Positions 1 through 48,296 of a DNA stretch of 48,296 bases are shown one piece after another. This DNA comes from Candidatus Asbonarchaeum danakilense (GTDB taxonomy: Archaea > Nanohalarchaeota > Nanosalinia > Nanosalinales > Nanoanaerosalinaceae). Position 1 is the stretch's first letter. Each line of letters starts with the position of its first letter. Location of the stretch: assembly GCA_034190465.1 (NCBI GenBank), contig JAXINV010000034.1, positions 1 through 48,296 of the forward strand, given 5' to 3'. A program made the translations under genes and the position numbers. The notes beneath the pieces are model-generated. The model was not told the DNA's origin. It made no database searches and saw only the letters and a program-made list of their open reading frames with translations.

Positions 1-753
1 AACTGTGACGGCGACGAGGACTCGATCATCCTGCTGATGGACGCGCTGCTGAACTTTTCCCGACAGTTCCTCCCTGATCAGCGAGGGACCAGGACGATGG
101 ACGCCCCGTTGATCCTGTCGACCGTGCTGAACCCGGACGAGGTGGATGATGAGTCGTGGAACGTTGATGTGCAGGAGGAGTATCCTGTCTCGTTCTATGA
201 GGCGACCTGGGAGTTCCGCGATCCGGGGGAGGTTGACATCGCGATCGCTGAGGATCGTATTGAGGAGAGTGATCCGTTCAGGTTCGACTACACGCACCCT
301 ACGACAGACGTGGAGGACGCCCCGATTCAGTCCAGCTATGTGACGCTGGGTGAGATGTCGGAGAAGGTGCAGGCCCAGCTGGAGTTGGGGCGGAGGACAC
401 AGGCTGTTGCGGCGGATGAGGTTGCGGAGCTACTCCTGAAAAAGCACTTTATTACGGATATCAAGGGGAATCTGCGGGCGTTCTCCCGGCAGGAGCTTCG
501 TTGCATCGGTTGCAATAAGAAGTTCAGGCGGGCTCCGCTGCAGGGCGAATGCACGGAGTGCGGCGGCGACCTGACCTTGACGGTGCATGAAGGCACGATC
601 AGGAAGTACCTGGAGCCATCGGAGGAGATCGCGGAGAACTTCGCCATCTCGACGTACAGGCGGCAGCACATCCAGATCCTGAAGCGTCAGATACAGTCGC
701 TGTTCGGCAAGGCGAACAAGCAGTCGAGTCTGGGCCAGTTCACCTCTGGCTGA
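1..753 (+). CDS. polC: DNA polymerase D large subunit (DP2), C-terminal part; gene starts before the window
   Basis: Frame is open from base 1 and reads NCDGDEDSIILLMDALLNFS (DP2 catalytic CDGDED motif); C-terminal CxxC...CxxC Zn finger; PIP-box-like QSSLGQF at the end. Confidence 0.96.
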   Translation, partial: NCDGDEDSIILLMDALLNFSRQFLPDQRGTRTMDAPLILSTVLNPDEVDDESWNVDVQEEYPVSFYEATWEFRDPGEVDIAIAEDRIEESDPFRFDYTHPTTDVEDAPIQSSYVTLGEMSEKVQAQLELGRRTQAVAADEVAELLLKKHFITDIKGNLRAFSRQELRCIGCNKKFRRAPLQGECTECGGDLTLTVHEGTIRKYLEPSEEIAENFAISTYRRQHIQILKRQIQSLFGKANKQSSLGQFTSG

Positions 754-781
754 TCCTTTTTATACTATTCTACTCGCCGGT

Positions 782-795
782 GAAAGCCTTATAAT
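782..795 (+). promoter_or_regulatory. BRE/TATA-like promoter for the candidate ncRNA
   Basis: GAAAGC followed by CTTATAAT (788-795), about 23 nt upstream of the predicted RNA 5' end at about 818. Confidence 0.5.
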
Positions 796-817
796 CGTTG
801 TCGTTCACGCGCCAGGT

Positions 818-1060
818 ATGAACACGCTGTTCCTCTTATAATGCAGGTCGCTGTTACGATTTCCGCAACGTGAAGCCCCGTGTAGCAATACCAGCCGCAG
901 CGCACCCCTGGGCTTCGGGTAACGTTGCAACCACACAGTCAATACGTCAGGCGAAATGAAGGGGTGTGTCTCGTTCATCTCGAAAGTCTGTGTTTGCCCC
1001 ACGTCTCCAGATGAAACAAGGGGGTGCGTGAAGATCATCTGCCCCCGGCGTGTGGTTCAT
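818..1060 (+). ncRNA. Candidate structured non-coding RNA of unknown family (about 240 nt)
   Basis: No credible CDS; terminal pairing 818-829 with 1046-1060; 843-848/1037-1042; 865-878 with 910-928; GTA-GCAA-TAC GNRA hairpin 882-891; 8-bp pseudoknot 901-908/1021-1028; 933-938/988-993. Confidence 0.55.
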
Positions 1061-1112
1061 GAAGGCGACGGTCCCGGGAAGGCTTATCAATGATGCGGGC
1101 TAATTTTGCGAT

Positions 1113-1541
1113 ATGTCCGACCTTGAGGCAAAGGATGTGATGACCGAAGGCGTGTACGCGATCCAGAAGGATGAAACAGTGCGCTCGGCGGCGCAGGAGA
1201 TGAAGGAGAAAGGGACGCGCAGCCTTGTGGTCGTCGATGAAGATGAGGTCGTCGGTATCGTGGTTGCTCGGGATGTGCTGTACGAGATCACCGCTCCCGG
1301 GGAGGATGCGGAGACAGCGCTTGTTTCACAGGTGATGACATCGGATTTGATCACCGCCGATCCTCACGACGATGTGTCGGATATCTCACGGGCGATGCTG
1401 GAGAACGATATCTCGCGTATCCCGATCCTCCGGGGTGAGACGCTGGTCGGCATCGTCACGCATGAGGACATCCTCAGGGCCTGGCCGGGCTACGTCGACC
1501 TGCTGGAGGAGAAGGCGGCGTCGGGCCGCAGCGATCTTTAA
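1113..1541 (+). CDS. CBS-domain pair protein
   Basis: Two CBS repeats (AKDVMT...SLVVVD...VGIV; VSQVMT...ISRIPIL...LVGIVT). Confidence 0.92.
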   Translation: MSDLEAKDVMTEGVYAIQKDETVRSAAQEMKEKGTRSLVVVDEDEVVGIVVARDVLYEITAPGEDAETALVSQVMTSDLITADPHDDVSDISRAMLENDISRIPILRGETLVGIVTHEDILRAWPGYVDLLEEKAASGRSDL

Positions 1542-1708
1542 AAGCTCCACTTGTCCTCGAGCCGGGTCCCGCACTCAGAGCAGATATAGACATCGATTTC
1601 TTCCGTCGGCGATTCGATGGTCTCCTCGTGTTCCATCATGGTCCCGCAGTTGCGACACTCCGGCATCTCGTCCCGGTCCCGGAACGTGAACTCGGGTTCG
1701 CCTGTCAT
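1538..1708 (-). CDS. 56-aa zinc-finger microprotein (not in ORF track)
   Basis: My translation: MTGEPEFTFRDRDEMPECRNCGTMMEHEETIESPTEEIDVYICSECGTRLEDKWSF; two CxxCG motifs; acidic; fills the gap between the CBS and kinase genes. Confidence 0.8.
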   Translation of the reverse strand: MTGEPEFTFRDRDEMPECRNCGTMMEHEETIESPTEEIDVYICSECGTRLEDKWSF

Positions 1709-1755
1709 GCACGATGATTGCCCGGCCGTGAAGAAAAAGGTTGTGAACCGCGCGG

Positions 1756-2328
1756 CTACAGTTGCTCCAGTTCTTCCGCCAAGTCGGTCCAGACCTCGTC
1801 GATGCCCTGTTCGGCGTCGATCTCGATGAGCTCGGCGTCGTGGTCCTGGTAGTGGTCGTACATGTCGTCGATGTTGTCGGACTGGCGGTCTATCTTCCGC
1901 TCGATGTTGTCCCGGGTGTCGTCGTCCCGGCCACGTTCCAGCAGCCGGTCGTACAGCACCTGTTCGTCGTCGACCCGGAGGTAGACCATGGCGTCGAGTT
2001 CGTCCATCTCGTCCATCTGTTCTGCCTGTTCCTCCGATCGCGGCCAGCCGTCCAGCACGTAGCCGTCGCCGGTGTCGCCCTGGTCCAGCCGCTCGTCGAG
2101 GAACTGTCTGACAGTCGCGGCCGGCGGCGCGCCACCCCGGTCCAGCACGTCCTGGATGGTCTCGTACGGGTCGTCCTGCTCGAGGTAGCCGTCGCTGTCG
2201 ACGCCCCGGTCGCTGTTGTTCCGCAGCAGGTCGCCGGTCGAGATGTGCGGGATGCCGTACTCCTGCTCGATGCGTTCGCTCTGCGTGCCTTTGCCGGCAC
2301 CGGTGAGCCCCATCAGTGCAAGTTTCAT
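1756..2328 (-). CDS. adk: Adenylate/NMP kinase, bacterial-type, short LID
   Basis: GLTGAGKGTQ P-loop, HISTGDLLR, GYVLDGWPR, RGRDDD. Confidence 0.88.
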   Translation of the reverse strand: MKLALMGLTGAGKGTQSERIEQEYGIPHISTGDLLRNNSDRGVDSDGYLEQDDPYETIQDVLDRGGAPPAATVRQFLDERLDQGDTGDGYVLDGWPRSEEQAEQMDEMDELDAMVYLRVDDEQVLYDRLLERGRDDDTRDNIERKIDRQSDNIDDMYDHYQDHDAELIEIDAEQGIDEVWTDLAEELEQL

Positions 2329-2332
2329 CGTC

Positions 2333-3580
2333 CTACAGCCGCTGGCTCTCCTTCTCGCGTTCCAGCATCATCTTGATACCCTGTTCCATCATCGCCTCGG
2401 GGTCGTCGGCGAACGCGTTCTTCCCGGTCTCCCGCTTCAGGTCGCCGAGGAACTGGACGAAGTCGGTGCCGCCGGTCCCGATCTCGTCGCCGACCTTCTC
2501 CAGGATGTACTCGACGGCGTAGGTCAGGTGGATCTCGCGGAACGCGTAGATGTTCTCCAGGGTGCCGTTGTACAGGTCCTCGAGCTCCTCGTCGTCCGTC
2601 CCGTCGATGAATTCCCTGACACCGGGCCCGTCCTCGATCGCGGCGACGTAGTTGCGGTGGCCTTCCGGCATGTAGTCCCGCATGTCGTCGATGTGCTTGG
2701 TCAGCACGTTGGTGTCGTGGCTGATATCCAGCGCGGCGTCGAGCGCAGGCAGGATGCTGCTCTGCGCCCCGGTCTCACCCCTGAAGTCCTGCGGCCCGTC
2801 GAGCTCGTCGACGCCCTGGAACTCGACGCCGTCGAAGCCCTCGATGTACGGCCGGAAGCCCTCATCCTCGTCGGCGTAGACGTCCGGCGAGTTGCCCTCC
2901 GGCATCCGCTTCAGGGTCTCGACCATCTCCGCGGTCGACCGCTCCATGTTCTCAAGTGCCGCCTTGGCGGTCTCGACGTCGTCCTCAGCCGCGGCGCGCT
3001 GCAGGTACGGGATGGCTGTCAGTGCATCGGACGCCTCCTGCTCGATCTCGGTGTGGACAAGCATGAACCAGGCCTCGTCGTCCATCGAGACGAAGTTCTG
3101 GATGGTGTCGATGTTGCCCAGCTCCAGCGGCCCGTCTGGGTCGTCCCGCTCCCAGTTGTGCAGGGAGTAGGCGTCGAACGACAGGATCGGCGGCACGTTG
3201 AGCCTGTCTGTGGACTTGTACAGCGGCTCTGCGACGCCCTCGGGGATGTGGTCCTCGGTCTCGGCCCCGGTCTTGTGCACGTAGGCGGAGGCGAGGAAGC
3301 TGGAGACCTGGTACATGCGGAACAGCTCCTGGTCGTCAAGCCGGTCGTACAGTCCGTCGTCGGGCGGTGACAGCTGCCGGAGCTCGTCCCGCAGCTCGTC
3401 GCCCTCCAGCCTGCCGGGCAGCTGGTGACCCAGCCGGTCCAGCTCCGCGAGGTAGTCATGCTCCGTCTCGAAGTATTTGAGCGGATCCTCCGCGGGGAGG
3501 AAGCCCCGTTCAGGGCTGACGTCGTACTGTTCGAAATCGTCCTCGTCGTAGACCTCGGTGATAGCGGGCTCGTCTGACAT
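2333..3580 (-). CDS. Indoleamine 2,3-dioxygenase family heme protein
   Basis: RGFLP, PPILS...NW, DEAWFMLVHTEIE, RGETGAQSS, MRDYMP..HR, FREIH (proximal His), GTGGT; start placed at MSDEP. Confidence 0.88.
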   Translation of the reverse strand: MSDEPAITEVYDEDDFEQYDVSPERGFLPAEDPLKYFETEHDYLAELDRLGHQLPGRLEGDELRDELRQLSPPDDGLYDRLDDQELFRMYQVSSFLASAYVHKTGAETEDHIPEGVAEPLYKSTDRLNVPPILSFDAYSLHNWERDDPDGPLELGNIDTIQNFVSMDDEAWFMLVHTEIEQEASDALTAIPYLQRAAAEDDVETAKAALENMERSTAEMVETLKRMPEGNSPDVYADEDEGFRPYIEGFDGVEFQGVDELDGPQDFRGETGAQSSILPALDAALDISHDTNVLTKHIDDMRDYMPEGHRNYVAAIEDGPGVREFIDGTDDEELEDLYNGTLENIYAFREIHLTYAVEYILEKVGDEIGTGGTDFVQFLGDLKRETGKNAFADDPEAMMEQGIKMMLEREKESQRL

Positions 3581-3656
3581 AGCCGCGGCAGAAAGGACGG
3601 TCGACACTTAAAAATAGTGGCGGTACTACACCGCGGCGTTCACGCGCGTTGACCCG

Positions 3657-4733
3657 TCAGTCGTCCAGCCAGCGCTGCGGATCGAACCGGAGGATGCGGT
3701 CGTCCGCCGGGACCGGCGTTCCGCGGCCGTCGGTGTTGCTGGTGGAGACGTACAGGTGGCCGTCCGGCCCCAGCCGCACGGCGCGCAGCCGACCGTACCG
3801 GTCGACGAGGTGCTTCTCCAGCTGTTCGACGGTGCCGTTCACCAGTTCTGCCTCGTACAGCGTCCTGCCACGCAGCCCGGCGAAGAAGATGCTGTCGTTG
3901 ACGGCCGCTGCCCCCGCCGGCGCCCAGGTGGTGCCGTCGGCGTAGATGACCGGAGCGATCATCCCCTGCCGTGTCTGGTCTGCCTCGATGACCGGCCAGC
4001 CGTAGTTGCCACCCATGACGATCCGGTTCAGCTCGTCGTGCTGGCTGTCGCCGTGCTCGGTCGCCCAGAGCTGGCCGTCGTGCCAGGCAAGGCCCTGCGG
4101 ATTGCGGTGGCCGTAGGAGTAGACCGGGTTGTCGAACGGGTTGGTCGCCGGGACCGAGCCGTTGGCTGTGAGGCGGAGGATCTTGCCGGCGAGGACGTCG
4201 GTCCGCTGCGCCCACGGAGCGTTGGTGGCGTCGCCGGCGGTGATGTAGAGGTAGCCGTCCGACCCGAACGCAATCCTGCCGCCGTCGTGGTAGATCGCGC
4301 CCGGCAGCCCCTCAATGATCGGTGTCGGGTCGCGCAGCTAGGTGCCGTCCAGCCGGTACCGGACGACGCGGTTCTGCAGCATGTCGCCCTGCCGCGTGGT
4401 CATGTAGAGGTAGATGTAGCTGTTCCGCGTGAAGTTGGGGTGGAGTGCCACGCCGAGCAGCCCTCCCTCGCCGCGGTGCGCGACGCCGTCGACCTCATAG
4501 ACCGTGGTCTCGCCGCCGCTCCTGTCGATGCGGAGCAGGCTGCCAGGCCGCTCGGTGACGAGCATGTCGCCGTCGGGGAGGAAGGATATCGCCCACGGCA
4601 CGGACAGGCCCGACGCCACGACGGTTGCGTTGCCCCCGGTCGGTGCCGGGCCCTGCCACGGCTGGAACACCGTCAGCGCGACCGCCACCAGCACGATGAA
4701 AAGACCCACTGCGGCGAACCGTCCACGGTACAT
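3657..4733 (-). pseudogene. PQQ-dependent glucose/sorbosone (aldose sugar) dehydrogenase interrupted by one in-frame TAG at 4338-4340
   Basis: ORFs 4338-4733 and 3657-4016 share a frame; reading through TAG gives PWAISFLPDG, GEGGLLGVALHP, HDGGRIAFGSDG, GKILR, YGHRNPQG, NYGWP, GRLR. Confidence 0.85.
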
Positions 4734-4792
4734 ACCGTGCGGTGGGGCGTCCTCATTCTTATAGCCCGGCTATATAACGGCGTTATCGCGAC

Positions 4793-5443
4793 TTACTGGT
4801 CATCGACCTGCCGATACCGGACGTAGGAGTACACGGTGCCGAACGCTGCCGCTGCTGCGGCCGGTGCTGCGAGCAGGAGGACCAGCTGGCGTGGATAGAC
4901 GAAGCCGAGCATGGCGATGAAGCCGGCGGCCATGAGCAGCTTGCCGGTGACGCGGTGGGTGTCGTCCCAGACCTGGTCGTTGCTGAGCGTCCACGGCGTC
5001 CGGACGCCGATGAACCAGTTCCGTTTCGACCGGGTGATGAGCCGGCCGACGATGACGAGCAGCAGGCCGATCGCAGGGGCGATGAACCTGCTCACGTTGG
5101 CGACGTAGCCCAGGTTGGCGCCGAGGACGAGCAGGTTGGTGTACAACAGGAACCCGAGCACGACGTTCATCAAGAGGTCGAACGTGGACCGGAACGCTGC
5201 GATGTTCTCCCTGAGCGGGTCGATCCGCGGGATGATGCGGTAGAAGACGAGGAAGAGGAGGGAGATGCCGGGGAGGAGGAACGCACCCATGGTCTTGGCC
5301 ATGTGGTCGTCGGCCTGGCCGGCGGCGTTCCAGTGGATGGCTACCTGCTCCGGAAGCCGGGGATAGGCGACGATGCTTGCTGCGATGGTTGCGAGAACGA
5401 GGAGCGAACCGAGGATGAGGTACTGACGCTCGTCGAGGGACAT
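4793..5443 (-). CDS. SdpI-family membrane (immunity-type) protein with DUF1648 N-terminus
   Basis: LPEQVAIHWNAAGQAD, NWFIGVRTPWTLSNDQVWDDTHR, six hydrophobic segments. Confidence 0.9.
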   Translation of the reverse strand: MSLDERQYLILGSLLVLATIAASIVAYPRLPEQVAIHWNAAGQADDHMAKTMGAFLLPGISLLFLVFYRIIPRIDPLRENIAAFRSTFDLLMNVVLGFLLYTNLLVLGANLGYVANVSRFIAPAIGLLLVIVGRLITRSKRNWFIGVRTPWTLSNDQVWDDTHRVTGKLLMAAGFIAMLGFVYPRQLVLLLAAPAAAAAAFGTVYSYVRYRQVDDQ

Positions 5444-5551
5444 GCAGGGGTATTGTCCCGGTCTCGTTTATCAATATGGAGGTGGTGCCGGGCACCGGTC
5501 GGGGCCGCCGGCTGCCTTACTTATTTTAAGTACTAACACGTATCTTCCCCT

Positions 5552-6028
5552 ATGTACGTGGAGGAAGAGGTCTCGAGGAAGACGTCGACGGTCGACGTGC
5601 AGGACTGGGAGCAGGCGTACAGCGAGGTCAAGAACATCCTCGAGAACCGGTTCTTCTTCCACAGGGTGGAGGAGGAGAAGTTCCGCCACCACCAGGAGAA
5701 GGGTATCATCGTCTCGAAGCTGAACTGTTACCGCGAGGTCGATGACTATACGACGATCGAGATCACGATCGTGATGACGATCGAGCAGGAGGCGCAGGAC
5801 GCTGCGCAGGCCCACATCACGCTCGATTCGAAGGGCGAGGTCGTGACACGGTATCCGGAGCGGACACGGTTCCAGCGTTCTGTGGTCTACTTTGCGCTCC
5901 GTTCGCTGTGGGACAAACTGGTGTATGGCTGGGCCCGTGGCAAGTGGAAGGACGAGGCACAGCAGCTGCAGATTGATGTCCATTCGGAGATCCGCGGGTT
6001 CCTGCAGTCGGTGGAGACGAGGCGGTAA
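5552..6028 (+). CDS. Hypothetical protein, paralogue 1 of a three-gene family cluster
   Basis: TATA-like TTATTTTAA at 5521-5529 consistent with a leaderless start; shares motifs with the next two ORFs. Confidence 0.8.
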   Translation: MYVEEEVSRKTSTVDVQDWEQAYSEVKNILENRFFFHRVEEEKFRHHQEKGIIVSKLNCYREVDDYTTIEITIVMTIEQEAQDAAQAHITLDSKGEVVTRYPERTRFQRSVVYFALRSLWDKLVYGWARGKWKDEAQQLQIDVHSEIRGFLQSVETRR

Positions 6029-6031
6029 TCC

Positions 6032-6589
6032 GTGGGGGAGAAGACTGAGGTCGTCCAGCGTGAGGACGTGGTCTACGGCAAGGATCTGGACAGTATGATG
6101 GAGTACTACCGGGGCATCCAGCAGACACTGGTGGACCTGGACTTCGATGAGATTGATGAGGAGCGGTCGGAGCACTGGGAGAACTTGCCGTTCAAGCAGA
6201 CGATCTATGCGGACATGTGGAAGGATCCGTTCACGAAGATACAGATCAAGATCAAGGCCCGTGTCAAGACGCCGCGCCGCGACCGACGGACGTCAGACGA
6301 CCTGTACAAGGGGATCTTCTTCATCTCGGGCTATGTGGTCCGTGAACGGTACGGGCACTGGGAGTACTTCGAGGAGAACTCCTGGTTCAAGCGTTCTGCG
6401 ATCTATAAAGGATTCCAGAGGATCTTGCGCAGTTTCCTGTTCCGGAAGGAGTTCAAAAAATATAAGGAGGAAGCGGAAGAACTTACCATCGAGGTCACGT
6501 CCCGCATCCGGGAGTTCGAGGGATCGATCCCGGCGATCGGCAAGAGCAAGCGGGAGTGGTTCGAGCCGGACTACCGGGAGAGGCGATAA
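6032..6589 (+). CDS. Hypothetical protein, paralogue 2
   Basis: GTG start 3 nt after the previous stop; EEAEELTIEV...IREF; C-terminal IGKSKREWFEP. Confidence 0.8.
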   Translation: MGEKTEVVQREDVVYGKDLDSMMEYYRGIQQTLVDLDFDEIDEERSEHWENLPFKQTIYADMWKDPFTKIQIKIKARVKTPRRDRRTSDDLYKGIFFISGYVVRERYGHWEYFEENSWFKRSAIYKGFQRILRSFLFRKEFKKYKEEAEELTIEVTSRIREFEGSIPAIGKSKREWFEPDYRERR

Positions 6590-6591
6590 CG

Positions 6592-7137
6592 ATGACGATC
6601 ACTGTCAGCAGAGAGGTTGCCGAGGCGGAAGACTGGTACCAGGCTCACGGCGTCGTGGAGCTGTACCGTAAGATGAAGAAGATGCTGGAGCAGGACATGA
6701 ACTTTGATGATGTCCAGGAGACGTTCTTTGCCCAGAACATGGACAACGGCAAGCTGACGACGAATATCTGGGCGACACGCGAGCTCGGCAGTCACGGCAT
6801 CGCTGACAGCGGTGCCAGCACCCATATGATTTTCGAGGTCGTGTATTTCTCTCGGACACCGATCAACACGACGGACAACGGCTACTTCGGCACGATGGAA
6901 CTGGACGTGACAACGAAGCTGAAGGTGGAGATGCCGGGCCAGGACCGTTGGGTAGACTCGATGCTTCGCAGGGCCTGGTTCAATGCGATCTACCGGCGCC
7001 AGTTCCGGTACTGGGTGGAGTACGCGGAGGAGGAGACGATCCGCTACATCAACATGGTCAGGGAGTTCCTAGACATGGAGCCGACGGTCGGCAAGTCGCG
7101 CCGCCTCCACTTCGAGCCGCTTGTCCACGCTATCTGA
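6592..7137 (+). CDS. Hypothetical protein, paralogue 3
   Basis: ATG 2 nt after the previous stop; EYAEEETIRY...VREFL; C-terminal VGKSRRLHFEP. Confidence 0.8.
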   Translation: MTITVSREVAEAEDWYQAHGVVELYRKMKKMLEQDMNFDDVQETFFAQNMDNGKLTTNIWATRELGSHGIADSGASTHMIFEVVYFSRTPINTTDNGYFGTMELDVTTKLKVEMPGQDRWVDSMLRRAWFNAIYRRQFRYWVEYAEEETIRYINMVREFLDMEPTVGKSRRLHFEPLVHAI

Positions 7138-7170
7138 CGCTGCGGCCTGTTTGCTGCACCGGCTCCGGCA

Positions 7171-7180
7171 GATATAAAAA
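7171..7180 (+). promoter_or_regulatory. TATA box
   Basis: GATATAAAAA about 21-30 nt upstream of 7201. Confidence 0.6.
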
Positions 7181-7200
7181 CGTGTCAACCTTTCTTTCAC

Positions 7201-7367
7201 GTGGAACCGGCGCGGTGCAACTGCCGCGTCTTCCCGAGGTAGCTGCCGTTGAACGCTCCTAGCGGGGCGGAGGCCGCCCGCCCAGGTCAGCAGGCCGATT
7301 GCACGTGAACAGCGTAAGCAGGATGAACGTCTGTGTTACAGGCGGGCGATATCTACCTCATTTCACA
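7201..7367 (+). ncRNA. Candidate structured RNA (ncRNA or long structured 5' leader)
   Basis: Stems 7201-7206/7361-7366, 7209-7215/7224-7230, 7236-7242/7353-7359, 7275-7282/7341-7348, 7254-7259/7264-7269; possible pseudoknot 7215-7220/7299-7304; K-turn-like TGA...GATGA at 7303-7330. Confidence 0.55.
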
Positions 7368-7389
7368 TTCACGGAGGATCAAGCTTCAG

Positions 7390-7632
7390 ATGTCACAGCT
7401 TTACATCAAGGTCGAAACGGAGCAGGACACATTCAGCGTCGACACCGATGCCACGTACCCGCGTATCGCTCTGGAAGCACCGGCGTCGCAGGGGAAGGCC
7501 AACGCGGAGCTGACGCAGCGGCTCGGTCAGCGGCTTGGGGAGGATGTTGCGATCGTCTCAGGCCATAAGTCACGACGCAAGAAGATACAGGTCGACCTTC
7601 CCAAGGAAGAGGTACTACAGCGGCTGGACTGA
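7390..7632 (+). CDS. DUF167/YggU family protein
   Basis: APASQGKANAEL...IVSGHKSRRK motif; GGAGG at 7373-7377 supports the ATG at 7390. Confidence 0.85.
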   Translation: MSQLYIKVETEQDTFSVDTDATYPRIALEAPASQGKANAELTQRLGQRLGEDVAIVSGHKSRRKKIQVDLPKEEVLQRLD

Positions 7633-7673
7633 CGTTTTCTGAAGCTTGGGCCTCCGTTCAACGGTGATCAATC

Positions 7674-8837
7674 ATGAGTAAATTAGCTCAAGCTTCATCC
7701 AAATACGTCATCAAGGCGAACATGACTGCAAACGGAGTCGTAGAGAAACCGGATGTCGTCGGCGCCATCTTCGGCCAGACAGAAGGACTGCTCGGCCCGG
7801 ACCTGGATCTGCGGGAGCTGCAGATGACCGGCAGGGTCGGCAGGATCGATGTCTCCGTCCGGTCGGAGAACGGCTCGTCGGAGGCGGAGATCGAGATCCC
7901 GAGCTCGCTGGATGCGACGGAGACAGCGCTGATAGCGGCTGCACTGGAGACGATCGACCGCGTCGGACCCTGCACGGCGGACATCGAGGTCGAGTCGGTG
8001 GAGGACGTCAGGTTCTCGAAGCGGGATTACATCATCGACCGTGCAAAGGAACTGCTGGACGAGATGCGTGACGAAGTGCCGGAGTCGCAGGAGATCTCGA
8101 AGGAGATTAAGGATGAGGTGCGGACGTCCGAGGTCACGAGCTACAAAGGTCTGCCTGCTGGCCCAGACGTCGAGAGTTCGGAGGATATCGTCGTCTGTGA
8201 AGGACGGGCCGACGTCGTGAACCTGTTGAAGCACGGCGTGAAGAACGTCATCGCGATCGGCGGCACGTCGATTCCGGAGGAGGTCAAGGAGCTGTCACGT
8301 GAGAAGGTCGTGACGCTGTTCCTGGACGGTGACCGCGGCGGCGACCTGATCCGGAAGGAGATGGACCAGACTGTCGACTTCGACTACGTCGCCCGGGCTC
8401 CGGATGGTAAGGAGGTCGAGGAGTTGACGAAAAAAGAGGTCTTCAAGGCGCTGCGGGATAAGGTCGCGGAGGAGCAGCTTGATGTAGCCGAAGAGGCCGG
8501 TGAGGAGACGGAGGAGGATCTTTCCGATGAGGGGGCGGATGACCCTGATCTGGATGATCGTGTCCGGACGGCGTTCAAGCAGACGATGACCAGCTTGGTC
8601 GGCACCCGCGCGGTCTACTTCCTGGACGATGAACTCCAGAACCTGGGGAAGGCGCCGCTGGATGAGATCGACTCATCGCTGCAGGATATCGATGAGGTGT
8701 ATGCGATCCTGTTCGACGGTGAGCTGGGCCGGGAGGTCGTCCGGGCGGCGGAACGTCACGGAGCTGAGTATCTGGTCGGGATGTCGGGCAGCGCTTCAAG
8801 CGATGACCTCCAGTGTCTGACTAAGAAGCAGCTTTAA
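7674..8837 (+). CDS. dnaG: Archaeal DnaG-type primase / exosome-associated TOPRIM protein
   Basis: KYVI...GVVEKPDVVGAIFGQTEGLLG..LDLRELQ; CEGRADV; FLDGDRGG. Confidence 0.95.
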   Translation: MSKLAQASSKYVIKANMTANGVVEKPDVVGAIFGQTEGLLGPDLDLRELQMTGRVGRIDVSVRSENGSSEAEIEIPSSLDATETALIAAALETIDRVGPCTADIEVESVEDVRFSKRDYIIDRAKELLDEMRDEVPESQEISKEIKDEVRTSEVTSYKGLPAGPDVESSEDIVVCEGRADVVNLLKHGVKNVIAIGGTSIPEEVKELSREKVVTLFLDGDRGGDLIRKEMDQTVDFDYVARAPDGKEVEELTKKEVFKALRDKVAEEQLDVAEEAGEETEEDLSDEGADDPDLDDRVRTAFKQTMTSLVGTRAVYFLDDELQNLGKAPLDEIDSSLQDIDEVYAILFDGELGREVVRAAERHGAEYLVGMSGSASSDDLQCLTKKQL

Positions 8838-9374
8838 CCGGGGATCCATCCTTCGAAGTCCTCGAGGAGCTCTTCGATGATCTCTTTGGCCTTTTTCAGG
8901 GCTTGGTGCCGTGCTGGACGCCGCGTCCATCCCTGGATAGCCGCGAAATGTTTTTCGCCCGAAAGACTTTGGTTGCTTTTGCACCTTTCGCTGCCTTGAC
9001 GCTCTTTGCCGGCTTGGCGACCTTGAATAGCTTCAGTGAGCGGAGCAGTCGGCCGGTGGTGCTGAGCACGGCGAAGAACGGCAGGACGAGCAGGATGTCG
9101 AGCCACCGTTTGCGGATGAACGCGTGATTGTCACGGTGGATGCCGAGGTCGACGACCAGTTCCACGACGAAGTAGGCGAGCAACAGCTTCTGCACGGTGA
9201 TGAGCTGTTCGTGCAGGTGGCCTGGCAGGTGTGTGAAGAACTCGAGGTAGAGGACGGTGAACAGCACGGCGATCGCCAGCGGTAGGAGGCGTTCAAGGAG
9301 GGCTGCAGTCGGTGTGTTGCCTCTGACTCGCTGGCGCGGTCGTCGAGGGCTTTCAGCCATGCGCGGAGGCCCAT
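8834..9374 (-). pseudogene. Voltage-sensor-like / ion-transport-domain membrane protein, apparently with two 1-nt deletions
   Basis: Core ORF 8896-9360 has S2-S4-like YFVVELVV, KRWLDILLVLPF, RLLRSLKLFK; plausible N- and C-termini lie in adjacent frames; 541+2 nt gives 181 codons. Confidence 0.6.
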
Positions 9375-9437
9375 GCTGGGCCAGTAGCCGTGTATTCTTT
9401 TATGTGTCCGGACGAATACTGGGGTGGTGCATCTCTG

Positions 9438-10379
9438 ATGGATCTCACGGAGGGGGCGGAGACGGCGGTACATCAGTGCATGGACGTCCAGGACGACGAG
9501 GAGGTCCTGATCGTTGCAGACGATGCGAAGATGCGGATAGCCAGGGCGCTGCAGGAGGTCGGCCGTGAGGCGGCCGCGGAGACGATGCTGATGAACACCG
9601 AGCCGACCGACACGAGCGGTTCGGAGCCACCGGCTGCGGTCGCGGCGGCGATGAAGGAGGCGGATGTCATCTTTGCGCCGACCACACACTCGCTCTCCCA
9701 TACCAGAGCACGCATCGCGGCCTGTGAGGCGGGAGCGAGGGCCGCCACGATGCCCGGGGTCACGGAAGAGATCTTCACGACCTCGATGTTGGCGGACTAT
9801 GAAGCAATCAAGCGACGTTCACGACGGCTGTATGAACGTGTCGAGGAGACTGATGAGATTCACGTGACCAGTCCCGGCGGCACTGACCTCCGGCTTGACG
9901 TGAACATGAAGGTGTGGGAGCAGGATACCGGCATCGTGCACAAGCCGGGCGGCTTCACAAACCTGCCGGCGGGCGAGGTGTTCGGCGTCCCGCTCGCTGC
10001 GGAGGGCCAGATCGTGTTCGATTCGTTCGTGCTCGGCGGTGAGGAGAAGGCACCGGAGGGCACGGCCGTCGAGGTCACGAACAGCGTCGCGACCGGTATC
10101 TCGGAGGAATGTGAGCTCTCCCGCGCGTTCAAGGAGGTCGAGAACGCGACCAACCTGGCGGAGCTCGGGATCGGGACGAACGCTGAGGCCGAGGTCATCG
10201 GCAACGCGCTGCAGGACGAGAAGGCGATGGGCACGTGCCACTTCGCATTCGGCGACAACACCGCGTTCGGCGGTCATACCGGCTCTGAGATCCACTGGGA
10301 CGGCATCGTGAAGGACCCGACGATCAGGTTCGATGAGGAAGTCATTATGGAGAAGGGCGAGTTCACGATCGATCTGTGA
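9438..10379 (+). CDS. Aminopeptidase (thermophilic metalloprotease M29/AmpS-like)
   Basis: SLSHT, NLPAGEV, NLAELGIGTN, DEKAMGTCHFAFGDN...IHWD. Confidence 0.88.
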   Translation: MDLTEGAETAVHQCMDVQDDEEVLIVADDAKMRIARALQEVGREAAAETMLMNTEPTDTSGSEPPAAVAAAMKEADVIFAPTTHSLSHTRARIAACEAGARAATMPGVTEEIFTTSMLADYEAIKRRSRRLYERVEETDEIHVTSPGGTDLRLDVNMKVWEQDTGIVHKPGGFTNLPAGEVFGVPLAAEGQIVFDSFVLGGEEKAPEGTAVEVTNSVATGISEECELSRAFKEVENATNLAELGIGTNAEAEVIGNALQDEKAMGTCHFAFGDNTAFGGHTGSEIHWDGIVKDPTIRFDEEVIMEKGEFTIDL

Positions 10380-10385
10380 TCCACC

Positions 10386-11768
10386 ATGCGCGACACGCTC
10401 GAGACGATAACGGAGGGGATGGAGGAGCAGGGCGCTGACTACGCCGATGTCCGGTACGAGCGCGTCACGCAGAACAATCTGACGGTCAAGGATCGGAAGG
10501 TTGAGGAGATCTCATCGGGCGAGCAGCGCGGTTTCGGGTTCCGGGCGTTCTATCAGGGTGCCTGGGGCTTTTCCTCGACCAACGATGCGGACAACATGGA
10601 GGAGGCGGCGAGGAAGGCCGTGAAGTCGGCCCGAGCACTCTCCCGAAACTCGGATATCGACGCGGTCGAGCTCCCGTCCCGCGACCCGGTGGAGGCGGCG
10701 ATCGAGTCGCGTGCGGAGATCCAGCCGGACAGTATGCTTCCGGAGCAGAAACTGGCGGTCCTGGAGGACGCGGAACGAGAGATACGGTACAGCTCTGATG
10801 CGATCACGAGCGCGAAGGTCGTCTACAACGATCTGCAGGGTAAGTACATGTTTGCGTCGTCGAACGGCTCGTTCATCGAGAAGCAACCGACGCATTACTC
10901 GCTGTACTGCCACGCGACGGCGAAGAACGACGGCGAGATGGAGACCCACATGGAGCGGTCGGCGTCGATCAACGGGATGGAACACTTCCAGGACGCCGAT
11001 CCGGTGGGGATGGGGAGGAAGGCCGCTGAGATGGCGGAGAAGATCGTGAACGCGCCCCGTGCCCCGACGGGACGGATGCCGGTGGTGATCGGCGACCGGC
11101 TCGGCGGCCTGTTCGCGCACGAGGCTGTCGGCCATGCGGCGGAGGCTGACACGGTCCAGTCGGGGGGATCGTTGTTCAAGGGGCGTGTCGGTGACAAGAT
11201 CGGCTCGGACCAGGTCACGGTGGTCGACGACCCGACGATGCAGGGGAAGCACGGCAGCTACACGTACGATGATGAAGGGACGCTGGCGGAGAAGACGACG
11301 ATCATCGAGGACGGCCGGCTGAACGCGCTGCTGCATTCCAGGGAGACGGCGGCCCGTGCGGACGCGGAGCCGACAGGTAACGGCCGTGCGCAGTCGTTCA
11401 GCAAGGTGCCGGTGGTCAGGATGTCGAACACGTACTTCGACACCGGCGACCATACGAAGGAGGAGATGGTGGAGAGCATCGATGATGGGCTGTACCTGAA
11501 AGGGTTCAAAGGCGGCCAGGTTGACACGTCGGAGGGCAACTTCACGTTCGGCACGACCCATGCCTACCGGATTGAGGACGGTGAGGTCGGTGAGCTGGTC
11601 AGGGGCCCGTCGATCTCCGGCAAGACGCTCGACATCCTGCAGCACGTCACGATGGTCGCGGACGACCGCGAGGTCGGCGATCCCGGCTACTGTGGGAAGA
11701 ACGGGCAGACCGTGTACGTCGATACTGGTGCTCCTCACATGAAGGTGGACCAGATGGTGATCGGCTGA
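10386..11768 (+). CDS. tldD: TldD metalloprotease
   Basis: HEAVGH, DDEG, GNGR, RMSNTY, CGK.GQ.V.V..G.P. Confidence 0.93.
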   Translation: MRDTLETITEGMEEQGADYADVRYERVTQNNLTVKDRKVEEISSGEQRGFGFRAFYQGAWGFSSTNDADNMEEAARKAVKSARALSRNSDIDAVELPSRDPVEAAIESRAEIQPDSMLPEQKLAVLEDAEREIRYSSDAITSAKVVYNDLQGKYMFASSNGSFIEKQPTHYSLYCHATAKNDGEMETHMERSASINGMEHFQDADPVGMGRKAAEMAEKIVNAPRAPTGRMPVVIGDRLGGLFAHEAVGHAAEADTVQSGGSLFKGRVGDKIGSDQVTVVDDPTMQGKHGSYTYDDEGTLAEKTTIIEDGRLNALLHSRETAARADAEPTGNGRAQSFSKVPVVRMSNTYFDTGDHTKEEMVESIDDGLYLKGFKGGQVDTSEGNFTFGTTHAYRIEDGEVGELVRGPSISGKTLDILQHVTMVADDREVGDPGYCGKNGQTVYVDTGAPHMKVDQMVIG

Positions 11769-13033
11769 TGTTCGACGAGATGGAGGACGCGTTCGATGCC
11801 ACGGGCTACGACCAGCTGGAGGTCTTCGCGGAGGAAGAGGAATCAATCTCCTGCGCTGTCTCGGACGACCGGGTTGATTCGGTCGAGACCGAGGAGTCAC
11901 GTGGCATCGGGGTCCGGGCCCTGGTGGACAACAAGGTCGGGTTCGCGTATACGACCGACCCGGAGACGGTGCTGTCCACGGCAGAACGCGCTGTCAAGCT
12001 GGCCCGGCTCTCACAGTTCAGGACGATCTCGTTCCCGATCCACGACGATCACCCAGGGGTCGGCGGCCTGTATCACGGTGGGACCGCGTCGATCGACGAA
12101 CCGTCCCTGGTCGAGCAGACCCGTGAGGCGCTCGAGATAGAGGATGCCCGGTTCGCGGAGGGACGGGTTTCGCGCGCGACCGGCACGACGTATATCATGA
12201 ACTCGTCCGATGTCCGGGCGAGCTATGACGGGACGTACTTTGTCTCATACTTCAGCGCGAGCAACGACCAAAGGTCGAAGCAGTGGTTCGACGCCGCAAG
12301 AAAACGCTTCGACCCCGCTACAGTTTCCCGCAGAGCCTACGAGCTACTGCAGGAGTCATCCGATCCTGTCGAAGTGGATCAGGGTGAGCGCGATGTTGTC
12401 CTGAGCCCCTATGCACAGTATCAGATATTTTCAAGTCTTCTGTACCCGGCTTTCGACGCTGACAGGGTGCAACGCGGCACGTCGGCGCTGAAAGGTAAGC
12501 GTGAGGAACCGATTGCGGCGGATACGCTCACCATCAGGGACGACGGCACACGGGAGGGAGGGGTTAACTCCCAACCATTTGACAGGGAGGGGACGCCGGC
12601 CCAGGAAACACTCTTGATCGAGGAGGGCATCCTCAGGAGCTTTCTGTACGATGTGCAGCGTGCGGAAAAGGAGGGTATCGACTCGACAGGGAATGCGGCT
12701 GGCGGTTATAACAATATGCCGGAAATACGACCGACCAATATGGTCATCGAGGCCGAGCAGGGGGCACGCGACGAGCTGGGAGACGGCACGATCTATATTC
12801 AGGACGTTGCTGGCGTCCACACGGCGAATACGACCTCTGGTGATTTTTCATTGAACATCACGACCGGCTTCCGTCTGGACGGTGAGGGACGGACTCCTAT
12901 CAGTTCGGGCATGTTTGTGGGGAACCTCTTTGATCTGCTGGACTCACATCGGTTCTCCTACGGCGACCGTCGCACGGTGGATTCGCTCACCACGAGGAAT
13001 GCCGTCTTCCGCGACCAGACAGTGGTCAACTGA
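11768..13033 (+). CDS. pmbA: PmbA/TldE partner subunit
   Basis: FDREG, STGNA, GVHTAN..SGDFS; no HExxH; start overlaps the tldD stop. Confidence 0.88.
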   Translation: MFDEMEDAFDATGYDQLEVFAEEEESISCAVSDDRVDSVETEESRGIGVRALVDNKVGFAYTTDPETVLSTAERAVKLARLSQFRTISFPIHDDHPGVGGLYHGGTASIDEPSLVEQTREALEIEDARFAEGRVSRATGTTYIMNSSDVRASYDGTYFVSYFSASNDQRSKQWFDAARKRFDPATVSRRAYELLQESSDPVEVDQGERDVVLSPYAQYQIFSSLLYPAFDADRVQRGTSALKGKREEPIAADTLTIRDDGTREGGVNSQPFDREGTPAQETLLIEEGILRSFLYDVQRAEKEGIDSTGNAAGGYNNMPEIRPTNMVIEAEQGARDELGDGTIYIQDVAGVHTANTTSGDFSLNITTGFRLDGEGRTPISSGMFVGNLFDLLDSHRFSYGDRRTVDSLTTRNAVFRDQTVVN

Positions 13034-13070
13034 CCTAAGTTATTAAACTCACATATTCGAACACTCACAT

Positions 13071-13790
13071 ATGCTCAGGCGAGCCATCCGTCGACTGCTC
13101 GGGATATCCTCCCGCGACCACACCGATCACATTTCTTCGGAACTGGAGGAACTCAGAGACGCCGTTCTGTCAAACGCCGCCGAGATCGAGGATCTTAGGA
13201 CTGATCTGACAGCCCGTGTTGAGGATATTGAGGAATGGAGACAGCAACGGGACGAACACATCGATTCAAATGCTCAGGCTGTCGAACATCTCCTGGAAGC
13301 GCTCACACATCAGCTTGAAGCTGAAGGAAGGGAGGAAAAGCAATCTATTGATGACGAAATCGCCGCAAAGCTTGCTGATATCGATGAGCGCCTTACTGCT
13401 CTAGAGAAAGCCTATAACGTTCGAAAAACAGGCGAAGAGCCGTCCGGACGGACGTCCAAACGACCGTCTAGTCGTCTGGTCGATAAAAACGGACAGCCGA
13501 CCAACCTTGCCGGGACGGCCGAGGATGCGAAGCAGGGGGAACAGCTGTGGAAGAAGGCGACTAAGGCTCAGAGAAGTGTATTGAAGACGATGTACGATGC
13601 CGGGTACCCGATGTCGTACAAGGAGATAGCTGAAGAAGTTGGAAGATCTGTTTCTACGGTCAAGAACCATATCAACAATCTGAAGGCAGCTGGATTCGAA
13701 TTCAAGGAAGATGAGGGGCACAACAACGCTAAGAAGTACATGGTCGACGATCGGGTGAAGGCGTTCCTGACCCTCCGTCTGAACGAGTGA
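13071..13790 (+). CDS. Coiled-coil plus C-terminal winged-HTH DNA-binding protein
   Basis: Heptad-rich N-terminal half; MSYKEIAEEVGRSVSTVKNHINNL HTH; TTATTAAA at 13040-13047. Confidence 0.8.
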   Translation: MLRRAIRRLLGISSRDHTDHISSELEELRDAVLSNAAEIEDLRTDLTARVEDIEEWRQQRDEHIDSNAQAVEHLLEALTHQLEAEGREEKQSIDDEIAAKLADIDERLTALEKAYNVRKTGEEPSGRTSKRPSSRLVDKNGQPTNLAGTAEDAKQGEQLWKKATKAQRSVLKTMYDAGYPMSYKEIAEEVGRSVSTVKNHINNLKAAGFEFKEDEGHNNAKKYMVDDRVKAFLTLRLNE

Positions 13791-13854
13791 TCGTCTGCTT
13801 CAACGCCGTCCAGGCGCGTTGAGTGTTATATAATCCTGGTGTTGAATCCTGCCG

Positions 13855-14187
13855 TCATCTGTGAATCTGGTCGACGACCAGTTCCAGCTGGCCGTGATAC
13901 GAGCTGACGGTCCCGGTGATTCGGACGGTTCTGTTGGCTCCTGTCGGAGAGACGGGTTCGAATACGACGATCTCCAGACTTGGCCGTGATCGAAGACGAA
14001 GGAACGAGATTTCATCCTTCACGCTGAGTTCATCGATTGTACCTGACACGGTCACGGTGTCGCCGATGTCATCCTCCGTTAGTTCACGTACATCTACAGG
14101 TCGTGGTGCATGAACTGAGCTGTAGATGAACAGTAGGCTGCTGCCAAAAAGGAATAACAGAAGTGCGTTTCGGTGTCCGTGGTTCAC
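13855..14187 (-). CDS. Membrane-anchored OB-fold protein
   Basis: N-terminal hydrophobic helix, then DIGDTVTVSGTI...VRITGTVSSYHGQLELVV. Confidence 0.75.
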   Translation of the reverse strand: MNHGHRNALLLFLFGSSLLFIYSSVHAPRPVDVRELTEDDIGDTVTVSGTIDELSVKDEISFLRLRSRPSLEIVVFEPVSPTGANRTVRITGTVSSYHGQLELVVDQIHR

Positions 14188-14735
14188 GGTAGACCGAACT
14201 CCTTGATAACGCGGTGTTCGGCACCCGAATCCCTGCGGATGCTTTCTTTGAGTGCAAACTGGTCGACCTGCATCTGGCCGAACACGTGATCTTCATACGA
14301 TGCAAGTTTTTCCTGTAGCTGCTGTTTTTCTTCACGTGAAATATTGTGTAACCGGAGCAATGTCACGTGAGGATGGAACTCTTGGTCCTGGACGTACTGT
14401 TCTGGGAGCTGTTCGCGTATCTCTGTGCTGAGCTCATGGAGTTCGTCTGACCTGGCTCCGCACCAGACGACCTTGATGTAGTCTCTGTCTGGAAAGGCTC
14501 CGAGCCCGACGAGTGACAGAGTGAAAGAGTCATGGTTCACGTCCTGCAGTCGCTGCTGGATCCGGTTGAGATCCTCCTCGTGTACATCACCTATGAAGTT
14601 CATCGTGAAGTGAAATTGGCCAGGGTCAGTACAGCTGTTCTGACCGAGTCCGGCAATCTCGTCCTGTACAGCGGATAGCTTCCTGGTGACTGTACTGTCC
14701 TGGATGTCGACGGAGATGAAGCAGCGCCGTGCCAT
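14184..14735 (-). CDS. thpR: RNA 2',3'-cyclic phosphodiesterase (2H, ThpR/LigT)
   Basis: RCFISVD N-terminus; two HxT motifs (FHFTM, PHVTL). Confidence 0.9.
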   Translation of the reverse strand: MARRCFISVDIQDSTVTRKLSAVQDEIAGLGQNSCTDPGQFHFTMNFIGDVHEEDLNRIQQRLQDVNHDSFTLSLVGLGAFPDRDYIKVVWCGARSDELHELSTEIREQLPEQYVQDQEFHPHVTLLRLHNISREEKQQLQEKLASYEDHVFGQMQVDQFALKESIRRDSGAEHRVIKEFGLP

Positions 14736-14836
14736 GCAGAATCTATACAGCGGAAAGGAATAAATAAGTTGGTTCATTTCATATTCATGGACGGGGTGTG
14801 AAGAACGCTTCCCCCGTGTAATGAACGTGATACAGC

Positions 14837-15898
14837 ATGGATGCATGGCTTGAGAAACAGGGCTGGGAGGAGAATCCCTTTAATTTCAAAATCTATCCGG
14901 ATCTTCTGGTAGGGTATGACGATGAAATCAAGGAACTCGAGGAGTCGATAGACGCTGATAACAAGTTCTCTATTGTCCTCGGTAAGACGGGTGCTGGCAA
15001 GACAAACCTTCTCAGGTGGCTTGCCGCGGAATATGAGGGCCATCGAGATGTTTATTATATGCCGAAACCACCGACCGACAATGGTGATCTTTTGGCGTAT
15101 CTGAAGGACGAGATTCTGCAGCCGGGCCTTATTTCACGGTTCTTTAGATCGTATTCACTTTACAATATCCATGATGAACTTCAGGCGTCACTCTCTGGCC
15201 CGACATTATTGATTATAGATGAAGGTCATGAGGCATCGACGGATGTGCTCAAGTGGATCCGGACTGCGATCGATCATGTGGAGGATCTATCGGTCATTGC
15301 TGCCGGGCTCCCATCGTTCGAGGAGACACTTCAGGAAGAGGTCCATACGCTCTACAGCAGGGCGACGAACGTTCTCCGCCTTGAGTGCCTGGATCGTGAT
15401 GAATCAATCGAACTGATCAGGGAACGTATCGCCAAGGCAGGGGGCTCCCCGCTGGAACCGTTCACACAGCAAGCAGTCATGACGATCTATGAACGTACCA
15501 GAGGGTTCCCCCGTGAAGTCCTCCGCGCATGCAATGACTGTGTTGTTCATGCTTCACGTGAAGATCTGTCCATCATTGATGAAAGTGACGTGAAGAAAAT
15601 CGTTGATGATATTGAGGGAGGCGGCGAGCTGGATGTAGGAGACCACCAGGAAGAGAGACCGGCTGAGGAGAAGGAAGGGTTAAACCTGACGGACAAGCAA
15701 GAGGAGGTTTTGGAAGTGCTCCGGGAGGAGGGACGATCAACTTCCGGTGATGTCGCCGATGTGCTTGGGGCTGATGACTATACGAGCCGGGACCATGCGG
15801 TTAGATCGATCAACAATATCTTGAAGCGTCTGATGGAGAACGGGATCGTGGACCGGGAACGAGACGGTCGTTCGTATGTTTACTTCGTGGAGGAGTGA
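14837..15898 (+). CDS. AAA+ ATPase (ExeA/GspA-like) with C-terminal winged helix
   Basis: ENPF, Walker A GKTGAGKT, Walker B IIDEGH, TRGFPREV lid, C-terminal HTH LTDKQEEVL...RSINNILKRL...RERDGRSYVY. Confidence 0.85.
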   Translation: MDAWLEKQGWEENPFNFKIYPDLLVGYDDEIKELEESIDADNKFSIVLGKTGAGKTNLLRWLAAEYEGHRDVYYMPKPPTDNGDLLAYLKDEILQPGLISRFFRSYSLYNIHDELQASLSGPTLLIIDEGHEASTDVLKWIRTAIDHVEDLSVIAAGLPSFEETLQEEVHTLYSRATNVLRLECLDRDESIELIRERIAKAGGSPLEPFTQQAVMTIYERTRGFPREVLRACNDCVVHASREDLSIIDESDVKKIVDDIEGGGELDVGDHQEERPAEEKEGLNLTDKQEEVLEVLREEGRSTSGDVADVLGADDYTSRDHAVRSINNILKRLMENGIVDRERDGRSYVYFVEE

Positions 15899-15962
15899 CG
15901 TCCAGACAACATTTATTAATATGGGCGGGAACTATGTTCTATAACCTTTTCAGGTGATTCAA

Positions 15963-16223
15963 ATGACTGGCAAGGTACGAGGCAAGGATCTGGTAGGGAA
16001 GACAGTGGTCAGCTCGGAGAAGGGCAAGCGGTTCGGCGAGGTTGCCGATATCAGCTTCGTTTCTGACACGGGCGAACTCATGAACCTGCTCATCACTGAT
16101 GCTACCACTCACATTGAGGAACTGAAACTCCAGCAGGACCAGGACAGCAGGCACATGATCCCGTTCAGCGCGGTCAAGTCTGTCGGGGACTTCGTCATCG
16201 TGAACTCGGACGATATCGTGTGA
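15963..16223 (+). CDS. Single PRC-barrel protein (CdpB-like)
   Basis: LVGKTVV..KGKRFGEVADI...TGEL; IPFSAVKSVGDFVIV; AGGTGA SD before the ATG at 15963. Confidence 0.85.
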   Translation: MTGKVRGKDLVGKTVVSSEKGKRFGEVADISFVSDTGELMNLLITDATTHIEELKLQQDQDSRHMIPFSAVKSVGDFVIVNSDDIV

Positions 16224-16244
16224 GAGTTCAGGTGACGTGAACAA

Positions 16245-16288
16245 CCCTTTCTTTTCCCTCCTTTATCTCCTCTATATTTTCTCTCTTA
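16245..16288 (+). terminator. Pyrimidine-rich tract, likely archaeal terminator
   Basis: Long T/C run between the convergent PRC-barrel and radA genes. Confidence 0.45.
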
Positions 16289-16315
16289 GATCGTAAAGTG
16301 AAGGTTCACAGCGAT

Positions 16316-17263
16316 CTAAGCGTCTTCGAGGCCGGCATCTGTAACGCGGAACACTGCTTCGCCCTCAGGGAGGTAGGGGCAGTCGACGAGCCGTGCGATC
16401 CGTTTGTCTTTCTTGCTCTTCCGTAGGTAGATGCGGAATGCTGAGGCGTGGCCGACGATATGGCCCCCGATCGCGGAGGTCGGGTCCCCGAACAGCTGAT
16501 CCGGGTTGGACATGACTTGGTTGGTGACGACCACGGCGGCGTTGTGTGTGTTGGCCAGACGCTGCAGTGTATGCATATGCTTGTTGAGCTTCTGCTGGCG
16601 CTCTGCGAGCTGCCCCCGCCCGACATAGTCTGAACGGAATTGTGCGGTCAGGGAGTCGACGACGACCAGCCCGATGTCGTTGTCCTTCATGATGTCCTGG
16701 GCCTTCTCGGCGAGCAGGATCTGGTGGTCTGAGTTGAACGCACGCGCGACGTAGATATTGTCGAGTACCTCGTCTGGATCCATGCCGCGCGCTTCAGCCA
16801 TCTGTTCGATACGTTCAGGGACGAAGGTGTCCTCGGTGTCGATGAACACGACGCCTTGGTCGAGCCCCCCTTCATCTTCAGGGAGCTGAGCGTTGACGGC
16901 AAGCTGTAGCGCGGCCTGTGTCTTGGCGGAACCGAATTCGCCGTACAGTTCCGTGATGCACTGGGTCTCGACGCCGCCGTCGAGCAGGTCGTCCATATTG
17001 TCGCTACCGAGCGTGATCTTGGACATGTCCTCCCGTTCCGCCATCTTGTCGGTGCCCTTCTGGAAGCCGAGGTCGAGTTCGTCACGGGCGGCGTTGATTA
17101 TCTTGTTCGCTGTCTTGGAGCCCAGGTCGGCGACCTCTGAGAGGTCTGCTGCGCTCATCGTTGCGATCGACATCAGGCTCTCGTGGCCCGCCTCCTTCAG
17201 TTTGTCCGCTGTCTTGCTTCCGACGCCCGGTAGGTCCTGTAGTGCTACGTCTTCTTCACTCAT
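16316..17263 (-). CDS. radA: DNA repair and recombination protein RadA
   Basis: N-terminal Hh[48 protein letters not shown]. Confidence 0.97.
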
Positions 17264-18257
17264 CCTGTATCGCCTCGATCTTTGTGGTTATCTCGTGCTG
17301 TATACTAGGTTTCTCGACCTCGTTCACGATGAGTTCCATCGCGTCGAAGAAGTCGTTCCGCTGTGAACGACCCTTCACTGCAACCCTGGTGCCGACTACC
17401 TTTTTAGCGTGGTCCTGTACCTTCCGCGAGTTCCCCTGGAATTCCTCGTCCTCAGCGTCCAGGAGTTCCTTGGCGTCGTCCCGGAAGAAGACGCACCGGA
17501 TGTTGCCGAAGCCGTCGTCGACGACGGCCGACAGGGCCAGGTTGTACTCGGGGTCGACGTCCCCGTGCTCGGGGCATTCGTAGTCGTCGTCCTTTTTCAG
17601 GGTCTCGCCGCATTCCGGACATGTCTGGTAGAACGGGTTCTTTGTGTAGATCTGAAGGACCTCGCCGCTGATCTCGTAGTTGCCTTCCTTGGTCGTGATG
17701 TCGTCGATCCGGGTGCGTTCGTAGCCGCTTCCGCTGCTGTCGCCGCTGCTGGACTGCTTGACGTCCCCGACCTCGTCGTCGCCGATGCGCTTGATCTTGG
17801 TGCTGTCGCCGATCCGGAGCTCGGGGTTGCCGCGGTTGTCCTCCTTGGAGTATGCGTTTGCGACCTCGATGTTGTCGCCTTCGTCGATTTTGTCGGCGAC
17901 GTCGACCTGGTCGTCCCACAGCGACATCCGGAGTGTGCCTGTCTCGTCGCCGAGGACCAGGTTCTGGACCTGTCCTTCCTCGCCGTCGTCACGCTCGAAC
18001 GTGTTGAGGTCGGTGATGTTGATGACCTTGGCCTTGAGATTGACCCGGTTCATGTCGGGGACGACGCTCTCGATCTTGAGGTCCTTGTCGACGTCCTTCT
18101 CGATCGTGACGCCGTGCTCCCGTGCGACCAGGTGGGCTGCCCCCTCTTCGGAGACGAGCCCTGAGAATTCTTCTTCCTTCTCGTTGATCTTCTCCCTGAC
18201 GTCGTCCTCGTCAAGTTCCGACTCGTCCGCGATCTTCTGTATTAGTTCGTCTACCAT
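17256..18257 (-). CDS. rpa: Replication protein A (OB folds plus Zn finger)
   Basis: [14 protein letters not shown]-domain, LGDETG..RMSLW, CPEC...[16 protein letters not shown]. Confidence 0.9.
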
Positions 18258-18261
18258 CGTG

Positions 18262-18459
18262 CTACTCGAGTGCCTGTTCGACGTCGTCCTTTGTTATGAC
18301 TTTACGCTTGCTTTCCTGCGCGATGCCCACTGCCTCTTCGGAGATGTATCCGGCGAAGAGTTCGATCGTGTCCGCGAGTTCCTCGGCAGCGTCTTCTTCG
18401 ACGTCTTCAGCGCCTGCTTCTTCCAGCAGACGCCGCGTTGTTTTCGTGGAGAGTTCCAT
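18262..18459 (-). CDS. Archaeal histone, acidic variant
   Basis: RRLLEEAGA...A...SKRKVITKDDV histone-fold pattern. Confidence 0.85.
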   Translation of the reverse strand: MELSTKTTRRLLEEAGAEDVEEDAAEELADTIELFAGYISEEAVGIAQESKRKVITKDDVEQALE

Positions 18460-18593
18460 CGGCCTGGTGTAAGCTTGCTGTACGGTTCTTAAATATCTGG
18501 AGCCTGTTCACACGGAATGTTGTAACCGAACATATATAATTCATTGCTCACGAAAGTATTAATTGCGACGATGATCATTGGGGGTATGGGGGG

Positions 18594-18872
18594 ATGACGG
18601 AACTGCGTGACATGTTCCTGCACGGGAAGCCGGCCCGGATTTTGGTAGGGATCAAGCGGGGGCGCGAGTCGAAGTACGCATCTATCCTCTCTAAGGAGGC
18701 GGACTGTACGTATTCTCACACGGTGAAGATCCTCAACACATTCCAGGACAACGGCCTGGTGGAGTTCGAGAAGGAAGGCCGGAAGAAGCTGGTCGAACTC
18801 ACCGACGACGGCTACAAGCTCGCCCGGAAGATGGAAGGCATCATCGACCACCTGGACGAACTCCCGAACTGA
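18594..18872 (+). CDS. Small winged-helix (MarR-like) DNA-binding protein
   Basis: YASILSKEADCTYSHTVKIL...GLV.FEKEGRKKLVELT..G. Confidence 0.88.
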   Translation: MTELRDMFLHGKPARILVGIKRGRESKYASILSKEADCTYSHTVKILNTFQDNGLVEFEKEGRKKLVELTDDGYKLARKMEGIIDHLDELPN

Positions 18873-18989
18873 CGCTGTTCGTTCTTTCGGCACAATGATA
18901 CTGTTCACTTGTTCCGCACACCTTGGTTGTTCGCGGGTATCGAACACCCACGACGTGAGTGTTTGCTTGCGACGAACAACCAGGCGGCC

Positions 18990-19400
18990 TGACCTCCGTG
19001 ACACCCCGTCGTGTTTCCCGGCGGATCGGCCGCCCGCACCCATGGTTGCGCGCGGTGAGATGTTGGCCGAAAATCGCGGAAAAGTCCGAACGCTCGGAGG
19101 TCTTGCCAAGATCGCTCAGCGCTGCCAGAAAAACGACCTGTGTTTATAAACTCGTGCCGGAACCGTGGTTTCTGCATATGTCTCTGGCGCGTACCCGTGG
19201 TGCAAGGGCACAGTGATATAAATGTTGACGATATTGTCAACAGCCCGATTCAGTCGCTCGATCGCTTGTTGACTCGCGAGCAAACAGTTGCCTGTGAAGT
19301 AAACATGTTGGCTAAGGAGTAAATTTTAGCATTTCTTGGGTGTGTGCTGCATTTGAACACTCGCCCGCCGGTTCCACTCGAAACCACGGGGTCGTGGTGA
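18990..19400. other. Candidate replication origin (oriC) with ORB elements flanking an AT-richer stretch
   Basis: GTTCCACTCGAAACCACGGGG at 19371-19391 (+); inverted GATCCGCCGGGAAACACGACGGGG at 19004-19027 (-); partial inverted copy at 19163-19172; long non-coding gap. Confidence 0.65.
19223..19242. promoter_or_regulatory. 20-bp near-perfect palindrome (operator-like)
   Basis: TGTTGAC-GATATT-GTCAACA directly after GATATAAA. Confidence 0.5.
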
Positions 19401-19489
19401 CGGCGTGTTGTGGTTGTGGGGTTGGCTGCCCCCCGCCAATGGTTGTTCATATAGAGCGAACAACGAGGATGTTCGTCGTTGCCACACAG

Positions 19490-19960
19490 TCACTCGACGA
19501 GGGTGGCGTCGTCGATCACGATGAGGTCGTGGCTGTCGCCGTCGAGGAAGGGTTCCTCTTCCGCCGCGGTCGCGGTGCTGCCCTCGACCTGGACGGCCTG
19601 GTCGTACGGGTGGTCGGCGACCTCGACGTCGTCGGGGATGATGTCGCCCAGCTTGTCGTCGGGGTCGACGGCGTAGATGAACTGGCTGCCGTCTGTGGCG
19701 TCGGGCTGATCGTACAGTTCGAAGGTGGGGTATGTGGCGTCCTGGAAGCCGAAGTCCCAGGCGGCGTCGCCGGTGAAGTCGGCGTAGCCCTCTGTCCGGA
19801 CTTCGTCGTAGTCGTCGGCGTCCTTGATCAGGGTTGCCATGTCGACGTCGGTGTAGTTGTCGTCGGGGTCGCTGGCCGTGCAGCCGGCCAGTCCTGCGAG
19901 TGCTGCGGCTCCGCCTGCTTTGATGAATGTCCGCCGGTCGAGATACTGGTCGTCTGTCAT
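19490..19960 (-). CDS. Tat-exported lipoprotein of unknown function
   Basis: MTDDQYLDRRTFIK (twin-arginine) followed by lipobox LAGC. Confidence 0.85.
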   Translation of the reverse strand: MTDDQYLDRRTFIKAGGAAALAGLAGCTASDPDDNYTDVDMATLIKDADDYDEVRTEGYADFTGDAAWDFGFQDATYPTFELYDQPDATDGSQFIYAVDPDDKLGDIIPDDVEVADHPYDQAVQVEGSTATAAEEEPFLDGDSHDLIVIDDATLVE

Positions 19961-20054
19961 TGTATTTACTGAGTGGTGGCGAAATTCTTTTAACTTTGGA
20001 GGTGCTGTTGACTCTGCCGTTAACTTTTTGTCGTGTCGCCGCCAAGTATTGGCC

Positions 20055-20429
20055 ATGAAGATCGATTACGAGGAGACGTCGACGCGGATGCCGCGGGAAC
20101 GGATGCTGGAACAGATCTTTCCGACACAGGAGGAGTACCGGGCGATCACGGCGGATATCCTGGACCTGTTCGCTGAGGAGGCGGAGCGGGTGCAGGGCGG
20201 TCGTGAGCTGGAGGTGTCGTCGGTGGTGTCGAAGCTGCAGGACCGCGGCCACAACCGCCACACGGTGTACAAGCTGCTGAACGAGCACCTGGTGCCGATG
20301 GGGCTGGTGAACTGGGAGAAGTTTGAGGGTTCGATCCAGCTGTCGAAGCGGTTCGGCAACGCGCTGCGGAACTTCTCGGTGTCGTGGAAGAACTTTGTGG
20401 ACGACCTGCAGCAGGGCGAGCTGGACTAG
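20055..20429 (+). CDS. Hypothetical protein, probable winged-helix fold
   Basis: Start at MKIDY; NRHTVYKLLNEHLVPMGLV pattern followed by a beta hairpin. Confidence 0.7.
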   Translation: MKIDYEETSTRMPRERMLEQIFPTQEEYRAITADILDLFAEEAERVQGGRELEVSSVVSKLQDRGHNRHTVYKLLNEHLVPMGLVNWEKFEGSIQLSKRFGNALRNFSVSWKNFVDDLQQGELD

Positions 20430-20830
20430 CTGTCCTGGTAGGCGCGGATGAACCGTTCGGTGCTGTCGTTGAGCGGCATGTCGAGCGCCTGCTCTGGTGA
20501 GACCCAGCGGAAGTCCTCGGCCTCGCGCTGGTCGAGTTCGACGCCGGTTGATGCGGCCTGGCAGATGTAGTTGACGTAGACGAAGCCGGTGTCCCGCTCG
20601 AAGCTGTCCGGCTGTCCGGACATGACGGTGAGGAGTTCGATGTCCTCGATCTCGAGGCCGGTCTCTTCCCTGATCTCTCTGCGGAGGCAGTCCTCTGGGT
20701 CTTCGCCGGGTTCGATGTGGCCGCCGGGTACGACCCAGCGGTCATCCCATTTCGGTGACTGCATGAGGAAGAGTTCGCCGCTGTCGTTGACGATGAGGCC
20801 GCCTGTGACGGGTTCGGGGTAGTCGGTCAT
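20426..20830 (-). CDS. NUDIX hydrolase
   Basis: PGGHIEPGEDPEDCLRREIREETGL Nudix box. Confidence 0.93.
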   Translation of the reverse strand: MTDYPEPVTGGLIVNDSGELFLMQSPKWDDRWVVPGGHIEPGEDPEDCLRREIREETGLEIEDIELLTVMSGQPDSFERDTGFVYVNYICQAASTGVELDQREAEDFRWVSPEQALDMPLNDSTERFIRAYQDS

Positions 20831-20957
20831 ACGCTGTGGTGCGGGCGGCATGTTCTTGTGCGTTCGGGAGGGCTGTTCACTGGTTCTGAACACGCATGGG
20901 GGAGCGAGAATGATAGAAGGAGCTGTCCTGTGAGGGGCAGCGTATGGTGCTGTTTGG

Positions 20958-20995
20958 ACGGCAGCGATCAGGCTTACGCCCTCATCTCCTGCCGT
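20958..20995 (-). other. Kink-turn hairpin in the 3' UTR of a microprotein gene
   Basis: Minus strand ACGGCAG-GA-GAU-GA-GGGC-GUAA-GCCU-GA-UC-G-CUGCCGU. Confidence 0.7.
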
Positions 20996-21001
20996 GGGGT
21001 A

Positions 21002-21118
21002 CTACATGGAGATCTGGCGGACTTCGGTGTCGGATGCTACTTTGACGACCTCAAGTCCGTTTTCTCCTGGTTCCTGACCTTCGAGTTCTTTTTCGAAATT
21101 CTGGCATTCGAAGCACAT
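21002..21118 (-). CDS. 38-aa microprotein with N-terminal CxxC (not in ORF track)
   Basis: MCFECQNFEKELEGQEPGENGLEVVKVASDTEVRQISM; GAGGTG SD upstream of the ATG; acidic. Confidence 0.7.
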   Translation of the reverse strand: MCFECQNFEKELEGQEPGENGLEVVKVASDTEVRQISM

Positions 21119-21262
21119 TGGGTTGGCACCTCGTTGCGGGTCGCGGTGGGGTCACGACCCGAGTCTGTGTTTGTGGGGAACGTTTCTGTTGGGATTTTTG
21201 CAGTGCGCTAACTGGCACTTAATGATCAAGAAGCAGGGTCGGTGTGGCACGTCATCCCCCGT

Positions 21263-21352
21263 TTACCAGTGCTTGGGAGAGAAGCCGTACATAATGCTGG
21301 GCAGATCAATCTCGAAAAGGGTGTTCGCGTTGACCTGACCAGCTTCTGACAT
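21263..21352 (-). CDS. Possible 29-aa leaderless peptide/uORF
   Basis: MSEAGQVNANTLFEIDLPSIMYGFSPKHW; minus-strand TTTTTATAG TATA at 21377-21385, about 25 nt upstream. Confidence 0.45.
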   Translation of the reverse strand: MSEAGQVNANTLFEIDLPSIMYGFSPKHW

Positions 21353-21421
21353 TGTAGCGTATCATGCGGGGCAGGTCTATAAAAAACTTGCGCTATTTCC
21401 CGTCCTTATTTTGAAGAGATG

Positions 21422-22180
21422 TTAGTCAATGTAGGGGGAGAACTTCCGTTCTGTTAAGCGATGGTAGGTTTCCTCCATCAGTGGCTTTAAGTTGATGACG
21501 TCTTTCTGGTTGTAGGTGACCAGGGTCTCGAGCGCGTCCTGGTTGCCGCGCTGGTACTGTTTCCACAGCCGGATGGCTTCACGGCCGTCGATGTCGTCGA
21601 TGTCGTCACGCCCGATACCGAGCTGGTTCTCGATGGCTTTGAGCCCCCCGCTGAGCCCGACCTGTTTGCAGGCGTACATGAGGTCGACGTGTGGCATGTC
21701 GGGGTCGACGCCGAGCGATTCACTGATGAACGGCATGTCGAACCGTTTGCCGTTGAAGGTGACGAGGAGGCCATGTTTTTTCAGCTCTTTCGCGAGCCGC
21801 TCGCTGCTCAGGTCCTGCCCCTGGACGAGGGTTGTTGCGTCGTCGCCGTCGTAGATGCTGACGGTGGTGATGTCGTCCCGGCGCTGGTCGAGGCCGGTGG
21901 TCTCGATGTCGAGGTAGGCGATGGAGCCGTCGAACTCGCGGTACAGCCGCCACTGCTCTGCCTGCGGCATGGTGTGGTCGAAGAAGGCGGCGTTCTGCTT
22001 GTCGAGGTTCTTCTCGGCTTTGTCGAGGAAACGGTCGTGCCGTTGTTTCCGCTGGTCGCCGATACGGTTGATGTCGTCGGCGCTGCGGAAGTCCTCCCAG
22101 GTGGTGATGCCCTGCTCCCAGATCCGCTGTTCGGTCCGTTCGCCGACGCCGTCCATGAGGAGGAAGCTGTTCCTGAGCAT
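21422..22180 (-). CDS. YprB-like RNase H-fold exonuclease
   Basis: YLDIETTGL, VTFNGKRFDMPF, HVDL, GGLKAIE, YNQKDV. Confidence 0.92.
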   Translation of the reverse strand: MLRNSFLLMDGVGERTEQRIWEQGITTWEDFRSADDINRIGDQRKQRHDRFLDKAEKNLDKQNAAFFDHTMPQAEQWRLYREFDGSIAYLDIETTGLDQRRDDITTVSIYDGDDATTLVQGQDLSSERLAKELKKHGLLVTFNGKRFDMPFISESLGVDPDMPHVDLMYACKQVGLSGGLKAIENQLGIGRDDIDDIDGREAIRLWKQYQRGNQDALETLVTYNQKDVINLKPLMEETYHRLTERKFSPYID

Positions 22181-22230
22181 CGGGGAAAGGTCGGGAGCCG
22201 AGGATTAAATGTGTGTCGGCCGGAGGATTG

Positions 22231-22280
22231 GAAAAAAAGGAAGGGGGTGGCGACGCTCGACCGGGGCTCTGCGTCCCCGG
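22231..22280 (-). terminator. Hairpin plus U-tract after the histone gene
   Basis: CCGGGG/CCCCGG stem (22261-22280), then a T-run on the minus strand (A-run 22232-22238). Confidence 0.5.
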
Positions 22281-22290
22281 CGGGAACGGC

Positions 22291-22497
22291 TTATCGCTCC
22301 CGTCGTGCCGCCATGACGTCCTCTCGCTGGACTGTCTTTCGGTTGGCGTGCTGTGCGTAGTCGCGAGCCCGCTCTGCCATGTCCAGAGCACGGTCTTCGA
22401 CTTCGTCTCTGAGTGCCTCAACGGCATCGTCAGAGACTCGTTCTCCGCCAGCACGTCGCAGAATTCTTTTCAGAGGCGCTAGTGGTAGTTCTGCCAT
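22291..22497 (-). CDS. Archaeal histone (HMf-like, canonical)
   Basis: MAELPLAPLKRILRRAGGERVSDDA...HANRKTVQREDV; AGGTGA SD. Confidence 0.95.
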   Translation of the reverse strand: MAELPLAPLKRILRRAGGERVSDDAVEALRDEVEDRALDMAERARDYAQHANRKTVQREDVMAARRER

Positions 22498-22567
22498 GTT
22501 GTTCACCTGTATCGGAGTATGGTCCGAACCGGTTTATAAAACTTTGCCGGTACGGTGGGCGAGAGCG

Positions 22568-23083
22568 TTATTCGAGCCTGTCGAGCCGTGACTTCAGCCG
22601 CTTGACCTTTTCACGAGTCTCCCGCTGGAATTCGTCGAAGGCGGTGTGGCCGACCTTGCCGTTGAGTTCGGTCTCGACGTCGTCGAGCCGTTCCTCCATC
22701 TCCCGGACCGTTTGACGGATCTTGCCGTAGGTGGAGAGCCGCTGCCGGATGAACCGGAGGGAGTCCTTGATGTCGTCCAGCAGGTCGTTCTCTTCCTGGA
22801 GCTTGGGTTCGTACTCGGATTCGACCCGGTCCTCCAGGTCTTTGAGCTGTTCGCGGACGGACGAGATTGAGCCGCGGAGCGACCGCTCTGTCTCGCTGAG
22901 TGAGTCCTCCAGTTCGTCGATGTCGTAGTCCTCGCTCTGTTCCAGTGAACGCATCCTGTCCTCGATCTGGCCGACCCGCGAGTTCATCTTGTCGATGTTC
23001 TGCTGCAGTGAGTCGATCCGGTTGCTGAGCTGGTTGAGCTGCCGCTGCCGTTCCTGTCGTTCGTCGTCGCCGAACCCGAACAT
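22568..23083 (-). CDS. Long coiled-coil protein of unknown function
   Basis: Start MFGFGDD after an AGGTGA SD; heptad pattern over nearly the whole length. Confidence 0.8.
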   Translation of the reverse strand: MFGFGDDERQERQRQLNQLSNRIDSLQQNIDKMNSRVGQIEDRMRSLEQSEDYDIDELEDSLSETERSLRGSISSVREQLKDLEDRVESEYEPKLQEENDLLDDIKDSLRFIRQRLSTYGKIRQTVREMEERLDDVETELNGKVGHTAFDEFQRETREKVKRLKSRLDRLE

Positions 23084-23298
23084 GCTGTCACCTTGGCGCG
23101 GCGGTGCTGTCGTGAGACGTTTGTGCGGGCCGTGCTGTGGCTGCCATGCCCGTGTATGGTGCGCCGTGCAATAAAAACCCTTGCTGCGCTGCACGGGAGG
23201 AGATGCCCGCTCACGGCTTATATGGCTCTGTGGTGTACTGTCCACACTAATCTGGTTTATCCCTGTCTCGGCCGCACCTGTGTGTGGAAGGTGATCTG

Positions 23299-24288
23299 AT
23301 GGCTGGTGAAGGCCTTGGCGGCCGCATCGATCCGGACACGTGGGAGGAACGCTACCAAACATCCGAGGACGACCACGACGTCGTGGTGCTGGGCGATTTC
23401 ATCATCGATTACGTCATCCCGGTCGACGACGAGGTCTACGAGGAGATGGGCTGGCCGGACGAGGACTGGTTCCCTGAGCGGGGTGCCAGCGAGGAGGTCG
23501 ACGATGTGCCGGACGAAGTCCGTGACTACGCGGATGACGTCCTGCCGGGCGGCCGCTCGCCGAACCAGGCGGTGGCGGCGTCGAAGAGCGGGGCGGAGAC
23601 CCTGTTCGCGGGCCGTGTCGGTGCTGAGGACTACGCTCTCGACGATCTCGAGGACGAGGTGGACGCGATGCTGGAGCAGGACGGGTCCCGGACGACGGGC
23701 CAGGCGTACATCTTCCTTGAGGAGGACGGTGAAAACAGTATCGCGTGCGTGAAGGACGGCGACGGCCTGATCGACGAGAGCTACGTCGACCGGTTCGAGG
23801 ACGAGCTCATGGATGCGGAGTACCTGCTGGTCTCGGGCGGGATGCCGCACGACACGCTCGACTACGCGCTGGAGCTGCTCGAGGGGCGGGACGACCGCCC
23901 GCACGTGGTGCTGGATCCTTCCCCGGTCGACGGCGTGGACGAGCTGCTGGAGTACGACACGGTCGACACGGTGACGCCGAACGAGGTGGAGTACGCGGCG
24001 CTGGAGGACGAGCTTGACGACGGCGACTACGATGTGATCCGGACCAGCGGCGACGGCGCTGAGCTGAATGGCGAGTACGCGGTCGAGGCGCCGGACGTTG
24101 ACGTTGAGGACACGACCGGTGCCGGCGATACGTTCAACGGCTACCTCGCCGGCGGCTTGGCGCAGGGCATGGCGATGGAAAAGGCGATGGAGTACGCGGT
24201 CAACGCTGCCTCGCTCTCGGTTACCCGGCCGGGCGCGATGCCGTCGATCCCGGACGCGGATGAGGTCGACGCGATGCTCGAGGCCTGA
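23299..24288 (+). CDS. PfkB/ribokinase-family carbohydrate kinase
   Basis: PGGRSPNQAVA, TPNEVE, VEDTTGAGDTFNG. Confidence 0.92.
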   Translation: MAGEGLGGRIDPDTWEERYQTSEDDHDVVVLGDFIIDYVIPVDDEVYEEMGWPDEDWFPERGASEEVDDVPDEVRDYADDVLPGGRSPNQAVAASKSGAETLFAGRVGAEDYALDDLEDEVDAMLEQDGSRTTGQAYIFLEEDGENSIACVKDGDGLIDESYVDRFEDELMDAEYLLVSGGMPHDTLDYALELLEGRDDRPHVVLDPSPVDGVDELLEYDTVDTVTPNEVEYAALEDELDDGDYDVIRTSGDGAELNGEYAVEAPDVDVEDTTGAGDTFNGYLAGGLAQGMAMEKAMEYAVNAASLSVTRPGAMPSIPDADEVDAMLEA

Positions 24289-24360
24289 GAGACGGCCTCG
24301 GCGTTTTTCTCTTCTCCGGCCGGGCAAGACATAAAGGATTCCGCGGCCAACTCGGGCACG

Positions 24361-27300
24361 ATGCGCGTGGAGGGCCACCTGCTGGATGTCGACTACGTGA
24401 TCGAGGAAGACGTTCCCGTGCTGCGGCTGGTGCTGCAGACGGACGACGGACCGGTGCTGGCGCGGTACACTGAGTTTGAGCCGTACCTGTACGTCGTGCC
24501 GGCGGACGGTGCGTTCGACGAGTGCAGGGAGCGGCTGGAAGGGCTGTCGTTCGAGGCGAACGGCGACACGGTGGAGGTCCGGCGGGTCGAGGAACGGGCG
24601 CTGCTGGACGGGACGGAGGAGCGCGATGTGCTGCAGGTGTTCGTCCAGGTGCCGCCGGACGTGCCGAAGGTGAAGGACGAGGTCAAGGACTGGGACGAGG
24701 TCGGCTACCTCCGTGAGTTCGACATCCCGTTCTACAAGCGGTTCCTGATCAACAAGGGGCTGAAACCGCCGTCGCTGGTCGCGGTCGAGGGGGAGGCGAC
24801 GGACGGCGCGTTCGACGGCACGGTTGTGGCGGCCGATGCTGTGGAGCAGGTGGACGACCGGGACGTGCTGGATTCGTCGTACCTGGCGTTCGACCTGGAG
24901 GTCTACGACGACAGGATCATCATGTGCAGCTTCTACGGCGAGGGGTTCCGCAAGGTGCTGGTGCTGGGCGAGGACGGGATCGGGAAGGACTACGTGGAGA
25001 CGGTGCCGTCGGAGCCGGCGATGCTGGACCGTATCATGGAGATCGTGGACGAGCAGGACCCTGATGTCGTGACGGGCTACAACACGGACGAGTTCGACTT
25101 CGACGTGCTGCGCGACCGGTGTGAGGAGCACGGGAAGGAGCTGAAGCTGGGCAGGATGGACGAGCGGATGACGTTCCGCCGCCGGGGCCGGTTCTCGGGC
25201 GCGAAGCTGAAGGGCCGGGTGCACCTGGACCTGTACGCGTACGTGGAGACGGTGGTCTCGATGACGATGCAGTCGGAGACGTTGACCCTGGACAGCGTGG
25301 CGGAGGAGCTGCTCGGGGAGAACAAGGACGAGATGGACTGGGAGGATATCAGGCAGGCATGGGAGGAGAAGGAGGATCTCGACACGCTGGCGAAGTACGC
25401 GCTGCGGGACTCTGAGTTGGCGTATAAGCTTGCGGAGTCGCTGGTGCCACAGATCGTGTCGCTGTCCGTCCTGACGGGGCTGGTGCCGTTCGACACGTGC
25501 AGGACGTCGTACGGGCAGCTGGTGGAGAACTACATGATCCGGCAGGCCTACGACCAGGACCGGCTGGTGCCGAACAGGCCGACGCAGGGCGAGATCGGGC
25601 AGCGCCACCAGGAGGGCGGCTACGCGGGCGGGTTCGTGTATGAGCCGGAGAAGGGGCTGCACGAGGATATCGCGCTGTTCGACTTCCGGTCGCTGTACCC
25701 GACGATCATCGTGTCGCACAACATCTCGCCGGACGTGCTGGACGTGGAGGACTGCGAGGACGAGTTCACGGTGACGGTCGAGCCGGACGACGAGGAGGAG
25801 CTCTCGCCGGCGGAGCGGGAGGGCGAGGATCCGGCGTACACGTTCTGCCAGGATGTGGAGGGGTTCATCCCGGGCATGCTCCGCGACCTGATCGAGGAGC
25901 GGTACGAGATCAAGTCGAAGCTGCCGGAGCTGGATGAGGACTCGCAGGCGTACCGGGACAGGTACAACCGGCAGTACGCGCTGAAGACGCTGTCGAACGC
26001 GTTCTACGGCTATCTTGGGTATGCGTCGGCGCGGTGGTATTCGCGGCCGTGCGCTGAGGCGACGACGTACCTGGGCCGGGAGTACATCCACGATACGATC
26101 GATATCGCGGAGGAGATGGGCTTCGAGGTGGTGTACGGCGACAGTGTAGATTATGATCGGCGGATTATCCTCCGTAACTCGGAGGGGGAGACAGAATTCT
26201 GGAAGATAGGGAGGTTCGTGGAAGAGGGTAACGATGTTGAGTCGTATGAAACACTGGCATTTGACGTTGATGAGCAACGAGCAGTCTTCCGGCCAGTTAA
26301 AAATGCTGTTAGTCATGATTTCGATGACGATGTGCTTCGTTTCAAGACTATCAGAGGACAGACTATCGTAACACCTCAGCATTCAGTCTATTCCTTCCAA
26401 GAGGGCGAAATAAGGCTTGTTGATGCGCGTGAATTGGAAGAAGGCGATTATCTGGTATCTTTGACTGACCCGCCTTCCGTGGAACCGCGGTATGAGGTTG
26501 GGGAGGAGATAGATGTGGCTTTGATGATGGATGGCTCGGAGGAATTACGGGCATATCCTGATACGAGGAGATTTGCGGCTAAAGCAGGGACGTGTCCCTA
26601 CTGTGGAGAGGAGTATGAGAATGTTGCGAGCCATGTGTCGGGTGCGCATGATGATAGAAAAGAGGTTTTGTCGGAAGTAACGGACGATCACATCTATATT
26701 GGAGGTAAAAATGCGAAGACCGGGAGGATTCCCCGGTACTGGGAGATGGATAAGGAGTTTGCGTGGATTTTGGGATATTTTGCGGCTGATGGTTCTGTAT
26801 CGCTAGGAGAAAAAGAAATGATATCCTTTGGCTCACAGGAGAGGCGGTTGATTGACCGGGTAAAAGAGTTTTTCGATACGTGGCTTGATACTGATTTGGA
26901 AGTGGTTGAGAGCGTTGACGACCGGACAGGGAATGTGATGTACTACTATCGGGTGCAACGGAAGCCCCTGGCCCGCTTTTTTGTGGAAGGATTGGGAGTA
27001 GGGAAAGGATCAAGGGGAAAGAAGGTGCCGAAAGTGATTTTGAACGGAGAGAAAAAGCTGAAACGGGCGTTCATCGAGGGCTACACGGAAGGAGATGGTT
27101 CAATCACGTCCGAACACGACGATAGATATGATGTACCGGCTCGAAGGTTCTCGACAGCGAGTACGGACCTAGCGGCACAGGTACAGTATCTCTTAAAGCA
27201 ACTTGAGTTTGAGGAGAACGATTATGGCCGTGCGATGAACGATGTGTCATTTAAGTACCGGCAGGATAAGCCGGAAGTGGCGTCTATTCGGACAACGACA

Positions 27301-28134
27301 CCGGTCGAACCTCCGTATCACAGGTTGCCGTTCACACCGGCGAGAATCACGGAGATAGAAAGAGTGGAGCCTACGAAGAGGAAAGTATACGACTTGGAGG
27401 TAGAGGGAGACCATAATTTTGTCGACGCGGAAGGTCTGATGTTAGTGCATAACACTGATTCTGTCTTCATCAAGGGCGAGGACGTGGCGGAGCGGCCGGA
27501 TGAGTTCCAGGAGCGGGTGAACGAGACGCTGCCGGAGTTCATGGAGCTTGAGCTGGAGGGGATGTTCGAGCGCGGGCTGTTCACGTACACGGCGTCGGGC
27601 GAGGGTGCGAAGAAGAAGTACGCGCTGATCGACGAGGACGGCGACATCAAGGTGACTGGCTTTGAGCAGGTCCGCAGGGACTGGTCGAAGCTGGCGAAGG
27701 AGACGCAGAAACAGGTGATCCGGCAGGTGCTGGAGGACGACGTCGACGGCGCCGTTCAGACTGTCAAGGACACGATCCAGCGGCTGAAGGAGGGCGGTGT
27801 CCCGGTGGAGGAGCTGAAGATCTACACGAGCCTGACGAAGAAGCCGGAGAACTATGATTCGAAGGCGCCGCACGTGGAGGCGGCGAAGCGGGCGATCGAC
27901 CGCGGTGTGGAGATCTCGCCGGGCGATACGATCGATTACGTGGTGACGTCGGGCGCCGGCACGATCTCGGACCGCGCGGAGCTGACACAGTTCGCGGAGG
28001 ACTACGATGCGCAGTACTACATCGACAACCAGATCATCCCGGTGTCGCTCCGCGTCCTGAAGGTGTTCGGCTATACGGAAGGCCAGCTGAAGGGCAAGGG
28101 CAAGCAGTCCGGGCTGGGGAGGTTCGCACAGTGA
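24361..28134 (+). CDS. polB: Family B DNA polymerase containing one intein
   Basis: Exonuclease FDLE and GYN...FD motifs; DFRSLYP, K...N.FYG, YGD/TDS split by the intein; C-terminal PIP-like QSGLGRF. Confidence 0.97.
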   Translation: MRVEGHLLDVDYVIEEDVPVLRLVLQTDDGPVLARYTEFEPYLYVVPADGAFDECRERLEGLSFEANGDTVEVRRVEERALLDGTEERDVLQVFVQVPPDVPKVKDEVKDWDEVGYLREFDIPFYKRFLINKGLKPPSLVAVEGEATDGAFDGTVVAADAVEQVDDRDVLDSSYLAFDLEVYDDRIIMCSFYGEGFRKVLVLGEDGIGKDYVETVPSEPAMLDRIMEIVDEQDPDVVTGYNTDEFDFDVLRDRCEEHGKELKLGRMDERMTFRRRGRFSGAKLKGRVHLDLYAYVETVVSMTMQSETLTLDSVAEELLGENKDEMDWEDIRQAWEEKEDLDTLAKYALRDSELAYKLAESLVPQIVSLSVLTGLVPFDTCRTSYGQLVENYMIRQAYDQDRLVPNRPTQGEIGQRHQEGGYAGGFVYEPEKGLHEDIALFDFRSLYPTIIVSHNISPDVLDVEDCEDEFTVTVEPDDEEELSPAEREGEDPAYTFCQDVEGFIPGMLRDLIEERYEIKSKLPELDEDSQAYRDRYNRQYALKTLSNAFYGYLGYASARWYSRPCAEATTYLGREYIHDTIDIAEEMGFEVVYGDSVDYDRRIILRNSEGETEFWKIGRFVEEGNDVESYETLAFDVDEQRAVFRPVKNAVSHDFDDDVLRFKTIRGQTIVTPQHSVYSFQEGEIRLVDARELEEGDYLVSLTDPPSVEPRYEVGEEIDVALMMDGSEELRAYPDTRRFAAKAGTCPYCGEEYENVASHVSGAHDDRKEVLSEVTDDHIYIGGKNAKTGRIPRYWEMDKEFAWILGYFAADGSVSLGEKEMISFGSQERRLIDRVKEFFDTWLDTDLEVVESVDDRTGNVMYYYRVQRKPLARFFVEGLGVGKGSRGKKVPKVILNGEKKLKRAFIEGYTEGDGSITSEHDDRYDVPARRFSTASTDLAAQVQYLLKQLEFEENDYGRAMNDVSFKYRQDKPEVASIRTTTPVEPPYHRLPFTPARITEIERVEPTKRKVYDLEVEGDHNFVDAEGLMLVHNTDSVFIKGEDVAERPDEFQERVNETLPEFMELELEGMFERGLFTYTASGEGAKKKYALIDEDGDIKVTGFEQVRRDWSKLAKETQKQVIRQVLEDDVDGAVQTVKDTIQRLKEGGVPVEELKIYTSLTKKPENYDSKAPHVEAAKRAIDRGVEISPGDTIDYVVTSGAGTISDRAELTQFAEDYDAQYYIDNQIIPVSLRVLKVFGYTEGQLKGKGKQSGLGRFAQ
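26143..27453 (+). mobile_element. Intein with LAGLIDADG homing endonuclease in PolB motif C (437 aa)
   Basis: YGD|SVD...TPQHS...AWILGYFAADGS...AFIEGYTEGDGS...VYDLEV...VHN|TDS; abrupt shift to more AT-rich codons. Confidence 0.95.
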
Positions 28135-28778
28135 CGAATGTCGTTGTCTTCGGTGACAGTGTCGCGGTCGGCTGCTGGGACAGGCAGGGCGGCTGGGTTG
28201 ACCGCGTCCGCAGCGAGCTGTATTCTCGCGTCGTGGATGACGACGTTCCGTCGTATGAGAGCGGGAACTATGCGGAGGTCTACAACCTGAGCGTGTCGGG
28301 CGAGACGGCTGTCGGGACGCTGGAACGGTTCGAGGACGAGCTGCCGCCGCGGGTCAGTGAGGACCGTGAGACGGTGGTCGTGCTGGCGGTCGGCGCCAAC
28401 GACGCGTACCGGGAGGACGGCGAGCTGAATACGCCGCCTGAAAGGTTCCGGGAGACGATGCAGGAGCTCGTCGCGGCGGCGCAGGGTTGGACCGACCGCG
28501 TGCTGCTGGTCGGGCCGCCTGCCGTCGATGAGGACAGGGTCGACCCGGTGCCGTGGCACCCGACGATCAGCTACTTCGAGGAGGACCGCGACAGGTACGC
28601 GGCGATCATTGCGGAGGTCGCGGATGTGAACGATCTGCCGCACGTCTCACCGTTCGATGGGATCGACGAGGCGGAAAAGGAGGTGCTGCTGGACGATGGC
28701 GTGCATCCGTCGACGGAGGGGCATGCACGGCTGGCGGAGTCGGTGTTGGACGTGCTGGACGACAGGGGCTGGGGGTGA
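28131..28778 (+). CDS. SGNH/GDSL hydrolase
   Basis: FGDSV, NLSVSG, GAND, DGVHP; GTGA overlap with the polB stop. Confidence 0.92.
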   Translation: MTNVVVFGDSVAVGCWDRQGGWVDRVRSELYSRVVDDDVPSYESGNYAEVYNLSVSGETAVGTLERFEDELPPRVSEDRETVVVLAVGANDAYREDGELNTPPERFRETMQELVAAAQGWTDRVLLVGPPAVDEDRVDPVPWHPTISYFEEDRDRYAAIIAEVADVNDLPHVSPFDGIDEAEKEVLLDDGVHPSTEGHARLAESVLDVLDDRGWG

Positions 28779-28785
28779 TCCGGGC

Positions 28786-30117
28786 TCAGAAGGTCTCGAG
28801 GTACCGGTCCTGTTCCCAGTCGCTGACGTAGCTGCTGTACTCCTTCCATTCTTCCCGCTTGGCCTCGATGAACGCGTCGGCGACGTGGTCGCCCAGTGCG
28901 TCGAGGACGGTCTGGTCCTGCTCGAGCGCGTCCAGCGCCTGGCCGAGGTTGCCGGGGAGCATGTCGATGCCGCGTTCCTCCCGCTCTGCTTCGTCGAACT
29001 CGTAGATGTTCTCTCTGACGGGTTCCGGCGGTGAGAGGCCGCGCTCGATGCCGTCAAGCCCTGCTTGGAGGACGACGGCGAGTGCGAGGTACGGGTTGGC
29101 GGAGGGATCGGGCGACCTGAGCTCGATCCGGGTGCTCGCCGGGTCGTGGGCCGACGGGACACGGATCAGCGCGGACCGGTTGACATCGCTCCACGCCTGG
29201 TAGACGGGCGCCTCGTAGCCGGGGACCAGCCGTTTGTACGAGTTGACGGTCGGGTTGCAGACGGCGGTGATCGCTGCGGCGTGGTCGAGGACGCCGGCCA
29301 TGAACTGTCGCGCGGTCTCGGACAGCCCGAACTCGTTGTCCGGGTCGTGGAACGCGTTGCCGTCTTCCTGGAACAGTGACATGTTGAGGTGCATGCCGCT
29401 GCCGTTGATGCCCTCGACCGGCTTGGGCATGAAGGTGGCGTGCAGTCCCTCTTTCTCGGCGATCGCCCGGACGACGGAGCGGAACGTCGCGACGTTGTCC
29501 GCGGTGGTCAGGGCGTCGGCATGCTCGAAGTCGATCTCGTGTTGGCCGTCGGCGACCTCGTGGTGGCTGGCCTCGACGTCGAAGCCCATGTCGTCCAGCG
29601 TGAGGCTGATCTCCTGCCGCAGCTCGTCGGCCATGTCTTTCGGCGACAGGTCGAAGTAGCCGCCGGTGTCGTGCGGCCGTGTCGTGGCGCCGTCCTCGTC
29701 CTCCGCGAAGATGAAGAACTCGGGTTCCGGCCCGACGTGGAACGTGAAGCCCATGTCGTCAGCCTTCTCGACGGCACGGCGCAGCACCTGCCGCGGGTCG
29801 CCCTCGAAGCGGTCGCCGTCGGTGTCGCGGACGTCGCAGATCATGCGGGCGGTGAGGATGTCGCTGTCGTCGTGCTTCCACGGCAGGACTTCGAATGTCT
29901 CCGGCTCGGGCTCGAGCCGCATGTCGCTCTCCTGTATCCTGACGAAGCCCTCGATTGAGGAGCCGTCGAACCAGACGCCGTCCTGGAAGGCGTCCTCGAG
30001 CTGGCTCCTGTGGATGGAGACGTTCTTGACGACGCCAAGCACGTCCGTGAACTGGAGGCGGACGAAGTCGACGTCACGGTCCCTGCATTCCTGCACGATC
30101 TGGTCCGCGTCGGCCAT
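28786..30117 (-). CDS. glnA: Glutamine synthetase type I
   Basis: [53 protein letters not shown]. Confidence 0.97.
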
Positions 30118-30362
30118 GCGGAAGGTTTACCCCTGCCGGTTTAAATCGGTGATGCGCCGGATTTTTGTGTCTGCGCGGGCAAGTGTCTGCGGCGAGTACG
30201 AGGAGGGTGTATCGGGCCGCGATTGGAGCCGGGACCACGTGACGAACGGGGGCGGGACTGGGCCCTCGTTTTTCCTTGTTCTCAGATGTACAGCAGCTGG
30301 ACGATGCCGATCTCTGGCTTCTTGCCGAAGCATTTATTGCGAAGGAAGGCCAAGTCCGGGGT

Positions 30363-31268
30363 ATGAAGCTGACAGTCGTCGGGGCCGGGATGATTGGTGC
30401 AGGTGTCGCGTTCAATGTCGCAATCAGAGATGTTTTCGACGAGATCGTGCTCGTCGATCTGGACGAGGAGAAGGCGAAGGGCGAGGCGCTGGATGTCTCG
30501 CACGCGATTTCGTTCCACGCCGACACCGAGATACGGCAGGGCACGTACGAGGACGCACACGGCTCGGACGTGGTCGCTGTCACGGCGGGCAAGCCCCGGA
30601 AGGAGGGCATGACCCGGGCGGATTTGCTGGAGGTGAACATCGACGTGATCAAGGCAATCCACGACAACGACTTCGGCGACGATGCGACGTTCGTCACGAC
30701 GACCAACCCGATGGACGTGATCAACTACTCCAGCTACCGTGTGGCGGACTACGACAGGAGCCGGTTCATCGGGTTCGGCGGCTGGCTGGACTCGGCCCGG
30801 TTTCAGTACGTGCTGGCCAATTACTTCGATGAGCCGGCCGGGGATATACGGGGCTATGTGATTGGTGAGCACGGCGACACCCAGGTCCCGGTGTTCTCCC
30901 AGGTCACGGTGAATGGCAAGCGCCGCGACATCCCGCAGGAGGACAGGGACGAGCTTGAGGAGCAGATGGTGCAGTCGGCGATGGATGTGATTTCGCGGAA
31001 GGGCTACACCGGCTGGGCGCCGACCTACCGGCTGTCGGAGATGATCGAGACGATCGCGATGGATGAGCGCAGGGTCTACACGTGTTCCTGTGTGCTGGAC
31101 GGCGAGTACGGCCGCAGCGGGCTGAGCATAGGGGTCCCGGCGGTCATCGGCAACGACGGCATCGAGGAGGTCATCGAGTGGGACCTGGACGATTCGGAAC
31201 GCGAGGAGTTCGAGGCGTCCGCGGTTAAGCTCGAGGAGCTGTGCGCCCAGGCAGAGGGGATGATCTGA
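30363..31268 (+). CDS. mdh: Malate dehydrogenase (LDH/MDH family)
   Basis: GAGMIG, TAGKPRKEGMTRADL (Arg indicating malate specificity), NPMD, LDSARF, GEHGD. Confidence 0.9.
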   Translation: MKLTVVGAGMIGAGVAFNVAIRDVFDEIVLVDLDEEKAKGEALDVSHAISFHADTEIRQGTYEDAHGSDVVAVTAGKPRKEGMTRADLLEVNIDVIKAIHDNDFGDDATFVTTTNPMDVINYSSYRVADYDRSRFIGFGGWLDSARFQYVLANYFDEPAGDIRGYVIGEHGDTQVPVFSQVTVNGKRRDIPQEDRDELEEQMVQSAMDVISRKGYTGWAPTYRLSEMIETIAMDERRVYTCSCVLDGEYGRSGLSIGVPAVIGNDGIEEVIEWDLDDSEREEFEASAVKLEELCAQAEGMI

Positions 31269-31418
31269 TGCGCGCGGTCCTGATCAAGGGCGACGGCATC
31301 GGCAAGGATGTTGTGACGGCAGTCAGTCGCGTCGTTGAAGCCTTAGACGCCGTTTTCGAGTTTGATGAGTCGCTGATTGGCGGGACGCGATCATCGATGG
31401 ACTCTGAGGTGGCGATCG

Positions 31419-31426
<8 letters not shown>
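31268..31426 (+). pseudogene. 52-codon remnant of an isocitrate/isopropylmalate dehydrogenase gene
   Basis: MRAVLIKGDGIGKDVVTAVSRVVEAL: N-terminal GDGIG motif; ATG overlaps the mdh stop. Confidence 0.75.
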
Positions 31427-32591
<1,165 letters not shown>

Positions 32592-32636
32592 GGCGGCGAC
32601 AGGCTTTTAACGTTCTCGGGATAAGGTGACGGTGCG

Positions 32637-33179
32637 ATGTCGTCTGACCCACTGCGTGGCGGTGAGGAACTGTACTACCAGCGGCTGCTCGGCGATGCGC
32701 ACCGCGCCCTGACCGGGTCGCTGTACGTGAAGGGTGGTGCGTGGAAGATACAGTCGGGCAATACGTTCACGCTGGAACGGTTCCGGAGGAAGTACGGCGA
32801 GATCGAGGACGACGCGGAGACGTACGCCTCGATGCTGGATGCGGACGACATGGCGAAGGATCCGGTCCGTGACGTGCAGAAGGCGCTGGTGTTCGGCTGG
32901 TACGACGGCGATCGCCGGTTCGGTCTGTCGGAGGAGTCCAGCGAGGACTACCTGCTCGACGATGATTTCTACGCGGAGGCGACGGATGGCGGCGACATCG
33001 ATGCGTTCTTCGCGATCCCGGAGGACGATACCAGCATGGAGGGCTGGTACCGTGCGACGGTCGATACCCTTGAGGACTGGGGCTACGACGAGCCGGAGGC
33101 GATGCTGCAGACGCTGGCCGACGAGGTCCGGCACGAGCCGGACGAGGACGACGGTCTGCTGTCACGATTCCTCGGCTGA
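32637..33179 (+). CDS. Hypothetical acidic protein
   Basis: AGGTGA SD upstream, host-like codon use, no recognised motif. Confidence 0.7.
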   Translation: MSSDPLRGGEELYYQRLLGDAHRALTGSLYVKGGAWKIQSGNTFTLERFRRKYGEIEDDAETYASMLDADDMAKDPVRDVQKALVFGWYDGDRRFGLSEESSEDYLLDDDFYAEATDGGDIDAFFAIPEDDTSMEGWYRATVDTLEDWGYDEPEAMLQTLADEVRHEPDEDDGLLSRFLG

Positions 33180-33356
33180 TGTTCTCTTTCTGTACGCGTA
33201 GGTCGCCCAGAACGCGACCTGGCCTGTGAAGAAGACGGCCGCCAGTACACCGCTGAGCGCTGCCCCTGTTAGTATCTGCCGGGTGGTGACGGCGAGGAGC
33301 AGGATAGAGAGCAGGAAGAACCCGTTCCTGCACGCTTCTGCTGTTGCCCTGTCCAT
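33162..33356 (-). CDS. Small two-helix membrane protein (64 aa)
   Basis: MDRATAEACRNGFFLLSILLLAV...VLAAVFFTGQVAFW; follows the flavoprotein gene. Confidence 0.6.
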   Translation of the reverse strand: MDRATAEACRNGFFLLSILLLAVTTRQILTGAALSGVLAAVFFTGQVAFWATYAYRKRTSAEES

Positions 33357-33379
33357 CGTTGTGCTCCCTGACGGCCCTG

Positions 33380-35116
33380 TTATTCGAGGTGGTGGTAGTC
33401 GAGTTCGTGGCCTTCGTCGACGGCGCGCTGGATGGCGCGCGGGATAGGTGGAACTTTCTCGGTGTGGAGCGACATGGTGCCGTCCCTGTTCTGCTCGCAG
33501 ACGATGTTTTTCCGCCAGTCCTCGTCTTTGTCGGGGTAGTCCTCGCGGTAGTGGGCGGCCCGTGACTCGTCGCGCTTGTACGCGGAACGGAGCACTGCCT
33601 CGGCGACCGGGAGCATGAACTGCAGGTTGATCGCCCATTCGAAGTCCTCGCCTGTCCTGTCGCCGTCGACGCCGAGCTTGTCGGCCTTGTGCTTGATCTT
33701 CTCCAGTTTCTGCAGCCCTTTCTCCAGGCGTTCACCGTCCCGGACGATGCCGGCGTGGTCCCACATCGTTTCGCGGAGCTGTTCGACGAGTTCCTGGGGG
33801 CTGTACGTGCCGTCGCCCTCGACCAGGTCGTCCAGCTCCTGGAGGTGGTCGGTGACTTCCTGCTCGACGACGGGCTCCTGTGCGGCGTCCTGGGTGTATT
33901 CGGCGATGTGCCCGCCGAAGATCTGGCCGAACGTGACGATCTCTGCCAGGGAGTTGCCGCCGAGCCGGTTGCCGCCGTGCAGGCCGCTTGTGACCTCGCC
34001 GACGGCGAACAGGCCTTCGATGTTGGTCTGCCCGGTCTCGAAGTCGATCTTGACGCCGCCCATGGAGTAGTGCGAGGTCGGGGCGACCTCCATCGGTTCC
34101 TCGGAGATGTCGACGTCGTTGTATTCTTTGAGCTTCTCGTACATGCTGGGCAGCCGCTCCTTGATGAACTCCTTGTCCTTGTGGGAGATGTCGAGCAGCA
34201 CGCCACCTTTCTCGGTGCCGCGGCCTTCCTGTATCTCCTGGTAGTTGGCCCGTGCGACGACGTCACGCGCGTCGAGCTCCATCTGGTCGGGCGAGTACTT
34301 CTCCATGAACCGTTCGCCGTCTGCGTTGAACAGTTTGCCGCCCTCGCCCCGGACTGCTTCCGTGACGAGCGAGCCCTCCTTCTCGTCGGGCCAGACCATG
34401 CCTGTCGGGTGGAACTGGACCATCTCCATGTCTCTGAGCGGGACGCCGGCTTCGTACGCCAGTGCGGGACCGTCACCGGTGTTCTCGTCGTTCCGCGAGG
34501 AGCTCCGCTTGTAGATCTGGGAGTAACCGCCTGCTGCGAGGACGACGGCGGTGGCCTTGAACAGGATGTAGTCGCCGGTCTCCATGTCGTAGCCGACCGC
34601 TCCTGCGATCTTGTCGGAGTCGGCGAGGAGCTTGGTGATGCAGACGTTTTGCCGGTAGTCGAGGTCGCGCCTGCTTGCCTCGTCGACGAGGGTCTGTTCG
34701 ATGGCGTCACCGGTGTGGTCGCCGACGAAGCAGGTCCGACGGTAGGCCTGGGCGCCGAAGTACCGCTGGTTGATCTTGCCGTCCTCGGTCTCGTTGAAGT
34801 CGCAGCCCCAGTCCTGAAGCTCAAGGACGCGTTCCGGCACGTTCTTGCACAGCATCTCGACGGCCTCTGGCTGGTTGATGAAGTGTCCTTCGACCAGCGT
34901 GTCGGCGGCGTGGATGTCCCACCTGTCTTCGGGGTCGAGGTTGGCGAGCGAGGCGTTGATGCCTCCTGCTGCCTTGACGGTGTGTGCATCGCCGTGCTCG
35001 CGCTTCGTGAGCGCGAGAGAATCGATGCCGTGTTTATCAAGCTCGATGGCGGTGCGGAGCCCTGCTCCGCCGCCTCCGATGATAAGGACCTCGGTCTCGA
35101 TTTCCTCGTACTCCAT
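33380..35116 (-). CDS. SdhA/FrdA/NadB-family flavoprotein
   Basis: GGGGAG, HTVKAAGG, EMVQFHPT, TEAVRGEG, ELDARD, HYSMGG, HGGNRLGGNSL, ESRAAHYR. Confidence 0.92.
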   Translation of the reverse strand: MEYEEIETEVLIIGGGGAGLRTAIELDKHGIDSLALTKREHGDAHTVKAAGGINASLANLDPEDRWDIHAADTLVEGHFINQPEAVEMLCKNVPERVLELQDWGCDFNETEDGKINQRYFGAQAYRRTCFVGDHTGDAIEQTLVDEASRRDLDYRQNVCITKLLADSDKIAGAVGYDMETGDYILFKATAVVLAAGGYSQIYKRSSSRNDENTGDGPALAYEAGVPLRDMEMVQFHPTGMVWPDEKEGSLVTEAVRGEGGKLFNADGERFMEKYSPDQMELDARDVVARANYQEIQEGRGTEKGGVLLDISHKDKEFIKERLPSMYEKLKEYNDVDISEEPMEVAPTSHYSMGGVKIDFETGQTNIEGLFAVGEVTSGLHGGNRLGGNSLAEIVTFGQIFGGHIAEYTQDAAQEPVVEQEVTDHLQELDDLVEGDGTYSPQELVEQLRETMWDHAGIVRDGERLEKGLQKLEKIKHKADKLGVDGDRTGEDFEWAINLQFMLPVAEAVLRSAYKRDESRAAHYREDYPDKDEDWRKNIVCEQNRDGTMSLHTEKVPPIPRAIQRAVDEGHELDYHHLE

Positions 35117-35219
35117 GCGTTCCACCCGGTGAACGGTCTGCTCCTGTATTGACCGGCCCGACATATTAATGGTGCGCGTGGCCGCTACCGGTAAAAAGCT
35201 CCGCGGCCAATACACCGGC

Positions 35220-36650
35220 ATGTCGACGCGGCGCGAGGGGGATTCGCTGGGCGAGGTCGAACTGCCCGAGGACGCCTACTACGGTTCGTTCACGGCACGG
35301 GCGGCGCACAACTTCGATATCACGGGCCGGGGTGTCGACATCCGGCTGCTGTACGCCATCGCGGAGGTGAAGAAGGCGGCGGCACGGGTCAATGCTGCCA
35401 GCGACGACCTTGACGGGGAGAAGGCCGATGCGATCGTCCAGGCTGTCGACGAGCTGCAGGACGGGGAGTTTGACGATGCGTTTGTCCTGGACGCGATCCA
35501 GGCGGGCGCCGGCACGCCGATGCACATGAACGTGAATGAGGTCCTTGCCAACCGCGCGACGGAGCTCCTCGATGGGTCGAAGGGGGAGTACCGGGTCCAT
35601 CCGAACGATGATGTCAACATGGGGCAGTCGACGAACAATGTGGTGCCGACAGCGCTCCGGCTGGCGCTGCTCGACGCGACGGACGAGCTGCTGGACGCGG
35701 TCGACGCCCTGGCGGACGCGTTCCGGGGGCTGGAGGACGAGTACGACGGCACGGTGAAGGTCGGCCGGACACACCTGCAGGACGCGGTGCCGGTGACGTC
35801 GGGCCAGGAGTTCGGTGCCTGGGCGACGCTGTGCCAGAACGGGGTGGAACGGATCGAGAAGGCGCGGGAGGAGCTTCTGGAGCTCGGTATCGGCGGCAAC
35901 GCGGTCGGGACAGGGATCAACACGGAACCGTCGTTCCGCGAGGCCCTGGTCGACCAGCTGCGGGAGCAGGTTGATCGTCCGCTCCGCGTGACGGAGGACA
36001 ACATCGCGATGACGCAGTCGATGGCGCCGTTCGCCTCGGTCGCGTCGGTGATCGAGTCGTGGGTGCTGGACATGATGAAGGTGGCTGACGACGTGATGCT
36101 GCTGGGCAGCGGGCCGAAGGCGGGGCTGGCGGAGCTGGACCTGCCGGAGGTGGAGCCGGGTAGCTCGATCATGCCGGGCAAGGTCAACCCGTCGATCACG
36201 GAGGCGTTCAAGATGTCGTGCATCCAGGCGCTCGGCGATGAGCGGGCTGTCTCGGCCGCGGCGAAGGAGGGTGACCTGGAGATGAACGTGAACGCGCCTG
36301 TGATCGCGCACAACCTGCTGGAGATGGTCTCGGTGTTGCGGAACGCGACGGAGATGTGGCGGACGGAGTGTGTCGAGGCGATCGCGGTCGATGAGGACCG
36401 TGCCTCGGAGCTTTTCGACGCCAGTACGGCTGTCGCGACGGCGCTGAGCCCGTACATCGGCTACGACCGGACCGCAGAGGCCGTCCACCGCGCGCTGGAG
36501 GAGGACCGATCGGTGCGGGACGTGGTCGCGGATGAGGGATGGATGACGGAGGATGAGCTGGACACGGTGCTGCAGCCGGACAGGATGACTGGCCCGCACG
36601 GTATCGATAAGAAACTGAGGGAGCAAGTCAGGGAACGGCTGGAGGACTGA
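35220..36650 (+). CDS. aspA: Aspartate ammonia-lyase (AspA-like; class II fumarase not excluded)
   Basis: GSSIMPGKVNP signature, QAGAGT..HMNVNEV, HPNDDVNMGQSTN, GRTHLQDAVP. Confidence 0.8.
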   Translation: MSTRREGDSLGEVELPEDAYYGSFTARAAHNFDITGRGVDIRLLYAIAEVKKAAARVNAASDDLDGEKADAIVQAVDELQDGEFDDAFVLDAIQAGAGTPMHMNVNEVLANRATELLDGSKGEYRVHPNDDVNMGQSTNNVVPTALRLALLDATDELLDAVDALADAFRGLEDEYDGTVKVGRTHLQDAVPVTSGQEFGAWATLCQNGVERIEKAREELLELGIGGNAVGTGINTEPSFREALVDQLREQVDRPLRVTEDNIAMTQSMAPFASVASVIESWVLDMMKVADDVMLLGSGPKAGLAELDLPEVEPGSSIMPGKVNPSITEAFKMSCIQALGDERAVSAAAKEGDLEMNVNAPVIAHNLLEMVSVLRNATEMWRTECVEAIAVDEDRASELFDASTAVATALSPYIGYDRTAEAVHRALEEDRSVRDVVADEGWMTEDELDTVLQPDRMTGPHGIDKKLREQVRERLED

Positions 36651-36652
36651 CG

Positions 36653-37534
36653 ATGGACGAGGACATCAAGGAGAAGTACATCGAGGCGGGCAGGATCACG
36701 AAGCAGGCCCGCGAGAAGGCCCGGGAGATGGCGGAGCAGGGTGTGAAACTGGAGGCGATCGCGGAGGAGGCGGAACAGCAGATCCGGGAGGAGGGCGCGA
36801 ACCCGGCGTTCCCGGTCAACCTGTCGCTGAACGAGGAGGCGGCGCACTACACACCGGAGAAGGACGACGACCGGGAGCTGTCGGAGGGCGATGTGCTGAA
36901 GATCGATATCGGCGCCCAGGTCGACGGCTACATCGGCGACACGGCTGTGACGGTCGACCTCGGTGCCAACGATGAGCTGGTGGATGCATCGGCCGCTGCG
37001 CTGGATGCCGCGCTGGAGACGGCGGAGCCTGGTGTGGAGGCGGGCGAGATCGGCCGCGTGATCCAGGAGACGATCGAGGACCGCGGGTTCAAGCCGATCC
37101 GGAACCTGGGCGGGCACGGCCTGGAGCAGTACACACAGCACTCCGGCGACCGCATCCCGAACGTGGCGACAGGCTCGTCGCTGCAGCTGGAGCCGGGGAA
37201 CGCCTACGCGATCGAGCCGTTCGCGACGGATGGGGACGGCAAGGTGCGGGACGGCGCGCCGGGCAACATCTACAAGTACGAGGGCGGCAATATCCGGGAC
37301 AGGACGGCCCGTAAGGTGCTGAACCAGGTGAAGAACGAGTACCGGACGCTGCCGTTCACGTCGCGGTGGTTCGACGTCAGTCCGGCCCGACTGAAGATCG
37401 CGATCCGGAACCTGGTGCAGCAGAACGTGTTCAAGGAGTACGACGTGCTGAGGGAGCGGGACGATGCGCTGGTCAGTCAGAAGGAGCACACGATCCTCGT
37501 GCTGGAGGACGAGGTCGTCGTGACGACCCGTTGA
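36653..37534 (+). CDS. map: Methionine aminopeptidase type II
   Basis: AFPVNLS.NE.AAHYTP, KIDIG...DG.I.D, NLGGH, AIEPFAT, EHT. Confidence 0.96.
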   Translation: MDEDIKEKYIEAGRITKQAREKAREMAEQGVKLEAIAEEAEQQIREEGANPAFPVNLSLNEEAAHYTPEKDDDRELSEGDVLKIDIGAQVDGYIGDTAVTVDLGANDELVDASAAALDAALETAEPGVEAGEIGRVIQETIEDRGFKPIRNLGGHGLEQYTQHSGDRIPNVATGSSLQLEPGNAYAIEPFATDGDGKVRDGAPGNIYKYEGGNIRDRTARKVLNQVKNEYRTLPFTSRWFDVSPARLKIAIRNLVQQNVFKEYDVLRERDDALVSQKEHTILVLEDEVVVTTR

Positions 37535-37561
37535 TGAGGAACAAGGAAAGCGGGGCCGGGA

Positions 37562-39847
37562 TCAGCCGAAGTAATCCGGCTGTCCCTTGCCGCCCGAGCT
37601 CTCGAACTCTTCGACCTTGTCCTGGAACTCTTCGACGTCCTGTTCCTCGGCGGACGGTGAGGCGTCCTCGAGCGCGTCGTCGAAGTCCTGTATGGTGACG
37701 CTGTCGGAGTCGATGTTGTTCCTGAGTGCGTTCATCCCGGCTTCGCGGCAGACGGAGGCGATGTCGGAGCCGACGAAGTTCTCGGTCTGTTCTGCCAGCG
37801 CGTCCAGGTCGACGTCGTCGCTGATCGGCATGTCGCGGGTATGGACGTCGAAGATCTTCCGCCTGGCTTCTTCGTCGGGGACGGGGACGTACAGGTGCCT
37901 GTCCAGCCGTCCGGGGCGCAGCACGGCAGGGTCGATCATGTCAGGCCTGTTGGTCGCGGCGACGACGATGACGCCCTCGAGGTCCTCGATGCCGTCGAGC
38001 TCGGTGAGGAGCTGGTTGACGACCCGGTCTGTCGAGCCTGAGTCGGCCATGCCTCCCCGCTTGGGTGCGATGGCGTCGATCTCGTCGATAAACAGGACGC
38101 AGGGCGCGACCTGCCGTGCCTTGGAGAACATCTTCCTGATGGCTTTCTCGGACTCGCCGACCCACTTGGAGAAGATCTGTGGGCCTTTGATGGAGATGAA
38201 GTTGGCGTTGGACTCGTTGGCGATGGCCTTGGCCAGCAGTGTCTTGCCTGTGCCTGGCAGGCCGTACAGTAGGACGCCTTTCGGCACTTCGATACCCATG
38301 CGGTCGAATGCTTCGGGACGCTGCAGCGGCCACTCGACCATCTCCTGGAGCTGGCCCTGGATGTCTTCGAGGCCACCGACGTCGTCCCAGGAGACCTGTG
38401 GTGTCTGGACAAGGACTTCCCGCATCGCGGAAGGCTCGACGAGCCGCATCCCGTTCTTCATGTCGTCCATGTTGACGACGAGCTTGTCGAGCAGTTCGTC
38501 GTTGAGCTCGTCTTCCTCGAGGTCGATGTCGGGGAGGACGCGTCTGAGGGTGGTCATTGCTGCCTCCTTGCAGACGGCTTCGATGTCTGCGCCGACGTAG
38601 CCGTGGGTGGAGTCGGCGATCTCGTCGAGGTCGACCTCGTCCTCCAGCGGCATGTTCCGTGTATGGATCTGGAGGATCTCCTTCCGGCCGTCACGGCTCG
38701 GGACCCCGATCTCGATCTCGCGGTCGAACCGGCCCGGCCTGCGGAGCGCTTCGTCGATGTCGTTGGGCCGGTTGGTGGCTGCGATGACGATGACGTTCTC
38801 CCGCGCCTCCAGGCCGTCCATGAGGGAGAGGAGCTGGGAGACGACACGGCGCTCAACCTCGCCCTGGCCGTCACCCCGCTTCGGTGCGAGGGAGTCGAGT
38901 TCGTCGATGAAGATGATGGCGGGGGCGTTGTCACGCGCCTCGTCGAAGACCTCGCGCAGTTTCTTCTCTGATTCGCCGTAGAACTTGGACATGATCTCTG
39001 GGCCTTTGATGTCGGTGAAGTAGGCGTCTGATTCGTTGGCGACGGCTTTGGCGATCAGTGTCTTGCCTGTGCCGGGCGGTCCGTGCAGCAGGACGCCGCT
39101 GGGGGCATCGATGCCGAGCTGCTGGAAGACTTCAGGGTGCTTGAGCGGCAGCTCGATCATCTCGCGGACCTTCTGGATCTCGTCCTCAAGCCCGCCGATG
39201 TCCTCGTACGTGACTTCCGGCACGCGCGGCGTGGTCTCGGATTCCTCGACGGCCTGCTGCTTGACCTCGATCTCCGTATTTTCGGTGATGACGACGGGGC
39301 CGTCGGGCTTGGTGGAGACGACCATGAGCTTGGTCTCGCCGAAGCCGCCGAAGTTGCCGAAGAAGTCGTCCATGTCGAACATGTCCTCGAAGAAGCTCCT
39401 GCGCCGCTGCTGGTTGCCTGAACCGGGCACGAGGAGGTCCTCCTGGGTGACGGGACGCCCCATCAGGGTGCGGCGGAAGATGGACGGGTTAGAGACCTGG
39501 ATGATGACTCCTTCCTCGGCTGGGGCGAGCACGACCTTGTCGGCCTCCGTGACCTCGGCGGGCATGATGTCGACCTTCTCGCCGAGTGAGGTGCCGGCGT
39601 TCTTCCGGATGTAGCCGTCCATCCTGATGACGCCGAGCCCTGCGTCCTGCGGCAGGCTGCGTGCGACCTTGGCGACGGTCTCCCGGTCGCCCTGGATCTT
39701 GATGGCGTCGCCTTCCTGGATGCCGAGTTTTTCCATCACCTGTGAGTCAATCCGGACGATACCGGACCCGATGTCTTCCTGGAGTGTTGAGGGGACTTCT
39801 CCTACGCGGAGCTTGACTGCGTTACCGTTGCTATTGTCTGTGGGCAT
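37562..39847 (-). CDS. cdc48: CDC48/VAT AAA ATPase
   Basis: N-domain plus two AAA modules ([24 protein letters not shown]). Confidence 0.97.
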
Positions 39848-39859
39848 TGAGGATCACCG

Positions 39860-40204
39860 TTATGTGTCGTCTGCTGCTTTGACCGGCCGGTCGACCTGCT
39901 CCCAGTCCTCGTCGTCGAGCATGACGCGGAAGGTGGTGTAGTCGACCTTTCCCTGCCAGTCGTCGAGGTAGTCGATGAACCGGTCGACGTACCGGTCGGC
40001 GACGATGATGACCGAGTCCTCGACCTTGATGTTGGGCACCCTGCCGATGAGGCCTTGCTTCTCGTACCGGTAGACCTTGCCGTTCTTCTTGACCTTCTGC
40101 TTGTACCCGAACAGGCCCCGGTAGAATTTGTTCCGCTCGTACAGGGAGCTGAACTGGTCCCGGTCGGTGTCGTAGGCGATCAGGGTGGCTTCGTGCTCGG
40201 CCAT
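39860..40204 (-). CDS. Hypothetical protein, possible Cas2/VapD-like ferredoxin fold
   Basis: LIAYD...ERNKFYRGLFGY...DSVIIV pattern; start at MAEHE. Confidence 0.7.
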   Translation of the reverse strand: MAEHEATLIAYDTDRDQFSSLYERNKFYRGLFGYKQKVKKNGKVYRYEKQGLIGRVPNIKVEDSVIIVADRYVDRFIDYLDDWQGKVDYTTFRVMLDDEDWEQVDRPVKAADDT

Positions 40205-40301
40205 CGGTTTTTGTTTACGTGATGAAAATTTTAATACGTTGCCGTCGCCGGCCGTGGAACATCCCTGCAACGATAAAAGCCTGGCCGTGCAAGCACTGTA
40301 C

Positions 40302-41006
40302 ATGGAAGCGCCGGAACGCCTGCCGCTGGACTGCGAGCCGCTGGATGAGATCCTGGGCGGCGGCCTGGAGCACGGCGTCATCACGAATGTCTACGGCGAG
40401 TCGGGCACGGGCAAGACCAACGTCTGCGTCCAGGCGACGGCGTCCTGCCTCGCGGACGGCGGCACGGTGATCTATCTCGATACTGAAGGCGGTTTCTCTG
40501 CTGAGCGGTTCCTGCAGATCCATGATGACCGCGATGCGTTGGAGCGGCTGCTGCTCCAGGAGCCGACGACGTTCGAGGAGCAGCGGGAGACGTTCGATGA
40601 GCTGGAGGAGGCGATGCAGGAGCACGACGCGGATCTGCTGGTCGTGGACTCCCTGGTGGCGCTGTACCGGATCAGGCTGCAGGATGAGGAGGCGTCGGAG
40701 ACGAACCGGGAGCTGTCCCGGCAGCTGTCGATCCTGTCGAAGATCGCCCGGCAGCAGGATGTGCCGGTGCTGGTGACGAACCAGGTGTATTCGCCGTTCG
40801 AGTCGGACGAGGTCCGGATGGTGGGCCGCGACGTGCCGACGTACTGGTCGAAGTGCCTGCTGAAGCTGGAGACCGCAGGTACGAACCGGCGGCGCGCGAT
40901 CGTCAAGAAGCACCGTTCGCGGCCGGAGGGGCTGGAGGCGGAGTTCCTGATTACGAACGAGGGGCTGCTGTCGAACGGGAAGGACCCGGAGGTCCAGCTG
41001 TACTGA
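40302..41006 (+). CDS. radB: DNA repair protein RadB
   Basis: GESGTGKT, DTEGGFS.ER, TNQVY, RadB-specific KHR motif; no N-terminal HhH. Confidence 0.93.
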   Translation: MEAPERLPLDCEPLDEILGGGLEHGVITNVYGESGTGKTNVCVQATASCLADGGTVIYLDTEGGFSAERFLQIHDDRDALERLLLQEPTTFEEQRETFDELEEAMQEHDADLLVVDSLVALYRIRLQDEEASETNRELSRQLSILSKIARQQDVPVLVTNQVYSPFESDEVRMVGRDVPTYWSKCLLKLETAGTNRRRAIVKKHRSRPEGLEAEFLITNEGLLSNGKDPEVQLY

Positions 41007-41064
41007 CTGTGACTCCGCGGTAGCACAATATTTTTAAAGCTGGCCGGGCTGTTTGGTGAACACG

Positions 41065-41163
41065 ATGAGCGAGAGGGCTGACCACGCGGTGACTGAAGCA
41101 CGTCGAGCGGGCAGCCGTTTCGCTACGATTGCGATCATTCTACTGATCCTGATTATCGCATAG
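41065..41163 (+). CDS. 32-aa single-pass membrane peptide (not in ORF track)
   Basis: MSERADHAVTEARRAGSRFATIAIILLILIIA; TTTTTAAA TATA at about 41031 and GGTGA SD. Confidence 0.55.
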   Translation: MSERADHAVTEARRAGSRFATIAIILLILIIA

Positions 41164-41255
41164 AACGGAGGCTTCCTTTCCCGGGGCGGAGGGGGCGGCC
41201 TCCTTGGATATACCAGCTAGCCAAGACTACACCCCGGACCTGCCAGGTGAGCACA

Positions 41256-43070
41256 ATGGAATGGGCCAATGCACGAGATGAGTTCGCCGACCGAGCTAGG
41301 GAAAACTTTCGGGACCAGGTACCGTCAGCGATGGGTGTCGAGGACGAGATCGCGCACCTCGCCCCTGGGACGTTCGAGTCGCTGGCGCGCGGCGTCTATC
41401 AGGAGACTATCGAGACCCTCGGAGAGCACGAGCACGTTGAGCTGAAGTACGAGGATGACTCGCCGTGGGAGGATGTCCCTGTCGCGGCCCTGATCCACGA
41501 CGAGTTCTTCGAGGAGGAGCTGGCTCACCTGGACGGGTTCTTCCCGGACGAAGGGTTCTTCCCGGAGGAGTACGATGACGTGGTCGCGGAGGTCAGCTAC
41601 GACCTGTCCAACGAACTTGAGAAGGCGACAGGTGTCAATGTCTCGCTGACCGCCGCCCACCGTGAACGCGACTTGATCGACCGCGTGAAGCTGGATGCGA
41701 TACCGGAGGAGACGGAGCTGTACCGCATCGGTCACGTTCCTGGCTTGGCGGTCGAGGACGTCGATGATTTCTACGACCGTGAACGGTTCGAGCAGGAGGG
41801 ACCAGCTGACGACGAAATTGAAGACTATATGACGCAGAAGCGTCGGTACGTCGACCATCTTAAGTCTCATGGCAATGATGTGATGGCTATCGGCGGGACG
41901 GACTCGATCCAGGTCACGATGCGCCCGCTGATGGAGGAGACGGATACGATGTTCCGCGAATTCCTCGGTGCTGGTAAGGGCCCATCGATCCCCGCGCTCT
42001 CCCCGGTACTGTTCGCGCCGTTTATGAGCTCGCCGGTGCTGGATGAGGGAGGCGAGCTGGAGTCGCATATGGGCCGAGGATGGGCCTACTTCAGAGGGTT
42101 CGATGCTTCGGACTACGCTGACGACCAGAAGTACGGTCTTATCGATGATCTGATGCATGTTGAAGGGGTGGAAGACGCGATGGATGTGTTCGCTGACAAG
42201 ACGTTCCAGTTCTCGGCTGGCGTCGAAGCAGACAATCTGAAGGTCGTCGGGACGGAAGAGTCTCTTTACGATGCTGCAAGCGACCAATACGATCATCTGG
42301 ACGAGGAAACGGAGTTCAATGTCCGTGTCGGCCACGAAGATCACGGTGTCATCAATTTCAAGCAGTTCGTGGAGGACCGGAAGTTCGAAGGCATCGTCTC
42401 GCTTCCGGATCCGGACAGCGAGGACGACGAGACGGAGGTCCGCGTGGAGGCGGACTACTCTGATCTGGAGGATGACGAGTTCCTTGAGGAGGCATGGGGC
42501 CATTTCGTGGCGCATAATACCGGTGTCTGGCCCAGCTTCAACCCGCGGTTCGACGCCGGCGCGTTCGAGAGCCGTGACTTCGGCAACAGCCCGCGGATCA
42601 AGGAGGCTGTCGACACGCAGGCCGCGCTGTTCTACAAGTGGCGCGAGGTCCAGGACTACGCCGAGGAAGAGCTGGATATGCACGACCAGTACGCCTCGAT
42701 CGTTCGGGACGGTATTATGGACGAAGGCCTTGACTTCGTGCTGCCGTCCGGCGACACGGTCGAGAAGGCCTGGTACGGGCCTGACGGCGAGGACGGGCTG
42801 CTTGACATCCTGCAGGAAGGCGTCGAGGAACTGGCTTACGCTGACGACCCTGGCGACGACCATGATGCCGAGGCTGAGAAGTACGCTGCCCGCTACCGCG
42901 ACGCGATGGAGGACTACCTTGAGGAGGGGACGTTCTCTGAGGTCTTCGCCGCAGCGTACCGTGACGGCGGCCTCGATGCCGCGATGGAGACGGCCCGTGT
43001 CGAAGACGGTGATCCGGCGGACATGGGACGGTGGACGGACAACTGGGCGGAGTATCAGGGTGATCTCTGA
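41256..43070 (+). CDS. Large acidic protein, distant glutamate-cysteine ligase (GCS2)/carboxylate-amine ligase-like
   Basis: HVELKYE, SIQVT, SSPVL, VWPSFNPRF.AGAFESRDF resemble GCS2 motifs; AGGTGA SD before the ATG at 41256. The ORF is clear; the function is tentative. Confidence 0.55.
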   Translation: MEWANARDEFADRARENFRDQVPSAMGVEDEIAHLAPGTFESLARGVYQETIETLGEHEHVELKYEDDSPWEDVPVAALIHDEFFEEELAHLDGFFPDEGFFPEEYDDVVAEVSYDLSNELEKATGVNVSLTAAHRERDLIDRVKLDAIPEETELYRIGHVPGLAVEDVDDFYDRERFEQEGPADDEIEDYMTQKRRYVDHLKSHGNDVMAIGGTDSIQVTMRPLMEETDTMFREFLGAGKGPSIPALSPVLFAPFMSSPVLDEGGELESHMGRGWAYFRGFDASDYADDQKYGLIDDLMHVEGVEDAMDVFADKTFQFSAGVEADNLKVVGTEESLYDAASDQYDHLDEETEFNVRVGHEDHGVINFKQFVEDRKFEGIVSLPDPDSEDDETEVRVEADYSDLEDDEFLEEAWGHFVAHNTGVWPSFNPRFDAGAFESRDFGNSPRIKEAVDTQAALFYKWREVQDYAEEELDMHDQYASIVRDGIMDEGLDFVLPSGDTVEKAWYGPDGEDGLLDILQEGVEELAYADDPGDDHDAEAEKYAARYRDAMEDYLEEGTFSEVFAAAYRDGGLDAAMETARVEDGDPADMGRWTDNWAEYQGDL

Positions 43071-44164
43071 TGGATGAGGTCGAGCTCGCGCAAGAGCTGA
43101 TGAAGTTCGACACGACGTCGCCGGTGACAGATCCTGACATCATGGAGTTCCTGGAGCGGTTCCTGCAGGTGGAGGGGATCGACACGGAGATCCGTGACAT
43201 CGACGGCGTGAAGAACCTGGTCGCGACGACCGGCAGCGGTGACACGTCGATCTGTTTCAACGGCCATCTGGACGTTGTTCCGCCGGAGTCGGGGTGGGAG
43301 GTGACGGAACCGTTCGAGCCCGTCGTCAAGGATGGCCGGCTGTACGGTCGTGGCGCGGCGGACATGAAGGCGGCTGCGGCAGCCCAGGTGATGGCTTTCA
43401 CAGATCTCCACGATAATCCTTCGTTCGAGGGTGAGCTGACGTTGATGCTTGCCGGCGACGAGGAACAGGGAGGGTTCAAGGGGACGAAGCCTATGGTCGA
43501 GGATATGCCTTCGTTCGACTATGCTGTCGTCGGCGAGCCGACGGATCTGAACATCCAGGTCGGTACCCGGGGCGTGTTCTGGCTGACTGTCTTTCTTGAA
43601 GGCGAGCCTGCCCATGCCGCCCGGCCTGAGGCTGGGACTAACGTGCTGGAGCGGGTGCCTGAGATAATCAAGAAGCTCCAGAAGCTTGAGATGGAGTACG
43701 AGCCCGACGCGAAGCTTCCAGATCCGAGCTTTACGGTGACTGGCGTGGAGACGGACATGACGCAGAACAGCATCCCTGGTGAGGCACTGATCCAGGTCGA
43801 TGCCCGGTACCTGCCGAGCCAGAACCCGGCGTCGATTGTCAAACGTGTCAGGGACCTGCTCACGGACAACGGCGTCGATGCCAGAGTGGAGGTGATTGAC
43901 CACGGCGGTGCGTTCAAGCTGGATGACGACCGGTTCCAACGTATCGCGACCGAGGTCCTGACTGAGGTCCGTGGCGAGGAGCCACGTCACATCACGGAGG
44001 GCGGCGCTTCGGACGGACGGTTCTTCGCGGCGCGGGGCACGCCGTTCATCGAGCTGGGTGTGAACCAGGAACCTGGTCACACGACCGACGAATACTGTTC
44101 GGTGGAGTCTGTCTCGCAGCTCCGTGAGGCGTACCGCGGTATTGCGAAACGGTTGACAGGGTAG
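43070..44164 (+). CDS. M20 metallopeptidase/deacylase (DapE/ArgE-like)
   Basis: GHLDVVP, LYGRGAADMK, GDEEQG, VGEPT, GGASDGRF, GH..DE. Confidence 0.93.
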   Translation: MDEVELAQELMKFDTTSPVTDPDIMEFLERFLQVEGIDTEIRDIDGVKNLVATTGSGDTSICFNGHLDVVPPESGWEVTEPFEPVVKDGRLYGRGAADMKAAAAAQVMAFTDLHDNPSFEGELTLMLAGDEEQGGFKGTKPMVEDMPSFDYAVVGEPTDLNIQVGTRGVFWLTVFLEGEPAHAARPEAGTNVLERVPEIIKKLQKLEMEYEPDAKLPDPSFTVTGVETDMTQNSIPGEALIQVDARYLPSQNPASIVKRVRDLLTDNGVDARVEVIDHGGAFKLDDDRFQRIATEVLTEVRGEEPRHITEGGASDGRFFAARGTPFIELGVNQEPGHTTDEYCSVESVSQLREAYRGIAKRLTG

Positions 44165-44198
44165 CACTGTTTTATACCGGGAGCGACAAATCACGCCC

Positions 44199-44717
44199 AT
44201 GCGGTACGCGCTCGGTGAGCTGGAGCCAGAGGTGCATGACACCGCCTTCGTCCACCCGGAGGCGACGCTGGTCGGTGAGGTCTACCTCGGCAGGGACTGC
44301 TCTGTCTGGCCGTCGGCGACGCTCCGCGGTGACTCCAACGCTGTGGCTGTCGGAAATCGATCGAACGTGCAGGACAACGCTGTGCTCCACGTCTCGTCGG
44401 AGCACCGGCTCGAGGTCGGGAAGGGCGTGACGATCGGGCACAGCGCGACGGTCCACGGCTGTACGGTGGATGACGACGTGTTGATCGGCATGGGTGCGAC
44501 GGTGCTGTCCGGTGCCGAGATCGGTGAGGGGTCGATCGTCGCGGCAGGCACTGTCGTGCCGGAGGATGAATCCATCCCGCCTGAGAGCGTGGTCATGGGC
44601 GTCCCGGCGGAGCTGAAACGGGAGGCCGACGGCGAGGATCTGCAGTTCATCAAGGAGAACGCACGGGAGTACGTGAACAAGGCGGAGAAGTACGGGGAAC
44701 GGATGCGGGAGCTCTAG
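44199..44717 (+). CDS. Gamma carbonic anhydrase family protein
   Basis: LRGD, SNVQDN..LH, TIGH.A.VHGC hexapeptide repeats. Confidence 0.93.
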   Translation: MRYALGELEPEVHDTAFVHPEATLVGEVYLGRDCSVWPSATLRGDSNAVAVGNRSNVQDNAVLHVSSEHRLEVGKGVTIGHSATVHGCTVDDDVLIGMGATVLSGAEIGEGSIVAAGTVVPEDESIPPESVVMGVPAELKREADGEDLQFIKENAREYVNKAEKYGERMREL

Positions 44718-47700
44718 TCCCAGTCGTCCTTGGTCGGGCAGTCCGGGTCGATGCACATGTAGTACGGTTTCTTGCCCTTCCTGATGACCTTGATACGGGG
44801 CTTGCCGCATTCGTCGCAGGCGTTCTTCAGCCCCTTGATCTTGCCGCTGCCGGGCAGCGGGTAGCTGTTCTCGCAGTCGGGATAGTTCGAGCAGCCGACG
44901 AACCTGCCGTTGTTGGTCTTGATGATGCGGAGCGTGCCGTCGTCGCATTCCTGGCACGGGCCGAGCTGCCGCTCCTTCTCCCGACGCTTGTCGATCGCCT
45001 CGACCAGCTGCTCGCCGATGTCGTTCTCGTTGTTTTTGAACGTCTCCAGGATGTCGGTTAGCGTCTCTTTGGCGTTGTCGAGGACGTCCTCACGCGTTTT
45101 GTCCCCGGCACGGATCGCATCCATCTGTTTCTCGAACGCGCGGGTCAGCTCGGGTGACAGGATCTCGGGGCAGTGCTCCTCCAGCGCCTCGACGACCGCC
45201 ATGCCGATGTCGGTGACCTTGATGGATTTCTCGTCGATGTAGTTCCGGTCGTACAGGTTCTCGACGATGTTGGCTCGGGTCGCCTTGGTGCCGAGGTCGT
45301 TCTTCTCCAGCTCGGAGATGAGGGAGCTCTGCGTGTATCTGTTTGGCGGCTTGGTCTGCTTGTCCTCCTTCCGCATCTGTTCGACGTCGAGCTTGGCGCC
45401 CTTCTTCAGGTCAGGCAGCTCGATGTTCTCCGGCTCCATGTAGGGTTCGTACAGGTCGTACCAGTTGCGCTCCAGGGTCCGCTTGCCCTTGGCCTCGAAG
45501 ACCTCGTCGTTGGAATTGAGGGTGATGGTCAGGCTCTCGCGTCGCGCCGGTTCGCCGAACGTGGCGAGGAACCGCTTGACGACCAGGTCGTAGATCTTCC
45601 GCTCCTGCTTGGACAGGTTGCCGGGCGCGTTCCCGGTCGGGTGGATCGCGGGGTGTGCCTCGTCCTTCTTCTTGCCCTGCCGCGGATAGATGTCGTCCTT
45701 CGCCAGGACGGTCCCGGCCTTGTCCTCGTACTTGTCCTGCTTCTTGAGCTGGGACAGGATGGAGCCGTAGCCGATCTTCTTCGGCAGTTTCTGGGAGCTG
45801 GTCCGCGGGTAGGAGATGAGGCTGGACTCGTACAGGTTCTGCGCCAGCTGCTGGGTCTTTTTCGGTGAGATGTTGAACTTGCTGTACGCCTCGTTCTGCA
45901 GGTCGGTGAGGTTGAACGGTGCCGGCGGGTTGTGGTTGTACTCTCTCCGGTCGACGTCGACGACGGCCGCTTTCCCGTCCTGGCAGAGTTCGACGACCCT
46001 GTCGGCCTCGTCCTCGTCCCAGAACCGTTCCTCGACGTGCTGTGCCTCCAGTCCGCCGGCGTGCAGGTAGACTTCCCAGTAGTCCTCGGGGTCGAACGCC
46101 CGGATCTCCCGCTCGCGGTCGGCGACGATCTTCAGGGCAGGGCCCTGGACCCGGCCGGTGGACAGGCTCTTGTACCGGTCCTGTGACTTGACGGCGATCA
46201 TGAGCGCTCTGGACAGGTTGATGCCGTAGTACCAGTCCATGACGTGCCGCGTCATGCCGGCCTCGGTCTGCGCCCGGTCGAAGTCGTTGAGGTCGTCGAA
46301 CGCCTCGCGGAGGTCGGAGTTGGTCAATGTGGAGAACTTCATACGCTTGATCCGGTCCTCGTCGCCGTTGCACGCCAGCTTGATGGCGGTGTAGCCGATG
46401 ACTGAGTTGTGGCTGATGATCCCGTTGCTGTGGGCGAAGTTCCGCGTCTTTGTCTGGACGTCGTAGAGGTGTTCGCTCTCTGGTTCCTGGCGTTCGATGG
46501 ACTGTACCTCAAGAAAGGTGATATCCCCGCTGGCGAGGGGGGCGAGCTCTTCGTCCTGCCAAGTCTGAACGTTGGTCATAGAGGTGGTCTTCGTACCCTT
46601 CCTGAGGTTCTGTTCTGCTTCTGCCGACAGTTCCTGTCGCTGTGCCAGGCATGCAGGGAGCTTATCCATGCGTCTCCGGTGCTGTGCTTTTTTGGCATCT
46701 ATCTCCGGCAGTTCTTCTGCGACACCGAGCCGTGAGGCGATCGTTTCAACATCATGACGTCTACCGAGTGTGAGGTTGTGCATCTCACGGTCGCTGTGGT
46801 TCCACTCTTGGAACGAGGGGTTGATGCCGTCTGTCTGCAGGAGCAGGAACAGGTCATTGAGCAGTTCACGGTTCTTGCTACCTGCCGAGGCGACGGCGCG
46901 GTCGTCGTTCGTGTCGATGAAGATTGATCCGTCGCCGTCCCAGTAGCCGGTCAACAGACCGTTCTTGAATGTCTTGGGGGCCGAGAGGATCCAGGAGGGA
47001 AGCCGCTTGCTGCCGGAGTCATCGCCGAGTTCAAGTGCCCTGAAAAGCATCCTGAGTATCTTTGACTTCGTCCCCACCTCGATGCAGTTGCTGTCGCCGT
47101 AGCTCCTCTCGACAGCCCTTTTCCTGAACTTTCCTTCTGTTCCGATATCAAGGAGGAACTCCTGGATCTCCTCTGCGAGGCCATGTTCTTCTGGCCCGAG
47201 GTAGAACCCGATGAAGCCGCCTGTGTCGATGCAGCCCTCTGCGAGGTACAGGCCGATGATCTTCCCGAGCTGTCTGTCAAGCACGAGCTCTGCCGGAAGG
47301 GAGGTCGAACCCCGGGGACTTGAGATGGTCATCTCGCTCCGGTCAACACCGAGGTAATCCTCCAGCTGGAGGAAGACGTCTTTCGGCATCCTATCATGGT
47401 GGCGGTAGTTGAGGCACTGTTTCCGCGTCCTGTCGACGTGCTCCGCCATCTCGGCCGGCATGATGTCCATCTCATCCTTGAACCCGTGGACGTAGATGTC
47501 GTCCAGGAGCTCGATGAGATCCAGGCGATCGGTGGTTTCGCTGTCCGGGAGGGCGTTGCTGGCGGGGATGTAATCGCCTTCCTCCAGTTCGTCTGCGGTC
47601 CTGGTCTCGAGCCCGTTCTCGGTGGCGACGAGCATCGGGTGGTTGGGGCTGACGGTTGTCTGTCTTCCGTGTTCGGTGGTTATGGTGAAGACACTCTCGT

Positions 47701-48244
47701 CGGCAGGCCGCCGCATCACGCGTTCGAGGGGGACGAAGCTTGTCTCCCAGTCGTCCATCGCGGTGATCTCGATGTCTGTCTCGATGTATTCGAAGCTGCC
47801 GTCCTGTCGCACCTGTCGCTCGTCTTCAAGACGGGCCATGAGGTCGCCGATCCGTTCAATCCTGATGGTGCCGTCCTCCCGCGTGATGACCGTCTCGCCG
47901 GGCGGAAGACACCCTTCGATGTCGTAGTCGCACCCGTTGATGAACTCGTCGGCCTCCTCCGCCATCTTCTGCATGTTGTTGACGTATTTCTTGATGTAGC
48001 TGGCGGAGTCGTCGGCCTCGAAGGAGGGGACCCATTCGATGTCGAAGACGGGGTAGGTCCACTCGCCGTCCTTCTGCTCGATGGTGAACATGTGGCCGAC
48101 GGCGGGAGCGATGATGACCTCGCCGCGGTCGGTGTCGAGCCGGTAGTTCGTGACGCCGTAGTTCTCCTCGACGGAGTAGTTGCCCAGTGCCTGGGCGATC
48201 TTGGAGGCGACGTTCGGCTTCTCGGCGACGAGCAGGGTGGTCAT
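44714..48244 (-). CDS. topA: DNA topoisomerase IA containing one intein
   Basis: AEKP, GH, DYDIEG TOPRIM motif, STGRVQ, ISYPRT catalytic Tyr, GTKATR, C-terminal Zn ribbons; start placed at MTTLL. Confidence 0.96.
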   Translation of the reverse strand: MTTLLVAEKPNVASKIAQALGNYSVEENYGVTNYRLDTDRGEVIIAPAVGHMFTIEQKDGEWTYPVFDIEWVPSFEADDSASYIKKYVNNMQKMAEEADEFINGCDYDIEGCLPPGETVITREDGTIRIERIGDLMARLEDERQVRQDGSFEYIETDIEITAMDDWETSFVPLERVMRRPADESVFTITTEHGRQTTVSPNHPMLVATENGLETRTADELEEGDYIPASNALPDSETTDRLDLIELLDDIYVHGFKDEMDIMPAEMAEHVDRTRKQCLNYRHHDRMPKDVFLQLEDYLGVDRSEMTISSPRGSTSLPAELVLDRQLGKIIGLYLAEGCIDTGGFIGFYLGPEEHGLAEEIQEFLLDIGTEGKFRKRAVERSYGDSNCIEVGTKSKILRMLFRALELGDDSGSKRLPSWILSAPKTFKNGLLTGYWDGDGSIFIDTNDDRAVASAGSKNRELLNDLFLLLQTDGINPSFQEWNHSDREMHNLTLGRRHDVETIASRLGVAEELPEIDAKKAQHRRRMDKLPACLAQRQELSAEAEQNLRKGTKTTSMTNVQTWQDEELAPLASGDITFLEVQSIERQEPESEHLYDVQTKTRNFAHSNGIISHNSVIGYTAIKLACNGDEDRIKRMKFSTLTNSDLREAFDDLNDFDRAQTEAGMTRHVMDWYYGINLSRALMIAVKSQDRYKSLSTGRVQGPALKIVADREREIRAFDPEDYWEVYLHAGGLEAQHVEERFWDEDEADRVVELCQDGKAAVVDVDRREYNHNPPAPFNLTDLQNEAYSKFNISPKKTQQLAQNLYESSLISYPRTSSQKLPKKIGYGSILSQLKKQDKYEDKAGTVLAKDDIYPRQGKKKDEAHPAIHPTGNAPGNLSKQERKIYDLVVKRFLATFGEPARRESLTITLNSNDEVFEAKGKRTLERNWYDLYEPYMEPENIELPDLKKGAKLDVEQMRKEDKQTKPPNRYTQSSLISELEKNDLGTKATRANIVENLYDRNYIDEKSIKVTDIGMAVVEALEEHCPEILSPELTRAFEKQMDAIRAGDKTREDVLDNAKETLTDILETFKNNENDIGEQLVEAIDKRREKERQLGPCQECDDGTLRIIKTNNGRFVGCSNYPDCENSYPLPGSGKIKGLKNACDECGKPRIKVIRKGKKPYYMCIDPDCPTKDDWD
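46406..47911 (-). mobile_element. Intein with LAGLIDADG endonuclease in the TopA TOPRIM domain (502 aa)
   Basis: DIEG|CLPPGET...SPNHP...IIGLYLAEG...LLTGYWDGDGS...LYDVQ...SHN|SVIG. Confidence 0.95.
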
Positions 48245-48296
48245 ACCTGCCCCTATTCCCGCGAACACTTTTAAACGATGGACGGGTTCACGCCGC

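Follow-up and report, generated by a model that had tools for sequence, protein, structure and literature searches.

A predicted box H/ACA guide RNA for helix 69 of 23S rRNA lies upstream of DUF167–dnaG in nanohaloarchaea

What kind of RNA, if any, is encoded between a trio of paralogous genes and the DUF167–dnaG genes of Candidatus Asbonarchaeum danakilense is the question raised by positions 7171–7367 of the window, by which we mean the whole 48,296-nucleotide stretch of DNA that was analysed. A sequence-only reading had described a structured RNA with its own TATA box and two kink-turn (K-turn)-like motifs, and had suggested either an RNP RNA of the L7Ae-binding type, possibly partnered with the upstream trio, or a cis-regulatory leader of the dnaG operon. 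Direct reading of the window sequence recovered the features that it had named, at or near the places assigned to them, including GTGGAA at 7201–7206 and TTTCAC at 7361–7366, GTGCAA at 7215–7220 and TTGCAC at 7299–7304, and GGAGG at 7373–7377 on the 5′ side of the DUF167 ATG at 7390. Together with the minimum free energy (MFE) fold, which for 7195–7370 recovers every stem, this reading also established that the stems, the tandem-GA motifs (inside 7245–7274 and 7297–7326) and the TATA-like box are present (Table 1). Our analysis points to a more specific identity, in that the hairpin at 7275–7351 on the plus strand is very probably a guide RNA of the archaeal box H/ACA class, with pseudouridylation of helix 69 of 23S rRNA as its predicted function. 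The proposal of an L7Ae-type RNP RNA was thus sound insofar as it recognised a K-turn-bearing structured RNA with its own TATA-like box, and it missed the class.

Table 1. Features of the locus, in window coordinates
Feature	Position	Strand	Details
TATA-like box, ATATAAAA	7172–7179	+	sequence
5′ segment, TTTCACGTGGA	7195–7205	+	identical in three long-form genomes
5′ hairpin	7209–7230	+	8 bp, 6-nt loop; MFE fold
Enclosing stem P0, 5′ strand, GAGGUAG	7236–7242	+	pairs with 7353–7359
Second K-turn-like hairpin, GCC-GUU-GA...GA-GGC	7245–7274	+	sequence and fold
P1 lower stem, 5′ strand, CGCCCGCC	7275–7282	+	8 bp with 7341–7348
Putative pseudouridylation pocket, 5′ strand, CAGGUCAG	7283–7290	+	8 nt; GGUCAG near-invariant in 40 copies
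P2 upper stem	7291–7295 with 7329–7333	+	all 4 modelled pairs covary
K-turn, GA opposite GAU-GA	7297–7298 opposite 7322–7326	+	sequence-level
Apical stem-loop	7299–7321	+	fold
Putative pocket, 3′ strand, UGUUACA	7334–7340	+	7 nt; near-invariant in 40 copies
P1 lower stem, 3′ strand, GGCGGGCG	7341–7348	+	8 bp with 7275–7282
ANA box (AUA)	7349–7351	+	directly 3′ of P1
Enclosing stem P0, 3′ strand, CUACCUC	7353–7359	+	pairs with 7236–7242
DUF167 (YggU family) ORF	7390–7632	+	Pfam PF02594, 44 bits; 38 nt after the ANA box
Archaeal DnaG-type Toprim protein gene	7674–8837	+	Toprim domains; syntenic in most loci

Folding energy by itself says little about this region, as the value for 7195–7370 is unexceptional (z = −1.66, with 12 of 200 shuffles folding equally well; z = −0.66 for the minus strand). 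What sets the feature beyond chance is comparison across genomes, namely the conservation and covariation of the 3′ hairpin and the specificity of a strict H/ACA descriptor. When 10 copies were aligned, 92.4% of cells were paired, compared to 31–42% when the strands were slid, and 11 of 17 pairs showed compensatory change. With 40 copies these figures rose to 95.6% paired against 33–44% slid and to compensatory change in 16 of the 17 pairs, a level reached by none of 500 shuffles; within P1, 7 of 8 pairs changed in a compensatory manner and 96.8% of cells were paired. This generic descriptor matched the whole 1.2-Mb genome at two sites only, this locus and a false match inside an ORF, so that no second intergenic H/ACA motif was found by it in this genome.

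With respect to architecture, the hairpin (7275–7351, plus strand) comprises a lower stem, an internal loop and a K-turn-bearing upper stem, with the AUA box following directly on the 3′ side. The features that define H/ACA RNAs, including the n+15 rule for the spacing of target U and ACA box (allowing ±1), are set out in PMC7075261. Specifically, 14 nt are counted here from the first target-pairing base (G7335) to the last base of P1 (G7348), after which comes the ANA box, and this spacing recurs in 38 of the 40 copies (13 and 15 nt in the remaining two). The distance from pocket to K-turn is 8 nt on the 5′ side (7291–7298) and 9 nt on the 3′ side (7325–7333), which lies within one nucleotide of the range given in PMC7075261, where Haloferax SL1 has 8 and 10 nt. 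The ANA box itself is found in 38 of 40 copies (AAA in 22, AUA in 10, ACA in 4 and AGA in 2), the 5′ GA of the K-turn was invariant in the first 10 copies, and its 3′ strand reads (A/G)UGA in 36 of 40. Overall, conservation is highest in the two single-stranded pocket strands and in the ANA box at its fixed spacing.

Comparison across genomes also revised two details of the earlier description. By covariation, the GC-GUAA-GC that had been taken as a capping loop gives way to an ACG/CGU closure of a 7-nt apical loop, with AA as a bulge, and the complementarity between GTGCAA and TTGCAC is lost in a same-genus relative, which has a different loop, and is probably due to chance. One feature counts against the guide reading, in that the ANA box is separated by a single nucleotide from helix P0, an uncommon context for H/ACA RNAs.

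When gathering thresholds were applied, the Rfam search proposed for this locus had no match anywhere in the window. At E ≤ 10 over 6900–7700, the only family to align was the H/ACA sRNA HgcG/Pab40 (RF00064), through its 3′ hairpin and below threshold, scoring 19.5 bits at this locus; of eight relatives searched at E ≤ 1, two gave 23.1 and 18.8 bits. Membership in RF00064 was rejected, as these scores fall far short of the 77-bit gathering threshold and concern the 3′ motif only.

We next turn to the predicted target. Since no rRNA genes were found in this genome's own assembly, helix 69 was read in a same-genus relative, in whose helix-69 loop GUAAC and UGACC lie on either side of a UA dinucleotide. 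The pocket bases GGUCA (7285–7289) are complementary to UGACC and GUUAC (7335–7339) to GUAAC, for a total of 10 Watson–Crick pairs in a 5+5 arrangement. The target U is predicted to be the equivalent of Haloferax U1940, which we take to be position 1915 in E. coli. When both rRNAs of that relative, SSU and LSU, were scanned, the helix-69 U ranked first, with a weighted score of 25 compared to 22 for the runner-up, also in LSU. The significance of this result is modest: 31 of 1000 dinucleotide shuffles reach a score of 25, and 16 of 1000 reach 10 Watson–Crick pairs. These values come from the final test, in which weighted and Watson–Crick-only scoring replaced an earlier scheme that counted G-U as full pairs and under which a 10-bp site was not significant (776 of 2000 shuffles). 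A first guess, a 16S target near position 90, was rejected on account of two central mismatches.

Comparison among relatives adds to this picture. Among their LSU pieces, 18 of 19 share an identical helix 69, and the guide pairs with it through 8–13 bp in 39 of 40 copies, where a bipartite match of 8 bp or more, with 'UN' left unpaired, is expected of archaeal H/ACA guides. In other lineages the ends of the pocket lengthen the pairing, to 5+6 in 19 copies, 5+7 in 6, 6+6 in 3 and 6+7 in 1; among weaker copies facing an unchanged helix 69, two pair 4+4 and two 5+4. Compensation between guide and target was absent from the one genome with a variant helix-69 stem, in which a weak guide-like hairpin pairs 5+1, although this is a metagenome-assembled genome with 7% contamination, and the case is either uninformative or negative.

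The protein partners expected of such an RNA are largely encoded in this genome, with a Cbf5 equivalog scoring 377 bits (cut-off 242), Nop10 at 67 bits and L7Ae at 99 bits. Gar1 (Pfam PF04410) gave no match here or in any of 70 genomes, using a model that detects three of four archaeal controls and misses one. In the mechanism that we propose, L7Ae would bind the K-turn of the guide hairpin and Cbf5–Nop10 would engage P1 and the ANA box, while each pocket strand would pair with 23S rRNA during its synthesis, leaving the helix-69 U unpaired for isomerisation to pseudouridine.

The covariation check across relatives that had been suggested separated the two halves of the RNA, the 3′ hairpin being phylum-wide and the 5′ half confined to close genera. 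Specifically, of the 70 genomes of the phylum (phylum-level and order-level searches having returned the identical set), 57 have one copy of the hairpin according to a covariance model; among high-quality genomes 25 of 28 do, and among genera 30 of 32. Scanning 185,579 species genomes for the pattern yielded 31 matches, of which 25 belong to nanohaloarchaea or to archaeal records without a name and 6 are bacterial, the latter being about the number (~7, estimated by hand) expected by chance. One genus has no guide in any of its four genomes (85–91% complete), yet possesses Cbf5 and the same helix 69. No relocated guide was found there, the pattern giving 17 matches as compared to 13 in the backward control, and a replacement enzyme of the RluA/RluD family was found in none of the 70 genomes, this genus included. 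Cbf5 is present in 64 of 70 genomes, and its co-occurrence with the guide is uninformative because it is nearly universal.

In this genus the guide probably sits inside a longer RNA of ~165 nt, running from ~7201 to ~7366–7372. Conservation of the 5′ elements (7201–7274) and of the 7-bp enclosing stem, accompanied by compensatory changes, extends to only two or three close genomes. For P0 these changes are GGGCAGC/GCUGCCC and GGGACGG/CCGUCCU in two relatives, compared by eye, since MAFFT misaligned the 5′ domain in the three-sequence alifold of the long form. The same-genus relative folds a hairpin at 7209–7230 from other sequence, and the next genus has none. At the outer ends, GUGGA (7201–7205) could form a terminal stem with UUCAC (7368–7372) or with UUUCAC (7361–7366); the segment 7195–7205 is invariant among the three long-form genomes and so shows no covariation.

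The hairpin at 7245–7274 is near-identical in the same-genus relative, shorter in the next genus and absent from other families. It has its bulged strand 5′, as is typical of K-turns in box C/D RNAs. Box C/D RNAs carry a C box (RUGAUGA), a D box (CUGA) and a guide of ~10–12 nt adjoining D/D′. As a box C/D sRNA the hairpin was rejected, having GUUGAA and CGGA at the box positions and only a 6-bp stem and a 4-nt loop between them. The extra hairpin, the second K-turn hairpin and the enclosing stem would most likely form a scaffold, or a domain that protects the RNA, particular to this lineage, a suggestion that we make tentatively.

In terms of expression, the TATA-like box at 7172 occurs at the equivalent position in close relatives and probably drives transcription of the guide-bearing RNA, with a start that we infer to lie at ~7201–7203. 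In other families a simple pattern search located TTTAAA or TATAAA 27–37 nt 5′ of the hairpin, in 11 of 29 loci. A scan for bacterial promoters and terminators, a type ill-suited to archaea, gave no match. Because no terminator follows the RNA, the longest T-run between the ANA box and the DUF167 ORF being 3, it likely shares its primary transcript with DUF167–dnaG.

How far other explanations could account for the same observations depends on the target, on the upstream genes and on the downstream genes. Regarding the target, pairing at this locus is limited to 5+5, the LSU site ranked second is not far below helix 69 in score, and the scan covered rRNAs, all of which would suit a coincidental helix-69 match and a true target at the runner-up position or in a tRNA or an mRNA. 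We nonetheless consider this quite unlikely, given that helix 69 is the top site, that pocket ends peculiar to particular lineages add further pairs with this very helix, that the nearest Rfam relative and the Haloferax SL2 guide address the same loop, and that the target U lies at n+15. As for the upstream trio, a same-strand paralogue precedes the RNA in 28 of 30 loci, mostly 36–148 nt away, and belongs to a family without a known domain (no match in Pfam or NCBIfam, and nothing below E = 0.09 for its profile against PDB sequences), so a K-turn RNP RNA of another kind acting with these proteins might be imagined, as the sequence-only reading did. Synteny, the argument in favour of this partnership, is weak evidence in very small genomes, the paralogue is 514–799 nt away in two loci, and a structural model (pLDDT 80) resembles no known RNA-binding fold, its matches being weak (TM ≤ 0.32) and START/Bet v 1-like. 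Identity as an H/ACA guide, moreover, fully explains the RNA, and we find a partnership with the trio extremely improbable.

A further question concerns the downstream genes. L7Ae regulates some mRNAs through K-turns in their leaders, and an RNA with such known L7Ae-binding sites directly upstream of DUF167–dnaG could in principle be a purely cis-acting leader, responsive to L7Ae or DnaG and lacking guide function. This appears very unlikely, as conservation peaks at the pocket strands and the ANA box with nothing near the start codon, the pocket strands match rRNA helix 69, and RNA and operon are found apart when synteny is broken. Specifically, five loci of another family carry the RNA with no dnaG within 1.5 kb, two carry RNA and dnaG without DUF167, and in the guide-less genus the paralogue, DUF167 and dnaG are arranged around a 34–36-nt spacer with no RNA in all three loci. 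What survives of the leader proposal is that the RNA is plausibly a physical part of the DUF167 leader. It is possible, though well short of probable, that the DUF167(–dnaG) mRNA always begins with a working guide as an obligatory 5′ leader, the level or 5′ end of the mRNA being set by assembly of the RNP or by cutting the RNA past the ANA box. This reading extends the guide explanation and does not exclude it. In its favour are the absence of a T-run from the ANA box to DUF167 here and in the two closest relatives, the presence of T≥4 in only 14 of 29 loci and of T≥5 in 7 of 29, the closeness of a DUF167-like start, which follows the ANA box by 5–50 nt in 20 of 28 loci and by no more than 15 nt in 5 of them, and the lack of a second TATA-like box within 7352–7390. 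Against it, one family has oligo-T after the ANA box, as expected of a separate sRNA gene, the five loci without nearby dnaG retain the RNA, and the guide-less genus keeps DUF167–dnaG behind its own AT-rich spacer, which indicates that the operon is independent of the RNA.

A still bolder combination, which we think unlikely as a whole, would have the H/ACA system of the phylum reduced to one helix-69 guide without detectable Gar1 and built into the 5′ leader of DUF167–dnaG, such that guide maturation and DUF167/DnaG expression would be mechanically coupled, with DUF167 as a possible accessory factor of a Gar1-less RNP.

The preferred reading, a helix-69 H/ACA guide, gives an unannotated, phylum-wide intergenic element an identity and a testable target, and the 40 aligned copies provide a covariance-model seed for a guide family that Rfam misses. 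The helix-69 loop is among the most conserved sites of ribosome modification, and even genomes of ~1 Mb would appear to keep its RNA-guided pseudouridylation, without an RluD-type enzyme. Natural contrasts are also on offer: the guide is lost and Cbf5 kept in one genus, Gar1 is undetectable across the phylum, and the guide abuts the DUF167 ORF. The guide is an ordinary kind of RNA, uncatalogued for nanohaloarchaea, and leaves the understanding of H/ACA guide action unchanged; in excerpts from the literature on nanohaloarchaea and pseudouridine we found no published description of this RNA.

Among known systems, sR-h45 of Haloferax volcanii offers a close functional parallel, judged here from its published description in PMC7075261. 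Its SL2 likewise consists of one H/ACA stem-loop that contains a K-turn and carries an ACA/ANA box, guides the helix-69 loop at UAUG (Haloferax 1940–1943), the same tetranucleotide as the target predicted here, and depends on Cbf5 for pseudouridylation, according to PMC7075261. Two differences emerge from that description. Whereas sR-h45 is a double hairpin of ~200 nt with a 56-nt linker, whose 5′ hairpin guides position 2605, one H/ACA motif is present here, and a search for a second guide, to the domain-V site of SL1, returned 179 unspecific fuzzy-pattern matches, none convincing. SL2 also leaves UAUG entirely unpaired and makes two pseudouridines, in contrast to the present pocket, which can pair the second U and the G (the 'UN' mode), and one pseudouridine is therefore predicted here.

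Precedent for the longer form comes from Pyrococcus Pab21, an archaeal H/ACA guide with an added K-turn-type (box C/D) motif, of which forms with and without the C/D motif occur in vivo according to PMC2377435. The extra element at 7245–7274 differs from it in being a 30-nt K-turn-like hairpin without a recognisable C/D guide, placed 5′ of the H/ACA motif and within the enclosing stem, and present in the closest genus only, with a shorter substitute in the next.

The nearest catalogued relative is Pab40/Pf7/HgcG (RF00064), the consensus of which has the same GUGUUAC 3′ pocket strand and GAUGA K-turn strand and likewise a G+C-rich lower stem of 8–9 bp and an ACA tail. The 5′ pocket strand differs, being GGGUUAGC in the RF00064 model and CAGGUCAGC here, and Pab40 carries three H/ACA motifs in one RNA (~276 model positions), of which only the last is matched at this locus. 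According to PMC2377435, it is this motif 3 that directs pseudouridylation in stem-loop 69 of the 23S rRNA of Pyrococcus abyssi. Judged by its sequence and predicted pairing, the helix-69 guide RNA of nanohaloarchaea is the same kind of RNA as RF00064, outside that Rfam family.

The 252-nt intergenic gap that runs from the stop codon of the third paralogous ORF (7137) to the DUF167 ATG contains every structural element named in the sequence-only reading, at coordinates that agree to within 1–2 bases; the DUF167 start itself is corrected from 7391 to 7390. The MFE fold, computed on 7195–7370, is unremarkable in energy (z = −1.66, with 12 of 200 shuffles as stable; z = −0.66 for the opposite strand), and the case for an RNA therefore rests on comparison with relatives.

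Structural elements of the RNA in window coordinates
Feature	Position	Strand	Basis
Terminal stem	7201–7206 with 7361–7366	+	MFE fold
5′ hairpin, 8 bp	7209–7230	+	MFE fold
Enclosing stem, 7 bp	7236–7242 with 7353–7359	+	MFE fold
K-turn-like hairpin, 30 nt	7245–7274	+	MFE fold
P1 lower stem (8-bp stem closing the long hairpin)	7275–7282 with 7341–7348	+	MFE fold, H/ACA layout
Internal loop (pocket), 8-nt and 7-nt strands		+	H/ACA layout
P2 upper stem	7291–7295 with 7329–7333	+	H/ACA layout
K-turn	GA 7297–7298 opposite three-base bulge and GA 7322–7326	+	sequence
Apical stem-loop beyond K-turn		+	H/ACA layout
ANA box, AUA	7349–7351	+	immediately 3′ of P1

A DNA search of 41 relatives recovered the 3′ hairpin in several families, and no other part of the RNA. 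In an alignment of 10 copies, 92.4% of cells are paired, as compared to 31–42% with slid partners, and 11 of 17 pairs show compensatory change. Among the 70 genomes of the order (phylum-level and order-level searches return the same 70), the covariance model made from these copies finds exactly one copy each in 57; by this model 25 of the 28 high-quality genomes have the RNA, as do 30 of the 32 genera. A 40-copy alignment, which is fitted to the model and hence biased toward the structure, has 95.6% of cells paired versus 33–44% when slid, with compensatory change in 16 of 17 pairs; none of 500 shuffles reaches the observed pairing values. These copies carry ANA at the start of the tail in 38 cases (AAA 22, AUA 10, ACA 4, AGA 2), an [AG]UGA K-turn strand in 36, and a 14-nt pocket-to-P1-end spacing in 38. 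A pattern scan in which each prokaryotic species was represented by one genome produced 31 matches. Of these, 25 belong to unnamed archaeal MAGs or to records whose titles read Nanohaloarchaea, Nanohalarchaeota, Nanohalobium or Asbonarchaeaceae; the remaining 6 are bacterial, approximately the chance level of about 7 obtained by a rough hand estimate.

The conserved core (7275–7351) matches the archaeal H/ACA motif layout as summarized in PMC7075261, and is a predicted box H/ACA pseudouridylation guide whose predicted target is helix 69 of 23S rRNA. The sequence-only reading, one of whose two proposals was an independent RNP RNA, was right as to kind (an L7Ae-type RNP RNA) and missed the class. 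Specifically, 14 nt separate G7335, the first predicted target-pairing base of the loop, from the end of P1, which places the predicted target uridine at the canonical n+15. The distances between the distal G:A pair and the base of P2 are 8 and 9 nt, versus 8 and 10 in stem-loop SL1 of the Haloferax volcanii sRNA sR-h45 as described in PMC7075261. At curated thresholds Rfam yields no match in the window; at permissive thresholds the sole aligning family is the archaeal H/ACA sRNA HgcG/Pab40 (19.5 bits, E = 0.0034, threshold 77 bits), with good alignment confined to the last hairpin of the model, and the same part of the model is the sole Rfam match in 2 of 8 relatives searched. Over the full 1.2-Mb assembly, with both strands covered, a strict H/ACA descriptor matches two places, this locus and one other. 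The latter (contig C1 of the same genome, ~45739–45826, outside the window) lies inside a 249-codon open frame and has no rRNA match, and we take it to be a false positive.

What stays constant in the guide is the pair of single-stranded loop strands (GGUCAG and UGUUACA), which would be expected of strands that read an invariant RNA. As no rRNA genes were found in the window's own assembly, the 16S and 23S of a same-genus genome were used for the target scan. The top site across both is a U in the helix 69 loop, where GUAAC pairs with 7335–7339 and UGACC with 7285–7289, leaving UA unpaired. Its pairing comprises 10 Watson–Crick pairs, and its weighted score is 25 (runner-up 22); among 1000 dinucleotide shuffles, 31 reach this score and 16 reach 10 Watson–Crick pairs. 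When G–U is scored as a full pair, the statistic loses all value (776 of 2000 shuffles). Of 19 relatives with a recovered LSU piece, 18 have an identical helix-69 sequence, and the pocket's variable ends next to P1 extend pairing with this same sequence in other lineages. Across the 40 copies the pairing is 5+6 in 19, 5+7 in 6, 6+6 in 3 and 6+7 in 1; it is 5+5 in 6, including the window's copy, and shorter in the others (5+4 in 2, 4+4 in 2, 5+1 in 1). The sole genome with an altered helix-69 stem has a weak guide-like hairpin and no compensating change; this genome is a MAG whose contamination is 7%, and we count the case as negative or uninformative. Separately, the LSU match in loci L062 and L064 (genome G020) and L061 (G063) breaks ~17 nt 3′ of the helix-69 loop, and the G020 23S rRNA has roughly 300 nt inserted there. 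This break looks like an rRNA intron near the predicted target site.

In terms of protein components, genes for a Cbf5 equivalog (377 bits against a cut-off of 242; DKCLD, TruB_N and PUA domains), Nop10 and L7Ae are present in the window's genome, and 64 of the 70 genomes have a Cbf5 above cut-off. Gar1 (PF04410) has no match in this genome or any of the 70, in a search that detects it in 3 of 4 archaeal control genomes; either Gar1 is too divergent for detection or the H/ACA RNP works without it. The RluA/RluD-type pseudouridine synthases (PF00849) likewise have no match in the 70 genomes; helix 69, if modified in the phylum, is probably modified by an RNA-guided route.

The neighbours of the RNA are DUF167–dnaG downstream and, in 28 of 30 loci, a same-strand paralogue gene upstream. 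The sequence-only reading proposed either an independent RNP RNA, possibly partnered with the upstream trio, or a cis-regulatory leader of the dnaG operon. Each of the three neighbour links is broken in some loci: five loci of one family have the RNA without dnaG within 1.5 kb, two have dnaG 71–90 nt from the RNA with DUF167 absent, and two have the paralogue 514–799 nt away. The sister genus g5 (G005, G007, G008, G009) lacks the guide RNA gene and keeps paralogue and DUF167 together, with a spacer of only 34–36 nt in 3 of 3 loci (L080–L082). In these four genomes the covariance model finds no relocated guide, and the pocket pattern gives 17 matches versus 13 in the control, with no copy found; g5 retains Cbf5 and an identical helix 69. 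Taken together, the broken links and the loss in g5 make a purely cis-regulatory dnaG leader unlikely, and the RNA is a gene in its own right rather than part of the dnaG operon control region.

With DUF167 the junction is tight. In 20 of 28 loci (minimum distance 5 nt; L014–L043) a DUF167-like start codon comes 5–50 nt past the ANA box, and a T-run of at least 4 intervenes in only 14 of 29, the window having none. Co-transcription is therefore likely in many lineages, and the guide may double as a 5′ leader of the DUF167 mRNA. As for the trio of tandem ORFs (5552–7137, +; 158, 185 and 181 aa), its family is kept upstream of the guide throughout the phylum, and only position connects it to the RNA. 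It has no match in Pfam or NCBIfam; the fold matches of an AlphaFold model (pLDDT 80) are START/Bet v 1-like and no more than weak (TM ≤ 0.32), and a profile search against PDB sequences returned nothing below E = 0.09.

The long form of the RNA is confined to the window's genus and a neighbouring genus. Three distinct complementary pairs in the same position, right after AUAU, support its enclosing stem: GAGGUAG/CUACCUC in the window, and GGGCAGC/GCUGCCC and GGGACGG/CCGUCCU in one relative each. In the same-genus relative the first hairpin has another sequence yet still forms a hairpin, and the next genus lacks it; the GUGCAA/UUGCAC complementarity proposed earlier is not retained in the same-genus relative. 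The K-turn-like hairpin is nearly identical within the genus and is replaced by a shorter one in the next. The hairpin at 7245–7274 carries its bulge on the 5′ strand, an orientation opposite to that of the H/ACA K-turn and typical of box C/D K-turns. Pab21, as described in PMC2377435, is an earlier example of an archaeal H/ACA RNA that bears an additional C/D-type motif. We tentatively, and with low confidence, regard the 5′ half as an accessory scaffold.

A helix-69 H/ACA guide is a known kind of RNA, here represented by a member not captured by Rfam, and our literature search found no description of such an RNA for nanohaloarchaea. What exceeds routine annotation is confined to three features: Gar1 going undetected, the genus that lacks the guide, and the close DUF167 junction. 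Stem-loop SL2 of Haloferax sR-h45 is described as guiding pseudouridines 1940 and 1942 in the helix-69 UAUG (PMC7075261), and motif 3 of the Pyrococcus abyssi sRNA Pab40, which is the Rfam hairpin that aligns to our core, as guiding the conserved stem-loop-69 pseudouridine (PMC2377435). These two independent lines point to the same helix-69 loop. In the PMC7075261 account SL2 keeps UAUG unpaired, whereas the pocket here can pair with its second U and G, and the prediction is therefore one pseudouridine, placed at the first U. The RNA is a putative functional counterpart of Haloferax sR-h45 SL2 and Pab40 motif 3, and is perhaps homologous to them.
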